Positions 1-64,000 of a stretch of 64,000 bases of DNA are shown here, in pieces (position 1 is the first letter of the stretch; each line of letters starts with the position of its first letter). This DNA is from Myxococcota bacterium (GTDB lineage Bacteria > Myxococcota_A > UBA9160 > SZUA-336). The notes under the pieces were generated by a model that searched no databases, had not been told where the DNA came from, and saw only the letters and a program-made list of their open reading frames with translations. Both the position numbers and the translations under genes were made by a program. The DNA lies in NCBI GenBank assembly GCA_965247115.1, contig CBDFGR010000002.1, positions 544,001 to 608,000 of the forward strand. The letters are read 5' to 3'.

Positions 1-644
1 GCGACCTCTTCCGGGCGGCCGAAGCGCCCCAGCGCGTGCGAGCGCTCGAGGTGCTCGCGCGCGGCCTCGAGGGGCTCGGTCTGAAGAAGTGCCGTCATCG
101 GCGTGTCGATGAAGCCCGGGCAGACGCAGTTAACGCGAATCCCGCGGGTCCCGTAGTCGATCGCCATGTTGCGGGTAAGCAGGACCACGCCACCCTTCGA
201 CGCGTTGTAGGCACTGATACCCTGCCCGCCGATCAGTCCTTCGATGCTGGCCACGTTGATGATGCAGCCTGCACGCCGCTCCGCCATTCGCCCGACGACG
301 TGTTTGCAGACCAGGAACGTCCCCTTCAGGTTGATGTCGATCACGCGGTCCCATTCCTCGCCCGCCAGCTGGTGCACGGGCCCGCCGCCGGAGACGCCGG
401 CCGCGTTCAGAACCACATCGATCTTGCCAAAGCGCTCCTCGACCGCTCGTACGGCGCGCTCGATCGCCGGCTCCTCGCGTACGTCGACCTCATGGAAGCT
501 CTCACAAGGAGTCGTCTCGGCGGGCTTCTGCACGTCGACACCCGCCACTCGGGCGCCCTCCGCCGCAAAGCGGACCGCGCATGCGGCCCCGATGCCAGAC
601 GCGATTCCCGTCACCAACGCAACCCGCCCCTCCAAGCGCTCCAT
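1..644 (-). CDS. SDR family oxidoreductase (3' end runs off window)
   Basis: Not in the ORF track; translated by hand from ATG at 644 (RBS GAAGGAGG): MERLEGRVALVTGIASGIG (TGxxxGxG), LNAAG, YNASK (YxxxK), IRVNCVCPG. Confidence 0.9.
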   Translation of the reverse strand, partial: MERLEGRVALVTGIASGIGAACAVRFAAEGARVAGVDVQKPAETTPCESFHEVDVREEPAIERAVRAVEERFGKIDVVLNAAGVSGGGPVHQLAGEEWDRVIDINLKGTFLVCKHVVGRMAERRAGCIINVASIEGLIGGQGISAYNASKGGVVLLTRNMAIDYGTRGIRVNCVCPGFIDTPMTALLQTEPLEAAREHLERSHALGRFGRPEEV

Positions 645-712
645 CCTTCCTCCTTCGCCAGTCCGGTTGACCAGCCGCGCTCATCCTCTCATGGTAGGGG
701 GGAGACGCCCTA

Positions 713-1474
713 ATGAGTCACACGAAAAATCGGGGAATTGCTGACGTGGAGACAAAGCTGTACTCGGAGCTGGCGGAGTGGTGGCCGCTCATGTCCACAC
801 CTTCGGAGTACGAGGAAGAGGCCGGCTTCTACACGGAGATCCTTCGCGAGGCCTGCGCCCCGCGCACGGTGATGGAGCTCGGAAGCGGCGGAGGGAACAA
901 CGCGTCGCATATGAAGGCCCACTTCGAGCTCACGCTCGTCGATCGCTCGGCCGAGATGCTCGCGGTGAGCCGCGAGCTCAATCCGGAGTGCGAGCACGTG
1001 CAAGGGGACATGTGCGACGTACGCCTGCGTAAGGTGTTCGACGCCGTCTTCGTTCATGACGCCGTCTGCTACATGACTACCCCGGCGGACCTGGCTCGTT
1101 TGATCGAGACGACGAACGTCCACTGCCGGCCCGGCGGCGCCGTACTCTTCTGCCCGGACTGGTTCCGAGAGACCTTCGAGCCCGTCACGAGCCACGGAGG
1201 GCACGATGGACCCAAGCGATCGTTTCGCTATCTCGAGTGGGACGGCGAACCCGCTCCCGGCGAGGACACCTACAGGACGGACTTCGCCTTCCTGCTGCGA
1301 GAGTCAGGCAAGGTGCGGGTGGTGCACGACATGCACGTGTTCGGGCTCTTTCCGCGCGAGCGCTGGCTCGAGCTCTGCCGGGGGTCCGGCCTGGAGCCTG
1401 AGCTCCGCAAGGTCTTCCACACGGGGGGGAACCGGGAGGGCTCCGAGCTGATCCTCTGCCGGAAGCCCGCGTAG
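713..1474 (+). CDS. Class I SAM-dependent methyltransferase
   Basis: ELGSGGG motif I, VQGDM, FDAVFVHDAV, CRPGG. Confidence 0.85.
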   Translation: MSHTKNRGIADVETKLYSELAEWWPLMSTPSEYEEEAGFYTEILREACAPRTVMELGSGGGNNASHMKAHFELTLVDRSAEMLAVSRELNPECEHVQGDMCDVRLRKVFDAVFVHDAVCYMTTPADLARLIETTNVHCRPGGAVLFCPDWFRETFEPVTSHGGHDGPKRSFRYLEWDGEPAPGEDTYRTDFAFLLRESGKVRVVHDMHVFGLFPRERWLELCRGSGLEPELRKVFHTGGNREGSELILCRKPA

Positions 1475-1490
1475 AGCTCGAGCGGAAGGC

Positions 1491-2243
1491 TCAGCTCTCC
1501 CCAGGCTCGAGCTTCTCCTGGCTGAGGACCACGCCGCGGTCGGAATCGAGGGTGACGACAGCCACGCTGCCCCATTCCGCCCTCCCGTACTGGGGCGAGG
1601 GGCTCCCGGAGTAGCAGGCAGTGGTCGAGCGTTCGCTCACGTCGCGGAACACGTGCACGTGCCCGAGCGCGAGGTAGTCGAGCCCTGAGTCTCCGATCTC
1701 TTCGGGAGTGATCAGCGAGGAACGCAGCTCGCTCCGGTCGGGTACGAGGTGCCCGTGGGCGATTCCGACATGCCAGTAGTCCCCGCTTCGATCGGGCACA
1801 CCCTCGAGCGGCTGGTTTTCGTGATCGTGCTCCACCATCGCGCGTCCCCACACCGTGCTGTGGAGCTCAGGGAACTCGAGGACGTCTCCGTCCTCCGCCA
1901 TCAGCGGGTGTACGTGAGAGCCCGCGTCGCGAAAATCGACCTTCCGGTACACGGAACGGTCGTCGTAGCAGTCATGGTTTCCCGGCAGCAGGACGACGGG
2001 ACAGGACGCAGCGCTCAGCGTAGCCATCACGAAGTCAATCTCGGGCCGAGCGATCCGGCTCGAGTCGAACAGGTCGCCCGCGATGAGGAGCAGATCGGCC
2101 TCCTGCCTCCGCGCGGTGTCGACGACTGTGCGAAATGCGATCTCCTCCAGCGCGCGGGTGGCCGGTCGCTCCTCGCTGCGAAAGCCCTCGCTGTGGATGT
2201 GCACGTCGGAAGTGTGGACGAGCTTCAGGGTTCTGCGCGACAT
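1491..2243 (-). CDS. Metallophosphoesterase, SbcD/Mre11-like nuclease subunit
   Basis: HTSDVH, AGDLFD, PGNHD, AHG, LGHVH, YSGSP motifs. Confidence 0.85.
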   Translation of the reverse strand: MSRRTLKLVHTSDVHIHSEGFRSEERPATRALEEIAFRTVVDTARRQEADLLLIAGDLFDSSRIARPEIDFVMATLSAASCPVVLLPGNHDCYDDRSVYRKVDFRDAGSHVHPLMAEDGDVLEFPELHSTVWGRAMVEHDHENQPLEGVPDRSGDYWHVGIAHGHLVPDRSELRSSLITPEEIGDSGLDYLALGHVHVFRDVSERSTTACYSGSPSPQYGRAEWGSVAVVTLDSDRGVVLSQEKLEPGES

Positions 2244-2250
2244 CGCTTCC

Positions 2251-2832
2251 TCAGCGCGGACGGCGCCACTTGCTCCAGTCGAAGGGCTCGACCCCGTCGT
2301 CTGCCAGCTGCCAGATCGACACGTCCGGCTTGCCGTTCTCGATCTCGAGAAAGCCGATCGTGCCGAGCTGTGTATTCAGGTTGTGCGGGTAGGTGGGCGA
2401 GCCAGGGTTCACACAGACCACGCCGTCCACCACGTCGATCGCCTCGACGTGGGTGTCCCCGTAGATCAGCACCTCCGGCCGTTGCTCCGGGAAGAGCCTG
2501 CCGATCGCCCGCTCGAGGGTGAGGTGCGGCGGCATCTCCGGGATCGGCACCACGTGCGTGAGCCCGACCGACACTCCGCCCAGGTCGAGGGACCAGGCAT
2601 CGCGGAGCCGATCGTCATCGGGCTGCACGCCTCGCCCGCCCGACCCGTCGTCACCGTTCCCCCGAGCAACATAGATCGGTGCAACCTCATTCAGCTCGTC
2701 GATCACGCGGAGCTCGTGGATGTCTCCAGCGTGCAGGATCAGGTCGACATCTTGGAACGCATCGAAGACCTGCGGCCACAGCTCCTCGCGCGCCTCCGGA
2801 ATGTGCGTATCTGAGATCAGACCGATTCGCAT
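2251..2832 (-). CDS. YfcE/MJ0936-type metallophosphoesterase
   Basis: ISDTH, HAGDI, RGNGD, GDTH, NPGS motifs. Confidence 0.88.
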   Translation of the reverse strand: MRIGLISDTHIPEAREELWPQVFDAFQDVDLILHAGDIHELRVIDELNEVAPIYVARGNGDDGSGGRGVQPDDDRLRDAWSLDLGGVSVGLTHVVPIPEMPPHLTLERAIGRLFPEQRPEVLIYGDTHVEAIDVVDGVVCVNPGSPTYPHNLNTQLGTIGFLEIENGKPDVSIWQLADDGVEPFDWSKWRRPR

Positions 2833-2904
2833 CTACTCGACGTCCGCCCCCCCTCGACTCACCGTGACATTCTGTACCGCACCGACCCACGCTCTGTCCA
2901 GCGC

Positions 2905-3405
2905 TCAGCTGCGAGTCGTACGCCGGAGCAACTCGCGCAGCACGATGATGTCCTGGCGGTCCTGAGGTCGATCCGCGGCTTCCTTCGATCGGATGATGTC
3001 TTCCAGGCCCGAGGCGTGGACCTCGACGCCAAAGATCTCGAACGCCACGGCACCCTCGATCAGGTCGTCGTACCCGTCCGTTCCGGCTGGGACGAACACC
3101 ACGTCGATCCGTCCAGCCGAACTCACGAGATTCCAGATCTGAGACTGCGCGAGACTCTTCGCACTGCAGTCGAACGCCAACCCCGCCGGCTGGGTGTCCG
3201 TGTAGACCCGCGCATCGAGCTCCCGGAGCGCAGCAGCAAGACGCTCCAGGTTCTCTGCGTCCCGCGAAGGAGTGATGTCCGCATCCGCAGTCACCCGTGG
3301 GAACCCTTGAAGCCGTGCTGCAAGTGCGCCGATCAGGACGTACCGGACCTCGTGTCGGGCAAGAGTCCGAGCGATGAGCGCCGGATCGAGCGCCGCATCA
3401 GACAC
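2905..3405 (-). CDS. Nucleotidyltransferase-fold protein (DUF6036-like), putative toxin
   Basis: LIGALAA...RVTADAD (G-x, DxD NTase motif), GRIDVV, C-terminal SKEAADRPQDRQD; overlaps the upstream HTH gene. Confidence 0.75.
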   Translation of the reverse strand: MSDAALDPALIARTLARHEVRYVLIGALAARLQGFPRVTADADITPSRDAENLERLAAALRELDARVYTDTQPAGLAFDCSAKSLAQSQIWNLVSSAGRIDVVFVPAGTDGYDDLIEGAVAFEIFGVEVHASGLEDIIRSKEAADRPQDRQDIIVLRELLRRTTRS

Positions 3406-3724
3406 GGCGGGCGGCAGACACGAACGCGTTCACGTTCCGAACCTCGATCAGCCGCTGCTCCGGCGTCAGCGCCAGAACGCGATCGATGTCGGCGAGCATG
3501 TGCGTATCGGGGCAGGGGCTCAGCACCAACTCCGCTCGGAGCTCGAAGCCCGCAGCTTCGAGCAGCCGCAAAAGGGTATTGGTACTCGGGCTGGTCTGAC
3601 CATTCTCTATGCGCGCAACCACTGACTGAGCGGTTCCCGCGCGCTCGGCCAGCGTTCGCTGGGTCAGGCCGGCTCGCTGCCGGGCCTCGCGCAAGAGCTC
3701 ACTCGGGCTGAGCCTCTCCTTCAT
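3398..3724 (-). CDS. XRE-family HTH protein, putative antitoxin
   Basis: LLREARQRAGLTQRTLAERAGTAQSVVARIENG HTH; ATG at 3724 chosen (alternative GTG at 3730). Confidence 0.8.
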   Translation of the reverse strand: MKERLSPSELLREARQRAGLTQRTLAERAGTAQSVVARIENGQTSPSTNTLLRLLEAAGFELRAELVLSPCPDTHMLADIDRVLALTPEQRLIEVRNVNAFVSAARRV

Positions 3725-3730
3725 CCCCAC

Positions 3731-3749
3731 ACAATAGCTAATCAGCTAT
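3731..3749 (-). promoter_or_regulatory. Putative TA operator and -10 box
   Basis: Inverted repeat ATAGCT-AATC-AGCTAT (3734-3749) overlapping a minus-strand TATTGT located 6 nt before the ATG. Confidence 0.55.
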
Positions 3750-3789
3750 CAAAAGCCGGGGCCGGAGCCTCCTACCCTCACGTAACGGC

Positions 3790-4359
3790 TCAGTACGTGA
3801 ACTTCGGCTGCCAGCCCTCGGGTCCCTCGGGGAGCAGCTCCAGCAGAGGCCAGACCGAGCAGAAGTCGTCCCCCGGGCCGAACTCCGTATCGCTCACGCG
3901 TACGATGCGATCGCCGTCGCGCTGGAACACGGAAACCCCCGGCCACCAGCTCTCGTCCCTGCGGTAGCCCAGATCGCTGGCAAAGCTCGTACCCTCGTGG
4001 GACACCATGCGAAAGCTCCAGGCCCTGCTCTCGGCGAACTTGCGCTGCGTCTCAGGGCTGTCCGGGGTCGAGACCACAAAGGCCGCGCGGTTCTCGAGAT
4101 GATCGATCACCCCGTTGAACCCGTCGGCCCACATCGTGCAGTAGGAGCAGCTCCTCCCCATGTTGTGCACGACGAAGAGGTGCTCGCGGTCGCCGAACAG
4201 CTCCGAGAGCTGGACGGGCTTCCCAGCCGCAGTCGTGAGCCGGTAGTCCTGGACCGCGGCCGGCTCGATCTTCGACTGTACCTCGCGCAGCTCGTCGCGT
4301 AGCTCGGCGATCCGCCCGCGAACCTCTCGCAAGCGTTCCGTTGCGTCCTCGTAGCGCAT
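3790..4359 (-). CDS. DUF899-family thioredoxin-like protein
   Basis: VQLSELFG, CSYCTMWADGFNG, PGVSVF, DDFCSVWPLLELLPEG; RBS GGAGGAG before ATG 4359. Confidence 0.8.
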   Translation of the reverse strand: MRYEDATERLREVRGRIAELRDELREVQSKIEPAAVQDYRLTTAAGKPVQLSELFGDREHLFVVHNMGRSCSYCTMWADGFNGVIDHLENRAAFVVSTPDSPETQRKFAESRAWSFRMVSHEGTSFASDLGYRRDESWWPGVSVFQRDGDRIVRVSDTEFGPGDDFCSVWPLLELLPEGPEGWQPKFTY

Positions 4360-4435
4360 GGCTCCTCCTATGCTCGAGCGCGCTTCCCGCGCACTCTCCG
4401 GGGCTGGCTTGTGTCCGGCTCCATCCGTCTGATGA

Positions 4436-5050
4436 TCACGCAGCCGGTCGGCGCGCGGAGAGGAGATGGTCGATCGCGCTGCCCTTCCCTTCCACCGCCC
4501 GAATCCGCTCCTCGGCACGTTCCACCTCGAGGCCGAGCTCGACGAGCGCTTTGCTGAGGGAGTCCGGGTCCCACAGCACGCCGGGGTGCTGCGGGCCGCC
4601 GACGCCCTCCGTCAGGTTGCGAAGGGCGTGGCCGATCATCAGCAGAGCTCCGCCCGGGGCGAGTGCTGCAACGGCGTGCTGAAGGGCCCGGGCCTGGTCG
4701 GCCTCTGGCAGGTGGAGATACAGAACAACGACGCGCTCGAAGGCCTCAGGCGGGGGCTCGTAGCTGGTGACATCGGCGCAGATCCACTCCACGTCGACAC
4801 TGCGCCTGCCGGCGAGCCCCCTGGCGCGCTCGATCGCGACCTCGGAGAAGTCCACCGCCGTCACCTCGAAACCACGCTCGGCCAGCCAGATCGCGTTGCG
4901 GCCCTCGCCACAGGCCAGGTCGAGGACGCGGCCGAGCGGCTCCGCGTCGCCGAGCTCCTCCGCGAGGAAGCGGTTCGGCTCAATCCCCCAGACCAACTCC
5001 TCCGAGGAGTAGCGTTCATTCCACTGATGCTGCTTGTTCGTCGTCGTCAT
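4436..5050 (-). CDS. Class I SAM-dependent methyltransferase
   Basis: WNERY, EPNRFL, LDLACGEGRNAIWLA, LAPGG. Confidence 0.85.
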   Translation of the reverse strand: MTTTNKQHQWNERYSSEELVWGIEPNRFLAEELGDAEPLGRVLDLACGEGRNAIWLAERGFEVTAVDFSEVAIERARGLAGRRSVDVEWICADVTSYEPPPEAFERVVVLYLHLPEADQARALQHAVAALAPGGALLMIGHALRNLTEGVGGPQHPGVLWDPDSLSKALVELGLEVERAEERIRAVEGKGSAIDHLLSARRPAA

Positions 5051-5188
5051 TCGCTTGCCCGTCTTCGCCGCATCGCGCCCGAGCCAGCGTCGCACGCGAT
5101 TTTGTAGAGAGTGTACGCACGGACGAAGCGCGGCTGCACGCTGAGCTCCGTGCACCAGGCCTGGAGCGAGCGCAGCGGAGGCGCTCTG

Positions 5189-5710
5189 TCAGGACGCCCC
5201 CACGTGCTCCTCCTCTCGAAGGCGATCCGTGTCCGCGGCGAGCTGTCGCACGAGCTCGTGGATCGCACGCTGCCCGAGCTCGGCAAGCTGCTCGGGTCCG
5301 ACGTTGAGCTGGGTGCCCTGGCCCGTGGCCTGGCGGATCGCCTGCTTCGTGAAGTACGTCGCAACGAGCAGCCGATTCCGCAGCAACACGGCCTGGAGCT
5401 CGAGCGTGTACGCGTCGGGCTCGCCGTAGTCCGAAGCTGCTAGCTCGAGCTCCCAGACTGAGGAGGCGTCTGGTGACCACTGGAGCACGCCGGCAAACAC
5501 GCGGGCAGACTCCAGCTCCTCTTCAAAAGCCAGCAGCACGCCCCGCGGGCTGAGGTGCGAGCGGTCGAAGGAGCCCTCGCGAACGCTCACGGTCACCCCG
5601 AGCGGCTGGGCGGGAGGCTCGATCGGAGGTTCCGCAGGTCCAGGCGGGGAAGCCGCGCATGCAAGCCACGTGATCGCAATCCCGACCCGTGCCAGGGCAG
5701 CTCGTTTCAT
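5189..5710 (-). CDS. Hypothetical exported protein / lipoprotein
   Basis: MKRAALARVGIAITWLAC signal/lipobox-like N-terminus followed by a Pro-rich linker. Confidence 0.55.
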   Translation of the reverse strand: MKRAALARVGIAITWLACAASPPGPAEPPIEPPAQPLGVTVSVREGSFDRSHLSPRGVLLAFEEELESARVFAGVLQWSPDASSVWELELAASDYGEPDAYTLELQAVLLRNRLLVATYFTKQAIRQATGQGTQLNVGPEQLAELGQRAIHELVRQLAADTDRLREEEHVGAS

Positions 5711-5813
5711 CGGGCCTGACTCTAGCCCAGCGTCCGGCCCAGTGCGGCCGGAGACGTCGCTTGACCCCGACGCCGCGCCCGAACACGATGGCGGCTCGAG
5801 AAGAGGAGATGCA

Positions 5814-6734
5814 ATGCCAGAGGTAAAGCTGGGCATCGGCACGCCGAGAGGCGCCGGACACGGCACGATCGACGAGAAGCGAGCTGCCCTCGCGGCGGTC
5901 GCCGACGCCGGGCTCGACCACGTCGGTGTGGGCGACCATGTGAGCTTCTTCACGGGTCGCGGCTTCGACGGTCTGATCCAGGCGGCGCAGCTCCTGTCCC
6001 TGCACGACACGCTGCAGGTCTACGTCGCGGTGTACCTGATTCCCCTGCGCCACCCCACGCTGGTCGCGCGCCAGGTCCAGAGCGTCATCGCGCCGGCGCC
6101 AGGACGTCTGATCCTCGGCGTGGGCGTCGGTGGCGAGGATCCCCACGAGTCCGAGGTCTGTGGCGTCGATCCCAAGACCCGGGGCCGCCGCGCAGACGAG
6201 GCCCTCGAAATTCTGCGCGCTCTCATGACCGGCGAACCGGTCGATTACTCGGGCAAACACTTCCAGCTCGAGAACGCCATCATCCAGCCGCCCATCGAGC
6301 CGCGAGTGCCCATCGTGATCGGCGGCCGGTCGGACGCGGCGGTACGGCGCGCGGGACGCGTCGGCGACGGGTACGTCGGCATCTGGATCTCGGCCAAGCG
6401 CTTCGCGGGCATCCTCGGCCAGATCGATGCCGAGGCAGCCGCCTGCAACCGGGGCGAGGTCGCGTGGGAGCACGGGATGTTCGTGTGGTGCGGGCTCGAC
6501 GACACGCGCGAAGCGGGGCGAGCGCAAGTGGCGCAGTCCATGGAGGACATGTACCGCATCGGCTTCGACAACTTCGAGCGGTACACGCCGTACGGCCCGC
6601 CGGCAGACGTCGCAGACTTCCTGCGCCCATACGTCGAGGCGGGCTGCACTCGCTTTCACCTTGCCGCCGTGGCGGAGAGCGACGAGGCCCTGATCGCGCA
6701 TGCCGCCGAGATCAAGCGTCTGCTGAGCTCCTGA
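5814..6734 (+). CDS. LLM class flavin-dependent oxidoreductase
   Basis: VGDHVSF, PLRHP, GRLILGVGVGGE, PIVIGGRS; RBS GAGGAG. Confidence 0.88.
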   Translation: MPEVKLGIGTPRGAGHGTIDEKRAALAAVADAGLDHVGVGDHVSFFTGRGFDGLIQAAQLLSLHDTLQVYVAVYLIPLRHPTLVARQVQSVIAPAPGRLILGVGVGGEDPHESEVCGVDPKTRGRRADEALEILRALMTGEPVDYSGKHFQLENAIIQPPIEPRVPIVIGGRSDAAVRRAGRVGDGYVGIWISAKRFAGILGQIDAEAAACNRGEVAWEHGMFVWCGLDDTREAGRAQVAQSMEDMYRIGFDNFERYTPYGPPADVADFLRPYVEAGCTRFHLAAVAESDEALIAHAAEIKRLLSS

Positions 6735-6746
6735 TCGGAGGTACCC

Positions 6747-7316
6747 GTGGATGTCACGCGCGAGGAAGAAGTAGCGACCCTCGCCCGTGAGCTTGCCAGG
6801 ACGGGTCTTCACATCGCCTACCTGGTGAACAACGCGGGGATCCAGGGGCCCGGCCGCATCGCCGAGTTCGAGACGCGCACCTGGAGCCGCGTCATGCGCG
6901 TGAACCTGGACGGCACCTTCTACCTGACGCGCGCGTTCAGCGGCGGCATGATCGAGCGTGGCTTCGGGCGCGTCGTGAACCTGGCATCGCTCTACGCCTA
7001 CCACCCGGGGCCCGGTCAGCATCCCTACGCCGCCGCGAAGGCCGCGATCACGGGCCTCACCCGCTCCAGCGCGATGGAGCTGGCGCGCCACGGCATCACC
7101 GTGAACGCGATTGCCCCCGGCTACATCTTCCACGAAGGCCTGCGCGACCTGTTCCGCGAGGGTGTTTTCGAATCGCTCGTCGAGCAGGTCCCCGCGGGCC
7201 GGGCGGGTCGGCCCGACGAGATCGCCGCCACCCTCGACTTCCTGCTGTCGGAGGACGCCGGCTACATCACCGGTCAGACCCTACACGTGAACGGCGGCGT
7301 CTATCTGCCCGGCTAG
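6747..7316 (+). pseudogene. SDR oxidoreductase lacking its N-terminal Rossmann motif
   Basis: Has NNAG, YAAAK and VNAIAPG but starts at DVT; no TGxxxGxG and no room for it after the upstream stop. Confidence 0.65.
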
Positions 7317-7732
7317 CGCTTCCAGGGACGGACCGTAGCCTCGGCCGCGATCAGGGTTTCCCCCTTCTGGTTCTTCGCGACGAGATCCAGGTCGACGTGC
7401 TTGCTCCCGCCTTCCTCGTACACACGGACCACCTTGCCCGAGCACGTGACCGTGTCGCCGGGCCAGACGCGTGACGTGAAGCGGATCCCATAGCGCCTCA
7501 TCGACTCCGGACCGAACCACTGCGTGGGAACCCGACTCAGCACTCCGGCCGTGAACATGCCCATCCCGAACACGGTCGGAAGGCCCGCCTTCTCGGCGAA
7601 GGTCTGGTCGTGATGGATCGGGTTGAAGTCCCCGCCGCCGCCGGCGTAGCGCACGAACTGGGTCCGGTTGATGTCCGGCACCTCGAAGCTCTGCTCGTCC
7701 CCTACCTTGACTGTTTCAAATGCGTCGCTCAT
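7313..7732 (-). CDS. MaoC-family dehydratase
   Basis: YAGGGGDFNPIHHD hydratase motif; RFTSRVWPGD. Confidence 0.85.
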   Translation of the reverse strand: MSDAFETVKVGDEQSFEVPDINRTQFVRYAGGGGDFNPIHHDQTFAEKAGLPTVFGMGMFTAGVLSRVPTQWFGPESMRRYGIRFTSRVWPGDTVTCSGKVVRVYEEGGSKHVDLDLVAKNQKGETLIAAEATVRPWKR

Positions 7733-8172
7733 TCCTGCACCACTCCCGCCGTCTGGATCAATGTGTTGCGCGAGCGCACCACAATCTCGCCCTGCGCGTC
7801 GCGGTAGATCGTCTCGCTCTCGATGAACTTCATGCTCCCGCCGCGGCGGCCCTTCTTCTCGTAGCTCTTCATCTCGCCGGGCTCGCTCGTCAACACGTCG
7901 CCAGCGAAGACCGGCCGCTCGTAGATCAGCTCCTGGCCCCCGTGCAACACGAAGCGCATGTCCAGGCCCTCTATGCGCTGACCGCCCGCGCTTGGCTCCG
8001 GGAAGAAAGCGGACGCGGTCGAGAAAGTCGGGGGCGCCACGACCGACGGCAGCCCCGCAGCCTTCGCCGCCTCCTCGTCGTGGTAGAGCTCGTTGTCGTC
8101 CAGGATCGAGTTCGCGAACTCGTGGATCTTGCCGCGCTCGACGGGAAAGCCCGGCGGGTTGATCAGCGCCAT
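7729..8172 (-). CDS. MaoC/FAS1-like dehydratase partner subunit
   Basis: VERGKIHEFA, APPTF, LHGGQE, RPVFAGD; ATGA overlap with the next gene. Confidence 0.85.
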   Translation of the reverse strand: MALINPPGFPVERGKIHEFANSILDDNELYHDEEAAKAAGLPSVVAPPTFSTASAFFPEPSAGGQRIEGLDMRFVLHGGQELIYERPVFAGDVLTSEPGEMKSYEKKGRRGGSMKFIESETIYRDAQGEIVVRSRNTLIQTAGVVQE

Positions 8173-8246
8173 GTGGTCGCTCCTCTGCGGTACGGGTCCA
8201 GACTACCACGGCTACGTGCTACCTTTCTTCGCGAAGGGGAGCCAGC

Positions 8247-8827
8247 ATGAACTTCGACGACAACCCGGAAGAGGCGGCCTTCAGACAGGAGGCGCGAACC
8301 TGGCTCGAAGCGAACGCGAGGCTGTTGCGAGAGGGAGAGACGAATCAGGGCTTCGAATCCGACGACGACGACGACGACTCGATTGCGGCCGCCCAAGCCT
8401 GGCAGGCCAAGAAGGCCAGCGCAGGCTGGGCATGCATCACCTGGCCTATGCAGTACGGGGGTCGCGAGGCCACGCCTATCCAGAGCGTGATCTACACCTC
8501 GTACCGGACCCTGACCGCGCTCTCGCGCGGCCAGACGCCGGGACCCGAGGGCTCCATCAGCAAGCTCGTCTCCGCAAAGATGGACCAGGAGATGGCGTCG
8601 CTAGCGTCGAGCTCCAGGGTGCCGTGGGGGCCGTGCTCGACGAGGACGTCGCGGCACAGGAAGCGGAATGGCAGCAAGCGTACCTCTGGGCACCGGGCAT
8701 GCGGATTGGCGGCGGCACCGATGAGATCTTGCGCAACATCATTGCCGAGCACGTGCTGCGCCTACCGCCAGAGCCGCGCCTCGATAAGACCGTGGCGTTC
8801 CGCAGGGTGCCGAGCGGAAAGAGCTAG
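8247..8827 (+). pseudogene. Acyl-CoA dehydrogenase remnant (internal deletion plus frameshift)
   Basis: N-terminus (FRQEARTWL...WPMQYGG) joins directly to C-terminal TSYRTLTALSRGQTPGPEGSISKL; after a shift near 8605 it continues ELQG...IGGGTDEILRNIIAE. Confidence 0.85.
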
Positions 8828-9771
8828 AGCGCGGCGAGGAAGGGACGCACGACGTCGAGGAAGCCCGGCGTGTTCTGACCGTGCACGTTGTGTCCCGACT
8901 CGGGCACGGTGACGAGACGCCCATCGGGTAGCGCAGCCGCGAAGCGCCTCGCCGCCTCCTCGGTGAGGACGTTCGAGTTCGCGCCGCGCACGATGAGAAC
9001 GGGGGGCTTGAGCACCTTCACGTCGTCCAGGGTGATCGGATCCAGCGGGGCTGGGGTCTCCCCCATCGATGCCATTCGCCGGCCGTAGTCGCATTTGCTG
9101 ACGTACTTGCCGTCGGCTCGCTTCATCAGGTTGTACTTGACGGTGCGTTCGATGTGCACGCGCGAACGGAAGGGATCGTAGCGCCTGACGTTGGCCACGA
9201 ACTCTTCAACGTCGTCGAACTCGCGATTGTGGTTGACGAACTGGCCGATCGAGCGCGCGCCCTCCGCCGCGACCTCCGGACCGATGTCCACGATCACGAG
9301 CGCCCGGGCCACGTCGCCATGATCGAGCGCCAGCCGGAGCGTGTTGCGTCCCCCCATGGAGTGCCCGAAGACGATCGGCTGCCCGAGCCCCAGCGCGGCG
9401 ACAATGGCCTCGGCATCGCTGGCCATCGCCTGCGACGTGTAGTCGGAATCGCGCGCCCACTCGCTGTCCCCGTGGCCCCGCTGATCCAGCGCAATCAAGC
9501 GGAAGCGGTCTGCCAGGTGGAGGCTTACCAGGTCCCAGGAGTGGGCCGACTGGTTGCCCCCGTGGAGAAGCAGCACGGGCGGTGCTCCGAGGTCTCCCCA
9601 TTCCAGGAAGTGGAAGCGCTGCTGGCGCACCACGGCGTTCCGCGATACGTAGCGGATGTCCGGGCTGTGAGGAATTCCGAGATCCGTTGCGCTCGTGAGC
9701 AGGCTCTGGAACTCGTCGAACCGGGTCATGTCCAGCGACTCGGTGCTTGCCGAGAACTCGTTCAGGTACAT
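8824..9771 (-). CDS. Alpha/beta hydrolase
   Basis: LLHGG, DQRGHGDS, GHSMGG nucleophile elbow, SGHNVH. Confidence 0.88.
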   Translation of the reverse strand: MYLNEFSASTESLDMTRFDEFQSLLTSATDLGIPHSPDIRYVSRNAVVRQQRFHFLEWGDLGAPPVLLLHGGNQSAHSWDLVSLHLADRFRLIALDQRGHGDSEWARDSDYTSQAMASDAEAIVAALGLGQPIVFGHSMGGRNTLRLALDHGDVARALVIVDIGPEVAAEGARSIGQFVNHNREFDDVEEFVANVRRYDPFRSRVHIERTVKYNLMKRADGKYVSKCDYGRRMASMGETPAPLDPITLDDVKVLKPPVLIVRGANSNVLTEEAARRFAAALPDGRLVTVPESGHNVHGQNTPGFLDVVRPFLAAL

Positions 9772-9821
9772 ATGTGGTCGGGAGGATACCCCTAACCGCG
9801 ACCGCGGTGCAGCAAGCGGGC

Positions 9822-10601
9822 CTAGTAGGCCGACAGACCGCCATCCGCGGCGAGGATTGCCGCATTGACCATACGAGACTCGTCACTCGCCAGGAACAGC
9901 GCGATCTGCGCGATGTCGATCGCCTGCCCTACCCCGAACGGGTAGCGCGCTGCGGTACGGGCGGCACGCGAATCCTCCGCTCCATCCTCCGTGCCGGGCA
10001 AGTTCCCGAAACGCGCCCTCACCCGGTCGGTCAGGACGACACCCGGGCAGATCGCGTTCACGCGCACCTGCTGGCTCGAGTACTGGCTTGCGAGCGAGCG
10101 CGTGAGCGAGATCACCCCGCCCTTGGCCGCGGAGTAGATGTGCATCGGCACGCCCGACAGCGCCGCGGTCGACGACATGTTGATGACCGAGCCCCCGCCG
10201 GCCTTGATCAGCTCCGGGATTCCGAAGCGGCAGCACAGCATCGGCCCCTTGAGGTCGAGCGCCATCGTGTGGTCCCACACCCAGAGGGGAACGTCGGTGA
10301 TAGGGGCGTCCTCCGGTAAGGAGCCGCCCGCGCAGTTGTAGAGGACGTCGAGCTTGCCGAAGCGGCTCACCGTCTCCCGCACCGCGCGCTCGACGCTGGC
10401 GTCATCGGTCACGTCGGTTTCGAGGAAGAGCGCCTCCCCGCCCGCCTCCCGGACCGCCTTCTCCGCCCCGCTTCCGAGCTCCGGCTTGAGCTCTGCGATG
10501 GCGACCTTTGCGCCCTCCTGCGCGAAGAGCTCTGCAGCTGCGCGTCCAATCCCCGTGCCGGCGCCCGAGATCAGCGCAACCTTACCCTGTAGTCGTGCCA
10601 T
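9822..10601 (-). CDS. SDR family oxidoreductase (candidate cis-dihydrodiol dehydrogenase by context)
   Basis: SGAGTGIG, NCAG, YSAAK, VRVNAICPG; lies downstream of the Rieske dioxygenase genes. Confidence 0.88.
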   Translation of the reverse strand: MARLQGKVALISGAGTGIGRAAAELFAQEGAKVAIAELKPELGSGAEKAVREAGGEALFLETDVTDDASVERAVRETVSRFGKLDVLYNCAGGSLPEDAPITDVPLWVWDHTMALDLKGPMLCCRFGIPELIKAGGGSVINMSSTAALSGVPMHIYSAAKGGVISLTRSLASQYSSQQVRVNAICPGVVLTDRVRARFGNLPGTEDGAEDSRAARTAARYPFGVGQAIDIAQIALFLASDESRMVNAAILAADGGLSAY

Positions 10602-10630
10602 GCCCTGTCCTTCCGAGTGTGCGCGCCTAG

Positions 10631-11905
10631 CAGGCTGCTGAAAAACTCCTCATCGAAGGGTACCTTGGGAGCGAGCCCCAAAGGGGGAGGCGTGAGAGGA
10701 CAGGGGACGCTTCAGGGCGGGATGTTCAGCTACGTGTCGCTGGAGTCGCGGATTCCGGATGATCATCCGCTTCGAGCGATGCGGCGCATGGTCGACACGG
10801 CGCTGCAGCGGCTATCGCCGCGCTTCGACGCGATCTACGCCAGAGGCGTAGGGCGCCCGTCCGTGCCCCCGGAGCAGCTGCTGCGCGCCCTGCTGCTGCA
10901 GGTGCTCTACACCATCCGGAGCGAGCGGCAGCTGGTGGAGCAGCTGGAGTACAACCTGCTGTATCGCTGGTTCGTGGGTCTGGAGCTTGACGAGGTGGTG
11001 TTCAGCGCCACGGTGTTCACGAAGAACCGAGACCGGCTGCTCAAGGGCGAGATTGCCGAGCACTTCTTCGACGCAGTGCTGGAGCAGGCCGAGACCGAGG
11101 GATGGGTGTCGTTGGAGCACTTCACGGTAGACGGGACGCTGATCGAGGCGTGGGCGAGCCAGAAGAGCTTCGTACGGAAGGACGAGGAACGGAGAGACGA
11201 CGATGACCCGGGCAACCCGACGGTGAACTTCCGAGGCGAGAAGCGGAGCAACCAGACGCATGCGTCGACGACGGATCCCGACGCACGACTCGCCGGTATG
11301 AGAGGCCAAGGCGCCCGACTCGCGTACCAGGGACACGTGGTGACGGAGAACCGGAACGGCTTGGTGGTCGCGGCGAAGCTCACGCAGGCGTCGGGATATG
11401 CGGAGCGCGAAGCGGCGCTCGAGATGGTGGAAGGTCTGGGAGGCGGGCGTCGGAGGACATTGGGCGGAGACAAGGGCTTCGACACGAAGGGGTTCGTGGA
11501 AGAGCTTCGAGAGTTGGGCGTGACCCCACACGTGGCGCAGAACACGACGAATCGACGCAGCGCGATCGACGGGCGGACGACGCGCCACCGGGGCTACGAA
11601 CTGAGTCAGCGTTTTCGCAAACGGGTGGAAGAGGTCTTCGGCTGGATGAAGACCGTGGGGCTGATGCGCAAGACCCGACACCGCGGCACGGATCGGGTCG
11701 GCTGGGTCTTCACCTTCACGGCCGCAGCCTACAACCTGATCCGGATCCGCAAGCTGCTGGAGGCCACGTAGGTCATGTGCGAAACCGCCCCGCGATCAGC
11801 GGAGCCCAAGACCGGTTCGAACCGGGAATCGCGCCCCGCCCCTCGGCCGGTGAACCCCCTCGTCGGAAGGACCACCCCTCAACCAGTCACTTTCTCCGCA
11901 GCCTG
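10631..11905 (+). mobile_element. Complete IS5-family insertion sequence (1275 bp)
   Basis: Left IR CAGGCTGCTGAAAAA (10631); right IR TTTCTCCGCAGCCTG (ends 11905); CTAG duplicated at 10627-10630 and 11906-11909. Confidence 0.92.
10692..11771 (+). CDS. IS5-family DDE transposase
   Basis: MFSYVSLESRIPDDHPLR, GRPSVPPE, VDGTLIEA, GDKGFD, RKRVEEVFGW; GTG start after GGAGG. Confidence 0.92.
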   Translation: MRGQGTLQGGMFSYVSLESRIPDDHPLRAMRRMVDTALQRLSPRFDAIYARGVGRPSVPPEQLLRALLLQVLYTIRSERQLVEQLEYNLLYRWFVGLELDEVVFSATVFTKNRDRLLKGEIAEHFFDAVLEQAETEGWVSLEHFTVDGTLIEAWASQKSFVRKDEERRDDDDPGNPTVNFRGEKRSNQTHASTTDPDARLAGMRGQGARLAYQGHVVTENRNGLVVAAKLTQASGYAEREAALEMVEGLGGGRRRTLGGDKGFDTKGFVEELRELGVTPHVAQNTTNRRSAIDGRTTRHRGYELSQRFRKRVEEVFGWMKTVGLMRKTRHRGTDRVGWVFTFTAAAYNLIRIRKLLEAT

Positions 11906-12379
11906 CTAGACGAGGAACGTGAGGTTGTCGATGACCTCGTCATTCGCCACCAGCTCGACCTTCTTATAAGCGATGCGGAAGTCTCCCCCCTCGGGGCGCA
12001 GCCGATAGAACGAGCGGCCCGCAACGGTACACTGCTTGCCCAGACGGATCTCCGTCAGGTTGAAGTTCGCCGAGGCCAGCGTCTCGCCATCGTCGCCCTC
12101 CTCGACCTCGACGTTCGAGACGATGCGCCGCATGCGAGACTTCGGGATCTGCGTCCAGGCTGCACCGCTCGTGAGCCGCGAGATCTGCATCTCGAGCTGA
12201 GGCCGGTGCGCGTAGACGATCGACACGTACTGATTCGTATCGAGGTCGTCGCGGTTCGACGGGATCCAGTAGACCGCGTCATCCGTGAAGAGGTCGAGCC
12301 ACTCCTTGTAGCGGCTCTCGTCCATGAGCCGCGCCTCGCGGTAGAGGAAGGCCTCCACCGCCGGGCGGTCGGCGCTCAC
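11906..12379 (-). CDS. Aromatic ring-hydroxylating dioxygenase beta subunit
   Basis: FLYREARLMD, WLDLF, YWIP, RRIVSNV, IAYKKVEL; GTGA overlap with the alpha subunit. Confidence 0.9.
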   Translation of the reverse strand: MSADRPAVEAFLYREARLMDESRYKEWLDLFTDDAVYWIPSNRDDLDTNQYVSIVYAHRPQLEMQISRLTSGAAWTQIPKSRMRRIVSNVEVEEGDDGETLASANFNLTEIRLGKQCTVAGRSFYRLRPEGGDFRIAYKKVELVANDEVIDNLTFLV

Positions 12380-13659
12380 GCTTCCGCCTCTCCCGTCATC
12401 AGGCGCTTCCAGTGCCGCCACATGGCGCGCTGCGGAACCTCGTCGGTCACCTGGCCGTAGCGGGTCCCGTCCGTGTCCACCTTCTCGCGGTGGAGCCCGC
12501 GCTCGAAGCGCAGCCACGGGTTGACGGTGCTCTCGAGGCCGCCGCGCACGCGCATGAACATCTCGATGTCGTCGGGGACGCCGCCTCCCGCCGGGCCGTA
12601 GAAGCCCTCGTGGTTGCGGAGGCGCGCGACGTTGAGCTCGTCGGGGGCGCCGGCCAGCAGCATCGGGCTGAGCCGGACCTCCGTGCGGTCCACGTGGATC
12701 GGTCGGATCGTGCGGATCTGGTTCTGCAGGACCACCAGGTTCGGGAACACGTGCATGTGTGTCCCGCCGATCAGCAGGAGCTCCTCGGCTCGGCGCTCGC
12801 CGTGGCTCGCGACCATGTCTTCCCAGTAGCGCTTGCCCCAGGGAGTCGCCTTCAGGCGTTCGAGGCGCCGGCGGAGCCCGTCGTCCTCGAGGTTGTGAGC
12901 TCGGTAGTCGAGCATGCTGTGGCCGCCGCCCAGGTCGCGCGAGCGCCCCAGGGAGCCGCCCTCGAACACCTGAGCGATCCTCGCACCCGTGCGTTGCTGG
13001 AGCCCCTGGAAGAAGGCCTGATGCGCGAAGTTCGGATGGTAGCCGTCGATGGAGTTCTCCATCTGCAGCTTCCAGTTCGCGTCATAGCCGTACTTGTTCG
13101 TGCCGGACTGCCCGACGATCTCGCCCTTTGGCGACAGGTCACAGAAGAGATCGAGCTGCTCCCGGACCGGAGCGCCGAGATGCTCGGCGAGCGAGATCCC
13201 CTCTGCCGAAACGCTCGCAAAGACGAAGCCGCGATAGCGCTCGACGCGCGGGGGCGAGGCGAGGTTCCAGTCGCTCTTGTCGAGATCCGGTCCGTAGCCG
13301 TCCGCATAGGGGATGGCCTTGAGCTGTCCATCGCAGGCGTAGGTCCAGCCGTGGTAGGCACAACGCAGCACGCGCCCACTCCCCTGCTCGCTCTGGCAGA
13401 GCGTCGCGGCGCGATGCGCGCAGCGATTCATCAGCACGCGGACCCGACGGTCGTCGCCGCGGATCAGAAGTACCGACTGGCGGCCGATCCAGGCCTGCTT
13501 CCAGTCGCCGGGATCGAGCACCTCGGACTCGTGTCCGATGTAGACCCAGCCGCGGTAGAAGATGCGCTCGAGCTCGTCCTGAAAGATCTCGGAATCGAGA
13601 TAGCAGTCAGCGTGAACCCGGTGCGGCCGCACCAGCCGGTCGTAATCGATGGCGGTCAT
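12376..13659 (-). CDS. Rieske aromatic ring-hydroxylating dioxygenase alpha subunit
   Basis: NRCAHR...CAYHGW Rieske ligands; NWKLQMENSIDGYHPNFAH mononuclear Fe site; distal DDIE. Confidence 0.92.
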   Translation of the reverse strand: MTAIDYDRLVRPHRVHADCYLDSEIFQDELERIFYRGWVYIGHESEVLDPGDWKQAWIGRQSVLLIRGDDRRVRVLMNRCAHRAATLCQSEQGSGRVLRCAYHGWTYACDGQLKAIPYADGYGPDLDKSDWNLASPPRVERYRGFVFASVSAEGISLAEHLGAPVREQLDLFCDLSPKGEIVGQSGTNKYGYDANWKLQMENSIDGYHPNFAHQAFFQGLQQRTGARIAQVFEGGSLGRSRDLGGGHSMLDYRAHNLEDDGLRRRLERLKATPWGKRYWEDMVASHGERRAEELLLIGGTHMHVFPNLVVLQNQIRTIRPIHVDRTEVRLSPMLLAGAPDELNVARLRNHEGFYGPAGGGVPDDIEMFMRVRGGLESTVNPWLRFERGLHREKVDTDGTRYGQVTDEVPQRAMWRHWKRLMTGEAEA

Positions 13660-13732
13660 ACGCTGACGCACGGTCGATACCGAGACCTTACACCCCGCCG
13701 AAAGTACCGGTCAATCTCGCTAGACTGAGGCG

Positions 13733-16048
13733 ATGTCGGCACGTCTCCTCGCACTGATCTGCCTTCTGGCTGCGGGACCCGCGTACACGGCCGAGCAGAT
13801 CGACGACTGGCCTCGGGAGCACACGTACCTCGATGGCTCAAAGCTGGTCCTCTACCAGCCTCAGATCGAGAGCTGGGAGGACTACGAGCATCTCGAGGGC
13901 CGCCTGGCGCTGGCATTCGAGCCGGCTGGAGCGGAGAAACCTGCGCTCGGAGCGTTCGAGTTCGAGGTCGATTCCGAGACAGACCTGGAGAGCCGCCAGG
14001 TACGGCTCACGAATCTCCGGCTCCTGAACGGCCGCTTCCCCTCTCTGGACCCCTTGCAGTCGGAGGACCTGCGCACCAAGGTCGAGGCCGAATTCCCAGA
14101 GGAGACGGTGACGGAGCTCGACAGGATCCTGGCAGGGCTGGAGCGCGGCAAGGTCTATTCGGAGGAGGTCGACGTCAGGGAAGACCCGCCCAGGATCTTC
14201 AGCAGCGAGGAACCGGCAATCCTGGTGATCCTGGACGGAGAGCCGATCCTGAGCCCGATCGAAGGCAACGACCTGCAGTTCGCGGTCAACACGAACTGGG
14301 ATCTCTTCTTCTACCCCGACACCAAGACCTACTACCTGCGCAACGAGGAGAGCTGGCTCAAGGGGACGACCCTCGGTGGCACCTGGTCCCCGGCAGGAAA
14401 GCTCCCCAAGAGCTTCAAGAAGCTCTCGAAGAAGGATGAGAACTGGAAGGAGGTGCGCGAGCACGTCCCGGGCAAGAAGCTCGCGCCCGAAGATGTTCCC
14501 AGGGTCTTCGTGAGCGAGGTGCCGGCAGAGCTGATCCTGCTCGACGGGGAGCCCGAGATCGCGTTCATCACACCGAAGCTGCTCTGGGTCAAGAACACAG
14601 AGAGCGATCTCTTCCGGTCCAACAGCGACGGCAAGCTCTACTACCTGGTCTCGGGGCGCTGGTTCCGGGCCGAGAGCCTGGACGGCGAGTGGGCCTTCTG
14701 CAGCGCCGACCTCCCGGAGGACTTTGCCGAGATCCCTCCGGACCACGAGCGCGGCGATGTGCTGGCCGCTGTGCCGGGAACACCACAGGCCTACGAGGCC
14801 GTCGTTCTGGCGCACATCCCGAAGAAGGCGGAGGTCGAGCGCAGCGAGGTGAAGGCGACGGCAACCTACCAGGGCGAGCCCAAGTTCGAGAAGATCGAGG
14901 GCACGTCGATGTACTACGCGACGAACAGCCCGAACGACGTCATCAGGGTCGGCGATCTCTACTACATGTGCTTTCAGGCGGTCTGGTTCGTCTCCACCAG
15001 TCCACAAGGACCCTGGGAGGTGGCCGACAACGTCGCCCCCGAGATCTACACCATCCCCCCGAGCTCGCCGGTCTACCACACGACCTACGTCTACGTGTAC
15101 AGCTCCACCTCCACGCACGTGACCTACGGCTACACGTCGGGGTACGGGGGCGTCTACTACTCGTACGGCACCGTCGTCTACGGAACGGGCTGGTACTACC
15201 CGCCCTACGTCTACTACGGCGACTACTATCCGGTGTACTACAGCTACCCCTACAGCTACGGCGCCGGCACCTACTACAATCCCGACACCGGCACGTACGG
15301 GCGCGGCGCTGTAGCGTACGGACCCTACGGGGGAGCCGGCTGGGGCGCGGCATACAACCCGACGACCGGAACGTATGCACGAGGCGCCGCGGCCTACGGC
15401 CCGTACGGGTCGCGAAGCTTTGCAGAGGCGTACAACCCGCGCACCGGAACGTACGCGCAAACGCGCCAGGGCTCGAACGCCTACGCGAGCTGGGGGGCGA
15501 CCGGGGTCTCGCGCGGAAATGACTGGGTTCGCGGCGCGCACTACTCGGACTCTCGGGGCACGGTGGGCGGAATCCGAACCTCGGAAGGGACCGGCGCGAT
15601 CCGTGTCAGCGGCGAGGAGGGAAGCGGCTTCGTCGCGAAGGGCAAAGACAACGTGTACGCGGGAAAGGACGGCAACGTTTACCGCCGCACCGAGGACGGC
15701 TGGGAAAAACGGGAAGACGGCGAGTGGCAGTCGTCGGAGAGGCAGCGGGGCGAGGGCGACCGCACCCGCGAGCGGGAGCAAACCTCGGACCGGCAGGTTG
15801 ACCGACAACGCGACGCGCAGCCGGGGGACCGCCAGGCCTTCGACCGGCGCGATTCGAACCGTGACCTCAGCAGCATCACCCAGCCGCGCGACAGAAGCCG
15901 GGATACCTACCGACAGCTGGACCGGGATCGGCGCGGCCGCATGGAGGGCGGCCGCCGCTCCGCGAACTACGGCTCACGGCGCACTGGAGGGATGAGATCC
16001 GGCCGCGGTGGCATGGGACGCTCGAGAGGCGGGGGACGCCGGCGCTGA
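13733..16048 (+). CDS. Large secreted protein with Tyr/Gly-rich repeats and an Arg/Gly-rich tail
   Basis: Signal peptide MSARLLALICLLAAGPAYTA; YQPQ and VNTNWDLF motifs; three YNPxTGTY repeats; strong coding bias. Confidence 0.8.
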   Translation: MSARLLALICLLAAGPAYTAEQIDDWPREHTYLDGSKLVLYQPQIESWEDYEHLEGRLALAFEPAGAEKPALGAFEFEVDSETDLESRQVRLTNLRLLNGRFPSLDPLQSEDLRTKVEAEFPEETVTELDRILAGLERGKVYSEEVDVREDPPRIFSSEEPAILVILDGEPILSPIEGNDLQFAVNTNWDLFFYPDTKTYYLRNEESWLKGTTLGGTWSPAGKLPKSFKKLSKKDENWKEVREHVPGKKLAPEDVPRVFVSEVPAELILLDGEPEIAFITPKLLWVKNTESDLFRSNSDGKLYYLVSGRWFRAESLDGEWAFCSADLPEDFAEIPPDHERGDVLAAVPGTPQAYEAVVLAHIPKKAEVERSEVKATATYQGEPKFEKIEGTSMYYATNSPNDVIRVGDLYYMCFQAVWFVSTSPQGPWEVADNVAPEIYTIPPSSPVYHTTYVYVYSSTSTHVTYGYTSGYGGVYYSYGTVVYGTGWYYPPYVYYGDYYPVYYSYPYSYGAGTYYNPDTGTYGRGAVAYGPYGGAGWGAAYNPTTGTYARGAAAYGPYGSRSFAEAYNPRTGTYAQTRQGSNAYASWGATGVSRGNDWVRGAHYSDSRGTVGGIRTSEGTGAIRVSGEEGSGFVAKGKDNVYAGKDGNVYRRTEDGWEKREDGEWQSSERQRGEGDRTREREQTSDRQVDRQRDAQPGDRQAFDRRDSNRDLSSITQPRDRSRDTYRQLDRDRRGRMEGGRRSANYGSRRTGGMRSGRGGMGRSRGGGRRR

Positions 16049-16106
16049 GGACCCCCTGGGCCTGGCGGCGGGGCGGCCCGTAGCGCTCGAGCGAGCCTGA
16101 TTCGGG

Positions 16107-16523
16107 CTAGTCCTGCTTGAACTTCTCGTCTGCGGCGAGGCGTTTGCCGAGCGCCTGGATGCGAGCACGGATCGCCGGCGAGAGGCTCATGCCGGCCGCC
16201 TCTGGCCCGGAGGCGTTGAGGACGTCGACGTGCTCCGAAGCTGCCGCCCCCCGCTCCTTCATGATCGCCATGACGATGCCGAGGATCTCCTTCTGCGCGT
16301 ACGGGGGCATGCTCGCAAGCTGCTGGTTCGCGATTCTGCCCTGCTCGCTCTGGCCAGCGGCGGCCTGGCGGGCGACGTCGTTCATGAGCAGCATTTGAAG
16401 CTGCATGAGAGCCGCCTGATCGTGGCGATCCTCCGCGTTCGCGACACCGGGAGCGAGCGGGGCGAGCGTCAAGCTCGCGGTGACACCGATCGCCAGAGCC
16501 GTTCGAGTCACCCATCTGCTCAT
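16107..16523 (-). CDS. Hypothetical secreted protein
   Basis: RBS GAAGGAG; signal peptide MSRWVTRTALAIG...VANA; helical body. Confidence 0.65.
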   Translation of the reverse strand: MSRWVTRTALAIGVTASLTLAPLAPGVANAEDRHDQAALMQLQMLLMNDVARQAAAGQSEQGRIANQQLASMPPYAQKEILGIVMAIMKERGAAASEHVDVLNASGPEAAGMSLSPAIRARIQALGKRLAADEKFKQD

Positions 16524-16611
16524 CGTGACTCTCCTTCGTCCAGAGCGGTCTACGTCGAGACAGCTGGCTACAGCGATCCCCTCTAACCGTCGGTTCCGAC
16601 AGGGCAATCCT

Positions 16612-17238
16612 TTAGCCGTGCGACAGGAGGTCGGTCGACGCGAGCCGCACCAGCTCGTAGAGGCCAGGCGTCAATGCTCGGACGGTGGTAATGCTGCACT
16701 CCCGCATCACATCACCGCTGTACGGGCGCCGAGCGAAGCCCGCGTTCGCGCCTTCTAGCTCCTCCAGAGAGAAGATGTTCCGCAGGAAGTCGGCCAGCAC
16801 GCCGCCATGCGTCACCGCTACGACGAGACCGTCGCTTTCCTGCTCGCAGATCAACCGCACGAATCGCTCGAGTCGGCGACCCGCCTCGATGGAGGAGTCC
16901 CCCACCGCGGGAACGAAGGCTCGCTCGCGGTTGCACCGGCTCCACATCGCAACGAAGTCAGCCTTGGTCTGGTCGGGTAGATCGCCCCAGCTCGCACGCT
17001 CGCGCAGAAGGGAACATTGAGAGCTCGGGAGGCCGTGGGGGTTTGCGATGATCTCGGCGGTCTTCAAGGCACAGAGCAAGGGACTCGTGTAGACCTTCGT
17101 GATCGTCCTGTTCGCCAGTGCAACCGCTGCCTTCTGCGCCTGCGCGCGGCCCTCCACGGTGAGCGGAGAATCTCCGGGACCCCTCTCCTCCCTTCTGCCG
17201 TGCCGAACGAAGTGGAACGTCGTCATGTCGGCAAACAC
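16612..17238 (-). CDS. Histidine phosphatase family protein
   Basis: FVRHG, YTSPL, LRER, VTHGG. Confidence 0.8.
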   Translation of the reverse strand: MFADMTTFHFVRHGRREERGPGDSPLTVEGRAQAQKAAVALANRTITKVYTSPLLCALKTAEIIANPHGLPSSQCSLLRERASWGDLPDQTKADFVAMWSRCNRERAFVPAVGDSSIEAGRRLERFVRLICEQESDGLVVAVTHGGVLADFLRNIFSLEELEGANAGFARRPYSGDVMRECSITTVRALTPGLYELVRLASTDLLSHG

Positions 17239-17309
17239 GCAGGTGAGTTGTACGGCGGCTCCTGCGCTGTCGTATGCTGGGTCCTCATCGCTCGAGGATA
17301 GCCCGACAC

Positions 17310-18089
17310 ATGGAACTCGAAAGGAAAGTCAGCGTCATCACCGGCGCGGCGAGCGGCATCGGCGCGGCCACGGCTCGGGCATTTGCCAAGCAGGGGGCCA
17401 GGGTCGTCGTGGCGGATCGGAACGCCGAGGGAGCCACAGCGGTCGCCAGCGAGATCGGCGGGCTCGCGGTGGCCTGCGACGTCGGGCAAGAGGCCGACAT
17501 CGACCGCCTGGTCGCCCGGACCCAGGACGAGTACGGCCCGGTCGACGTCTTCTTCAGCAACGCAGGGATCGGGACGGGAGGCAATCCACTCGATACCGAG
17601 CTCCCCGTCTGGCAGCACCAGTGGGAAGTCAACCTGATGGCCCACGTGTACGCGGTGCGCGCCGTGCTTCCCTCCATGCTCGAGCGCGGCTCGGGCTACC
17701 TGCTCCACACGGCCTCGATGGCCGGCGTCCTCACCTCGCACGGCAACCTGACGTACGCCGTGACCAAGCACGCGGTCGTGGGGCTCGCCGAGTGGCTGTC
17801 GATCACCTACCACGACAAGGGCATCCGCACCTCTCTTCTAGCACCGCTCGGTGTACGGACGCCGATGCTGGGTGATTCGAGCTCTGAATGGACGCGCAGC
17901 GCGGCAGGTCCGATCAAGGAGCCGGAGGAGGTCGGGGACATGGTGGTCGAAGCCATCCTCGAGGAGCGCTTCCTGATCCTGACCGACCCCATCGCCCAGA
18001 AGTGGATGGAGTACAAGACCCTCGACCCCGAGCGCTGGCTGCGGGGAATGCGCCGCTTGCAGGCGAGGATCGACGCCGAGCGGGGTTAG
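17310..18089 (+). CDS. SDR family oxidoreductase
   Basis: TGAASGIG, SNAG, YAVTK. Confidence 0.9.
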   Translation: MELERKVSVITGAASGIGAATARAFAKQGARVVVADRNAEGATAVASEIGGLAVACDVGQEADIDRLVARTQDEYGPVDVFFSNAGIGTGGNPLDTELPVWQHQWEVNLMAHVYAVRAVLPSMLERGSGYLLHTASMAGVLTSHGNLTYAVTKHAVVGLAEWLSITYHDKGIRTSLLAPLGVRTPMLGDSSSEWTRSAAGPIKEPEEVGDMVVEAILEERFLILTDPIAQKWMEYKTLDPERWLRGMRRLQARIDAERG

Positions 18090-21000
18090 GAGTGGGTGCT
18101 CTCCAGGCGCTCGGCATGCGCGGTCGCGCCGAGCTCCTGGTAGAGCCGCTGTGCCTCGCGTAGCTCGCGCTCGGAGTCGGCAGCGCCCCGAGTACGCAAC
18201 AAGCGCGCGAATTCCTCGCGAACGAAGGGCATGAAGATGTGAGCGCCGCTCTCAGCGATGGCGGTTCTGGCCTGCCGAAGCTGTGACTCGATCTCGGACG
18301 CCGCGGTACGTCCATCCGTTGTCAGCAGGACGCGGGCCAAGACGATGCGAGGTTCGATGCTCCACTTGGTCTGCACTCGTTCCTCGAGTCGGTCGGTGGC
18401 CCGCTCGGCCATCGCTCTGGCCTTGTCGAGATCGTCGCGCAGCAGGTACGCCTGTGCGAGCTGTCCCTGCCGGAGCGCCTCGAACTCCTGAAAGACCTGC
18501 TCTCTCGTACCGAGCTCGAGCGCCTCTGTCAGTGTCTGGATGGCGAGGTCCGCCTGCCCCTCCAGAAGCTGAGCTCCGCCAACCCAGCCGAGAGCGGCCA
18601 CACGCCCGCCCACGTTCCCGGTCCTCTCGGCGTTCCTCAGTCCTTCCTGGCTGTAGGAGAGCGCGCGGGGTCGGTCGCCCATCAGGATCGCAAACCTCGC
18701 GCAGGTGCCCCTCGCTTGCCCCGCAGCGCGCTCCCCCGGTCGGGCGAGCCTAAGCACCTGCTCCAGCTCTTCGAGTCCCTCGCGAGGACTCCCGTGCAGA
18801 CACAGATACCAGCCCCGCAGGTATCTCAGGATCAGGTAGGGGTCCTCGCCGCGCGGATCGGTCCGGTCTCGCGGATCCGTCGGGAGTCGGGCCAGTGCAC
18901 CCTCGAGCGTCTCCAGCGAGTCCTGCAAGCGCAGCTGGTTGGCCGCCACGATACAGGCCGTCGAGGCCGAGACGCCCGGCTCGTCGAGCTGCGCGGCGAT
19001 GGGCAAGATCGACTGCACCTGAGCTTGCGCCCCCTTGGGACGACCGCGATCGATGAGCCTGTAGTAGTAGCCGGTCTCGAGTCGCCACTGCGCCGGCAGG
19101 TCGCCTCGCCTGCGCGCCAGCAGCTTCGCGTCCGCGTAGAGCCGCTCCGTCTCTTCTGGCGATATTCCGATGCGGAAGCTGTACGAGACGATCTGCGTCT
19201 GGGCCTCCAGAGCCAGCGCCTCGGTCTCCGTCGACTCCGGCACATCTCTAAGGAGGTCGAGGACGGACCTCCAGTGCTGGGCCGTCTCCGACACCGTTCT
19301 CCAGCCGATCCAGTCCGCTGCCCGTCGATGCCAGCGGGCCGCCTCGAGCGGTGTGCCCGATCGCTCCCAGTGCTGTGCGATCAGAGCGGCTTGCTCGTCG
19401 CGGGTCTCGGCGCTGTACGCTTGGAGCGCTCGCGCGACTCCCGCATGGATGGGGCGCCTCTTCTCCAGGAGCTGCGACTCGAAGGCGACCTGCTCGGTCA
19501 GTGGGTGTCGAAAGGCGTACTCCGTATCGGGGTAGAGCGCCCGCTCGTACAAGAAGTTGGTCGCCTTCAAGGTCTCGAGTGCAGCTCCCAGCTCGCTGGC
19601 GGGAAGGGTCGACACCGCCGCGAGGATGGGCTCGGTGAACACGCGCCCGATGACCGCTGCCGTCTGCAACACTTGCTTCTCGCGGTCGGGCAAGCGATCG
19701 ATGCGCGCGGCCAGCACCGCCTGCACCGTCGCGGGCACTTCGAGACGCTCCACAGGAGTCACGAGCCGGTATGCACCATCCGAACCTTCGAGCTGCTTGG
19801 AGTCCGCTAGCGAGCGCACGAGCTCCTCGGTAAAGAAGGGATTCCCCTCGGTCCGCTCGTGAACGAGCGCGGGCAGCGCCTGTAGGGAAGCGTCGTTGCC
19901 GAGAAGATCGCTCAGCAGCTCGGCGACGGCCTGCGGCGAGAGCGGTACCAGGGGAAGCTGCTGGTAGCTAGCGCCAGACATCCACTCCGCGCCGTACTCG
20001 GGACGGAAGTTCACGAGCAGCAGGATCCTGGTCCCGCTCACGGCCTCGACGATCTGCGCCAGAAAAGCGTCGCTCGCCGAGTCGATCCAGTGCAGATCGT
20101 CGAAGAAGAGGACGATCGGCTCGCGCTCGCTCAGCGCTTGCACCAGACGCCGGACGAAGGTGAAGCTCTGCCGTTGCTGCGCGCCAGGGTTCTCGGGATC
20201 GTCCCGCAGGACCGCGCGTTCGGGCTCGCGAACCCCAAGGAATCCGAACACCAGCGGCAGTCGCTCCTGGAACTGCGGGTCCAGAAGCACGAGTCTCCCC
20301 GCGATCTTCTCGCGGGCTGCGGACGGATCGTCGTGCTCCTCGATCCCGATGATGCCGCGCAGGAGCTGCAGCAGAGGCAGAAACGGAACGGTCTTTCCGT
20401 GGGACGGACAGTGGGCGGAGTAGACGGCGATTCCCTTTGCGCGGCAGGTGCGCACGAACTCGTCGCAGAGCCGACTCTTGCCCAGTCCGGCCTCGCCGCG
20501 CACACCCACGACCCGGCCCTGGCCTTCTATCGCCCGCTGGAGCGCCGCATCCAGCGTGGCCATCTCCTCGTCGCGCCCCACGAAGCGCGAGAAGCCGCGG
20601 GAACGAGCGAGGTCGAGCCGGGTTCGCGCCTCGCCCACGCCCTCGAGCTCGTAGATCGCGAGCGCGTCGTCCGTCCCTGCGAGCTTTGACTTGCCAAGGT
20701 CGCGCAGCTCGAAGAAACCCTCGACGAGCCTGGCGGTGTGCTGCGTCAGGTAGACGCGTCCGGGCTCCGCGAGACGCTCGACGCGGGCGGCCAGTCCGAC
20801 CGTGTGTCCCTGCGCAGTGTAGTCCATGCGCAGGTCGTCCCCGATCTTTCCCACCACGACCTCACCGGAGTTGAGTCCGACTCGCACCGCGAAGCTGAGC
20901 CCTCGCTCGACGCGCAGCTCGTCGGCGTAGCGCCGCAGCTCGGCGCGCAGATGGAGCGACGCGTAGCAGGCCCGCTGCGCGTGATCCTCGTGGGCGATGG

Positions 21001-21442
21001 GCGCGCCGAAGAGCGCCATGATGCCGTCGCCCGTGTACTGATTCACGCTCCCCTCGAAGCGGTGCACGCCGTCGGTCAGGATCTGGAAGAAGCGGTCGAG
21101 AATCACGTGCCACTGCTCTGGATCGACCTGGCCCGACAGCTCGACCGAGCCCTTCACGTCTGCGAAGAGCACCGTCACCTGTTTGCGCTCGCCCTCGAGT
21201 GCGGACTTGGACTGGAGGATCTTGTCGGCGAGGTGCCTCGGCGTGTATGCGCGAGGGTCGCGTTCGGGCCCTGACGAGGCTGCACCGGTCAGCGGGCGTG
21301 CACACTCACCGCAGAACTTGAAACCTGGCGGGTTCTCGAAGCCGCAGCCGGGACAGCCCGCCAGGGCCTGAAGCGGCTGCGCACAGTTCCCGCAGAACTT
21401 GATTCCAGCAGGATTCTCGAAGCCGCAGGCCGGGCAGCTCAC
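18086..21442 (-). CDS. Adenylate/guanylate cyclase with double zinc ribbon, AAA ATPase and TPR-like domains
   Basis: CPACG...CGNC/CPGCG...CGEC; VLFADVKGS and YTGDG cyclase motifs; GEAGLGKS Walker A; FDDLHWID Walker B. Confidence 0.9.
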   Translation of the reverse strand: MSCPACGFENPAGIKFCGNCAQPLQALAGCPGCGFENPPGFKFCGECARPLTGAASSGPERDPRAYTPRHLADKILQSKSALEGERKQVTVLFADVKGSVELSGQVDPEQWHVILDRFFQILTDGVHRFEGSVNQYTGDGIMALFGAPIAHEDHAQRACYASLHLRAELRRYADELRVERGLSFAVRVGLNSGEVVVGKIGDDLRMDYTAQGHTVGLAARVERLAEPGRVYLTQHTARLVEGFFELRDLGKSKLAGTDDALAIYELEGVGEARTRLDLARSRGFSRFVGRDEEMATLDAALQRAIEGQGRVVGVRGEAGLGKSRLCDEFVRTCRAKGIAVYSAHCPSHGKTVPFLPLLQLLRGIIGIEEHDDPSAAREKIAGRLVLLDPQFQERLPLVFGFLGVREPERAVLRDDPENPGAQQRQSFTFVRRLVQALSEREPIVLFFDDLHWIDSASDAFLAQIVEAVSGTRILLLVNFRPEYGAEWMSGASYQQLPLVPLSPQAVAELLSDLLGNDASLQALPALVHERTEGNPFFTEELVRSLADSKQLEGSDGAYRLVTPVERLEVPATVQAVLAARIDRLPDREKQVLQTAAVIGRVFTEPILAAVSTLPASELGAALETLKATNFLYERALYPDTEYAFRHPLTEQVAFESQLLEKRRPIHAGVARALQAYSAETRDEQAALIAQHWERSGTPLEAARWHRRAADWIGWRTVSETAQHWRSVLDLLRDVPESTETEALALEAQTQIVSYSFRIGISPEETERLYADAKLLARRRGDLPAQWRLETGYYYRLIDRGRPKGAQAQVQSILPIAAQLDEPGVSASTACIVAANQLRLQDSLETLEGALARLPTDPRDRTDPRGEDPYLILRYLRGWYLCLHGSPREGLEELEQVLRLARPGERAAGQARGTCARFAILMGDRPRALSYSQEGLRNAERTGNVGGRVAALGWVGGAQLLEGQADLAIQTLTEALELGTREQVFQEFEALRQGQLAQAYLLRDDLDKARAMAERATDRLEERVQTKWSIEPRIVLARVLLTTDGRTAASEIESQLRQARTAIAESGAHIFMPFVREEFARLLRTRGAADSERELREAQRLYQELGATAHAERLESTHS

Positions 21443-21482
21443 AGCTCGAGCTCTCGCATCACCCGCTCAGCCCTCGAGCTGT

Positions 21483-21869
21483 CTAGAGATAGGTCGCGAT
21501 CGCCCAGATTGCGGCGACCAGGACGACGAGCGAGGTAGCGCCCGCACCGATTGCCCGGAGTGGGGGGGCCGTGGTATCGGGCTTCAGTCCCAGAGGATGG
21601 GCGATGCGTGCCAGGAGAAGCGTCGCCCCGAAGACGTGGAGCGCCGTGCCCGAGACGCCGTTCAGCTCGAGGACGCCGATCAGGATGAGCGCGAGCGGAA
21701 CCCACTCGGAGAAGTTTCCGTGGCGACGAAAGGCCACAAGCTGCTGGGGGTTGTCTCCAGCTCCCAGCGAGACTCCTGTCTTTACCCGCAGAAAGCCGGA
21801 ACCAGCTGCCAGGACCAGTCCGACCAGTGCGAGAAGGCCGGCATAGAGAGCCGTGATCGGCACGAGCAT
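21483..21869 (-). CDS. MAPEG family membrane protein
   Basis: ITALYAGLL, RRHGNFSEWVP, ARIAHPLG. Confidence 0.88.
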   Translation of the reverse strand: MLVPITALYAGLLALVGLVLAAGSGFLRVKTGVSLGAGDNPQQLVAFRRHGNFSEWVPLALILIGVLELNGVSGTALHVFGATLLLARIAHPLGLKPDTTAPPLRAIGAGATSLVVLVAAIWAIATYL

Positions 21870-22042
21870 GAGATCCTCCTCCAGACGTATCCGGTAGTTG
21901 CCGAGCGATCCTCGTCGGGCTCAATTGTGACACGAATCCTGGCAGGTGAGCTGCGAAGCGGGGAGCACAGCAACGCGCGCGCAGAGCTCTCGCCCTTTGG
22001 CGGGCTCGGGGTAGAATCTCGTGCACATCAGGGAGGTGCCTC

Positions 22043-23314
22043 ATGCCTGAGCCGCTCGAGGGGCTTCGCGTAGTCGAGCTGGGAACCGCGCTCCAGGGAC
22101 CCGCCGCGGCCCTGTTCCTGTCCGACATGGGGGCGGAGGTCATCAAGATCGAGCCGCCCACCGGAGAGGCAAGTCGGGTGCATCGCGGAGCGAACGTGCC
22201 GTTTCCCCAGGAAGCGCACAGCTCGTTGTTCGTGGCCGCAAATCGCGGCAAGAAGTCGCTCTGGCTGGACGCGAACGGCGAGCGCGGTCGCGCGACCCTA
22301 TACCGACTGCTCGAGACGGCCGACGTGTTCGTGTCCAACTACCGGCAGTCCGCCCTGGATCGTATGGGCTACGGCTACGAGACCCTGCGCGAGCTCAACC
22401 CGCGGCTGATCTACTCGGTGGTGAACGGCTTCGGGCCAAACGGCGCGTTGGTCGACAAGGCGATGGTGGATGGAGCTGCACAGGCGCGGGGCGGGCTCAT
22501 GAGCCTGACGGGTCGTCCAGACGGAGGGCCCACGATCGCGGGCGCGGCGATCGCGGACACCTCGGGCGCCATGCAGTTCGCCCTGGGGATCATGACGGCG
22601 CTGGTCGCGCGCGAGCGCCATGGCGTGGGGCAGAAGGTGAACACGTCCGGCTACGGCGCGCAGATCTGGCTGCAGATGTGGGAGCTCACGCACTCGTCCA
22701 TGACGGGCAAGGCGCTCTCGCGAGACGGCGACCACCTCATGAACATCCCTGGCATGTACGGCATCTACGAGACGAAGGGTGGAGAGTTCCTGTTCCTGGC
22801 CTTCCCGCTCGACAAAGCCTCGTGGCTGGCGCTGTGTGGCTTCCTCGACGAGCCTGAGCTCGCTGCCGATCCGCGCTGGCACAGCACGGCGCTGCGTATC
22901 GGCATGTCCGATCCGGACGAGCACTACGACCATCTGCGGGAGAGGCTCACGGCGGCTTTCCTCCGCAAGCCCATGAAGGAGTGCGAGGAGTTCCTCGACT
23001 CCGAGCCCGAAGTCATCTGGAACCGGGTGCTCGGGCACGACGAGGTCATCAACGACCCCCAGGCCCTCGCCAACGACTACTTCGTCGACATGGAGATCTC
23101 CGGGGTGGGCCCGACCCGGGTCGTGGGCAACCTGGTCCACCTGAGCGAGACGCCGGGATCCGCGAAGGGACCCAGCTCCGAACAGGGGCAGCACACCGAG
23201 GAGATCCTGCTCGAGCTCGGCTACTCGTGGGACGAGATCACGGCCCTGAACGAGGAGACACAGGCGGGCATACGCCGCGCCTTCGTCAAGGCCGGCATCG
23301 AGCCTCCCGCCTGA
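22043..23314 (+). CDS. CoA transferase family III (CaiB/BaiF)
   Basis: PLEGLRVVEL, GAEVIKIEPP, NRGKKS, NPRLIY. Confidence 0.9.
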   Translation: MPEPLEGLRVVELGTALQGPAAALFLSDMGAEVIKIEPPTGEASRVHRGANVPFPQEAHSSLFVAANRGKKSLWLDANGERGRATLYRLLETADVFVSNYRQSALDRMGYGYETLRELNPRLIYSVVNGFGPNGALVDKAMVDGAAQARGGLMSLTGRPDGGPTIAGAAIADTSGAMQFALGIMTALVARERHGVGQKVNTSGYGAQIWLQMWELTHSSMTGKALSRDGDHLMNIPGMYGIYETKGGEFLFLAFPLDKASWLALCGFLDEPELAADPRWHSTALRIGMSDPDEHYDHLRERLTAAFLRKPMKECEEFLDSEPEVIWNRVLGHDEVINDPQALANDYFVDMEISGVGPTRVVGNLVHLSETPGSAKGPSSEQGQHTEEILLELGYSWDEITALNEETQAGIRRAFVKAGIEPPA

Positions 23315-23353
23315 TACTCGCCAGCGCGAAGTGCGAGCGCAGCGAGGACCGGG

Positions 23354-24463
23354 TCAGGACTCGAAGAGGGCCTCGGGCAGCAGCGCCGAGACAACGTAGT
23401 TCGGCACGTCGACCACGTTGCTCACGCGCAGGTCGCATGCCACGCTGCAGATGATGTAGGCCTGCTCGCGAGTCCAGCCCCTCTCCTGCAGCAGGTCCAG
23501 CATGTTCAGGAGCGCATTGCGACAGGCGAGTGTGAGGTTCTCGCCTTCGTTCACGCCCTCATCCGTGATCGGCATGCCCATGGCGGCGACGAACCCTCTC
23601 GGCGCAGCCCACTCGGGCGGCGCGAAGTAGCCCGGGTGCGAGAAGCGCGGGCCCCGCATGCTTCGAGCGCCTGGCGCGTCTTTCACGACGCGAAAGCGGA
23701 GCGCCACCGTGGCGCCGATCTCGACGGCCATGACGCACACCTCCCCGTCGCCCTGAGCGAAGTGGGCATCGCCCGTGGAGAAGAGCGCGCCCTCCACGGA
23801 CACGGGCAGCAGCAGCTTCGCCCCCTTGGTGAGCTGCTTGACGTCGAAGTTGCCCCCGTTCTCGCGGGGCGGCAGCGTGCGCAACCCCTCGCTCGCAGGG
23901 CGCCCGTGACTCGGGACGGCGCCTGCCGGGTCAGGAAGAAGTGCCACACCCCCGCGTTCCGTCAGCTCCCGCTCGCGCTCTGTCCATGCCCCGACCTCCG
24001 CGTGAGAAGGCGAGACGGCGGAGATCCCCATGAACGGAGCACCCGGGATCCGCACACCCGCTAGCTGCGCAGACGTGGCCCATCCGTCGCTGATGCTCCA
24101 GTGGACGAGGAAGGGCGTCGTGCACACATCGCGCAGGAACCCGAAGCCCGGGAGGATCGCGCTGACACCGCGCGGCTCCGGAACGATGTCGAGAAACTCC
24201 ACCTCGAGCAGATCGCCCGGCTGTGCCCCCTTCACGAACACAGGCCCGGTGAGCGGGTGGACGACGTCGGCGTCAAAGTCGGACAGATCTGCCACGGTCG
24301 CGGTTGAGGCGAGTTGACCGTCGATCGCGTCCCGGGTTTCGAGCACGACCTCCTCGCCCTCGTCCACTTCGAGGATGGGCGAAATCTCCGGGTGATAGCG
24401 GTTGTGCCCGGTCGACGGCTCATCGCGAAGTGCCTTCCCCCGGTCGATCTCGATGCTCTTCAT
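23354..24463 (-). CDS. Acetamidase/formamidase family protein
   Basis: GHNRYHP, HPLTGP, PRENGGNFD, GDAHFAQGDGEV, VVDVPN. Confidence 0.9.
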   Translation of the reverse strand: MKSIEIDRGKALRDEPSTGHNRYHPEISPILEVDEGEEVVLETRDAIDGQLASTATVADLSDFDADVVHPLTGPVFVKGAQPGDLLEVEFLDIVPEPRGVSAILPGFGFLRDVCTTPFLVHWSISDGWATSAQLAGVRIPGAPFMGISAVSPSHAEVGAWTERERELTERGGVALLPDPAGAVPSHGRPASEGLRTLPPRENGGNFDVKQLTKGAKLLLPVSVEGALFSTGDAHFAQGDGEVCVMAVEIGATVALRFRVVKDAPGARSMRGPRFSHPGYFAPPEWAAPRGFVAAMGMPITDEGVNEGENLTLACRNALLNMLDLLQERGWTREQAYIICSVACDLRVSNVVDVPNYVVSALLPEALFES

Positions 24464-24560
24464 CTGGCTCTCCCTTGTCGCCGCGCAGCTGGCGAGCTCC
24501 GCGCGCTCGACCCAGCGGGAGGTAGACGTGAACCTTCCGCCGCAGCTAGGGTACCAGGCC

Positions 24561-25292
24561 ATGAGCAAGGGCATCTATGCGGCGTATGCGGCGCTGTGCT
24601 ACGTCGTCTTCTTGGGCACGTTCCTCTATCTGGTCGGCTTCGTGCTCGATCTCGGCGTGCCAAAGACCATCGATTCGGGGGCCGCTGGCTCGGTCGGAGC
24701 CGCTCTCGTCGTCGATTCGCTCCTCGTCCTCCTCTTCGGCCTTCAGCACACGGTGATGGCGCGGCCTCGCTTCAAGGCTGCGTGGGTCCGCCTCATCCCC
24801 CAGCCGATCGAGCGCAGCACCTATGTGCTCGCGAGCAACCTGGTGCTGATCCTCTTGTTCTGGCTATGGCGTCCGATTCCCGTCACGCTCTGGGCGGTCG
24901 AGTCACCTGCTCTTGGGGTGGTCCTGACCGGGATCGCGCTGATCGGGTTCGGGATCGCCGTCTACTCGACCTTCCTGATCGACCACTTCGACCTCTTGGG
25001 CCTGCGTCAGGTGGCAGGGCACCTGCGCGGCCAGACCCCTTCCGGGAAGGGGTTCCGGACCCCGAGCCTGTACAGGCTCGTGCGCCACCCGCTCTACCTC
25101 GGCTTCTTGATCGCGTTCTGGCTGACGCCGCACATGACGGTCGGACACTTCCTGTTCTCGGCTCTGAACACGGCCTACATCTTCATCGGGATTCCGTTCG
25201 AGGAGCGCGACCTCGCTCGAACTCTCGGAGACGACTACATCCGCTACCGCGAGAAGGTGCCGATGGTCCTCCCGCTTCCCAGGCGCGGCTGA
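24561..25292 (+). CDS. mddA: Methanethiol S-methyltransferase (MddA-like, ICMT family)
   Basis: VPKTIDSG, FGLQHTVMARPRFK, ERSTYVL, STFLIDHFDLLGLRQV, YRLVRHPLYLGF, EERDL. Confidence 0.75.
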   Translation: MSKGIYAAYAALCYVVFLGTFLYLVGFVLDLGVPKTIDSGAAGSVGAALVVDSLLVLLFGLQHTVMARPRFKAAWVRLIPQPIERSTYVLASNLVLILLFWLWRPIPVTLWAVESPALGVVLTGIALIGFGIAVYSTFLIDHFDLLGLRQVAGHLRGQTPSGKGFRTPSLYRLVRHPLYLGFLIAFWLTPHMTVGHFLFSALNTAYIFIGIPFEERDLARTLGDDYIRYREKVPMVLPLPRRG

Positions 25293-25355
25293 GGCCTTCT
25301 CGGCACGATTGCTCGCGTACCCGCGATCGCTGGAACGACGCCGCCTGTTCCTGGA

Positions 25356-25619
25356 CTAGAAGCGCACCGCGAAGCCGTTGGGGGTGGTCCGCACGACTTC
25401 AGCCGACAGATCGACGGAGCGCATCTTCTGCCCCTCGGTCCAGTAGAAGATCGTGAGGCCCATCCGCTCGCCCGGATATGCGGAGGTCGACGATGGCTCG
25501 ATCAGCGCGCCCGACATGGAGATGTTCGCAACGGCACCTCCGCCTTCGAGCTCATGTCCACAGTAGGCAACTACCGCCCGCATCTTGTGACGCGGACGGA
25601 CACCTTGGTTGCTCGTCAT
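25356..25619 (-). CDS. Single-domain PilZ protein
   Basis: N-terminal RPRH (degenerate RxxxR), NISMSGALI, AEVVRT...GFAVRF. Confidence 0.7.
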   Translation of the reverse strand: MTSNQGVRPRHKMRAVVAYCGHELEGGGAVANISMSGALIEPSSTSAYPGERMGLTIFYWTEGQKMRSVDLSAEVVRTTPNGFAVRF

Positions 25620-25682
25620 AGGTCTCCCCTCGCACCTTATCGGTGGTGCCAGGGGGCGACTTTAAGCGACCTTTGAGACAGT

Positions 25683-26558
25683 CTAGGCCAGGGAGCTCAG
25701 CTGGCGCATGTAGCGGCGGTCGCTCGCGTCGAAGCGATCGCGGCGGTGCATGCCGCCGAGAGCATCGAACAGGATCAGGTCCCCGACCTGCCAGTCGTGA
25801 CGGTAGATGAACTCCTCCTGGGTCGAGTGCTCGAAGAGTTCCCCCAGCAGGGCGGCGCTCTCGTCCTCCGGGACGTCGAGGATCCAGCGTGTATTCGCGG
25901 GGCTCACGTAGAGCGCCTCGCGGCCCGTCTCGGGATGGCGCATGACCACCGGCCGGACGTACTCGGGAAGCGGCGGGCGCTCGATGGCCGCTTTGGCATC
26001 GCGCTCCTTCTTGAGACGCCCCGCCTCCTCGATCTGCGCTCGGTCCTCGGCGCCCATCACGAACTCGCGAAGGTCGTGATGGGCGCGCATACCGCGGAGC
26101 TGCTTGACTCGCTCGTCCGGCAAGGTCTCGAGCGCCCGATACATGTCGCAGAAGTGGGTGCTGCTCGGGGCCCGCGGCAGCTCGACGGCATCGAGGAAGC
26201 TCTCCTTCGCCACGCGGTCCAGGTACGAGTAATCCAGGTGCCAGGGGAACTCGACCGCCGCGCCCGTTCCCAGCGGGTACCCCTGCTCGTCCTCCAGGTT
26301 CGTGATCGGCAGGATCTCGGGATACTCGGCGGGGTCGCGCAGGAAGTCGGTGCCCACGATCAGGTCGCCAAAGTTCCTGGCAAAGCGCACGAACTCGGGA
26401 CCCGTCGGGGGGACATGGCCGCGAAACAGCAGCACCAGGTGCTCCCGAAGGGCCTGCTTGAGCTGCTCGATTACGTCTGACGGGACGTCTTGCGTCAGAT
26501 CCACCCCGCGGACCTCGGCACCCCGGGGCTGTGCCAGCGGCTTGATCTCGACGGTCAT
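25683..26558 (-). CDS. TauD/TfdA family Fe(II)/2-oxoglutarate dioxygenase
   Basis: GAEVRGVDL, WHLDYSY (HxD), HPETGR, WQVGDL...MHRR. Confidence 0.88.
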   Translation of the reverse strand: MTVEIKPLAQPRGAEVRGVDLTQDVPSDVIEQLKQALREHLVLLFRGHVPPTGPEFVRFARNFGDLIVGTDFLRDPAEYPEILPITNLEDEQGYPLGTGAAVEFPWHLDYSYLDRVAKESFLDAVELPRAPSSTHFCDMYRALETLPDERVKQLRGMRAHHDLREFVMGAEDRAQIEEAGRLKKERDAKAAIERPPLPEYVRPVVMRHPETGREALYVSPANTRWILDVPEDESAALLGELFEHSTQEEFIYRHDWQVGDLILFDALGGMHRRDRFDASDRRYMRQLSSLA

Positions 26559-26726
26559 TCGCACACGCTCCGACTTGGCTGTGGACTAGTGTATAGCAGC
26601 GGCAAGAGGCGGGCGAATGATCGTGCTATCGCGCCGCGCTCGGGCAACGGGCCGGAGATCGCCGTGCGCGCAGACTACACTCACCATCGGAGTGGGAGAC
26701 ACAGCGACACACGCAGGCACCGTGTC

Positions 26727-28094
26727 TTGATCCAGTCCCGAGAGCGCGTACCCCTGGGGACACTGGTCATCTACGCGCTGCCCACCGCGTCATTCGGCTT
26801 CATGGGCGGGCTCATCTCGATGTACCTGCTCAAGTTCTCGACGGACGTGTTGCTGATCGCGCCCGCGGTGATGGGCCTCTGGTTCGGGTTGTCACGCCTC
26901 TGGGATGCGGTCTCGGACCCGCTCGTGGGCTACTGGAGCGACCGGACAAAGACCCGCCTCGGCCGCCGGCGTCCCTGGATGATCGCGGCCGTGCTACCGC
27001 TCGGGCTGCTCTTCGTCGCGTTGTGGAGCCCGCCGGTTACCCTCACGGGGAACTTGCTCGCGGTCTGGACAGGCGGGGCGATCATCCTCTTCTACACCGC
27101 CCAGACCGCGCTCGGCATCCCGCACCTTGCCCTGGGAGCGGAGCTCACGCTCGATTACCACGATCGTTCGCGGGTCTTCGGCGCGAGGATGATCCTGGAG
27201 TTCACGGGCGTCATCCTTGCCGCCAGCTCGCTCGTGCTGCTCGAGAGGGCCAGCGACCAGCGCACGATCGCGACCGAGCTCGCGATCGCCGGCGCGGTCC
27301 TGACCATGGGACTCGTCCTGCTCACCGCCACCCGGATCCGCGAGCGGCCGGAATACCAGGGCCGCGGAGCGACGGGCTCGTATGGCGCGTTTCGAGACGT
27401 GCTGCGCAATCCCCACGCGCGCCTTCTCGTGGTCGTCTTTCTGCTGGATCAGCTTGGCTTCTCCGCGCTGATCACGCTCCTCCCCTACACGAGCCAGTAC
27501 ATCCTGCAGGAGACGGGGATGACCGGGATCTTCGTCGGGGCATCGATCGTCTCCGCCCTGGTCGCATACCCGATCTGGTTCCCGCTCGCGCGGCGCTACG
27601 GCAAGCGCAATCCGTGGATCGTCGCGACCGTGATCAAGGCAGGCGCGTTCGGCTGCATGTTCTTCCTGCAGCCGGGCAACTGGGAGCTGATCATCGCGCT
27701 GATCGTGGTGATCGGCGCGGTCCAGGGCGCGGGCAACATCCTCGGACCGTCGATCAAGGCCGACGTCGTCGACTACGACGAGTACCAGACCGGCGAACGC
27801 AAGGAGGGCTCGTACTTCGCGATCTGGAACGTGGCCACGAAGGCAGCAGCCGGCGTGGCAATCGCGCTCACCGGCTTCGTTCTGAGCGCGGCCGGGTTCC
27901 GGCCGAACCTCGAGCAGAGCGAGACCACGCTGCTGTCCATGCGCCTGCTCTTCTCGGCCTTCCCCTGCCTGCTGAACCTGACGACCGCGCTGCTACTGGT
28001 GCGCTTCAGCCTGAACGAGCGCGAGCACGCCCGCATCCGCGCCGCCCTCGATGCCAGGTCAGGCATATCCCAGGGGGCAGGCGATCACGGGTAA
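26727..28094 (+). CDS. MFS transporter, GPH (glycoside-pentoside-hexuronide) family
   Basis: WDAVSDPLVGYWSDRT...GRRRPW; ADVVDYDEYQTGERKEG; start (TTG) approximate. Confidence 0.85.
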   Translation: MIQSRERVPLGTLVIYALPTASFGFMGGLISMYLLKFSTDVLLIAPAVMGLWFGLSRLWDAVSDPLVGYWSDRTKTRLGRRRPWMIAAVLPLGLLFVALWSPPVTLTGNLLAVWTGGAIILFYTAQTALGIPHLALGAELTLDYHDRSRVFGARMILEFTGVILAASSLVLLERASDQRTIATELAIAGAVLTMGLVLLTATRIRERPEYQGRGATGSYGAFRDVLRNPHARLLVVVFLLDQLGFSALITLLPYTSQYILQETGMTGIFVGASIVSALVAYPIWFPLARRYGKRNPWIVATVIKAGAFGCMFFLQPGNWELIIALIVVIGAVQGAGNILGPSIKADVVDYDEYQTGERKEGSYFAIWNVATKAAAGVAIALTGFVLSAAGFRPNLEQSETTLLSMRLLFSAFPCLLNLTTALLLVRFSLNEREHARIRAALDARSGISQGAGDHG

Positions 28095-28267
28095 GATCCC
28101 GTCAGAAGGAGCCCGTCGGAGGATCTCGTGTGCCTTCGCGACGTCCATGAATACGCCGGCGCCTCGGTCGCCGCCATCTAGACGATGCGTCTCCCCGCAG
28201 GTTACTCTTGACCCGGAGACGAGGCGGCAGGCTTCGTGGTGGGCCTTCCCTGCCGAGAGGAGCTCGA

Positions 28268-29185
28268 ATGACAACTTCTGCAGGACTCCGTGGTGTGATC
28301 CCGGCGATTCCGACGCCGTTTACCCCTGACGGAGGCAAGGTCGATGAGGTCGCCCTCGAGCGGGTTGTAAGGCATGTACTCGACGGAGGCGTCCACGGGA
28401 TCATGACCACGGGTGGCACGGGCGAGTTCCCGCATCTCTCCCGAGAGGAGCGCCGCCGCGTAACGGCTGTCGTCGTCTCCGAGGCCGCGGGGGCGGTCCC
28501 GATCTACGCTGGGACAGCAGCCTGCTCGACCCTGGAAGTCCTCGCGCTCACAGAGGATGCTCGAGCAGCCGGCGCCGATGCAGCCATCTTCACGCCGCCG
28601 TTTTACTTCCCGATCCCAGAGGACATGCTCCACCAGCACTTTGCCGATACTGCAGCGGCCGACATCCTGCCGGTCGTCGTCTACAACAACCCGCTTTACA
28701 CGGGAAACAACCTCGGCCCCGCACTGATCGCCTCGCTCATGGAGCTCGACAACGTGATCGGGCTGAAACAATCGAACGACGACCTGGGGCAGCTGGTCGA
28801 GGCTCTGCGGCTCAGTAGAGCAGGGAGCGAAGCCTCGCTGCTCACCGGCATCGATAGCCAGTTCTACGCGGCCCTCGCCGTCGGTGCGCGCGGGATCTTC
28901 TCGACCGCCGCCGCGATCGTTCCCGCCCAGATGGTGCGCCTGTACGAGCTGGCGCAGAAAGGCGATCAGGTGGGGGCGCAGGCGCAGCACGAGCTGCTCC
29001 AGCCGCTCAACCGCTTCCTCGAGTACGACCCGGGCTACGTCTCGCCGACGAAGGAGGCGCTGCGGATGCTCGGGCTCGAATGCGGACCCGTGCGGCGGCC
29101 GCTCCCCGACTTCCCGGATTCCGAGCGGGCTACCCTCCGAGAGGCACTGGCGGACCTCGAAGTTCTGAAGGGGGTGGCAGCATGA
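28268..29185 (+). CDS. Dihydrodipicolinate synthase / NAL family aldolase
   Basis: PAIPTPF, GGTGE, VYNNP, IGLKQS (Schiff-base Lys). Confidence 0.88.
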   Translation: MTTSAGLRGVIPAIPTPFTPDGGKVDEVALERVVRHVLDGGVHGIMTTGGTGEFPHLSREERRRVTAVVVSEAAGAVPIYAGTAACSTLEVLALTEDARAAGADAAIFTPPFYFPIPEDMLHQHFADTAAADILPVVVYNNPLYTGNNLGPALIASLMELDNVIGLKQSNDDLGQLVEALRLSRAGSEASLLTGIDSQFYAALAVGARGIFSTAAAIVPAQMVRLYELAQKGDQVGAQAQHELLQPLNRFLEYDPGYVSPTKEALRMLGLECGPVRRPLPDFPDSERATLREALADLEVLKGVAA

Positions 29186-30186
29186 GGCTCGTGACATACG
29201 AACACGACTCCCGGCGCGCAATCGGCGCAGTCCACGACGGCAGCGTCATCGACCTCCAGAGCGCATACGCCCGCTACCTCGCTGACGTCGAGGATGACCC
29301 ACGAGCGGCGAAGATCGCCACGGTTCGCATCCCTGTCGACATGACCGGGTTCGTCGCAGGACTGGAGCCGTCGTGGCGGGCAGCGGAGCATGCTCTCGAC
29401 TATGCAGTCGGGACGGCAGCCGGGGAATTCGCGCGGGCGCTCGAGGACGTCAGACTGGTCGCACCCCTCGTTCCTCCCACCATCCTCAACACCGGCCAGA
29501 ACTACTGGGATCATCGTGACGAGAAGCCCGCCGTTGAGCAGCACGATCCTGAGTTCTTCCTGAAGGCCCCGCTCGCGGTCATCGGCCCCGACGAGCCGAT
29601 CGTCTATGACTCGGTGGTCACGAAGAAGCTCGACTACGAGGTGGAGCTGGCGGTCGTGATCGGAAAACCGGGACGTCACATACCGAAGTCCCAAGCGCTC
29701 GAGCATGTCTTTGGCTACACGGTGGCGAACGACATCACTGCCCGAGACCGGCAGGCCGTTCCTCATCCCGAGGGCGGCTGGGAGTACCGGCTCGGCCCCG
29801 GAAAGAACTTCGATACGGCGGCGCCGCTCGGACCCTGGATCGTCACTCGGGACGAGATCCCCGATCCGCAGAGCCTCCAGCTTCGGACGCTCGTGAACGA
29901 CGAGCTGCGCCAGAACAACTCAACCAAGAACATGATCTGGGACGTTGCCACGCTCGTGTCGTTCTTCTCCGACTTCTACACGCTTCAGCCCGGCGTTGTG
30001 ATCGAGACCGGAACACCCGGCGGAACGGCGTGGGCGACCGATCCCGAACTCGGCGGTCGCCCCTATGAGCGGGAGGACGTCAAACGCGCGGGCTACCTCG
30101 AGCCGGGCGATGTGGTGCGCGTTGAGATTGAGGCGATCGGCTCGCTTAACAACCCCATCGTCTCGGCACGAGAGACAGGGGAGTGA
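29182..30186 (+). CDS. Fumarylacetoacetate hydrolase family protein
   Basis: GQNYWDH, LDYEVELAVVIG, NDITARD, GKNFDT, TGTPGG; ATGA overlap. Confidence 0.9.
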   Translation: MRLVTYEHDSRRAIGAVHDGSVIDLQSAYARYLADVEDDPRAAKIATVRIPVDMTGFVAGLEPSWRAAEHALDYAVGTAAGEFARALEDVRLVAPLVPPTILNTGQNYWDHRDEKPAVEQHDPEFFLKAPLAVIGPDEPIVYDSVVTKKLDYEVELAVVIGKPGRHIPKSQALEHVFGYTVANDITARDRQAVPHPEGGWEYRLGPGKNFDTAAPLGPWIVTRDEIPDPQSLQLRTLVNDELRQNNSTKNMIWDVATLVSFFSDFYTLQPGVVIETGTPGGTAWATDPELGGRPYEREDVKRAGYLEPGDVVRVEIEAIGSLNNPIVSARETGE

Positions 30187-31079
30187 GGCAGGAGAGGAGG
30201 AAGTTTGATGGCCCGCTCGATCTACATGCCCGAGATGACCAACCTCCAGGTGCGCGAGTTCCTCGATGGTGGCGGGCAAACAGTCATCGTCCCGGTAGGC
30301 TCGACCGAAGACCACGGTGACCACGGCCCGCTCTGGACCGACGTATACATCCCGACCGAGGTGGCCAAGGCGGCGGCGCCGGAGTTGCAGGCACTGGTGG
30401 GTCCACCCATTCCATTCGGTCTCGCACACGACCACCGCGGCGCCAGCGGCCTCGTGCACCTCCGCCTCGAGACCTTCGTCGGACTCCTCAAGGACGTCAG
30501 CCTCTCTCTCGCAGACTCGGGTTTCTCCCGGATCGTTCTCTTGAACGGCCACTACGTGAACAGCTGGGCGATGCAGTATGCGACGGCCCAGTTCTTCGAC
30601 GAGTTGCCCGAGGGAGTCCGCGTGTATCCCTTCCCGTACTGGCAGGGGCTTCCACCCGAGCGAGCGGCCCAGTACATGGGGCCCGACACGGGTATTCATG
30701 CCAACGTCGGTGAGACGTCGATCGTGCTCGCCATCGACGAGGGCCTCTGCGACATGGATCGGGTCCGTGACTTCACTCCCGACGTCGGCGAGCTGCGCAC
30801 CAACCTCCTTGGCCTGCTCGACCCCCTCTACCTCTCGACCCCAGGGTCCTTCTGGTCGATGCTCGAGCCCGGGGGCGGCACATGGGGAAATCCCTCCGAG
30901 TCGACCGCCGAGAAGGGCAAGCAGTTCCTCGAATGGTGTGCCGAAGCGGTCGTCAACCTCGTTCGCGACATGGAGGATGTTCACGATCGCCTCGAGCCGA
31001 GCTACCGAGCGAGTCGGCCCAATCGGGGCCGTGCCGTTCGCTGATCTCGAGGAATAACTTCGATACGGCGGCGCCGCTC
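29806..31079 (+). repeat. Exact 24-bp direct repeat pair (29806-29829 and 31056-31079)
   Basis: AACTTCGATACGGCGGCGCCGCTC occurs inside the FAH CDS and again in the convergent gap after the creatininase gene. Confidence 0.85.
30208..31044 (+). CDS. Creatininase family amidohydrolase
   Basis: PVGSTEDHGDHGPLWTD, NGH, HANVGETS. Confidence 0.85.
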   Translation: MARSIYMPEMTNLQVREFLDGGGQTVIVPVGSTEDHGDHGPLWTDVYIPTEVAKAAAPELQALVGPPIPFGLAHDHRGASGLVHLRLETFVGLLKDVSLSLADSGFSRIVLLNGHYVNSWAMQYATAQFFDELPEGVRVYPFPYWQGLPPERAAQYMGPDTGIHANVGETSIVLAIDEGLCDMDRVRDFTPDVGELRTNLLGLLDPLYLSTPGSFWSMLEPGGGTWGNPSESTAEKGKQFLEWCAEAVVNLVRDMEDVHDRLEPSYRASRPNRGRAVR

Positions 31080-32496
31080 AGGCCTGATTCAGCACTTTCA
31101 GGTACTGCTCACGCACCTCCGCGATGCGCTCGTCGAGGTCTTTCGTAGTCCAGTCGGCGGTCGGGATCGGCGGCAGGACGACGGCCTCGACGGTTGCGGG
31201 GCGCACCACAAAGGCGTGCTTTGGCATGGCATCCAGGGCATTGCGCAGAACGATCGGCACGACCGGGACGCCCGCCTGCATGGCGATGTGAAAGGGGCCC
31301 TTCTTGAATGGCCCGAGGCGCGGCGTGGGACTGCGGGTCCCCTCCGGGGCAATCACGAGGGAGCGACCCGCGCGGATCTCGTCCACGACGGGACGCAATG
31401 CCTCGATCGCCTGCTCGGGGTCGGAGCGGTCGATGAACACGGTCCCGGCCCACTCCGCGATGCGTCCGAACAGGGGAACCCGCAGCTCCTTCTTGCCAAC
31501 GGCGATGACGTCGCGCCGCACCATCTTCGTGACCAGGACCGCGTCGATGTTGCTCTGGTGGTTGAAGATGAACACGACCGGGCGCTCGAGCCACAGGTTC
31601 TGCTCGCCCTCGACACGAAGCTCCACCCCGGCGATCGCCGTACAGAGATCCGCGCTCGCAGACATCGAGGCGTTGACGAAGTGCCGCCAGTCGCGATTCA
31701 GCAGCGCCCCTGGCAGCGCGAGCAGGGGCGCGTACGACATCCCGGTGAGAGCGAGGCCGGTGCGAATGACGTCGATCGGCCGAGCGCGGCCGCGGCTCTC
31801 GAAGCGTGCCATGGGCCAGGCTCTCCGCCGCGCCACCCGTGCAAGGTTCGAATCGGGGTTCACGGGACGCGGCTTGCCGACCGCCTGGAGCAGCGGCAGA
31901 TCCTGGTAGTTGTCGGTATAGAAGTAGCTGCGGTCCAGGTCGAGCCCGTACTCGAGCGAGAGCCGCTCGGCGCCTTCCGCCTTGCGCCTGCCGTCGCAGG
32001 CAAACGCAACCCGACCCGTGAAGCGACCGTCCTCGACCTCGAGCTCGCTGCAGACGACGAGCTCCACGCCGAGATCGCGCGCGAGTGGGTCGATCTGGTA
32101 GCGCGTGGCGGACGAGATGATCGCGACGGTGTGACCGCGCTCCAGATGAGTCTCGACCAGCGCGCGCGACTCAGGATAGATCAGCGTGGCGAGCTCTTCT
32201 TCGAACAGACGCTCGCCGAGCTCCTCGAACTCCTTCTCGGAGATGCCCCGCATGAAGCCGGCCAGGGTGGCCATCACTCCGGAGAAGCCGAGCGTTCCGC
32301 GCCGAAAGCCGGCGACACTTGCAAGTGTAGAACGGATCTCCGCCAGCGAGATCCCCCGGCTCAGGATGCGATCCCGCCAGAAGGCGGCGATCGAGAAGCC
32401 CGCGATCAGCGTGCCGTCGAGGTCGAAGAAGGCTCCGACCCTCGGGCCCGCGGGCCCTTCGCGAACTTCGGAGGTGAGCCACTCGTGAAGGGCCAT
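31078..32496 (-). CDS. HAD-IB hydrolase / 1-acylglycerol-3-phosphate acyltransferase fusion
   Basis: FFDLDGTL HAD motif I; FNHQSNID (NHxxxxD) and APEGTRS acyltransferase motifs. Confidence 0.9.
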   Translation of the reverse strand: MALHEWLTSEVREGPAGPRVGAFFDLDGTLIAGFSIAAFWRDRILSRGISLAEIRSTLASVAGFRRGTLGFSGVMATLAGFMRGISEKEFEELGERLFEEELATLIYPESRALVETHLERGHTVAIISSATRYQIDPLARDLGVELVVCSELEVEDGRFTGRVAFACDGRRKAEGAERLSLEYGLDLDRSYFYTDNYQDLPLLQAVGKPRPVNPDSNLARVARRRAWPMARFESRGRARPIDVIRTGLALTGMSYAPLLALPGALLNRDWRHFVNASMSASADLCTAIAGVELRVEGEQNLWLERPVVFIFNHQSNIDAVLVTKMVRRDVIAVGKKELRVPLFGRIAEWAGTVFIDRSDPEQAIEALRPVVDEIRAGRSLVIAPEGTRSPTPRLGPFKKGPFHIAMQAGVPVVPIVLRNALDAMPKHAFVVRPATVEAVVLPPIPTADWTTKDLDERIAEVREQYLKVLNQA

Positions 32497-32506
32497 CCGC
32501 CCATTA

Positions 32507-32655
32507 TGCGGGACCCGGCGCGGGTCTTGCGGGACCCGGCGCGCGAGCGGTCGCGCGCCTCCCGCCTTCGCTCAGGCCTACGGCCTTCGCTGCGCGCTCC
32601 GCTTCCGCGGAGCTTGCGTTGCGGGACCCCGCGCGCGAGCGGTCGCGCGCCTCCC
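32507..32655. repeat. REP-like palindromic repeat cluster
   Basis: 37-bp unit TTGCGGGACCC(G/C)GCGCGCGAGCGGTCGCGCGCCTCCC at 32527-32563 and 32619-32655, plus a 16-bp partial copy at 32507; internal GCGCGCGA-GCGG-TCGCGCGC stem. Confidence 0.75.
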
Positions 32656-32695
32656 CCTTGTTTACTTCGAGAGCCGGCGGATGGAGAATCGGGGC

Positions 32696-33868
32696 ATGGC
32701 AAGCGAAACGAAGTGTCTGGTCTACGCTTCCTCGATCAGGGAGAACGCGCTCCTTGCATATGCGCTCGACCGAAATACCTGCTCACTCGTTCCGATCGGG
32801 AAGCCGATTGAGCTCGGCGTGCCGTGGGCTCTCACGCTGAGTCCGGACGGGCGGTTCCTCTACGCCGCCGCTCACGTGGAGCATGTCATCGCGACGCTCG
32901 AGATCGACCCCGTTTCTGGAGCACCGAGGCTGCTCGACGTCATGCCGCTCGACACGATGAAGGTCTTGCGTGCCGCGGACCAGAAACGCGGGGTGATCCA
33001 CAAGATCCCGACCTATCTGACCGTCGACCCGACGGGTCGGCACCTACTCGTGTGCGACTACTACAGGGACACGCTGGCCTCCTTTGCCCTGGCCGAGGAC
33101 GGGCGCATCCGGGGCGAGACTGCGGCGAGCGTGAGTGTCGGACCCGGCGTGGGGCACTCGCCGGAGCTCCCCAGCCACCCCCACTCGATCCAGCTGGATC
33201 CGAGCGGGCGGTTCGTGGTGGTGCCGCTTACAGGAGCCGACAGCATCCACTTCTTTCGCTGGGATGGCAGCACGGGCCGCATCTCCGACAAGGCCGTGGG
33301 GAGCGTGGCCACGGTCGGCGGGACGGGTCCTCGACACTTCGCGTTTCACCCCTCGCGGCCGCTCGTGTACTTTGCGAACGAGCGCGGGGAGCATCACTCG
33401 AGCGTTACGCTGTTCGAGCGAGCAGATGGCGAGCCGACGCTGCGCGAGCTCGACACCTGGTCGACGATCCCGACTTCCCACACGAGTCCGAATGCCATCG
33501 CGGACATCCATATCACCCCGGACGGGCGCTTTCTCTACGTCTCCAACCGCGGTCACGACAGCCTTGCGGGCTACGCAATCTCGCCCGACGACGGCAGTCT
33601 GGAGTCGCTCGGCCAGTTCGCCACCGGAGCCGCGCCCACCACGTTCGCGATCGAGGCTGGCGGGGAGCTCGTGGTCTCCGCCAGCACCCGCGACGGCACG
33701 CTGTCGGTCCATCGCATCGACGCGGAGAGCGGCTGCCTCTCGAAACCCGAGGTGACCGAGTGCACGTGGTTCGGCGACGAGACCGACCGGATGGAGCCGG
33801 TGGAGTCCCGCGCTACCGAGCAGGGCACCGGCGTGCCCTGGGTGCTCACTCTGACCCTGCCTGCCTAG
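32696..33868 (+). CDS. Lactonase family beta-propeller (6-phosphogluconolactonase-like)
   Basis: SHPHSIQLDPSG, GPRHFAFHP, ADIHITPDGRFLYVSNRGHDS. Confidence 0.88.
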   Translation: MASETKCLVYASSIRENALLAYALDRNTCSLVPIGKPIELGVPWALTLSPDGRFLYAAAHVEHVIATLEIDPVSGAPRLLDVMPLDTMKVLRAADQKRGVIHKIPTYLTVDPTGRHLLVCDYYRDTLASFALAEDGRIRGETAASVSVGPGVGHSPELPSHPHSIQLDPSGRFVVVPLTGADSIHFFRWDGSTGRISDKAVGSVATVGGTGPRHFAFHPSRPLVYFANERGEHHSSVTLFERADGEPTLRELDTWSTIPTSHTSPNAIADIHITPDGRFLYVSNRGHDSLAGYAISPDDGSLESLGQFATGAAPTTFAIEAGGELVVSASTRDGTLSVHRIDAESGCLSKPEVTECTWFGDETDRMEPVESRATEQGTGVPWVLTLTLPA

Positions 33869-34439
33869 CCGCGTTCCACTCCCGTTGCATTCTTCGAAGC
33901 AGAGCGGGGTAGACGACCAGGCGGCGAAAAGGATCGATGAGCGCCATGTACCAGCGGGTCCAGCCGCTGACGGGCTGGACGTAGATGGCCAGCCAGACCC
34001 GGTTGCCCTCCGCAGTGGGTTCGAGCGACGTGGACAGGAAGGCGTGAACAGTCGCGTTGCGAACCTCGAGGAGAGCTTCACCCGGGAGCTCGAACACCAC
34101 GCGAAACGGGCCCGGGCCGGCTGAGCCAGGAGGCGAGAGAGAACGAGCCCGGTCCGCCTCTCGGAGGCGGTGGATATAGGAGTGAGGGTCCGGTTCGGAG
34201 CCCCTTAGGTCCCAGCCAAGAGTCCGACCAAGCCAGGCGCGCAGGCGAAAAAGCTGCGCGGCCGCCCATCCCACATCAGAACCGTCAAGGTCCGGCACGA
34301 ACCCCGGGACGTCACGCAACGTCGCGCCCGGAGCGCCGCCAGAGAGATCGACCGTCCAGACGTCGCGCAGTGGAACGTCGGTGAGCAGCTCGTGAACGAG
34401 CAGGTCCCGAACCGCGAAGCTCTCAGCACTCGCCTTCAT
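33846..34439 (-). CDS. DUF2867-like protein
   Basis: LFRLRAWLGRTLGWD, NATVHAFL, YMALIDPFRRLVVYP. Confidence 0.7.
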   Translation of the reverse strand: MKASAESFAVRDLLVHELLTDVPLRDVWTVDLSGGAPGATLRDVPGFVPDLDGSDVGWAAAQLFRLRAWLGRTLGWDLRGSEPDPHSYIHRLREADRARSLSPPGSAGPGPFRVVFELPGEALLEVRNATVHAFLSTSLEPTAEGNRVWLAIYVQPVSGWTRWYMALIDPFRRLVVYPALLRRMQREWNAARQAGSE

Positions 34440-34525
34440 CGGCTCCCGGTCTTTGCTTTCAGGAGAATCGGTCCTATGCTAGCTCTGCTTGGCATGCCAA
34501 GCAGCCCCCAGAGAGGGAATTCTCG

Positions 34526-35287
34526 ATGCCCGAAGCCGCAGCGCGACCGACCGCCCCGAACCCGCTCTGGCTCTTGCTGGAAGCCCCACGCCTGGTCCTC
34601 GAATCCGCCACCCTGGCACCCTCCGTCCCGGTTCTCTGGCGGGCCCCGCGCGGAGACGGGCACCCCGTGATGGTGCTACCCGGTTTCTGGGCCGGCGATC
34701 AGTCCACGCGGGTGCTGCGCGAGTATCTGCGCCGACTGGGCTACGGGGCCCACCGCTGGTTGCTGGGCCGGAACACGGGCCTTCCCGAGGGAGCCGCCAG
34801 GCAGCTCATGGATCGCGTGACCGATCTGCATCGACGCTACGGACACCCCGTGAGCCTGGTGGGCTGGAGCCTCGGCGGGATCTACGCGCGCGAGCTCGCG
34901 CGCCAGGTCCCGCACGCCGTACGCCAGGTAATCACGCTGTCCAGCCCCTTCGGTGGCGAACACCGTGGCCACCGAGCGGGCTGGCTACACCGCACGGTGA
35001 CAGGCGAAGACATCCCGCCGGAGTTGCGCAGGCGCATGAACCGCAACGCCGGACCGCTGCCGGTACCTTCCACAGCGATCTTCAGCAAGAGCGACGGGGT
35101 CGTGGGCTGGCGTGCCTGCATCGAACCGGAAGCGGAGCACACCGAGAACATTGAGGTGGTCGGCAGCCACTGCGGACTCGGCTTCAACCCCGTGGTGCTC
35201 TACGCGGTGGCGGACAGATTGTCTCAGCCAAAGGAGGGCAGGAAGAGCTTTGACAAGAGCGGCCTCCGCCGGCTCTTCTACTCGTAG
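34526..35287 (+). CDS. Alpha/beta hydrolase (lipase/PGAP1-like)
   Basis: PRGDGHPVMVLPG, GWSLGG, DGVV, SHCGLG. Confidence 0.85.
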   Translation: MPEAAARPTAPNPLWLLLEAPRLVLESATLAPSVPVLWRAPRGDGHPVMVLPGFWAGDQSTRVLREYLRRLGYGAHRWLLGRNTGLPEGAARQLMDRVTDLHRRYGHPVSLVGWSLGGIYARELARQVPHAVRQVITLSSPFGGEHRGHRAGWLHRTVTGEDIPPELRRRMNRNAGPLPVPSTAIFSKSDGVVGWRACIEPEAEHTENIEVVGSHCGLGFNPVVLYAVADRLSQPKEGRKSFDKSGLRRLFYS

Positions 35288-35302
35288 GAGACCCCCCAAT
35301 GA

Positions 35303-36727
35303 TCAGCGGACTGGGGGACTCACGTCTGCCTCGCCCCGGAGCTCGTCGAAGGAGTCGCGCGTCATCTGGACGAACGTCTCCAGGTCGGGCACCAGGTCGT
35401 AGTCGGCGTTGAAGCCCCAGCACAAGCGTCCGTCGTAGCTCGTCAGCGCAATGCCGAGACCCAGCCGGGCAACCAGCGGGACGTGCGGGTAAATCTCGAG
35501 CAGCGTCGCGCCGAGCGTGTAGATCGGGACCTGCGGGCCGGGAACGTTCGTAACGACCAGGTTGAACGGGAGCATGCGCGTGAGGTTTCGTGCGCCGAGG
35601 CTGAGCAGCGTTGACGGTGTCCACTCCGCGGCCTGAGTCAGTGTCTCCGCACCGACGGCGCGACGCGACTCCTTGAGCTTCCGGGTTTTCTCACTGATCT
35701 GCTTCAGCCGTCGTCGCGGATCGCGCTCGCCTATGGGGAGGTCGAGGACCCAGGCCGACACGCGGTTGCCGAGCTGCCCCCGTTGCTCGTCGCTGCGCAC
35801 GCTGACCGGCGTCATCACGCGGAACGAGATCGCATCGGGGTCCACGCGCCGGTACGTGAGGAAGCGGCGCACCGCCCCCGCAACGACCGCCAGCACGACG
35901 TCGTTCAGCGAGCCGCCGAGCGACTTCCGCACGGACTTCACGTCGGCCAGGCTCATCACGCACCAGTCGAAGCGCCGGTGCGGCCCGATTTCCCGGTTGA
36001 GCGGAGTCTCGGATGGGCGTCGGAGCGACGTCCCGAGCGTCTCGAGCGCCGCCCGTGCGCGCACCAGAACCTCCCGGCGCGCGTCGTCGGCCTCGCGCGT
36101 GAATTCGCGAAAGTCGCGCAGCGCGGTGAACGGGAGGCGCATGCGCCGACGCACCTCCTCGCGCAGCAGTCGGGAACGCGACGGCCTGGGATGCGGCAGG
36201 AACGGCGGCGCCTCCGGGATGGTCGTGTCGGGCCTTTGCGTCATCAAGACGTTCATCAGGTCGACACCCGAAACGCCGTCGATCATGCAGTGGTGCACCT
36301 TGGAGATGATCGCGAAGCGATCGCGCTCGAGGCCCTCGACGACCCACATCTCCCAGAGCGGGCGCGAGCGGTCCAGGTGCTGCTCCATGACCCGCGCAGA
36401 GAGGCGCTTGAGCTGCTCCTCGTTGCCCGGGCGAGGCAGGCTCGTGTGCCGGATGTGGTAGTCGATGTTGAAGCAGTCGTCGTCGACCCAAACCGGGTGG
36501 TTCTCGAGCGGGATGTAGCGCAGCTTCTGGCGGTAGCGCGGGATCTTGTGCAGCAGGCCGGCGGTCAGTTGCTTGAAGGCCTCGGCGTCGACGCCGCCAT
36601 CGGCCTTGCGCAGGGGCCCGGCCTCCAGAATCTGTGTGGAGGCGACGTGCATGTAGGCGTGCGGTTGCTCGAGCACCAGAAAAGAATTGTCGAGCGCCGA
36701 CAAACGGTCGTAGGAGTAGCGGGCCAC
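35303..36727 (-). CDS. Wax ester synthase / diacylglycerol acyltransferase (WS/DGAT)
   Basis: LSALDNSFL, LDRSRPLWE, HHCMIDG catalytic motif, NLVVTNVPGP. Confidence 0.92.
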   Translation of the reverse strand: MARYSYDRLSALDNSFLVLEQPHAYMHVASTQILEAGPLRKADGGVDAEAFKQLTAGLLHKIPRYRQKLRYIPLENHPVWVDDDCFNIDYHIRHTSLPRPGNEEQLKRLSARVMEQHLDRSRPLWEMWVVEGLERDRFAIISKVHHCMIDGVSGVDLMNVLMTQRPDTTIPEAPPFLPHPRPSRSRLLREEVRRRMRLPFTALRDFREFTREADDARREVLVRARAALETLGTSLRRPSETPLNREIGPHRRFDWCVMSLADVKSVRKSLGGSLNDVVLAVVAGAVRRFLTYRRVDPDAISFRVMTPVSVRSDEQRGQLGNRVSAWVLDLPIGERDPRRRLKQISEKTRKLKESRRAVGAETLTQAAEWTPSTLLSLGARNLTRMLPFNLVVTNVPGPQVPIYTLGATLLEIYPHVPLVARLGLGIALTSYDGRLCWGFNADYDLVPDLETFVQMTRDSFDELRGEADVSPPVR

Positions 36728-36815
36728 GAGAAGCTCCTGCGCTGTTCCTGGATTGTGTACCAGCAGGGGTCCGTCGGGGTGCTTGATCGGCCAAGCGGCT
36801 GCTACACTGGCTCGC

Positions 36816-37163
36816 GTGAAGAGGAAGCAGGGCGGCGCGCTGGGGGACTTCATCCGCGACCAGCGGGAGATCACGCGGCTCTCCCTGCGCCAGCTCGCGA
36901 ACCTGGCCCGGATCTCCAACCCCTACCTGAGCCAGATCGAGCGCGGAGTCTATCGCCCGTCCGCCGACATCCTCAAGTCGCTTGCCGAAGCCCTTGGAAT
37001 CTCTCCGGAATCTCTGTTTGCACGGGCGGGGCTGCTGGACGAGGACGAGGAGGCGGAGCGAACCATCGGGGTCGAGGAGGCGATCCGGCTGGACCCTGAG
37101 CTCTCCACCGAGCAGAAGGAGGCCATGATCGGCGTGTACCGGGGCTTCGTGGACCATCCCTAG
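36816..37163 (+). CDS. XRE-family regulator (resembles actinobacterial Rv0474/MLDSR type)
   Basis: LGDFIRDQRE...SLRQLA...SNPYLSQIERG...PSADIL; VEEAIRLDPELSTEQK. Confidence 0.82.
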   Translation: MKRKQGGALGDFIRDQREITRLSLRQLANLARISNPYLSQIERGVYRPSADILKSLAEALGISPESLFARAGLLDEDEEAERTIGVEEAIRLDPELSTEQKEAMIGVYRGFVDHP

Positions 37164-37180
37164 GGTTGATTTCTCAAGCA

Positions 37181-37204
37181 GATTGCTTAGTATACCAAGC
37201 AATC
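37181..37204. promoter_or_regulatory. Putative operator upstream of the phasin-like gene
   Basis: Perfect 8-bp inverted repeat GATTGCTT-AGTATACC-AAGCAATC in an AT-rich gap. Confidence 0.55.
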
Positions 37205-37235
37205 AATCACCCACGCAGGATAGAGGATCAACACC

Positions 37236-37583
37236 ATGCCGCAGTACAACGAGCTCACCGAGGATCTGGGTAGCCGGCTGACCGACCTGATCGGGCGCAT
37301 CCAGACCTTCCAGACGGACGCGATCAGCGCGGTCCGCGAGCGCGTCGAGTCCTTCCTCCCCGAGCTCCCGACACCGGCCCTCCTCGAGGATCTCCCCAGA
37401 CCCGAGCATTTGGCCCGCGCGAACTTCGCCCTGGCCGAGCAGCTGCTCCGCGCCCAGAAGCGGTACGCGCTCGGCATCCTGGACGCCCTGCAGCCCTCCG
37501 AGAAGGCTCCTCCGACCGAAGAGAGCGAGCCTGTCGCGGTGGAGCCGACACCCGAGCCGTCGAGAGACCACTCGGCAGCGTAA
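37236..37583 (+). CDS. Small amphipathic helical protein, phasin / lipid-droplet protein-like
   Basis: RBS AGAGGA; helical pattern LPRPEHLARANFALAEQLLRAQKRYA; context of lipid genes. Confidence 0.6.
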   Translation: MPQYNELTEDLGSRLTDLIGRIQTFQTDAISAVRERVESFLPELPTPALLEDLPRPEHLARANFALAEQLLRAQKRYALGILDALQPSEKAPPTEESEPVAVEPTPEPSRDHSAA

Positions 37584-37585
37584 GC

Positions 37586-39390
37586 ATGCCGGGGCGGCCC
37601 ACCGATCGGCTGCTCGACCGGGTCCAGCGCGACCTCCGCTACGCGTGGATATTCGGCGGCCTGATGCGCCGCCTGGTGGGGGTCGCACCCTGGGGCGGAA
37701 CCACCCTGGCCGACGTGATCGAGCGACAGGTCGACCGCACGCCTCTGGCCGAGGCTTTGCGTTCCGACGCTGGCGTCATCACCTACCGCGAGCTGGACGA
37801 GCGTGCCAACCAGTACGCGCACTGGGCGCGCTCGTCCGGGGTCGAGGCCGGCAACGTGGTCGGGCTGCTCCTGCCCAACGAGCCGGATTTCGTCTTCGCG
37901 TTGCTCGGGCTCGCCAAGCTTGGCGCGACGAGCGCGCTGCTGAACACGAACCTCCAGGGGCGGGCGCTCGCGCACTGCATCAACCTGGCGCAGCCGGGGC
38001 ACCTGATCGTGAGCCCGGAACTCGCGAATGCCTACACGTCAGCACGAGAAGAGCTCGATCGAATGCCGACACCGTGGTTTGTCGGTGGCGAAGCGCAAGA
38101 CGGAGAGGATCTCGAAGCCGCTGTCTCGAGCAGCCCCACGGATCGTCCCGACCGAAGCATTCGCGCCGGCATCGGAGCCCAGGACAGGCTCTGCTACATC
38201 TACACGAGCGGGACAAGCGGCCTTCCGAAGGCCGCGAACATCAGCCACTTCCGCTACCTTGGCGCCGCGGTCAGCGCCGCCGGCATGGCGCGGATCAGCG
38301 CCGACGACCGCAGCTACGTCGCCCTCCCCCTCTACCACGCTGCAGGCGTCGGGGCCGCGCTCGGTGGCGCGCTCACGAGCGGCGCTACGGCGGTGCTCGC
38401 GCGCAGATTCTCCGCGAGCCGCTTCTGGGTCGACTGCGTCGAGCACCGCGCCACGCACTTTCAGTACATCGGGGAGCTGTGCCGCTTTCTGCTGAATCAG
38501 TCGGAGCGGCCCGAAGAGCGCGAGCACACGATCCGCGTCTGCGTCGGCAACGGACTGCGCGCGGAGGTGTGGGTGCCCTTCCAGAGGCGCTTTCGCATTC
38601 CCGAGATCGTGGAGTTCTACGGTGCGACCGAGGGCAACGTGGCCGTGGTCAACCTCGACAACAAGGTCGGCTCGATCGGCCGCGTCCCGCCACGGCTGCG
38701 CTCCGCGATGGGGATCCGCCTGCTGAAGTACGACGTGGAAGGCAACGAGCTGGTTCGGGACGCCACCGGACGCTATGTGGAGAGCGAGCCGGGCGAGGCC
38801 GGTGAGGCGATCGGCAAGATCTCCGCGCTGGGCGGCTTCGACGGCTACTCGGACGACGAGGCGACCGAGAAGAAGGTGCTTCGAGACGTGTTCCGGGGTG
38901 GAGATGCGTACTTTCGCAGCGGTGACCTGCTGCGAGTGGACGACGAGGGCTACTTCTATTTCGTAGATCGGATCGGGGATACGTTCCGCTGGAAGGGGGA
39001 GAACGTCTCGACCCAGGAGGTGGCAGAGGCGCTGTCAGGCTTCCCCCCGCCGTGCGGGACGTCGCCGTTTACGGCGTCTCTGTCCCGGGGAACGAAGGGC
39101 GCGCGGGGATGGCGGCGTTGGTCGTTCATGGTGAGCTGGACCGAAAGGCATTTGCCGAGCACGTGGCACAGAACCTCGCCGCCTACGCGCGGCCTCTATT
39201 CCTGCGGCTCCTGGCGGAGATCGTCGTCACCGGGACGTTCAAGCACCGCAAGGTCGAGCTCGTCGAGCAGGGCTTCGATCCTGGCCATGTCGCCGATGTC
39301 CTGCTCTTCCTGGACCCGCAATCGGGCAGCTACGAGCCGCTCGACCCCGAACGCTTCCGGGAGATCGCCGCGGGGCGCGTTCGACTCTGA
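37586..39390 (+). pseudogene. Long-chain acyl-CoA synthetase (FATP type), frameshifted near 39045
   Basis: YTSGTSGLPK, YIGELCR, FYGATEG, DRIGDTFRWKGENVST; the C-terminus VYGVSVPGNEGRAGMA...TGTFKHRK is in another frame after a C6 run. Confidence 0.85.
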
Positions 39391-39437
39391 GCCGTCGCAC
39401 CCCACTCCCGCGTATACTCTGCGCGAGGGAGGATGCG

Positions 39438-40205
39438 GTGTCGGAGTGGGTTGGAATCGAGGAGGCGCGCAAGCTTCCGGGACTGAGGCTGGTTCTTCTG
39501 CGAGGGCGCCCGAGCCCGTGGTCGGTGGCGACGCGCTCGCTCTTCGACCTGAAGAAGGTTCCCTACGTCAAGGTGCATCTCGCGGAGGAGGATTCGGGCG
39601 GGGCACTGGTCGAATGGACGCGTCAGGCCAGCTTTCCGGCCGTCATGTACGAGGACGAGCGGCCGCGAACTGGCTGGGCCGAGATCCTGCTCCTGGCCGA
39701 GAGGCTCGATCCCCAGCCGCAGCTGATTCCCGGCGCTGCCAACGATCGCATGCTCATGTTCGGACTTGCGCACGAGCTTTGTGGCGAGATGGGACTCGCA
39801 TGGTGTCGCCGCTTGACGGGACTGGCGGCCCGTCTGAAGAGCGCGCCGAAAGACGCAGACGTGCTGGACTACGCACGCAAGTACGGCTCGGGCCTCAACG
39901 AGGCGGCGAGCGCGACCCAACGTGTGGTCGACATCTTGCGTATGCTCGCGCAGCAGCTACGAGCTCAGCGCGAGGCGGACCGTGAGTTCCTGGTCGGCGA
40001 CACGCTCAGCGCCGTCGACATCTACTGGGCGACGTTCTGCAACCTGATCTCACCGCTCCCGAACGAGCGGATGCAGCTGCCCGATGACGTGCGCAAGGGC
40101 TTCACCGCCGAAGATCCGCAGGTGCGCCTTGCGCTGGATCCCCTGCTGCTGCAGCACAGGGACAAAATCTACGAGCGCTATCTGCCGCTGCCTGTGGAGC
40201 TGTAG
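39438..40205 (+). CDS. Glutathione S-transferase-like protein
   Basis: PSPWS, PAVMYEDE, EILLLAERL, FLVGDTLSAVDIYWA. Confidence 0.7.
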   Translation: MSEWVGIEEARKLPGLRLVLLRGRPSPWSVATRSLFDLKKVPYVKVHLAEEDSGGALVEWTRQASFPAVMYEDERPRTGWAEILLLAERLDPQPQLIPGAANDRMLMFGLAHELCGEMGLAWCRRLTGLAARLKSAPKDADVLDYARKYGSGLNEAASATQRVVDILRMLAQQLRAQREADREFLVGDTLSAVDIYWATFCNLISPLPNERMQLPDDVRKGFTAEDPQVRLALDPLLLQHRDKIYERYLPLPVEL

Positions 40206-40207
40206 CC

Positions 40208-41062
40208 CTAGCGGACCTCGACGGCATCGCCGACCTTCACGCGGCCCTCCTGTACGACCGAGGCGTAGACCCCGAGGTTCTGGTCTGCCTCGCGCACCAG
40301 GCTGCGCATGATGCGCGGCTCCTTTGGCAGACCCGGCTGGGCGGCCGTGGTCATCACGCAGCGGACGCAGTGGAGAGCAATGTCGAGGACCACCGGGCCG
40401 ACATGGAGCTTCTTCCCGATCCAGCTCTGCTCCGTGAATCCAGACGCCGCCGTCTCGACCAGAAAATTGGGGCGGAACCTGCGCACATCGACCTGCATAG
40501 CAGGTGTCGCGCCCCTCAAAGCCTCGAGTGAGGAGGTAGACAGGACGAGGATGGGGAAAGCGTCGAAGTACGTCCCCGGCGGCGTTGCGTAGCGCAACAC
40601 ATCGGCGTAGTCCGAGAGGTCGGGAGTGGGCTCACCGACCTCGAGACCGAGGATGGACCGAAGCTCCCCCTCCGCGTCGTCCGGGTTGTCGAGTGCGGCC
40701 GGCTTGTAGTGATCCAGGTTCTCCTTCGGCTGCAGCGGCCAGAGCGTGATCTCTCGCCCCATCGCCTTGGACAGCTTCTCGCCGATCGAAGGGTCGTCCG
40801 AGCGGACAGTGTCCCCGTCGGGGAGCACGACCTCCACGTGGGATACGACGCCGGAGCTGGGTGGTGCGCAGAACGACGCCCCACAGCCGAGCAGTCCCGC
40901 GATTCGTTTCGCGCCAACGATTGCTTGCTTCTCCTCGTCCCGGACCGCCCACACGCGATCGCCAAGGACTCCGGAGGCGTGGACCGCGGTATCCTCGAGC
41001 TGCTCCCCCTGCATGGACTTGACCGGATAGCGCCAGACTTCCGAGATGGTGCCGACCTTCAT
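40208..41062 (-). CDS. MOSC domain protein
   Basis: WRYPVKSMQGE, GDRVWA, FDAFP, RRFRPNF, CVRCVMTT. Confidence 0.9.
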   Translation of the reverse strand: MKVGTISEVWRYPVKSMQGEQLEDTAVHASGVLGDRVWAVRDEEKQAIVGAKRIAGLLGCGASFCAPPSSGVVSHVEVVLPDGDTVRSDDPSIGEKLSKAMGREITLWPLQPKENLDHYKPAALDNPDDAEGELRSILGLEVGEPTPDLSDYADVLRYATPPGTYFDAFPILVLSTSSLEALRGATPAMQVDVRRFRPNFLVETAASGFTEQSWIGKKLHVGPVVLDIALHCVRCVMTTAAQPGLPKEPRIMRSLVREADQNLGVYASVVQEGRVKVGDAVEVR

Positions 41063-41078
41063 TCCAAGCTCTCCTTTG

Positions 41079-42506
41079 TTACGCCGATGTGCCCATGATA
41101 CCTCGACTTCGTCCGGGCCAGCACAGCAGAGAAATGGGAAGAGCAACGGCCGCAACGCCCGTCGCGATGAGATAGGTACCGCGAAACGCCGGCGCGAACG
41201 CGTCCGCGTCGCCGCCGTGGGAGTCGAGCAGGCCCGCGAAGACGGCGCTGAGGACGGCAACGCTTGTGACCGAGCCGAGGCTCCGCGACAGCGCCAGAAT
41301 CGATCCGCCCATACCGAGCCGATCGGCGCTGACGCTGCCCATTACCAGGCTCGCGTTCGCAGCCTGGAACACCCCGAAACCGATCCCGAGCAATCCCATC
41401 CGCACGCCGACTTCGACGACGCTCGATTGCTCATCGAGGCGGCTCAGTGCATACAGGACTGCGACCGTAGCGGCGGTTGCAGCAGTCGACAGATGGGCAG
41501 CCGACATCCGATCGCACAGCCAGCCGCCGAGCGGCGCGACCACTGCAGACACCATCGGCATCAGGACGAGGAGTACGCCGAGTGTCGTCGCGCTCGTTCC
41601 CAGCACGCTGACGGCGTAAAACGGAAAGATGAACAGGTTGACGAATGTGGCCATGAACAGCAGAAGCGCGTTGACCACGGCCGGTAGCAGTACGCGGTCC
41701 CCCAGCAGAGCAAGGTCCAGCAAAGGTCTCGCGGCACGCCGCTCGAAGTAGCCGAACGCTGCCAGGAAGATCGCGGCAGCAGCGCCGAGGCCGATGACGG
41801 TCGGATCCACCCAGCCGTGACGGCCGCCGAGCGTGAGAAAGAGGATCAGCGTCACGAACGCGACAAACGACGTCAGCGCTCCGGCGACGTCGAAGTGGGG
41901 TCTCGAGCGTTTCACGACCCCTGTATCGTCAGGGGACGCATCCGCTGGCGCCTCCTTCAGCGCAAAGAACGCGAACCCGAACGTCGCGACACACAGTGGC
42001 ACACGCGCGAGAAAGATGGACGGCCAGCCAAACGCATCGACCAGCAGGCCTCCGCCAATAGACCCGGCAATCAAGCCGAGGGTGCCAATGGCGGCCATCA
42101 GACCGAGTGCACGACCGCGTTCTCTGGCGGGAAACAAGCGGGTCACGAGACCTGGTGCAGAGGCCAGAATCAACCCGTTGCCGATAGCCTGAAGCACGCG
42201 CAAGGCGAACACACTCGACAGGGTTTCATCCGCAAGGCCGATCAGCAGCACCGCGAGCGTATACACCGCGACGCCGCCAAGATAGAATTTCCGCAACCCG
42301 TACAGGTCCACCGCACTTCCGAGCCCGAGCTGCAAGCCCGTCGTCGCGCCGACATAGAACACGATGATCCACTGGATCGTCTCCACGTCGGTGGCGAAGC
42401 TCGCCGTGATCTCTGGCAACGCGACGTTCACTGTCACATCGAGCGTACCGAGAAACAGACCGAGTGAGGCCGCGACCAGGCCGCTCCATTTGTTGGCGAG
42501 GTTCAC
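41079..42506 (-). CDS. MFS transporter, DHA2-like (14 TM)
   Basis: LDVTVNVALPEI, RVLQAIG, FPARERGRALG, PLLDLAL; start approximate. Confidence 0.85.
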   Translation of the reverse strand: MNLANKWSGLVAASLGLFLGTLDVTVNVALPEITASFATDVETIQWIIVFYVGATTGLQLGLGSAVDLYGLRKFYLGGVAVYTLAVLLIGLADETLSSVFALRVLQAIGNGLILASAPGLVTRLFPARERGRALGLMAAIGTLGLIAGSIGGGLLVDAFGWPSIFLARVPLCVATFGFAFFALKEAPADASPDDTGVVKRSRPHFDVAGALTSFVAFVTLILFLTLGGRHGWVDPTVIGLGAAAAIFLAAFGYFERRAARPLLDLALLGDRVLLPAVVNALLLFMATFVNLFIFPFYAVSVLGTSATTLGVLLVLMPMVSAVVAPLGGWLCDRMSAAHLSTAATAATVAVLYALSRLDEQSSVVEVGVRMGLLGIGFGVFQAANASLVMGSVSADRLGMGGSILALSRSLGSVTSVAVLSAVFAGLLDSHGGDADAFAPAFRGTYLIATGVAAVALPISLLCWPGRSRGIMGTSA

Positions 42507-42593
42507 GGCGCCACATTCTACAGAGACGCCAGAGGAGGATTGCGCCAATACGCGACGACAGCGAGAGTTTGTTGGTAGCATGGTTCACCCAAG

Positions 42594-43937
42594 GTGCTCG
42601 AAGAACCGCTGCAAGACCGGCCCGTCGCTACGGGAGAGCGCGGCCGACAGCCCCGTTTCTTCTACGGCTATTGGCTGATCGGCGCAGCGTTCATCGCTCA
42701 GTTCGTCGCCGTTGGCGCCATCGTCTACGTGATGGGCCCGTTCCTTGCCCCCATGACCGAGGAGCTCGGGTGGACTCGCGCGGAGTACACCATCCCCCGC
42801 TCGCTCGGGCAGTTCCTGATGGCCGTCACCGGCTTCGTGATCGGGACGCACGTGGATCGCTACGGTGCCAGGCGCCTGATGCTGATCGGCATCACGCTGC
42901 TCGCAGGCTCACTGTTTGCCATGGGCTCGATCGATACGCTCTGGCAGTGGATCGTGCTCAACGGGATCCTTGCAACCGTCGGCGCCGGCCTGATGGGCAA
43001 CCTTGTGGTCAACGTCACTCTCGCCAGGTGGTTCGTCGAGCTGCGGGGCCGGGCCATCGCGTTCTCGGCCATGGGCGTGTCATTTGCTGGCGTGCTGCTG
43101 ACACCGACGATGACGATGGTGATCGATACGTGGGGGTGGCGGACGGGCTGGCACGTGCTCGGGGTGGGGGCGGCTCTGCTCGCTTACCCCGTCGCGCTCG
43201 TCATGCGTCGCGCGCCTGAAGACCACGGGCTCCACCCAGACGGGAAGTCGGATGCGCAAGTGGCGGCGGGGCTTGCCCGACGCGCGCGGCTCGACTACGC
43301 GAGCTCGCTCACGCGCTCACAGGCGCTGCGGACCGGGGCATTCTACCTGCTGGTCTTCGCGTTCGGGCTATCGCTCGTCAACCTGAGCGTGGTCATCCTG
43401 CACGCCATCCCGTTCATGACCGACGCTGGCTATCCGCGTACGACAGCGGCCCTCACGTTCACGCTTGCCTCGGTCCCCGCGCTGCTCTCAAAGCCGCTCT
43501 GGGGCTACTTCATCGACAAGCTCGACCCAAAGCCACTCGCGGCATTGAGCTCCGCACTCACTGGCGTGTCGTTACTCATCATCCTGATGAGTGTTCGGGC
43601 AGGAGCGGACGCGATCGTGTACGTGGGCTTCCTCCTGCTGGGCTGCGGCTGGGGTGGAATGATCCCCCTGCAAGAGGTGATCTGGGCCTCGTTCTTCGGC
43701 CGCCGCTACCTCGGATCCGTGCGCAGCGCGGCCCTGCCCTTCTCACTGATCCTCGGCGCCGGCGCCCCGCTGGCAGCCTCGTACTACTTCGACTACGTGG
43801 GCGACTACGACGGCGCCTTCTTGGCGATCGCCGGACTCACGCTCCTAGCCGCCGTGCTGCTGCTGTTGATCTCTCCGCCCGAGCGCCAGGTGACTCAATC
43901 CGAGGAGCTCGCGTCTCGTTCGGCGAGCAGCGCGTAG
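42594..43937 (+). CDS. MFS transporter (OFA/MCT-like)
   Basis: FFYGYW, ELGWTR, VDRYGAR, WFVELRGRA, FFGRRYLGS. Confidence 0.85.
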   Translation: MLEEPLQDRPVATGERGRQPRFFYGYWLIGAAFIAQFVAVGAIVYVMGPFLAPMTEELGWTRAEYTIPRSLGQFLMAVTGFVIGTHVDRYGARRLMLIGITLLAGSLFAMGSIDTLWQWIVLNGILATVGAGLMGNLVVNVTLARWFVELRGRAIAFSAMGVSFAGVLLTPTMTMVIDTWGWRTGWHVLGVGAALLAYPVALVMRRAPEDHGLHPDGKSDAQVAAGLARRARLDYASSLTRSQALRTGAFYLLVFAFGLSLVNLSVVILHAIPFMTDAGYPRTTAALTFTLASVPALLSKPLWGYFIDKLDPKPLAALSSALTGVSLLIILMSVRAGADAIVYVGFLLLGCGWGGMIPLQEVIWASFFGRRYLGSVRSAALPFSLILGAGAPLAASYYFDYVGDYDGAFLAIAGLTLLAAVLLLLISPPERQVTQSEELASRSASSA

Positions 43938-44632
43938 ACTCGCAGCACCGTCAGCAACGTGATGTTCCGCACGAGGTCCGCCGGTGCCTCGGCCAGCGGA
44001 TTCAGCGGGTACGCCCCGAACACAGCGGCAAGATCGAGGCGGGCTGCGGCCTGGTCCGCGCTCAGACCCGAGTCGCGGGCGCTCGAGACCTCGGTCCAGA
44101 GCTTTCGCAGCGAGGTCTGGGCCATGTCGATGACCGCGCGATCTCGGGTGGCCTCCCCATGGCCGGGCAGCAGCAGATCGAAGTCGAGCTCCTTCAAGCG
44201 CTCGAGCGTCTCCGCCCACTCGTCGACGTAGGCGTCGCCGGTGTAGGAGGGAAAGGGTAGAAGCAGATCGCCGGTGAACACGAGCCGCTCACGGGGCAGG
44301 TACACGACGACGTCGCCGCCCGTGTGGCCGCGCCCCAGGAAGTGGAGCTCGGGAATGGCCCCTGTAAAGATGCGGTACGTCCGCTCGTCGAGCACCGGTC
44401 CCAGCAGCCTCTCGCGGGTGTACTCGTGCCCCACAGTGGCGACCCCTGGCGGGAAGCTCAGATTGCCGTGAGCGTGGTCGAAGTGGAAGTGGGTGTTGAC
44501 CAGGTAGCGGACCGGCTTGTCCGTAAGCTCTGCTGCGGAGGCAAGCAACGCGCGCGCGGCTGCGGGAGTCACGTGAGAGTCCACAATGATCTCCCGAATC
44601 GGGTGCCCGCCGACATGCCACGCCAGCGCCAC
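43895..44632 (-). pseudogene. MBL-fold metallo-hydrolase, probably truncated/internally deleted
   Basis: NTHFHFDHAHGN, GHTGGD, FTGDL, PGHG present; the N-terminal strands and the segment before ELHFLGRGHT appear missing. Confidence 0.6.
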
Positions 44633-44711
44633 GGGGGCACCCTACTCCGCCCGGCGCCGCGTGTCACAGGCTCCTGCGCGCACCCTCTGCCCTGATCTAC
44701 AATCGGGCGAG

Positions 44712-45203
44712 ATGTCGCGCATGAAGCCAGAGGTTCTGAAGGACTTCCTGCTCCAGCCCTACGTGGGGGTGGTCGCCACGCTGCGCCGGGACGGGCGGCC
44801 GTACACCGTGCCCGTCTGGTGGCTCCACGACGACGGGGCGTTCTGGATCACCGGGACCACGAGCCGCGTCTGGTGCAAGCAGCTCAAGCGGGACCCGCGC
44901 GCGTCGCTCTGCATCGAGACAACAGACGGTGCGCCCCGCCACGTCGAGGTCGATGGACATGCGACGGCCCACGAGCTACCCGACTTCGACATCTGGCCGG
45001 TCACGCGGCTCCTGGCCGAGAAGTACGTTGGCCGCAACGATCCCGCGAACGACGCAGCGGTCGACGCGTTCTTCGCGAACATGCAAACCGAGCCGCGACT
45101 TCTGTTCCGGCTCGAGGGCGATGTGTGGCGCACCATCGATCTGACCGTGTACCGCGGCAAGCGCGCCGATCGCGAGTTCCAGGCGGCCCAGGGCTCCGAC
45201 TGA
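44712..45203 (+). CDS. Pyridoxamine 5'-phosphate oxidase-like split-barrel protein
   Basis: ATLRRDGRPYTVPVW, KRDPRASLCI, LAEKY. Confidence 0.82.
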   Translation: MSRMKPEVLKDFLLQPYVGVVATLRRDGRPYTVPVWWLHDDGAFWITGTTSRVWCKQLKRDPRASLCIETTDGAPRHVEVDGHATAHELPDFDIWPVTRLLAEKYVGRNDPANDAAVDAFFANMQTEPRLLFRLEGDVWRTIDLTVYRGKRADREFQAAQGSD

Positions 45204-45215
45204 CGGCGTCCCCGC

Positions 45216-46223
45216 CTACGCCCCCTGCAGCAGGAGCTTCACCACATCGGAGAGCTTCGCATCGAACTCGTCGGCGGCGTCCGCGCCCAGCTGCCGCAGC
45301 TCGTTCAGGTTCTCCTGATCGACCCTGTCCAGGTCGCTGTTACCGACCGGGATCTCTGGCTGTACCCGCAGGTACTGCTCGGGGCGGCCGACCGCATCGA
45401 AGATCTGCTCGAGCTGGTAGTCCACGGTCTCGGCAACGCCGGACATCATGATGCTGATCACGGGCTTCGCCCACTCGGCGAGACCCCAGTCCTTGGCCTC
45501 TGCATACGCGTAAGATTTCTCGTTCGAGCCGCTGCCGAGGGAGAGGATCAGCATGTCGGCCGCACGCTTGTCCGCGTGGACCCGGGCCTCGGCGTAGGCG
45601 CAGAGCGCTGGGTTGTTGGCGAACACGCCGCCGTCGACGAGCGGAAAGACCAGGTTCGCGTCGGACTTGACCCGTGCACACTCGAAGTACGTCGGTGCCG
45701 CAGACGTTGCGCGGGCCACGTCGCGGACGAGAAAGTTCCGATTCGGGTCTCCCTGCGCGAGGTGCTGTTTGAAGAAGTGCGCGCGCCGGCGCCTGACGTC
45801 GTACGCGGTGATGAGACAGGGTTTGAGCAGGGCGCTCAGCTTCAGCTGGCCGAGGTAGTCGTGGAGCGCCTCCTCCAGTCCCTCTGCCGGATAGCGCTCG
45901 TCGAGCAGCCCCGCAGCGGAGCGAATCTTGTGCCCCAGGGGAATGTCGAAGATCTCGTCCCCCCGCTCGAAGTAGAGCTCGAGCGCTTGCGAGGCCGTGA
46001 AGCGCGGCCGCGTGGGCTGGTCCGAACTCGGGCAGAGATAGACGCAGCCGAGGATCCCGCCGGTGCTCGTCCCCGCGATGAGGTCGAAGTAGTCGGCGAT
46101 GCGCGCGTCCTCGTTCCCCGTCTCCTGCTGGAGCTTCTCCTCGACAGCCATGAGGATCCGGGCCGGAATGATGCCGCGAATCCCTCCGCCGTCGATCGAG
46201 AGAATGCGATACAGGTCGGCCAC
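45216..46223 (-). CDS. Patatin-like phospholipase
   Basis: ILSIDGGGIRG, AGTSTGG, ATSAAPTYF, DGGVFANNP. Confidence 0.92.
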   Translation of the reverse strand: MADLYRILSIDGGGIRGIIPARILMAVEEKLQQETGNEDARIADYFDLIAGTSTGGILGCVYLCPSSDQPTRPRFTASQALELYFERGDEIFDIPLGHKIRSAAGLLDERYPAEGLEEALHDYLGQLKLSALLKPCLITAYDVRRRRAHFFKQHLAQGDPNRNFLVRDVARATSAAPTYFECARVKSDANLVFPLVDGGVFANNPALCAYAEARVHADKRAADMLILSLGSGSNEKSYAYAEAKDWGLAEWAKPVISIMMSGVAETVDYQLEQIFDAVGRPEQYLRVQPEIPVGNSDLDRVDQENLNELRQLGADAADEFDAKLSDVVKLLLQGA

Positions 46224-46324
46224 TCCGCTGATTCTAGGACCCCGATCGGACCGGTTCGAGAGCTCCATGGCGCAGGCGGACGTCGGTGGCGGTTGAGGCG
46301 GGAGTGGTACAATCTGAACCCAAC

Positions 46325-47107
46325 ATGGAGTGGCTCGAAGAGCGGGTGGACGTCGGAGGAGATGCTCTCATCGTCCGGAGGACCGGAAGCGGGAGACCGC
46401 TCCTCGTGCTCCACGAAGAGCTCGGCTGTCCCGGACCCGTCGCTTGGCAGGCGACGCTGGGCGAGCAGCGAACGCTTCTCGTCCCGCTGCATCCCGGCTT
46501 CAGTCGCAGCCCTGCAAGCGACTGGATCGCGAGCGTCCGCGACCTCGCCTGCTTCTATGGCCGCTACCTACGGGAACAGGAGCAGGTCCCGCTAGACGTG
46601 ATCGGCTTCTCGTTCGGCGGCTGGATCGCAGCGGAGATGGCGGCGAACGACCCCACTCTCTTCTCGCGAATGGTCCTCGTCGGTGCAACAGGTGTCCGCC
46701 CCCCGGAAGGCGAGATCCTCGACATGTTCCTGTCAACTGCAGAGGACTACCTGCGGGCGACCGTGCTCGACCCGGCCGCGACGAGCGAGTTCACGAGCCT
46801 GTACGGAGCCGAGATCACGCCCGAGCAGTTCGAGGCCTTCGAAGACGCCCGCGCCCAGGTCGCACGACTCGCCTGGCGGCCCTACCTGTTCAACCCGAGC
46901 CTTCCCCATCTTCTGGAAGGGGCCAACGCTCTCCCCACGCTCATTCTGTGGGGAGACAAGGACGGCGTGGTCCCGCGCAGTGCTGGTGAGGTCTATCGGA
47001 GAGCAATCCCGGACTCGAAGCTCGTAGTCTTCCCGGACTGCGGGCACCGCCCAGAGATCGAGAAACGCGAGGAGTTCCTCGCCGAGCTACGAGCCTTTCT
47101 CGGCTGA
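46325..47107 (+). CDS. Alpha/beta hydrolase
   Basis: GSGRPLLVLH, HPGF, GFSFGG, WGDKD, CGHRP. Confidence 0.85.
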   Translation: MEWLEERVDVGGDALIVRRTGSGRPLLVLHEELGCPGPVAWQATLGEQRTLLVPLHPGFSRSPASDWIASVRDLACFYGRYLREQEQVPLDVIGFSFGGWIAAEMAANDPTLFSRMVLVGATGVRPPEGEILDMFLSTAEDYLRATVLDPAATSEFTSLYGAEITPEQFEAFEDARAQVARLAWRPYLFNPSLPHLLEGANALPTLILWGDKDGVVPRSAGEVYRRAIPDSKLVVFPDCGHRPEIEKREEFLAELRAFLG

Positions 47108-47132
47108 CAGCCGAGAGCCAAGGAGATCCACC

Positions 47133-48455
47133 GTGCACATCATGTGGTTCACCGAGCGGGCCTACCACGAAGACGACCCCGCCAGGAACAAGGCGTTGGA
47201 AGACGAGATCCTCCGCAAGCAGAGCTTCTGGGGGACCCCGAACGAGTTCTTCGACCGCAAGCGCGGCGCCGAGCTGCTCAACTTCTATCTCGACGAGAAG
47301 ATCTACGCCGAGGAGCTCGGCGGCTTCGACGGGCTGATGCTGAACGAGCACCACGGCACGCCGTTCTGTCTCGGCTCGGTGATGGACATGGAGGCCGCGA
47401 TCATCGCGAAGACCACGAAGACCTCGAAGATCGTGCTGCTCGGCAACCCGATCCCGGTTAATAACCCGCTGCGGCTGGCGGAAGAACTCGCGATGATCGA
47501 TCTGATCTCGGGCGGCCGGCTGGTTCCCGGCTGGGTGCGCGGCACCGGCACCGAGCAGCTCGCCAACGGGGTGAATCCGGCGATCAATCGCGAGCTCTTC
47601 GAGGAGGGCCACGACCTGATCATCCGGGCGTGGACCGAGGACGGCCCGTTCCGCTACGAGGGCAAGCACTACCACTACCGCATGGTGAACCCGTGGGTAA
47701 AGCCGCTGCAGGAGCCCCATCCACCCATCTGGATCCCGGGACTCGTCAGCCCGGACACGGCCAGGTGGTGCGCTCAGAAGCGCTACCCCTACGTGGCGCT
47801 CGCCACGTACCCGGAGCCCACCGCGGAGCTCTGGCGCATCTACTCCGACACCGCCGCGAAGGAGGGCTACCAGGCGGGACCCGAGAACTTCGGCTACATG
47901 CAACCCATCTTCGTAAGCGACAACCAGGAACGCGCCGAAGAGCTCGGCAAGCGCTTCCTCTTTGGCGGCCACTTTGCCCACTTCGCACGGCCCGAGTGGA
48001 TGTTTCCCCCGGGCTACAACTCCAAGGAGGCCACGCAGCGTCTCGCTCGCCAGTTCGCGAACCCGAACCTGCCGGGACACTCCATGGTATCAACGTGGAC
48101 CGACGAGACCGACGTAGAGGAGATCCGGCGCCAGGTCTACGGCCGCTTCGATACCGCGCAGCAAGACCTGCAGATGATCGCTGGAACGCCGGACTACGTG
48201 ATCCCACGCCTCCAGTACGTGCTGGACATGCTGCGCCCAGGGATCCTGTCGTTCTGGATCGACGGGCCCATCCCCCGCGACGAGCGCGCGAAGTGCCTGC
48301 GCATGCTGAGCGATGACGTGATTCCGGCCGTGCGCGAGCACGGCAAGAAGCTGGGACTCCGCTCTCCCTTCGAGCGCCAGCCCGGCTCGGTCCCGCTCAA
48401 CTCGTCCGGGGTCCCGGAGCCGGTCGCATGGCCGGACACGCAGCCGTCCTACTGA
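47133..48455 (+). CDS. LLM class flavin-dependent oxidoreductase
   Basis: NEHH, PLRLAEELAMIDLISGGRL, PLQEPHPPIW. Confidence 0.88.
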   Translation: MHIMWFTERAYHEDDPARNKALEDEILRKQSFWGTPNEFFDRKRGAELLNFYLDEKIYAEELGGFDGLMLNEHHGTPFCLGSVMDMEAAIIAKTTKTSKIVLLGNPIPVNNPLRLAEELAMIDLISGGRLVPGWVRGTGTEQLANGVNPAINRELFEEGHDLIIRAWTEDGPFRYEGKHYHYRMVNPWVKPLQEPHPPIWIPGLVSPDTARWCAQKRYPYVALATYPEPTAELWRIYSDTAAKEGYQAGPENFGYMQPIFVSDNQERAEELGKRFLFGGHFAHFARPEWMFPPGYNSKEATQRLARQFANPNLPGHSMVSTWTDETDVEEIRRQVYGRFDTAQQDLQMIAGTPDYVIPRLQYVLDMLRPGILSFWIDGPIPRDERAKCLRMLSDDVIPAVREHGKKLGLRSPFERQPGSVPLNSSGVPEPVAWPDTQPSY

Positions 48456-48482
48456 ACGGGCTCACACGGTCCTACTTCACCG

Positions 48483-49940
48483 TCAGGAGCCGGGAACCCT
48501 CCCGAGCACTGCGGCCGCCTCCTTCTCCACCGCCGTGCCTTTGAAGAAATCTGGATTCGTCTCGCCCCAGAAGTGGATGGGGTTCGTGAATACGAAGTCG
48601 CGGAAGTCGTCTCCGCTCATCAGGCCTTTCTCGACGAGCTCGTAGGCTTCCGGCAGGACACCAGCCATGTCGGCGACGTCGAAGTGGCCGATGTCCGAGC
48701 CGAACAGAGCGTTCAAGCGCCCATTGAAGGGGATGGCCTTGCGGTTGAAGGCCAGGGCGTTCATACGGTCGTCCGCCTCGCAGCCAAAGTAGAGACTCCT
48801 CGTGAACAGGTCGCGGAAGTCCTCGATGTCGTCGATCTTGCAGGCGGCGAAATCGTCGAGATTCTCGATGCCGCCGGTCTCTACGGCTCCACTCAGCGTC
48901 ATGGCGGCCTCGAACGCCCCGTCGCCTTCCAGGGCAGCTGCCATCCCCGGGCTGCCGTACCTCTCTGCCAGCTCGCGAAGCTGAGCCTGGTCGAGGTTCT
49001 CCGGATTCACTTCCTCCAGCGCCTGGAGATTTCGCTTCTCCCAGTGCTCGATCAGATCGGCGTAGAGCTGGCAGGCCCAGCCCACCCCGCCCTCGAGGAA
49101 GGCGAGCTTCAGGTCCGGGAAGCGGCGGGTCACCCCACCAAGGAAGAGTGCCTTGCACACTGCCTCGCCAGCAGAGGCAAAGTGGCCAATGTGGTTGTAG
49201 ACGAAGTTCGACGGCGAGTTGCGCAGAGCAAACCCTCGTCCGCCGGAGTGGAAGGTCGGCGATACGCCGAGCTCGACGCACTTGGACCACACGGGATCGT
49301 AGTCGTGCTCGCTGTCGATGCCGAGCACGTCGAACCAGACGGCAGTGCGCGACGCCTCCGGATGCTCCCTAGCCGAAGGAATCGGGCGGCGCATCATGCT
49401 GGCCATCAGGATGACTTTGAGGCCGAGCTGCCGGGTCACGAACTCGAGCTCCTCGATGGCCTCTTCCGGAGTGTGCATCGGGATCACCGCGGCCGGCGTG
49501 AGACGATCTGCGACGTCGGCGAAGTACTCGGCAGAGAAGATGTTGAACGCGCGGGAGGCGGCACGGCGAACCTCGCCGTCTCCATGCATGGCCACTCCCA
49601 GGCCGGCGGTCGGATACATGACGCTGAAGTCGAAGCCGAACTCGCCCATCCGTTCGTACAGAAGCTTCGGCATCAGCGCCGTCGCCCGGTCTCGCGTGTT
49701 CCTGGTAGGGAAGGACCAGAACGCCTGCTGCCCGATCCGCCGCTTTTGTCTCTCCGCCAGCGACATCGAGAGCTGGCTCCCGACCATCTCCGGAAAGAAG
49801 GCAAAGCCCTCCAGGGCCTTGTCCCCGCCGATCTGCCGGAGCCGCTCCCGGATCAGCGGGCCGAACTCGAGCCAGTGGCCATCCGCGTCGATGACGGGAT
49901 GACCGAGCTGCGATCGAAGCTCTGCTGCACTTGCACTCAT
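48483..49940 (-). CDS. Amidohydrolase_2 family protein
   Basis: VIDADGH, YPTAG, TFH, FLEGG, FGSDIGHFD. Confidence 0.88.
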   Translation of the reverse strand: MSASAAELRSQLGHPVIDADGHWLEFGPLIRERLRQIGGDKALEGFAFFPEMVGSQLSMSLAERQKRRIGQQAFWSFPTRNTRDRATALMPKLLYERMGEFGFDFSVMYPTAGLGVAMHGDGEVRRAASRAFNIFSAEYFADVADRLTPAAVIPMHTPEEAIEELEFVTRQLGLKVILMASMMRRPIPSAREHPEASRTAVWFDVLGIDSEHDYDPVWSKCVELGVSPTFHSGGRGFALRNSPSNFVYNHIGHFASAGEAVCKALFLGGVTRRFPDLKLAFLEGGVGWACQLYADLIEHWEKRNLQALEEVNPENLDQAQLRELAERYGSPGMAAALEGDGAFEAAMTLSGAVETGGIENLDDFAACKIDDIEDFRDLFTRSLYFGCEADDRMNALAFNRKAIPFNGRLNALFGSDIGHFDVADMAGVLPEAYELVEKGLMSGDDFRDFVFTNPIHFWGETNPDFFKGTAVEKEAAAVLGRVPGS

Positions 49941-50046
49941 ACCATCCTCCTCACCTGCATACAGCATACTCCGGGGATGTGATAAAGGGGACTGGCAACA
50001 ACCGAAAAGGAGCCGGGGATGCTCCTGGGAAAGGAGCAGCACCGAC

Positions 50047-52419
50047 GTGCACGGCCTGCGCGAGCTACGCGTGATCGATCTCTCGACCGGCATCGCCGGG
50101 GCCTACGCGACCAAGCTGTTCGCCGACGCCTGGGCCGACGTCGTGAAGGTGGAGCCCGCGGGCGGAGATCCGCTGCGGCGCTGGTCCGCCACGCGAGGAG
50201 AGCTTCCGGAGAGCGAGGACGGAGCGCTCTTCCGATTCCTCCACACCTCCAAGCGCTCGGTGGTCGGAACGCCAGCTGCCCCGGAGGTCCTCGAGCTCGT
50301 CGCCGCAGCGGATCTGGTCGTCGAGTCGTTTCCCCCGAGCGCGTCCCCCGCGCGCGATTGGTGTGAGCGCTACCCTGGCCTCGTCGTCCTCTCCATCACG
50401 CCCTTTGGACACGACGGCCCCTACGCCGAGCGTCCGTGGACGGAGTTCACGGTGCAAGCGGAGTGCGGCTCCATCGCGTCGCGCGGGCTCCCCGAGCAGC
50501 CACCGATCATGGCGGGCGCCAAGATCACGGAGTGGGTCGGCGGAACCTTCGCTGCCGTGGCAGCGCTCGCCGCAGTGTCGCGCGCGCGGCGTTCCGGACA
50601 GGGCGAGCACGTGGACTTCTCCCTGCTCGAGGTGATGAACGTGGCCAGCGGGATCTACTCGGACCTGATGAGCAGCCTGGCGGGACGGCCGCTCCCGAAC
50701 GTTCCGGGACGCAGGGTCGAGCTTCCCTCCGTCGAGCCGACGAAGGACGGCTGGGTCGGCTTCGCCACGAACTCGGCCCAGCAGTACCAGGACTTCCTTT
50801 TGCTGATCGAGCGTCTCGACTGGAAAGACGACGCCGAGCTCGCTTCCTCCGTGGGCCGCTGGGCCCGGCGCGAGGAGTGGGACCGTGCAGTCCGAGGCTG
50901 GACCCGAAGCCACACGACGGCGGAGATCGTCGAGAAGGCCTCGCTGCTGCGGATCCCCGTCGCCCCGGTGAACCACGCGGCCAGCGTGCTGGAACACGAG
51001 CAGTTTCGCGCCCGCAACGTGTTCATTTCCAATCCGGGCGGCTTCCTGCAGCCGCGACCGCCATACCTCATGGATGGGGAGGGTCCACGTCCGCTCGAGC
51101 CCTCGCCCGCGCTGGGCGAGCATTCGGGACAGGTCGAAGTGACCAAGAGGAAGCGGCGTGCGCGCGGCACGACACCGTCCGGAGCAGCAAACGCAGCGCT
51201 GCCGCTGGAGGGGATCCGCGTGCTGGACGCCACTGCGTGGTGGGCCGGGCCGTCGGCCACACACATGCTCGCCACCCTGGGCGCCGATGTGATCCACCTG
51301 GAGGCGGCCCAGCATCCCGATGGGATGCGCTTGTATGGCGACCCGTTCATGGCGGATGACTGGTGGGAGTACTCCAGCATTTTCCTCGGCACGAACACGA
51401 ACAAGCGCGGGCTTACGCTGAACCTGGCGGACGCTCGCGGTCTCGAGCTGTGCCGCAAGCTCGTCAGTTGCTGCGATGTCTTCGTGGAGAACTACTCTCC
51501 GCGTGTCGTCGAGCAGTTCGGCCTCGGCTGGGAAGGGGTCCAGACGCTCAACCCGCGCATCATCATGGTGCGCATGGCGGCCTTCGGGCTCTCCAGTCCA
51601 TGGCGCGACTACGTGGCCTTCGCGCAGACGATGGAGCAGATGACGGGTCTGGCGTGGGTCACGGGACACGTCGACGACCAGCCACGCATTCAGCGCGGAC
51701 CCTGCGATCCGCTTGCCGGAATGCACGCCGCCTTCGCAACCCTGGTGGCGCTGGAGGAGCGCGAGCGCACCGGCCGTGGCCAGCTCCTGGAGTGCACCAT
51801 GGTGGAGGGAGCCCTCAACGCCGCGGCCGAACAGATCGTCGAGTACTCCGCGTACGGCATACAGCTCGAGCGCGACGGGAATCGCTGCCAGGAGTGCGCC
51901 CCGCAGGGCGTGTACGCCTGCACGGGCGTCGAGCAGTGGCTGGCGCTCTCGGTAGCAAGCGACGCGCAGTGGCAGGCCCTGGTGCGCGCGCTCGGCCTGC
52001 CCACCTGGGCGATGGACCCTTCCCTCGACACGCGGGCTGGACGGCGCGACTCGCACGACGTCATCGATCGAGAGCTCTCCACGTGGGCGAGCGATCGCGA
52101 CCTCGCGGAGACCGTCGAGATGCTGCTCGCGCACGGCGTTCCAGCGGCGCCCGTCCTGGACGGTCGCGAGATCTATCGACATCCGCAGCTCACGAGCAGG
52201 GGGTTCCTTGAGCCGTTCGACCACCCCGCGGTGGGCCGGCACGTCGTCGCGACCGTGCCGTTTCGCTATGCGACCCGCGACCACTGGCTCCGCTCCCCCG
52301 CTCCAACGCTCGGCCAGCACAACCGAGAAATCCTGAGCCAGCTCCTGGGGCTGAGCGACGCAGAGATCGACGCTCTCGAAGAGGCCGAGGTAATCGGAAC
52401 TCGCCCGACAAATCTGTAA
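50047..52419 (+). CDS. Tandem-domain CoA transferase family III
   Basis: Two CaiB domains (LRVIDLS...ADVVKVEP; PLEGIRVLD...NTNKRG...NPRII). Confidence 0.9.
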   Translation: MHGLRELRVIDLSTGIAGAYATKLFADAWADVVKVEPAGGDPLRRWSATRGELPESEDGALFRFLHTSKRSVVGTPAAPEVLELVAAADLVVESFPPSASPARDWCERYPGLVVLSITPFGHDGPYAERPWTEFTVQAECGSIASRGLPEQPPIMAGAKITEWVGGTFAAVAALAAVSRARRSGQGEHVDFSLLEVMNVASGIYSDLMSSLAGRPLPNVPGRRVELPSVEPTKDGWVGFATNSAQQYQDFLLLIERLDWKDDAELASSVGRWARREEWDRAVRGWTRSHTTAEIVEKASLLRIPVAPVNHAASVLEHEQFRARNVFISNPGGFLQPRPPYLMDGEGPRPLEPSPALGEHSGQVEVTKRKRRARGTTPSGAANAALPLEGIRVLDATAWWAGPSATHMLATLGADVIHLEAAQHPDGMRLYGDPFMADDWWEYSSIFLGTNTNKRGLTLNLADARGLELCRKLVSCCDVFVENYSPRVVEQFGLGWEGVQTLNPRIIMVRMAAFGLSSPWRDYVAFAQTMEQMTGLAWVTGHVDDQPRIQRGPCDPLAGMHAAFATLVALEERERTGRGQLLECTMVEGALNAAAEQIVEYSAYGIQLERDGNRCQECAPQGVYACTGVEQWLALSVASDAQWQALVRALGLPTWAMDPSLDTRAGRRDSHDVIDRELSTWASDRDLAETVEMLLAHGVPAAPVLDGREIYRHPQLTSRGFLEPFDHPAVGRHVVATVPFRYATRDHWLRSPAPTLGQHNREILSQLLGLSDAEIDALEEAEVIGTRPTNL

Positions 52420-52442
52420 GTCGTTCAGGACATGGCAATGCC

Positions 52443-52475
52443 AGAGTTCAACTCTCCCCGGGAGAGTTGAACTCT
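52443..52475. repeat. Perfect 33-bp palindrome upstream of the HNH gene
   Basis: AGAGTTCAACTCTCCC-C-GGGAGAGTTGAACTCT (16-bp arms). Confidence 0.85.
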
Positions 52476-52716
52476 CCTGAAAGAAAAGACAGGAAGCCCT
52501 TGACAGGTTTGTCGAGCTCAAACGAATCCGATCACGTGCTTCGCTGTAACTTTGTTCCTAGAGCCATGGACGCTTCTCTACGAGTGGCTATCGCGCATTC
52601 CGTTCTCGAAGTCTCGTGCTCATTCGATCGGTCGGCATAGCTGATCCTCCGACACTGAAATATGTCGTGCTATCGTTCGTACCTCACATCTCCTCGGTCC
52701 CGAACGAGAGGCACGA

Positions 52717-53793
52717 ATGGATTCTCTCAAGACTGTTTCTAATCATAAACTGCTCCGTGGCCTGGACGAACTCGTGGCGATGCGCCGCCAGAACGAGGCA
52801 GACCTGCTCGCGTACCTTGCCGAGGTCGATCAGCGCAAGCTCTATCTGGGAGAGGCCTGCTCGTCCATGCATTGCTACTGCACGGAGGTGCTCCGATTCT
52901 CGGACGCGACTGCCTTTCACAAGATTCGCGCTGCACGGACTGCGCGCGCATATCCCGCCTTGTTCGAGAGAATTCGAAAGGGCGAGATCCACCTGGCGGG
53001 AGTGATTCTGCTCGCGCCCCTACTCACTCCGCAGAACCACGTGGAACTGCTCGACCTGGCGCACCACAAGAGCCGGCGTGCGATCGAGGTGCTTCTCGCC
53101 AATCGCGCTCCAAAACCTGATGTGCCGGCGCGGGTGAGGAAGCTCCCAGAGCCCAGTCCGGCCCCTGTGATCCCGATGCGCTCCGAGACCCGTAGTCCGC
53201 CGCACGAGACTTCGGGCCGCGAAGCGGCCGCCTCACCTCCGATTCGACGCGCATCGAGTCCAGCCCCGAGCCCGCTCGGGGCCAATCGGTTCAAGATCCA
53301 GTTCACGGGCAGCCAGGCGCTCTACGACAAGCTCCGTGAGGCGCAGGCTCTGCTCAGTCACCAGATTCCGGACGGCGATCTCGTGGAGATCTTCGATCGA
53401 GCGCTCACGTTGCTGCTCGAGGATACGAAGCGGAAGAAGTTCGCCCAGACGCCGAGACCCCGAGCTGGGTCGAACCCCTCAAAGCGGACCGGAGCCGCGA
53501 CCCGGCACATCCCGGCGGAGATCAAGCGTGCCGTCTTCGCGCGGGATGGAGGTCATTGTGCCTTCATCGGAGCGAACGGCCGCCGTTGCGGTTCACGCGA
53601 CTTTCTCGAGTTCCATCACCAGGACCCCTGGGCCAAAGCGAAGCGCCACTCGAGCGACCGAATCGAGCTCCGCTGTCGAGGGCACAACCAGTACGCAGCG
53701 GTGCAGGAGTATGGGGCTGCCTGCATGGCGCGATTCGCGAGGCAAAGACCACTCTCCAAGGGAGAGTGCAACGTAAAGCATCGGCAGGAATGA
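52717..53793 (+). CDS. DUF222-like helical domain plus C-terminal HNH endonuclease-like protein
   Basis: LLAYLAEVDQRKLY...SSMHCYC; RHIPAEIKRAVFARDGGHC...C...LEFHH...LRCRGHN. Confidence 0.82.
   Translation: MDSLKTVSNHKLLRGLDELVAMRRQNEADLLAYLAEVDQRKLYLGEACSSMHCYCTEVLRFSDATAFHKIRAARTARAYPALFERIRKGEIHLAGVILLAPLLTPQNHVELLDLAHHKSRRAIEVLLANRAPKPDVPARVRKLPEPSPAPVIPMRSETRSPPHETSGREAAASPPIRRASSPAPSPLGANRFKIQFTGSQALYDKLREAQALLSHQIPDGDLVEIFDRALTLLLEDTKRKKFAQTPRPRAGSNPSKRTGAATRHIPAEIKRAVFARDGGHCAFIGANGRRCGSRDFLEFHHQDPWAKAKRHSSDRIELRCRGHNQYAAVQEYGAACMARFARQRPLSKGECNVKHRQE
53750..53768. repeat. Shorter related palindrome at the 3' end of the HNH gene
   Basis: CACTCTCC-AAG-GGAGAGTG shares the ACTCTCC-NNG-GGAGAGT core with 52451-52467. 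Confidence 0.7.
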
Positions 53794-53882
53794 GCAATGT
53801 AGACTTCGGACCGGGGACGCCAGGACCCAGGTTGACCTAGTCCGGCGCGGGATTCAGACTTGGGAACTTGAAGGAGGGGAGT

Positions 53883-54425
53883 ATGCCCGACAGCAAGGCC
53901 TCAACCCCGATTGGGGTGAATCATCTGGTCCTGAACGTGCGCGATATGGAGGCGTCTCATCGCTTCTACACCGAAGTGCTCGGTTACGAGCAGGTCGGGG
54001 AGCTCGGCGACGTCTTGCCCATGACCATGCGCTTCTACTCGACGCACGGGAAGCACCACGACGTTGCGCTCGTCGAGCAGGACAAGCCCGATCCACCGGA
54101 CTCAGACTGGAGCATGGGCGTTCCCAACGGGCGGCGGATCAATCACTTCGCCATCGCGTATCCGGATCGGGATTCCTTCCTGAACCAGCTGCGGCATATG
54201 CAGGAGTGCGGCGTTGATTTCAAGGTGCGTGGCGACCACGGGATGACGCACAGCGTGTACATCAACGACCCCGACGGGAATGGCATCGAGGTGCTCTACG
54301 AGCTGCCTCGCGAGTTGTGGGAGGGCGACGTGAACGCTGCCCTCAACTACTTCAAGCCGCTGCCCGTCGAAGGTCCCGAATCGCTCGAAGACACCACGGA
54401 CTACGTCAAGTTCGGAGAGAGCTGA
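53883..54425 (+). CDS. VOC/glyoxalase family protein
   Basis: VNHLVLNVRD, HHDVAL, INHFAI, SVYINDPDGNGIE. Confidence 0.88.
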   Translation: MPDSKASTPIGVNHLVLNVRDMEASHRFYTEVLGYEQVGELGDVLPMTMRFYSTHGKHHDVALVEQDKPDPPDSDWSMGVPNGRRINHFAIAYPDRDSFLNQLRHMQECGVDFKVRGDHGMTHSVYINDPDGNGIEVLYELPRELWEGDVNAALNYFKPLPVEGPESLEDTTDYVKFGES

Positions 54426-54441
54426 GAGCGGGCTGACGATC

Positions 54442-56595
54442 GTGAGCAACGGGCGACCACTCTCGGCGAGCCTCGCGAGCAATCCGGATCTGGACACCTG
54501 GATCCGCATCGAGCGCGACGGGACTGTGATCGTGTCGACCGGAAAGGTGGAGATCGGGCAGGGGATCAAGAGCGCGGTCGCGCGGATTGCGGCGGAGGAG
54601 CTCGACGTGCGCCTCGACCAGGTGAAGGTGCACGGGGCGGATACCGGCGAGGGTCCGGACGAAGGAATGACCGCCGGGAGCACATCGATGGAGGTGGGCG
54701 GCGATGCCATGCGGATCGCTGCGGCGGAGGCCCGGCAGGTCATGCTGGAGGCCGCCGCCCAGCGGCTGGGCGCTCCGCTCTCCCAGCTCCAGGTCGATGG
54801 CGGCGTCGTGCGCGCGCGAGGGTCCTCGCGCTCGGTCAGCTACGGCGAGCTCCAGGGCGGACGCCCCTTCGACCGCAAGATCACGGGCGAGGCGACGCCG
54901 AAGGCGCCCGAGACCTACCGCATCGTCGGCAAGCCCGCGCCGCGGATCGACATGCGCGCAAAGCTCACGGGCGGTGCGTTCGTTCAGGACCTGCGGCTGC
55001 CGGACATGCTGTTCGGGCGCGTCGCGCGGCCCCCCGGCTACGGGGCGCGCCTGCTGAGCGTGGACCTGGCTGCCGTGCGGGCCTTGCCGGGGGTCGTGGA
55101 GGTGGTGCGCGACGGTCAGTACCTGGGAGTGATTGCCGAGCGCGAGGAGCAGGCCGTCCGGGCGCGCGAGCTGCTGCGCGACACCGCGGAGTGGAGCTCG
55201 CCGGATCCGCTTCCGGCAGACCGCGACCTGGTCGAGTGGCTGCTCGAGCAGCCCCGGGAGAGCTACCCCGTGATCGACGGGGCGGCGCAGGAAGGGGCGG
55301 TCGAGCCGTACGTCGAGCCCCCGAACGCGCGCGTCACCCTCCACGAGCGATACGCGCGCCCGTTCATCATGCACGCCAGCATGGGGCCCTCCGCCGCTGC
55401 CGCACAGCTGCGGGACGGCCAGCTGACCCTATGGACCTCCGCTCAGGCGATCACCTGGTTCCGCGAGGCGGTCTCCACGGTCCTGGACCTGCCCCCCGAG
55501 TCCATTCGCGTGATCCATTCGGATGGCGCCGGCTGCTACGGACACAACGGCGCCGACGATGCCGCGCTCGACGCGGCGCTGCTGGCGCGCGCAGTGCCCG
55601 GCAGACCCGTTCACCTGCAGCTGATGCGGGAGGACGAGCACTGCTGGGAGCCGTACGGTCCGGCGATGGTGGTCGACGTGCGGGCGAGCCTGGACGCGAC
55701 CGGTCGCGTGATCGACTGGAGCCACGACGCCTACAGCCCGACCCACATCGGGCGGCCGTGGCCGGGCGAGCCGGACTGCAGACTCCTCGGGGCCTGGCAC
55801 CTGGACCCGCCGTTCGAGCGCCTCGCAGCTCCGGCCCGGCTCGGACCGGAGATCGGCGTCCACCGCAACGCGAACCCGGGGTACGCGTTTCCCCGGAAGC
55901 GGATCACGAAGAACCTGGTCCGGACGCAGGCGTTCCGCACCTCGGCCCTGCGCGGGCTCGGGGCCTACGCGAACGTGTTTGCAATCGAGTCGTTCATGGA
56001 TGAGCTCGCGTACGCCGCCGCCGCGGATCCCCTCGCCTTCCGCCTGGCCCATCTCGAAGATCCTCGCGCCCGCGCGGTGCTGGAGGCCGCGGCCGAGGCG
56101 ATCGGCTGGCCCGGACCCAGTGAGGATGGCCGCGGTGTCGGGATCGCGTACGCGCGCTACGCCGGGGCCAAGGGCTACGCGGCCGTCGGCGTGGAGCTCG
56201 GGGTCGAGGCATCCGGCGCCATCCACCTGGAGCGTGCCGTGGTGGCTGGAGACGTGGGACAGGTCATCGATCCGCAGGGAGTCGCCGCCCAGCTCGAGGG
56301 CGGCTTCGTTCAGGCGGCGAGCTGGACGCTGCTCGAGGAAGTGCGCTTCGACGCGACCAGGATCCGGAGCGTCGACTGGGAGACCTATCCCATCCTCGGC
56401 TTTGCCGAGGTGCCGGAAGTAGAGAGCGTGCTCATCGACCGGCCCGGCGCTCCGACGCTGGGCGCTGGAGAGGCGAGCACGGGTCCGACGCCAGCGGCCA
56501 TCGCGAACGCCGTGTTCCGCGCGACCGGACGTCGTCTGCGGCGCACTCCCTTCACGCCCGAGCGCGTCGCCGCTACCGAGCCGAGCCGCGACTAG
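54442..56595 (+). CDS. Xanthine dehydrogenase family molybdopterin-binding subunit (IorB/NicB-like)
   Basis: TGKVEIGQGI, TAGSTS, HASMGPS, GAGCYG, ALRGLG, FAIESFMDE, GAGE...IANA. Confidence 0.9.
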   Translation: MSNGRPLSASLASNPDLDTWIRIERDGTVIVSTGKVEIGQGIKSAVARIAAEELDVRLDQVKVHGADTGEGPDEGMTAGSTSMEVGGDAMRIAAAEARQVMLEAAAQRLGAPLSQLQVDGGVVRARGSSRSVSYGELQGGRPFDRKITGEATPKAPETYRIVGKPAPRIDMRAKLTGGAFVQDLRLPDMLFGRVARPPGYGARLLSVDLAAVRALPGVVEVVRDGQYLGVIAEREEQAVRARELLRDTAEWSSPDPLPADRDLVEWLLEQPRESYPVIDGAAQEGAVEPYVEPPNARVTLHERYARPFIMHASMGPSAAAAQLRDGQLTLWTSAQAITWFREAVSTVLDLPPESIRVIHSDGAGCYGHNGADDAALDAALLARAVPGRPVHLQLMREDEHCWEPYGPAMVVDVRASLDATGRVIDWSHDAYSPTHIGRPWPGEPDCRLLGAWHLDPPFERLAAPARLGPEIGVHRNANPGYAFPRKRITKNLVRTQAFRTSALRGLGAYANVFAIESFMDELAYAAAADPLAFRLAHLEDPRARAVLEAAAEAIGWPGPSEDGRGVGIAYARYAGAKGYAAVGVELGVEASGAIHLERAVVAGDVGQVIDPQGVAAQLEGGFVQAASWTLLEEVRFDATRIRSVDWETYPILGFAEVPEVESVLIDRPGAPTLGAGEASTGPTPAAIANAVFRATGRRLRRTPFTPERVAATEPSRD

Positions 56596-57809
56596 AAGTG
56601 ATCGGGACAGTGCGGGGCGTGCCGCGTCCCGAACAGCGCGTCCGCGCGCCGAATGCCGTCGTCGGAGCCCGAGATCAGCCCCCAGGCGGCGAGCTCTCTG
56701 GCCGTGCGAAACCCCGTGTACAGCGACGCCAGGCTCTTGACCGACATCTGCACGTCCGCCGGACCCGATGAGCGCGAGACCTCCGCCCCTTGCGGCGACG
56801 CCGCCACGCGATACGTACCGCCGTTCCAGGGCGCCAGGTCGTCCTTGTCGATCTCGATCGAGAGCTCGCCCGCCTCGTCGTAGCCTCGAGCCTCGAGCGC
56901 CGTCGCAGCGTCGACGATCCGAAGCCAGATGCCCTCGTGATCGCGTGTATTCAGCAGTCGCGGCTCCAGAAAGAGCTCGGGAGCCGGATCGTCGAGCGGC
57001 GCCGAACGCCAGAGCACGCGGCCGACCAGGTCGTGACGGGCGAGGAAGCTCCAGAGGCTCCGGTACGCATCGAGCGTGAGCCACACGAGATCGCGGACGA
57101 CGATCTCCTCGTCGCGGGACGGGTGATCCCGCTTCCCGGCGCGCAGGGTGTAGATGACGTAGCCCTGTCCCTCGCCCGACGCATCAGAGCAGATCCCGAC
57201 GTGGATCGGGCCATCAGCCGCGACCTCCTTCAAGGCATTGTTGAGCCAGAGGGGCCTCGCACGATGCAGGTAACAGCTCCTGTCCGAGATGTATTCGATG
57301 TAGAGCTGCTTCGCGATTCCGTAGCCCGCGTCCACGTCGAGCCGCTCGACCGTTGCGGAGCCAGGATCTCCATCGTGAAAACCGATGTCCACGGTATCGA
57401 CCGAGTACGTTCGCTGAACGGTCGTCATCGCGTAGCCGTAGCGCTGATAGATCGCGGCCTGAGAGGCCCAGAGGGCCGCAACCGCCTGGCCGCGCTCTCG
57501 CATGTCCGCAAAAGCCTGCGTGGTGAGCCGGCGGACGAGACCCTTGCGGCGGTACTCTGGCAGGGTCCCGACGGTTGACACGCCGGCGAGAGGCATCGCC
57601 CTGCCGTTCGCCCGCATGGTGAACGGGATCGCGGAGGTGCTGGAGACCATGCGGGGGCCGTCGAACGCACACAGCGTCCACTCAGCCCGGTTGGCCGTAG
57701 CGGCGAAGCTGTCGGGACCGTCGCCGAAGGTCCCGCCGTAGTTGTAGCCGCACAGCTCGCCCAGCTGGCCCATCTCGTCTTGCGTGGCGGGTCGGATCTC
57801 GAAGCCCAT
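56592..57809 (-). CDS. Eis-family GNAT acetyltransferase
   Basis: VGTLPEYRRKGL, LWASQAAIYQRYGY, WLRIVD...LEARGY, SCP2-like tail ending in DHF. Confidence 0.88.
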   Translation of the reverse strand: MGFEIRPATQDEMGQLGELCGYNYGGTFGDGPDSFAATANRAEWTLCAFDGPRMVSSTSAIPFTMRANGRAMPLAGVSTVGTLPEYRRKGLVRRLTTQAFADMRERGQAVAALWASQAAIYQRYGYAMTTVQRTYSVDTVDIGFHDGDPGSATVERLDVDAGYGIAKQLYIEYISDRSCYLHRARPLWLNNALKEVAADGPIHVGICSDASGEGQGYVIYTLRAGKRDHPSRDEEIVVRDLVWLTLDAYRSLWSFLARHDLVGRVLWRSAPLDDPAPELFLEPRLLNTRDHEGIWLRIVDAATALEARGYDEAGELSIEIDKDDLAPWNGGTYRVAASPQGAEVSRSSGPADVQMSVKSLASLYTGFRTARELAAWGLISGSDDGIRRADALFGTRHAPHCPDHF

Positions 57810-57842
57810 CGCGTCTCTCCGCTGATTCTACCTATCCCCGCC

Positions 57843-58721
57843 TCAGGCACTCAAGCGCACGTTCGTAGACTCCGCGACCAGATCGTCGGCGGCGCCCTCC
57901 CACATGACCGGGCGCTCGCCGCGGACGGTGATCCGGTGGCCGCTGCGCTCGGCCGGCCAGTAGTCCCAGATGGCGTGATGCAGCACGCAGCGGTTGTCCC
58001 ACACGGCAATCGCGTTCTCCGTCCACTGGAAGCGGCACTGGAAGGCGACCTGCTCCACGTGGTCGAGCAAGAAGTCCAGCAGCGCCTTCGCCTCGAGACG
58101 CGGAAGACCGTTCAGGTGCTCCGTGAACTCCCTGTTCACGTAGAGCCCCGGCCTGCCGCTTTCGGGATGGAGCCGCACGACGGGATGATCTGCCTCCGGC
58201 CACGATCCGGCAGAGTCCTTCGCCTCGAACTTGAAGAGCTTGCGGTAGGGACCCTCTCCCGAGTGGTGCGCCGTCAGGCCTCGCAGCAGGCCCCTCATCT
58301 GCGGCGAGAGCGCAGCGTATGCCGCATACATGCTCGCAAACAGCGTGTCCCCACCGTTCGCTGGCACCTGGTGGAGCTGCAGGATGGTGGCGTATGGCGG
58401 CTCCTCGTCGCATGACACATCGGAGTGCCAGCGGTTGCCCGCCGCCACACGCGTCTCCTCTGTGGTCCGCATCTTCATCAAGCCCGGGTACTCCGCGTCG
58501 TGCCCGCGTGCGGCAGGGTGCACGTGGACGGGCCCGAAGCGCTTCGCGAACGCGATCTGCTGAGCGGGACTGAGTGCCGGCTGATCGCGAAAGAAGATCA
58601 CCGAGTGCGCGACGAACGCGCGCCGGATTTCCTCGAACTCCTCATCGGACAGATCGATGAGGTCGGCACCGATGATCTCGCCCCCGATCGTGGGCGTCAG
58701 GGCTCTGGTCTCCAGCGGCAC
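57843..58721 (-). CDS. TauD family dioxygenase
   Basis: WHSDVS, GGDTLFA, HPVVRLHPESG, WDNRCVLHHA. Confidence 0.9.
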   Translation of the reverse strand: MPLETRALTPTIGGEIIGADLIDLSDEEFEEIRRAFVAHSVIFFRDQPALSPAQQIAFAKRFGPVHVHPAARGHDAEYPGLMKMRTTEETRVAAGNRWHSDVSCDEEPPYATILQLHQVPANGGDTLFASMYAAYAALSPQMRGLLRGLTAHHSGEGPYRKLFKFEAKDSAGSWPEADHPVVRLHPESGRPGLYVNREFTEHLNGLPRLEAKALLDFLLDHVEQVAFQCRFQWTENAIAVWDNRCVLHHAIWDYWPAERSGHRITVRGERPVMWEGAADDLVAESTNVRLSA

Positions 58722-58811
58722 ATCCTATTTATCCACGATCTGGCGCTGAAGAACAAGACGGTGCTCGCTCAGGAGGCATGGTCCAGCTCCGCCCTCATCC
58801 GGCCTCACCAC

Positions 58812-59111
58812 TCAGTCGCCGCCACCGAGAACAACCCTCAGGAGCCGTCGTGACGGGATGCCCGAGGACCCGTACATCCGACGGCCCAGGGCGTACTCAG
58901 TCTGCGCGTCAGCGCCCGGTTCAATGTCAGCGCCGTCCACTCGGATTGACGGCGCGCCGACGAAGCGATGCCGCTCGGCTTCCCGCTGGTCGCGAACGTC
59001 TGTCTCCTCGACCTCTGCGTCGAGGCCGAGTTCGGACAAGGTCGTGTCGATCAGCTCGCGCGTCGGTCGGTGGTGCGGACACCCGTCAAAGTACAGGAGT
59101 TCGATCTTCAC
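58812..59111 (-). CDS. DUF2703-like thioredoxin-fold protein
   Basis: IELLYFDGCP, FVGAPSIRVDGADI; GTG start overlaps the stop of the upstream mini-ORF. Confidence 0.72.
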   Translation of the reverse strand: MKIELLYFDGCPHHRPTRELIDTTLSELGLDAEVEETDVRDQREAERHRFVGAPSIRVDGADIEPGADAQTEYALGRRMYGSSGIPSRRLLRVVLGGGD

Positions 59112-59194
59112 GGTCTGGTGCTGTGCTCCGGCTCCGCAGTGTGACCCAGCTCGTCCCCCTCCCACTCCTCTTCCCAACCAAATGCTTTGCTCAT
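59108..59194 (-). CDS. 28-aa mini-ORF (peptide or deletion remnant)
   Basis: AGGAGG RBS then MSKAFGWEEEWEGDELGHTAEPEHSTRP*; GTGA overlap with the next gene. Confidence 0.45.
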   Translation of the reverse strand: MSKAFGWEEEWEGDELGHTAEPEHSTRP

Positions 59195-59199
59195 GTCGC

Positions 59200-59736
59200 C
59201 TACCTCCTAGCTCTCTCCCACCGATCCAGGCGAGTCAGTCCTGCCTTTCATGGGAACTCCTCGACCTTGCGTCCGCGAATCATCCCCAGCACGTGGGGAA
59301 CGGCGCGGAGCTCTCATCCCGGAGCCGCGACGACAGCCGCCACGATGTGCGACGCACCTACCACTCCGAGCACCAGCGCCAGCAGCAGGCCGAAGGTGAG
59401 ACCCAAGGCGGCGCCGTTGGGGCTACCGCCAAGTGCGAGATCCGCGGCGCATGCGAAGACGAACAGGCCGCCCACACCGAGACGCACCTGTCGCCGGGGC
59501 CACGAGCGCGAGAACGGCATGCCGATGACCTCTGGGATCACGTACAGCATGAAGCCGAGGCCGATCCAGGCCATCGGGTTCGCCAGGTTGACGCCGTCTA
59601 CCAGCCTTGGAAAGTCGGCAACCATACCGGCAAAGAAGTAGAGGAGCGCCAGGCCAAATAGCAGTCTCACCGCTCGGCCGATGGGACCAGGCCGCGGGAG
59701 TCGCTCGACCTCGGCAGACGCGGTTTCCCCGCTCAT
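59200..59736 (-). CDS. Membrane protein, putative selenoprotein with two in-frame UGA (178 aa; the standard-code ORF stops at 59314)
   Basis: ...VVAAPG-U-ELRAVPHVLGMIRGRKVEEFP-U-KAGLTRLDRWERARR-TAG; TGA at 59314-59316 and 59248-59250; hairpins follow each. Confidence 0.7.
59272..59309 (-). promoter_or_regulatory. Putative bacterial SECIS element after the first UGA
   Basis: UCCGCG/CGCGGA lower stem, UCCCCA/UGGGGA upper stem, loop CGUGC starting 21 nt after the UGA. Confidence 0.6.
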
Positions 59737-59744
59737 GGGCCAGA

Positions 59745-59776
59745 AAGGTAGCGCTTGAACCCTGGTTTAAGGTCAA
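59745..59776 (-). promoter_or_regulatory. MerR-type promoter/operator
   Basis: TTGACC - 20 nt - TACCTT with dyad CTTAAACC-AG-GGTTCAAG (7/8 symmetric); ATG 8 nt after the -10 box. Confidence 0.78.
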
Positions 59777-60165
59777 CCCCCCTTCGCCCGTGCGGAGAGA
59801 TCGTCGATCACCCCGCAGCGGCCCCTGCGCTCGTGTCTGTGGCACTCCTCCAGAGAGCGCCGCAGCACGCGCTGGACGTGGCGCAGCTCCCGCATACGGT
59901 CGGCCACGGCCTCGAGTCTGCGCTCGATGAGGCGCTGCACCTTGCCGCAGGGCGCTGGGCGCAGGAGCTCGGTCTCGTCCCGCAGCGTGAACGCCGTCCC
60001 CTGCGCCGCCCGGATGAAGCGGAGCCGCTCCACGTCTTCCCGGAAATAGAGGCGGTAGTTCGAGCCGTTGCGACCCGCTGGGCGGAGAATCCCCTCACGC
60101 TCGTAGTACCGGACCGTCGAGGTCGGAACTCCGGCCGCCTTCGCTAGCTCGCCAATCGTGAACAT
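59773..60165 (-). CDS. MerR-family heavy-metal-responsive regulator
   Basis: FTIGELAKAAGVPTSTVRYYEREGIL, NYRLY; Cys in PAPC and C-x8-C (EECHRHERRGRC); RBS GAGGAG. Confidence 0.9.
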   Translation of the reverse strand: MFTIGELAKAAGVPTSTVRYYEREGILRPAGRNGSNYRLYFREDVERLRFIRAAQGTAFTLRDETELLRPAPCGKVQRLIERRLEAVADRMRELRHVQRVLRRSLEECHRHERRGRCGVIDDLSARAKGG

Positions 60166-60182
60166 CTCCTCACCTCCTCGTC

Positions 60183-60202
60183 TGAGGTTGTACCTAACCT
60201 CA
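60183..60202. promoter_or_regulatory. Inverted repeat upstream of the MerR gene
   Basis: TGAGGTT-GTACCT-AACCTCA, perfect 7-bp arms. Confidence 0.5.
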
Positions 60203-60348
60203 AGGTGGCGCGCAGACGCGACCAGACCAGCGGCTGCGCCTTGTTTCCGGCGGCTTTGAAACGCGCGTTGCAGGAAGCCCGAGCCCCGGAACCGTAGCAC
60301 TCGCCGAAACGTCGGCGCCCTACAGTAGGGGAGCTTGGAAGAGCAGTG

Positions 60349-61128
60349 ATGGCGGGTTCTGGTCGCGCGTTAGGGGTCTCGGGTTGGTTGGTCGCCGCCG
60401 CTGTCAGCATCATCTACCTGATAGTGAGCTACGACGTCACGATCCGAGAGCGGGGAGCTCGTAGCCGGGCCGCACTCGCCGCAGCCGTCAATGTAACGCC
60501 AGGCGGGGTGCGGCCAGTCGTCGACGAGCGATACAGCGATCTTGCGGCTGAAGCGCAGATCGCCACAGGGGCCGATCTGCCGGTGGTAGACCGGAGACTC
60601 GAGGCTGCCGAGCGCGAGTTCCCCTCGGACTATCGGTTCACGTATGAGCGAGCAACACTGGCTGTCTACGGTCGAGCCGAACATCACGAGGCGTTCTTCC
60701 ACCTCCGGAGGGCGGCAGAGAAGGCGATCGGGACGGAGAGAGCCGGCGAGATGCTCGATAGATTGGAGCATGACGGAGAGGCCGACGGACGCTTGCGGAA
60801 ACTGGCTGTGGGACACGATGAGTGGTCGGTGCTCCACGAAGCGTTGGAGCATCGGGACGGAGACCGACTCTGGCACTCTCACTCGAGACATCCACCCACT
60901 CCCACGACTCGGAGGAGGGGCCCGTCCGATGACAGTGTGCCAGCTCGTGTGAGCGCCTCATCCCCACTCGAGTACGAAACGCCCTGCCTTGATGCGTTGA
61001 TTGCGCTTCGGCAGGTGCCAATGGACCCAGGGGCAAGAACCGCATATCACCGCCTGCGGAAGGTGTGCCTGGGGGGTTCCCCGTCTGGCCAACCCCCGAC
61101 GTCAGCTCCAAGTCCCCGCCATCACTGA
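60349..61128 (+). CDS. Hypothetical membrane-anchored protein
   Basis: N-terminal TM segment; helical TPR-like middle with EHHEAFFHL; no family recognised. Confidence 0.55.
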   Translation: MAGSGRALGVSGWLVAAAVSIIYLIVSYDVTIRERGARSRAALAAAVNVTPGGVRPVVDERYSDLAAEAQIATGADLPVVDRRLEAAEREFPSDYRFTYERATLAVYGRAEHHEAFFHLRRAAEKAIGTERAGEMLDRLEHDGEADGRLRKLAVGHDEWSVLHEALEHRDGDRLWHSHSRHPPTPTTRRRGPSDDSVPARVSASSPLEYETPCLDALIALRQVPMDPGARTAYHRLRKVCLGGSPSGQPPTSAPSPRHH

Positions 61129-61278
61129 CCACGTCCGCTGGGGCTGCTCGATGGAATCGACCGTGGAGCCGAGGTCGACTTTCGCGTGTGGGAGGAGCGA
61201 GGTATCTACACCGCAACGGAGACTCGCGCCGTCGATCTATAGCTGAACCCAGGCCGATGGCCGAGGAGGCACGAACAC

Positions 61279-62355
61279 GTGTTCGAAACACTTCTCGATG
61301 GGACAGCGCTTCCGAATCTGCACCCCGCGCTCGTCCACTTTCCCATCGCCCTGGCGGGTGTAGCGCTCGTCTTCGACCTCGTGTCACTCGCGCGCCAAGG
61401 AGAGTGGCGAAGCTCGGCGGTCGCACTCTGGTGGCTCGCGGCGGGCGGGGGACTCGCCGCCTACCTGGCCGGCGAGAAGGCCGAGGAGAGTCTCGGGATG
61501 CTCGCTCCAGCGGCGGAGCGCGCGGTTGGTCTGCACAGCGACTTCGCCTGGTGGGCGCTCCTCGGCCTCGGGGCGGTCGCGCTCCTGCGCACCGGCACCA
61601 TCTTTGGTTGGGGCGGTCGCCCGCTGGCCTGGCTGGGTGTTGCGGCCGGCCTCGGCGTACAGCCCCTCATCCTGCGCACCGCCGATCTCGGAGGCGCGCT
61701 GGTGTTTCAGCACGCGGTCGCCGTGACACACGTCCCCCAGCAGAATCCCGAGCCGGAAAGGGCCAGGCTCGCGGCTGAACCGCGCCCGAGCCCGCCACCC
61801 GACCTCGTTCGCGTAGCAGACGGATCCTGGACATGGACTCCCATCCCGGGTGATGTCACCGCACTGGGGCGCGTTCTCGAGCTCTCGGGCGCTAGCGCCC
61901 TCGAGGTCCAGGTGCTGCCGGGTGGCCCGGGCCTACGGCTCCGGGCCACCGGGGAGGGGAGCCTGCTTCTCCCCGAGCGCTTTGGGGATGTTCGAGTTGA
62001 AGGCGACCTCGACGTGGCCGGCTTCGATGGCACGGTGGGACTCGGTGTGCTTGCGCTCGAGCAGGAGGACGGCCTGACTCTCGAACGCGAGTCCACTGGA
62101 GACCTCGCGCTGGTGCGATCCCGCCAGGGCGCCCGCGAGCTGCTCGACCAAGGTACACCCGCACTACAGGAAGGCAGCATCCAACTCGCGCTCTCTGCAA
62201 TCGGCGGCCACTGGAAGGGGTATCTGTTCGATCGGAGCCTGGTGCACGCACACGGCAGCCTGTCGGGAGCTCTGCGTCCGGTGCTGACCCTGCGCGGAGC
62301 TGGCGAGCTCACGCTGCTCGCGCTTCGCGTCACCTCGATGGCAGATCAGGACTAG
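61279..62355 (+). CDS. DUF2231-like membrane protein with a C-terminal beta-rich domain
   Basis: NLHPALVHFPIAL, AYLAGE, H, TADLGGALVF; RBS GAGGAGG. Confidence 0.75.
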   Translation: MFETLLDGTALPNLHPALVHFPIALAGVALVFDLVSLARQGEWRSSAVALWWLAAGGGLAAYLAGEKAEESLGMLAPAAERAVGLHSDFAWWALLGLGAVALLRTGTIFGWGGRPLAWLGVAAGLGVQPLILRTADLGGALVFQHAVAVTHVPQQNPEPERARLAAEPRPSPPPDLVRVADGSWTWTPIPGDVTALGRVLELSGASALEVQVLPGGPGLRLRATGEGSLLLPERFGDVRVEGDLDVAGFDGTVGLGVLALEQEDGLTLERESTGDLALVRSRQGARELLDQGTPALQEGSIQLALSAIGGHWKGYLFDRSLVHAHGSLSGALRPVLTLRGAGELTLLALRVTSMADQD

Positions 62356-62401
62356 TCGCTAGCTTTGCGAAACTACCAGAGCTCGCCGCGGGGCAATACG
62401 C

Positions 62402-63439
62402 TCAGCAGGCGAGCGCGTAGACATCCTGGCTGCCGTCCGGAAGTGGATGCTCACTCCACGACGCTCCGGAATCGCTGGTCGTGAACACCTGCCCGCCCCG
62501 CGTGGCAAACGACACGCGATTCGGGGCGTCGGCGCTCGCGGCGATGATCATGGCGGTGCCCTTCACTCCCACGCCCCGATCGAAGCGCCGCCACGACTGA
62601 CCGAGGTCCTGGCTGATGCAGACCGAGCCGGCGTCGCTGAACGCAGCCCCGCTGAACGCGCCGAGCAGCGTGGAGGTATCGTAAGGGGCTACGCGCACAT
62701 CGCGTGCGTAGGTCAAGGGTGAGAAGCGACCGATCTGGAGGTCGGTCCAGGTCTCGCCCCGATCGGCGCTCTCGAACAGCCCCATCCGGTTGGCGAGGAA
62801 CACGCGTCCTTTCGAGACAGCCATCGCGTGGCAGTCGACCATCCCCTCGGACTGGGAGTCGCTCCCGATCGCGCTCTTCAGGTGATCCTGCTGGGCCAGT
62901 CGGAGCAGCCCGCGGGAGCAATCCTGCCAGGACTCTCCGGCATCCGCGCTCCTGATCACCCCCGCCACCTCGATGCCGGCGTAGATCTCGTCTGAATCCG
63001 CCGGATTGATGGCGATGCGCGTGACGCGATTCGGAAACCCCATCTCGACCGCACCCGCAGGCGTCAGTGTCGGCAGCGACTGCCACGACCGGCCGCCATT
63101 GTGGCTGCGATACACGCCTGCAGGACCCGTCCCAGCGTACATGATGGTGGGATCGCCCGGGTGAAACACGATCGACCACACCGTCACGTCCTCGCCCGCC
63201 ACAGGCAGGTGGCGCCAGCTGTCACCGCAGTCTTCGCTCAAGTGAACGCCGTACTGCGTTCCCGCGTAGATGATGTTCGCCTTGTCGGGATGGACCGACA
63301 CACCGCGCACCTCTACGTCTGCGGCAAGCGAGAGCTTCTGCCACGACTCCTCGGTGAAGGCGCGGCGGAAGAGGGCCCCTGGCCCCGCACCTCGACCTGG
63401 AATGAACTGCGCTGTACCCGCGTATAGATAATCGCCCAT
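62402..63439 (-). CDS. BNR/Asp-box repeat beta-propeller protein
   Basis: Repeated SxDxGxSW motifs (SEDCGDSW, SHNGGRSW, SADAGESW, SADRGETW, SQDLGQSW, TSDSGASW). Confidence 0.85.
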   Translation of the reverse strand: MGDYLYAGTAQFIPGRGAGPGALFRRAFTEESWQKLSLAADVEVRGVSVHPDKANIIYAGTQYGVHLSEDCGDSWRHLPVAGEDVTVWSIVFHPGDPTIMYAGTGPAGVYRSHNGGRSWQSLPTLTPAGAVEMGFPNRVTRIAINPADSDEIYAGIEVAGVIRSADAGESWQDCSRGLLRLAQQDHLKSAIGSDSQSEGMVDCHAMAVSKGRVFLANRMGLFESADRGETWTDLQIGRFSPLTYARDVRVAPYDTSTLLGAFSGAAFSDAGSVCISQDLGQSWRRFDRGVGVKGTAMIIAASADAPNRVSFATRGGQVFTTSDSGASWSEHPLPDGSQDVYALAC

Positions 63440-63632
63440 GGCTCGGTTACCCCTCGATGTGTCGCGTCGCTTCCGTCGATTCTACACCGGATCGGCCTCT
63501 GCCGACGTCCAATTCCAATGGCCTGGGGTCAGTCGTCCGTCAACCCCCGGTACAAGAACAGGTACCTGCTGTCAGAGACGTGGGTGTATAGTTCGGGGAC
63601 ATTCGAGCTGGAGGTGCAGGGTGCCCACACCC

Positions 63633-64000
63633 ATGAAGATCAAAGCCGCGGTGTTTCGAGGGGTCGGAGTACCGCTCAGCATCGAGTCGGTGGAGATCGC
63701 CGATCCGGGCCCGGAGGAGGTGCTGGTCCGGACTGCGGCCTGTGGGGTGTGTCACAGCGACCTGCACTTCGTGCAGGGTTCGATCCCGGGGCCGAGCCCC
63801 TGCATCCCGGGCCACGAGCCCGCTGGCGTAGTCGAGGCGGTCGGGGAGCGCGTCAAGCTCGTGGCGCCCGGCGACCACGTCATCGCGTGCACGTCGATGT
63901 ATTGCGGAGACTGCCCCCAGTGCCTGCGGGGCCACAGACACTTGTGCGTGAACCGCCGAGCCTGTCGACGGGGCGCGGACGAGCCACCCCGCCTGTCGCA
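63633..64000 (+). CDS. Zn-dependent alcohol dehydrogenase (runs off window)
   Basis: Translated by hand: MKIKAAVF...GVCHSDLH...GHEPAG...CGDCPQC...HLC. Confidence 0.9.
   Translation, partial: MKIKAAVFRGVGVPLSIESVEIADPGPEEVLVRTAACGVCHSDLHFVQGSIPGPSPCIPGHEPAGVVEAVGERVKLVAPGDHVIACTSMYCGDCPQCLRGHRHLCVNRRACRRGADEPPRLS

Follow-up and report, generated by a model that had tools for sequence, protein, structure and literature searches.

The window, by which we mean the whole stretch of 64,000 nucleotides analyzed here, encodes a predicted membrane protein that, as judged from sequence comparison, belongs to a new, uncatalogued family of predicted double selenoproteins whose genes are regularly found in mer clusters. 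Databases record such proteins as truncated and hypothetical, and gene finders cut the UGA forms short. Recognition of the family draws attention to a gene that is widespread in the mer-type clusters of several phyla and has gone unstudied. The preliminary description of the locus had reported a MerR regulator, a MerR-type promoter, a gene of about four transmembrane segments with two UGAs, a mini-ORF, and a thioredoxin-fold gene on one strand. All of these parts are present: the four reading frames and the promoter share the minus strand, and the stop codon of the mini-ORF overlaps the GTG start of the last gene. The features are as follows.

60183..60202, no strand assigned: perfect 7-bp inverted repeat with a 6-nt spacer, 5' of merR, a possible autoregulatory site (sequence inspection)
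59773..60165, minus strand: merR, three-Cys MerR-family regulator of 130 aa (C73, C108, and C117); best NCBIfam match TIGR02051, under its cut-off
59745..59776, minus strand: MerR-type promoter with a -35 element TTGACC (59776-59771), a dyad operator (59771-59754), and a -10 element TACCTT (59750-59745); recurs before homologs and mer operons
59200..59736, minus strand: gene of 178 codons for a predicted four-helix membrane protein, a predicted double selenoprotein of an unnamed family (homolog alignments and models)
59314..59316, minus strand: first in-frame TGA, codon 141, aligned with the invariant Cys of G-C-E (homolog alignment)
59282..59300, minus strand: candidate SECIS 1, a 7-bp hairpin 14-32 nt past the first UGA, kept in 6/6 UGA-form genes, without compensatory changes
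59248..59250, minus strand: second in-frame TGA, codon 163, aligned with the second conserved Cys (homolog alignment)
59203..59247, minus strand: candidate SECIS 2, CGCCUGGA, kept in 6/6 UGA-form genes; structure weaker, and the folds disagree
59108..59194, minus strand: mini-ORF of 28 codons, likely a deletion remnant of a longer, MerF-sized gene (size and position)
58812..59111, minus strand: DF-family thioredoxin-like gene in the Cys form (99 aa), with Arg at the second conserved Cys position (NF049942, 99.7 bits against a cut-off of 70)

The membrane gene is open over 178 codons apart from TGA at positions 141 and 163, which gives the motif PG-U-E-x20-U-x7-D-x-W-E. The two in-frame UGAs, as claimed previously, are there; both lie on conserved Cys positions and both are kept, 22 codons apart, in five other loci. 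The UGA-form set thus comprises six genes, namely that of the window, those of three related genomes out of 60 relatives (G009, G014, and G002), and those on two metagenome contigs (L100 and L101). Among these six loci the same two codons are TGA at 43-62% identity, and the frame downstream is still conserved. In the first protein search, which gave 15 non-self matches, all 9 close ones stop one residue short of codon 141, and the other 6, which are distant, continue with Cys at both sites. A profile search yielded 465 representatives, and the motif states counted in the best 150 are both Cys (112), an end at the first UGA position (21), the first Cys only (6, 3 of which end just before the second site), and a sequence that does not reach the motif (11). 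The natural forms comprise Cys-Cys, Sec-Sec, and a probable Cys-Sec.

The preliminary description named selA, selB, selC, and selD as the machinery to be confirmed, and the host genome indeed holds selA, selB, and selD over their cut-offs together with a tRNA-Sec. The host selD itself carries a TGA, and selA is found in 5/5 related genomes tested. A 7-pair hairpin follows the first UGA, and an 8-base word the second, in all six UGA-form genes, with covariation absent in both cases. Against synonymous shuffles the two candidate SECIS elements have mean z values of -1.1 and -0.6 (p<=0.05 in 2/6 and 1/6 genes, respectively), compared with a mean z of -0.1 in a shuffle control of 82 Cys genes. We infer with high confidence that both UGAs of the membrane gene are read through as Sec. 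If they were instead true stops in a pseudogene, the product would be the 140-aa membrane part or none, an explanation that agrees with the decay of the neighboring genes described below and with hairpins that are not strong by shuffling. However, it does not sit well with the recurrence of the same two TGA codons at such divergence, with the conserved frame beyond them, or with the presence of selA in every carrier tested, and we consider it extremely improbable. Sec read-through is predicted for a single gene: at this locus only the membrane gene carries UGA and is a predicted selenoprotein gene, the DF gene having no UGA, and "selenoprotein operon", as the locus had been termed, is an overstatement.

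In a search for the family to which the membrane protein belongs, no fewer than 1,223 clusters formed at 90% identity reach E<=1e-10 among 8,000 candidates, and the names in the 120 listed rows are all "hypothetical protein". The window protein matches no Pfam or NCBIfam model, and 75 aligned members have no consistent Pfam family match. This alignment has invariant Cys-Glu, Cys, and Asp residues, and its only two conserved Cys columns both lie after helix 4; the members were picked as full-length with the GCE motif, which accounts in part for how well the first Cys is conserved among them. The protein has four hydrophobic segments, with Lys and Arg mainly at the N-terminus, in the middle loop, and at the C-terminus. 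Structure models, with a pLDDT of 93.7 for a Cys member and 81.7 for the window protein, give four long helices, with the Cys pair after the fourth, and a further two short helices at the C-terminus. Because this charge bias places both termini and the middle loop inside, both Sec residues likely lie on the cytoplasmic side. Conserved polar residues include two Arg at the inner end of helix 1 and an Asn. Helix 4 has a His in 69% of aligned members, replaced by Val in the window copy.

Comparisons with solved folds, DsbB/VKOR-like redox bundles being one kind considered, returned nothing at E<=0.001 in Foldseek and a best Z of 5.3 in VIA-align; a PDB sequence search gave one match (E 0.68), and a protein atlas gave unnamed clusters only, all under 0.9. 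There was no family match in 72,556 plasmids, nor any match in a first genome scan with the single protein sequence. A link to a described domain comes from a paralogous group encoded beside the membrane gene in 9 loci, whose profile matches that of the family over 154 columns with a probability of 98.4%. Of its scanned members, 4/6 match DUF6410 (PF19948), 2 of them at or over the cut-off. The motifs GR..R and GCE...C...D..E are common to the family and to DUF6410-like proteins, whereas 0/75 family members match PF19948 at E<=1 and the Cys spacing of the family is longer. At the profile level the family is homologous to DUF6410-like proteins, as a distant relative connected through the paralogous group. 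A quick tree of the family includes 28 truncated rows. The Cys form is carried by two cultured strains, Alteromonas alba 190 and Aliikangiella marina GYP-15, so its function is testable now.

A genome scan confirmed 115 places, and the best 80, loci of the Cys form, were kept for neighborhood counts, which rest on our own clustering and motif rules and on loci that are not independent of one another. These best 80 of 115 loci span Pseudomonadota, Gemmatimonadota, Acidobacteriota, and others. merR lies within 5 kb in 55/80 loci and within 1.5 kb in 44, and 57/58 neighboring MerRs show all three Cys, the remaining one being cut by trimming; the linkage to a three-Cys MerR, for which the preliminary description had suggested a synteny survey, is conserved across phyla. 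A merA/B/C/F/T/P-type gene is found in 42/80 loci (merA or merB in 13/80), and in many loci the gene sits directly beside merA, merB, merC, or merF in the same direction. As for the identity of these neighbors, MerB was confirmed by Pfam in 8/8 candidates, and merB is next to the gene in 8/80 loci; one representative MerA scores 570 bits against a cut-off of 454, the representative GDCCVxC neighbor is over its cut-off, and the MerT- and MerC-like neighbors are over Pfam and under NCBIfam cut-offs. Thus, the proposal of a new stand-alone system lacking merA, merT, and merP is not supported, as mer-type genes adjoin the gene in other genomes and the window copy shows decay. The gene can also be discarded as a replacement for MerT or MerB, since it co-occurs with both.

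Further neighbors include a GDCCVxC gene (35/80 loci), an HMA-thioredoxin fusion (12/80), CusA/CzcA (12/80), CsoR (4/80), and a second pyridine-nucleotide disulfide reductase (4/80). Neither merR nor a mer-type gene occurs in 19/80 loci, several of which have full flanks; when the count is limited to the 51 loci whose flanks reach 3 kb on either side, 38 have merR, 29 a mer-type gene, and 11 neither. The linkage to a thioredoxin-fold gene is likewise conserved, with a DF gene in 16/80 loci and the membrane protein fused to a DF domain in 3 representatives. The "DUF2703-like" label that this gene had received was loose, as DUF2703 scores 14.6 bits against a cut-off of 23.6, and it is the DF family model that the product passes. 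Two genomes illustrate these arrangements. Both have merR and then the Cys form, to which one (G521) adds merF, DF, and a MerB-like gene and the other (G364) adds DF and a MerC-like gene, along with a UxxC thioredoxin-like gene; the MerB-like proteins of both have a TGA at the second catalytic Cys. The MerA proteins of G009 and L033 have no HMA domain in Pfam. Complex prediction for the G364 Cys-form protein and its DF neighbor scored 0.00 twice, which we weigh neither way.

Among the UGA-form loci, L101 has merR, promoter, gene, and DF in the same order as the window locus and continues into a MerT-like gene, and L100 has promoter, gene, DF, and MerF. The copy in G009 has the operator, with the linked genes absent, and those of G014 and G002 look broken at the 5' end, with merR, DF, and operator all missing from their surroundings.

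The claim of a three-Cys MerR stands: C73, C108, and C117 align with the three conserved Cys columns of the neighboring MerRs, although the best NCBIfam match, TIGR02051 (MerR), reaches 98.6 bits, under the cut-off of 150.85. The ZntR and CadR/PbrR models score near it on the same product (89 and 80 vs 99 bits). The host genome has 3 MerR-like matches in 5.17 Mb. The product is 66-67% identical to the MerR of the related genomes G009, G014, and G521, and the closest ortholog, at 67%, is that of G009, where it directly precedes merA. Shortening of the regulator by 6 residues was considered as a sign of decay and dismissed, as it is common to the G364 ortholog.

The MerR-type promoter also bears out the earlier description, being a long-spacer promoter with a dyad operator whose layout recurs before homologs. 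Its spacer is 20 nt, the dyad pairs at 7/8 positions, and the stop codon of merR lies inside the TTGACC hexamer. A 20-bp spacer is typical of ZntR rather than of Tn21 MerR. The ATG of the membrane gene is only 8 nt past the promoter, and a leaderless transcript is therefore predicted. A pattern written from the promoter occurs once in the window and once in the 5.17 Mb genome, a count that is circular as a chance test because the pattern comes from the site itself; support for the promoter comes instead from its recurrence before homologs and mer operons. The same layout precedes the membrane gene in G009, G364, G521, L100, and L101. Furthermore, an orthologous MerR and the same promoter type head merA-merT-merP-merF in G009 and merF-merA-merT-merP-merB in G364. 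On this comparative evidence, regulator and operator very likely define the mercury regulon of this lineage. The soft-metal sensing suggested previously (Hg, Cd, Pb, or Zn) can thus be narrowed: mercury is the most likely metal, because the orthologous regulator and the same operator head merA-containing operons in these two genomes.

The local copy has the appearance of a shrinking, decaying satellite of the mer regulon. The absence of merA and merT noted at the locus extends throughout the host genome, which is 98% complete: the best merA candidate there reaches 401 of 454 bits, there is no MerB match, no MerT is over its cut-off, and tblastn finds no match to MerT, MerF, MerC, or MerB. Among 17 aligned DF proteins, 16 have the second conserved Cys (C-R-x-Y), and that of the window, which has only one Cys, is the sole one without it. 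The mini-ORF has no family match and is missing from L100 and L101; merF occupies its position in G521, and a DNA alignment of the two is not convincing. The mini-ORF is likely what a deletion left of a longer gene, possibly merF to judge from size and position, and we rejected it as a conserved part of the system. We also compared the window with contigs from four sequencing runs of other studies, for which 40 of the 196 base differences and 12 of the 18 indels are shown. In the contigs of all four runs merR lacks 7 bases at 59950, just before the first Cys, which is a frameshift, and in those of runs X7 and X8 the 33 letters of the window at the start of the mini-ORF are replaced by 149, making them 116 bases longer. 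Among the shown differences, merR and DF together have 8 amino-acid changes to 1 silent change, the membrane gene has 3 to 4, and none touches either TGA, which gives a small hint that the membrane gene may be kept while its neighbors drift. An RNA run provided two short contigs of depth 3-5, over DF/mini-ORF and over merR, and none over the membrane gene; such contigs cannot show transcription. Because merA and merB were not found in the genome and the neighbors are decaying, the local copy may at most be a trap and is possibly silent.

We tentatively propose that the inner-membrane protein catches Hg(II) or an organomercurial at an inward-facing Se-Hg-Se site and hands it to MerB or MerA, probably via DF, a scheme that we hold to be plausible while granting it somewhat less than even confidence. 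Binding of Hg(II) to the three-Cys MerR would turn on the 20-bp-spacer promoter, as suggested by MerR biology and by the ortholog that precedes merA. SelB, acting with the hairpin after each UGA, would then insert Sec twice, in keeping with the observed machinery and conservation. One selenol at the end of helix 4 and the other, 22 residues further on in the C-terminal loop, could together form a linear Se-Hg-Se site. Finally, as fusion and synteny suggest, a soluble two-Cys partner (DF here, GDCCVxC at other loci) may relay the metal to a MerA without an N-terminal metal-binding domain. The 19/80 loci without merR or mer genes and the CusA/CzcA and CsoR neighbors count against mercury capture, and a redox site would account just as well for the Cys/Sec pair.

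A membrane thiol/selenol redox protein of the mercury regulon, whose pair would alternate between reduced and diselenide (disulfide) forms and which together with DF would repair thiols or keep the Cys of MerT/MerP-type proteins reduced and would carry no metal, has the DF gene, the HMA-thioredoxin fusion, the second disulfide reductase, and the UxxC gene of G364 as suggestive neighbors, and most selenoproteins are redox enzymes according to the 2026 review (PMC13188914). However, the protein has no CxxC or UxxC motif, and its two residues are predicted to share one side of the membrane, so that neither the periplasm nor the middle of the membrane would hold one for electron transfer. Moreover, a selenol redox site should itself be poisoned by mercury, and we regard this function as rather unlikely. 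Four helices, the conserved Arg and Asn residues, the helix-4 His of most members, and operons beside MerA and MerB would also suit a new oligomeric mercury transporter, working in uptake to MerA or in export, with the Sec/Cys pair as a cytoplasmic exit or entry site. Yet the first helix has no Cys pair, the hallmark of MerT/F/C/E, the gene co-occurs with MerT, MerF, or MerC rather than standing in their place, and the His is Val in the window copy, all of which makes transport improbable.

The mer link could instead reflect clustering on metal-resistance islands, with the protein serving another soft metal (Zn, Cd, Pb, Cu, or Ag) or metals generally, as the CusA/CzcA and CsoR neighbors, the loci without merR or mer genes, the close ZntR and CadR/PbrR scores, and the 20-bp spacer might indicate. 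Since merA is preceded by this operator and an orthologous regulator in two genomes, and since many loci show direct, same-direction adjacency to merA, merB, merC, or merF, we think this quite unlikely. The invariant Cys-Glu, Cys, and Asp, for their part, recall the Cys96/Asp99/Cys159 chemistry of MerB (PMC10114901), and would allow for a membrane-embedded organomercurial lyase, unrelated to MerB, that breaks C-Hg bonds with two thiol/selenol ligands and an invariant acid. The TGA at the second catalytic Cys of the two MerB-like proteins would mean that Sec is used in such chemistry in this lineage. We nevertheless judge a lyase very unlikely, as the gene lies beside merB in 8/80 loci and in G521, where MerB has not been replaced, and no structural likeness was found. 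Mercury capture by the membrane protein, followed by transfer to MerB or MerA, is the reading we favor.

A broader version of mercury capture, which we offer as doubtful, is that the family is a widespread core mercury-resistance component of marine and sediment bacteria, catching organomercury at the membrane and using a two-Cys or two-Sec site to cleave it or pass it on, the selenium versions being tuned to very low mercury. If true, no dedicated mercury-handling membrane protein with two selenocysteines would have come before it, and methylmercury might be broken down through it independently of MerB. Selenoproteins are well known as targets of mercury poisoning, and a selenoprotein predicted to be made under mercury control offers a test of whether selenium aids mercury capture. 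The family also bears on ocean mercury cycling and bioremediation.

With regard to novelty, the 2026 review (PMC13188914) lists 119 selenoprotein families, including MerT-type, DF, GOS_B/GDCCVxC, and SaoL, and as far as its available content goes none of them matches the window protein by model or motif. The family is not mentioned in the accessible portions of BSepDB (PMC13326102), PMC11308531, bioRxiv 10.1101/2021.08.09.455674, and PMC10832572, the supplementary tables of which (BSepDB Table S2 and the groundwater deep-Sep survey) could list it. Our literature search found no description of the family and, by word, no paper on GDCCVxC or DUF6410; a prior listing in supplements is possible.

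Among known selenoprotein systems, the SAO/Tso operons, as summarized in the review (PMC13188914), are alike in placing selenoproteins in clusters for metal or organometal handling. They consist of other protein families, and no NCBIfam Sao or Tso model matches the window protein. The last gene of the window passes the cut-off of the DF (seleno)protein family NF049942, but in a Cys form that has lost the second Cys. The deep-Sep report (PMC12013277), in the part available, assigns DF neither a function nor a connection to mer genes; in the present data DF is linked to mer clusters and occurs in fusions with the membrane protein. MerT, MerF, and MerC, together with the Sec form of the "putative mercuric transport protein" (PF02411; NF045683), are likewise small inner-membrane mer-operon proteins with Cys pairs, and Sec forms of the latter are catalogued in Table 1 of the review (PMC13188914). 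The window protein, in contrast, matches none of their models, has no Cys pair in helix 1, and has its two predicted Sec residues, 22 residues apart, after helix 4. A further parallel is with the mer operons themselves (Tn21/Tn501: MerR, MerT, MerP, MerF, MerC, MerA, and MerB), which share a three-Cys MerR, a long-spacer dyad promoter, and a small Cys-bearing membrane protein, and inside which relatives of the membrane gene are found. The window differs from them in that merR precedes the membrane gene and shares its direction, the promoter covering the merR stop codon, in its 20-bp spacer and GAAC-N4-GTTC-type operator, in a host genome that yields no merA, merB, or Mer transporter, and in a membrane protein outside all Mer families. 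In its way of working, the membrane protein would resemble an auxiliary membrane component of such operons.

Two MerB-like lyases encoded in related genomes contain an in-frame TGA, which falls in each at the site of the second catalytic cysteine.

L106:1842-2513 (genome G521), MerB-like lyase with in-frame TGA; Pfam MerB, 101.6 bits
L109/L121 (G364:C25:11671-12045), MerB-like lyase with in-frame TGA; Pfam MerB, 97.5 bits

These sequences are nearer to MerB models than to SaoL models, and we consider that they probably represent Sec-MerB. There is also a match to the MerB family with two internal TGAs in another related genome (L110, G002:C21:109516-109881). The merR operon of G364 ends in a lipoprotein-like frame with a U-x-x-C motif (L019:7702-8256); its product had no match in Pfam and NCBIfam searches, and it is probably an unannotated selenoprotein. 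Within the membrane-protein family, the representatives P0115, P0132, and P0139 have a cysteine at the first conserved site and their protein sequences stop exactly before the second, which suggests that they are probably Cys-Sec forms. In the host genome, the selB match (G000:C2:1656159-1658025) falls in two pieces and passes narrowly, at 257 bits against a cut-off of 242.

The -10 box is separated from the ATG by only 6-8 bases in the window (59744-59736), in metagenome contigs L100 and L101, in G009, and at G364 merF. Given this short distance, the MerR-controlled transcripts at these promoters are predicted to be leaderless.

Three other frames in the window were considered.

52717-53793, plus strand, 358-aa frame with a C-terminal C-x7-C ... 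HH ... C-x2-HN pattern
60346-61128, plus strand, 260-aa membrane-anchored frame without a family match in Pfam/NCBIfam
61279-62355, plus strand, DUF2231 protein (Pfam/NCBIfam)

The 358-aa frame had no hit in a Pfam search, and its C-terminal pattern resembles that of an HNH nuclease. The latter two are divergent neighbors of the cluster of merR and the family gene, and neither was seen in related loci.

Several domains and genes accompany the family elsewhere. Another four-helix domain, likewise unnamed, carries a cysteine-rich C..NA.RC.RVHC motif and had no match in a family search. It is fused to the family protein in seven loci (L040, L042, L044, L052, L059, L066, and L085) and five representatives, and is a separate gene at L023:3618-4046. 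A DUF6410-like paralogue that shares a GCE...C motif with the family is encoded close to the family gene in nine loci (L030, L031, L032, L034, L045, L046, L048, L055, and L087), directly adjoining it in several. Finally, the mer operons of L060, L068, and L079 hold a second pyridine-nucleotide disulfide reductase, which lacks the C-terminal CC, adjoins merA or the family gene, and which we take to resemble MerK.
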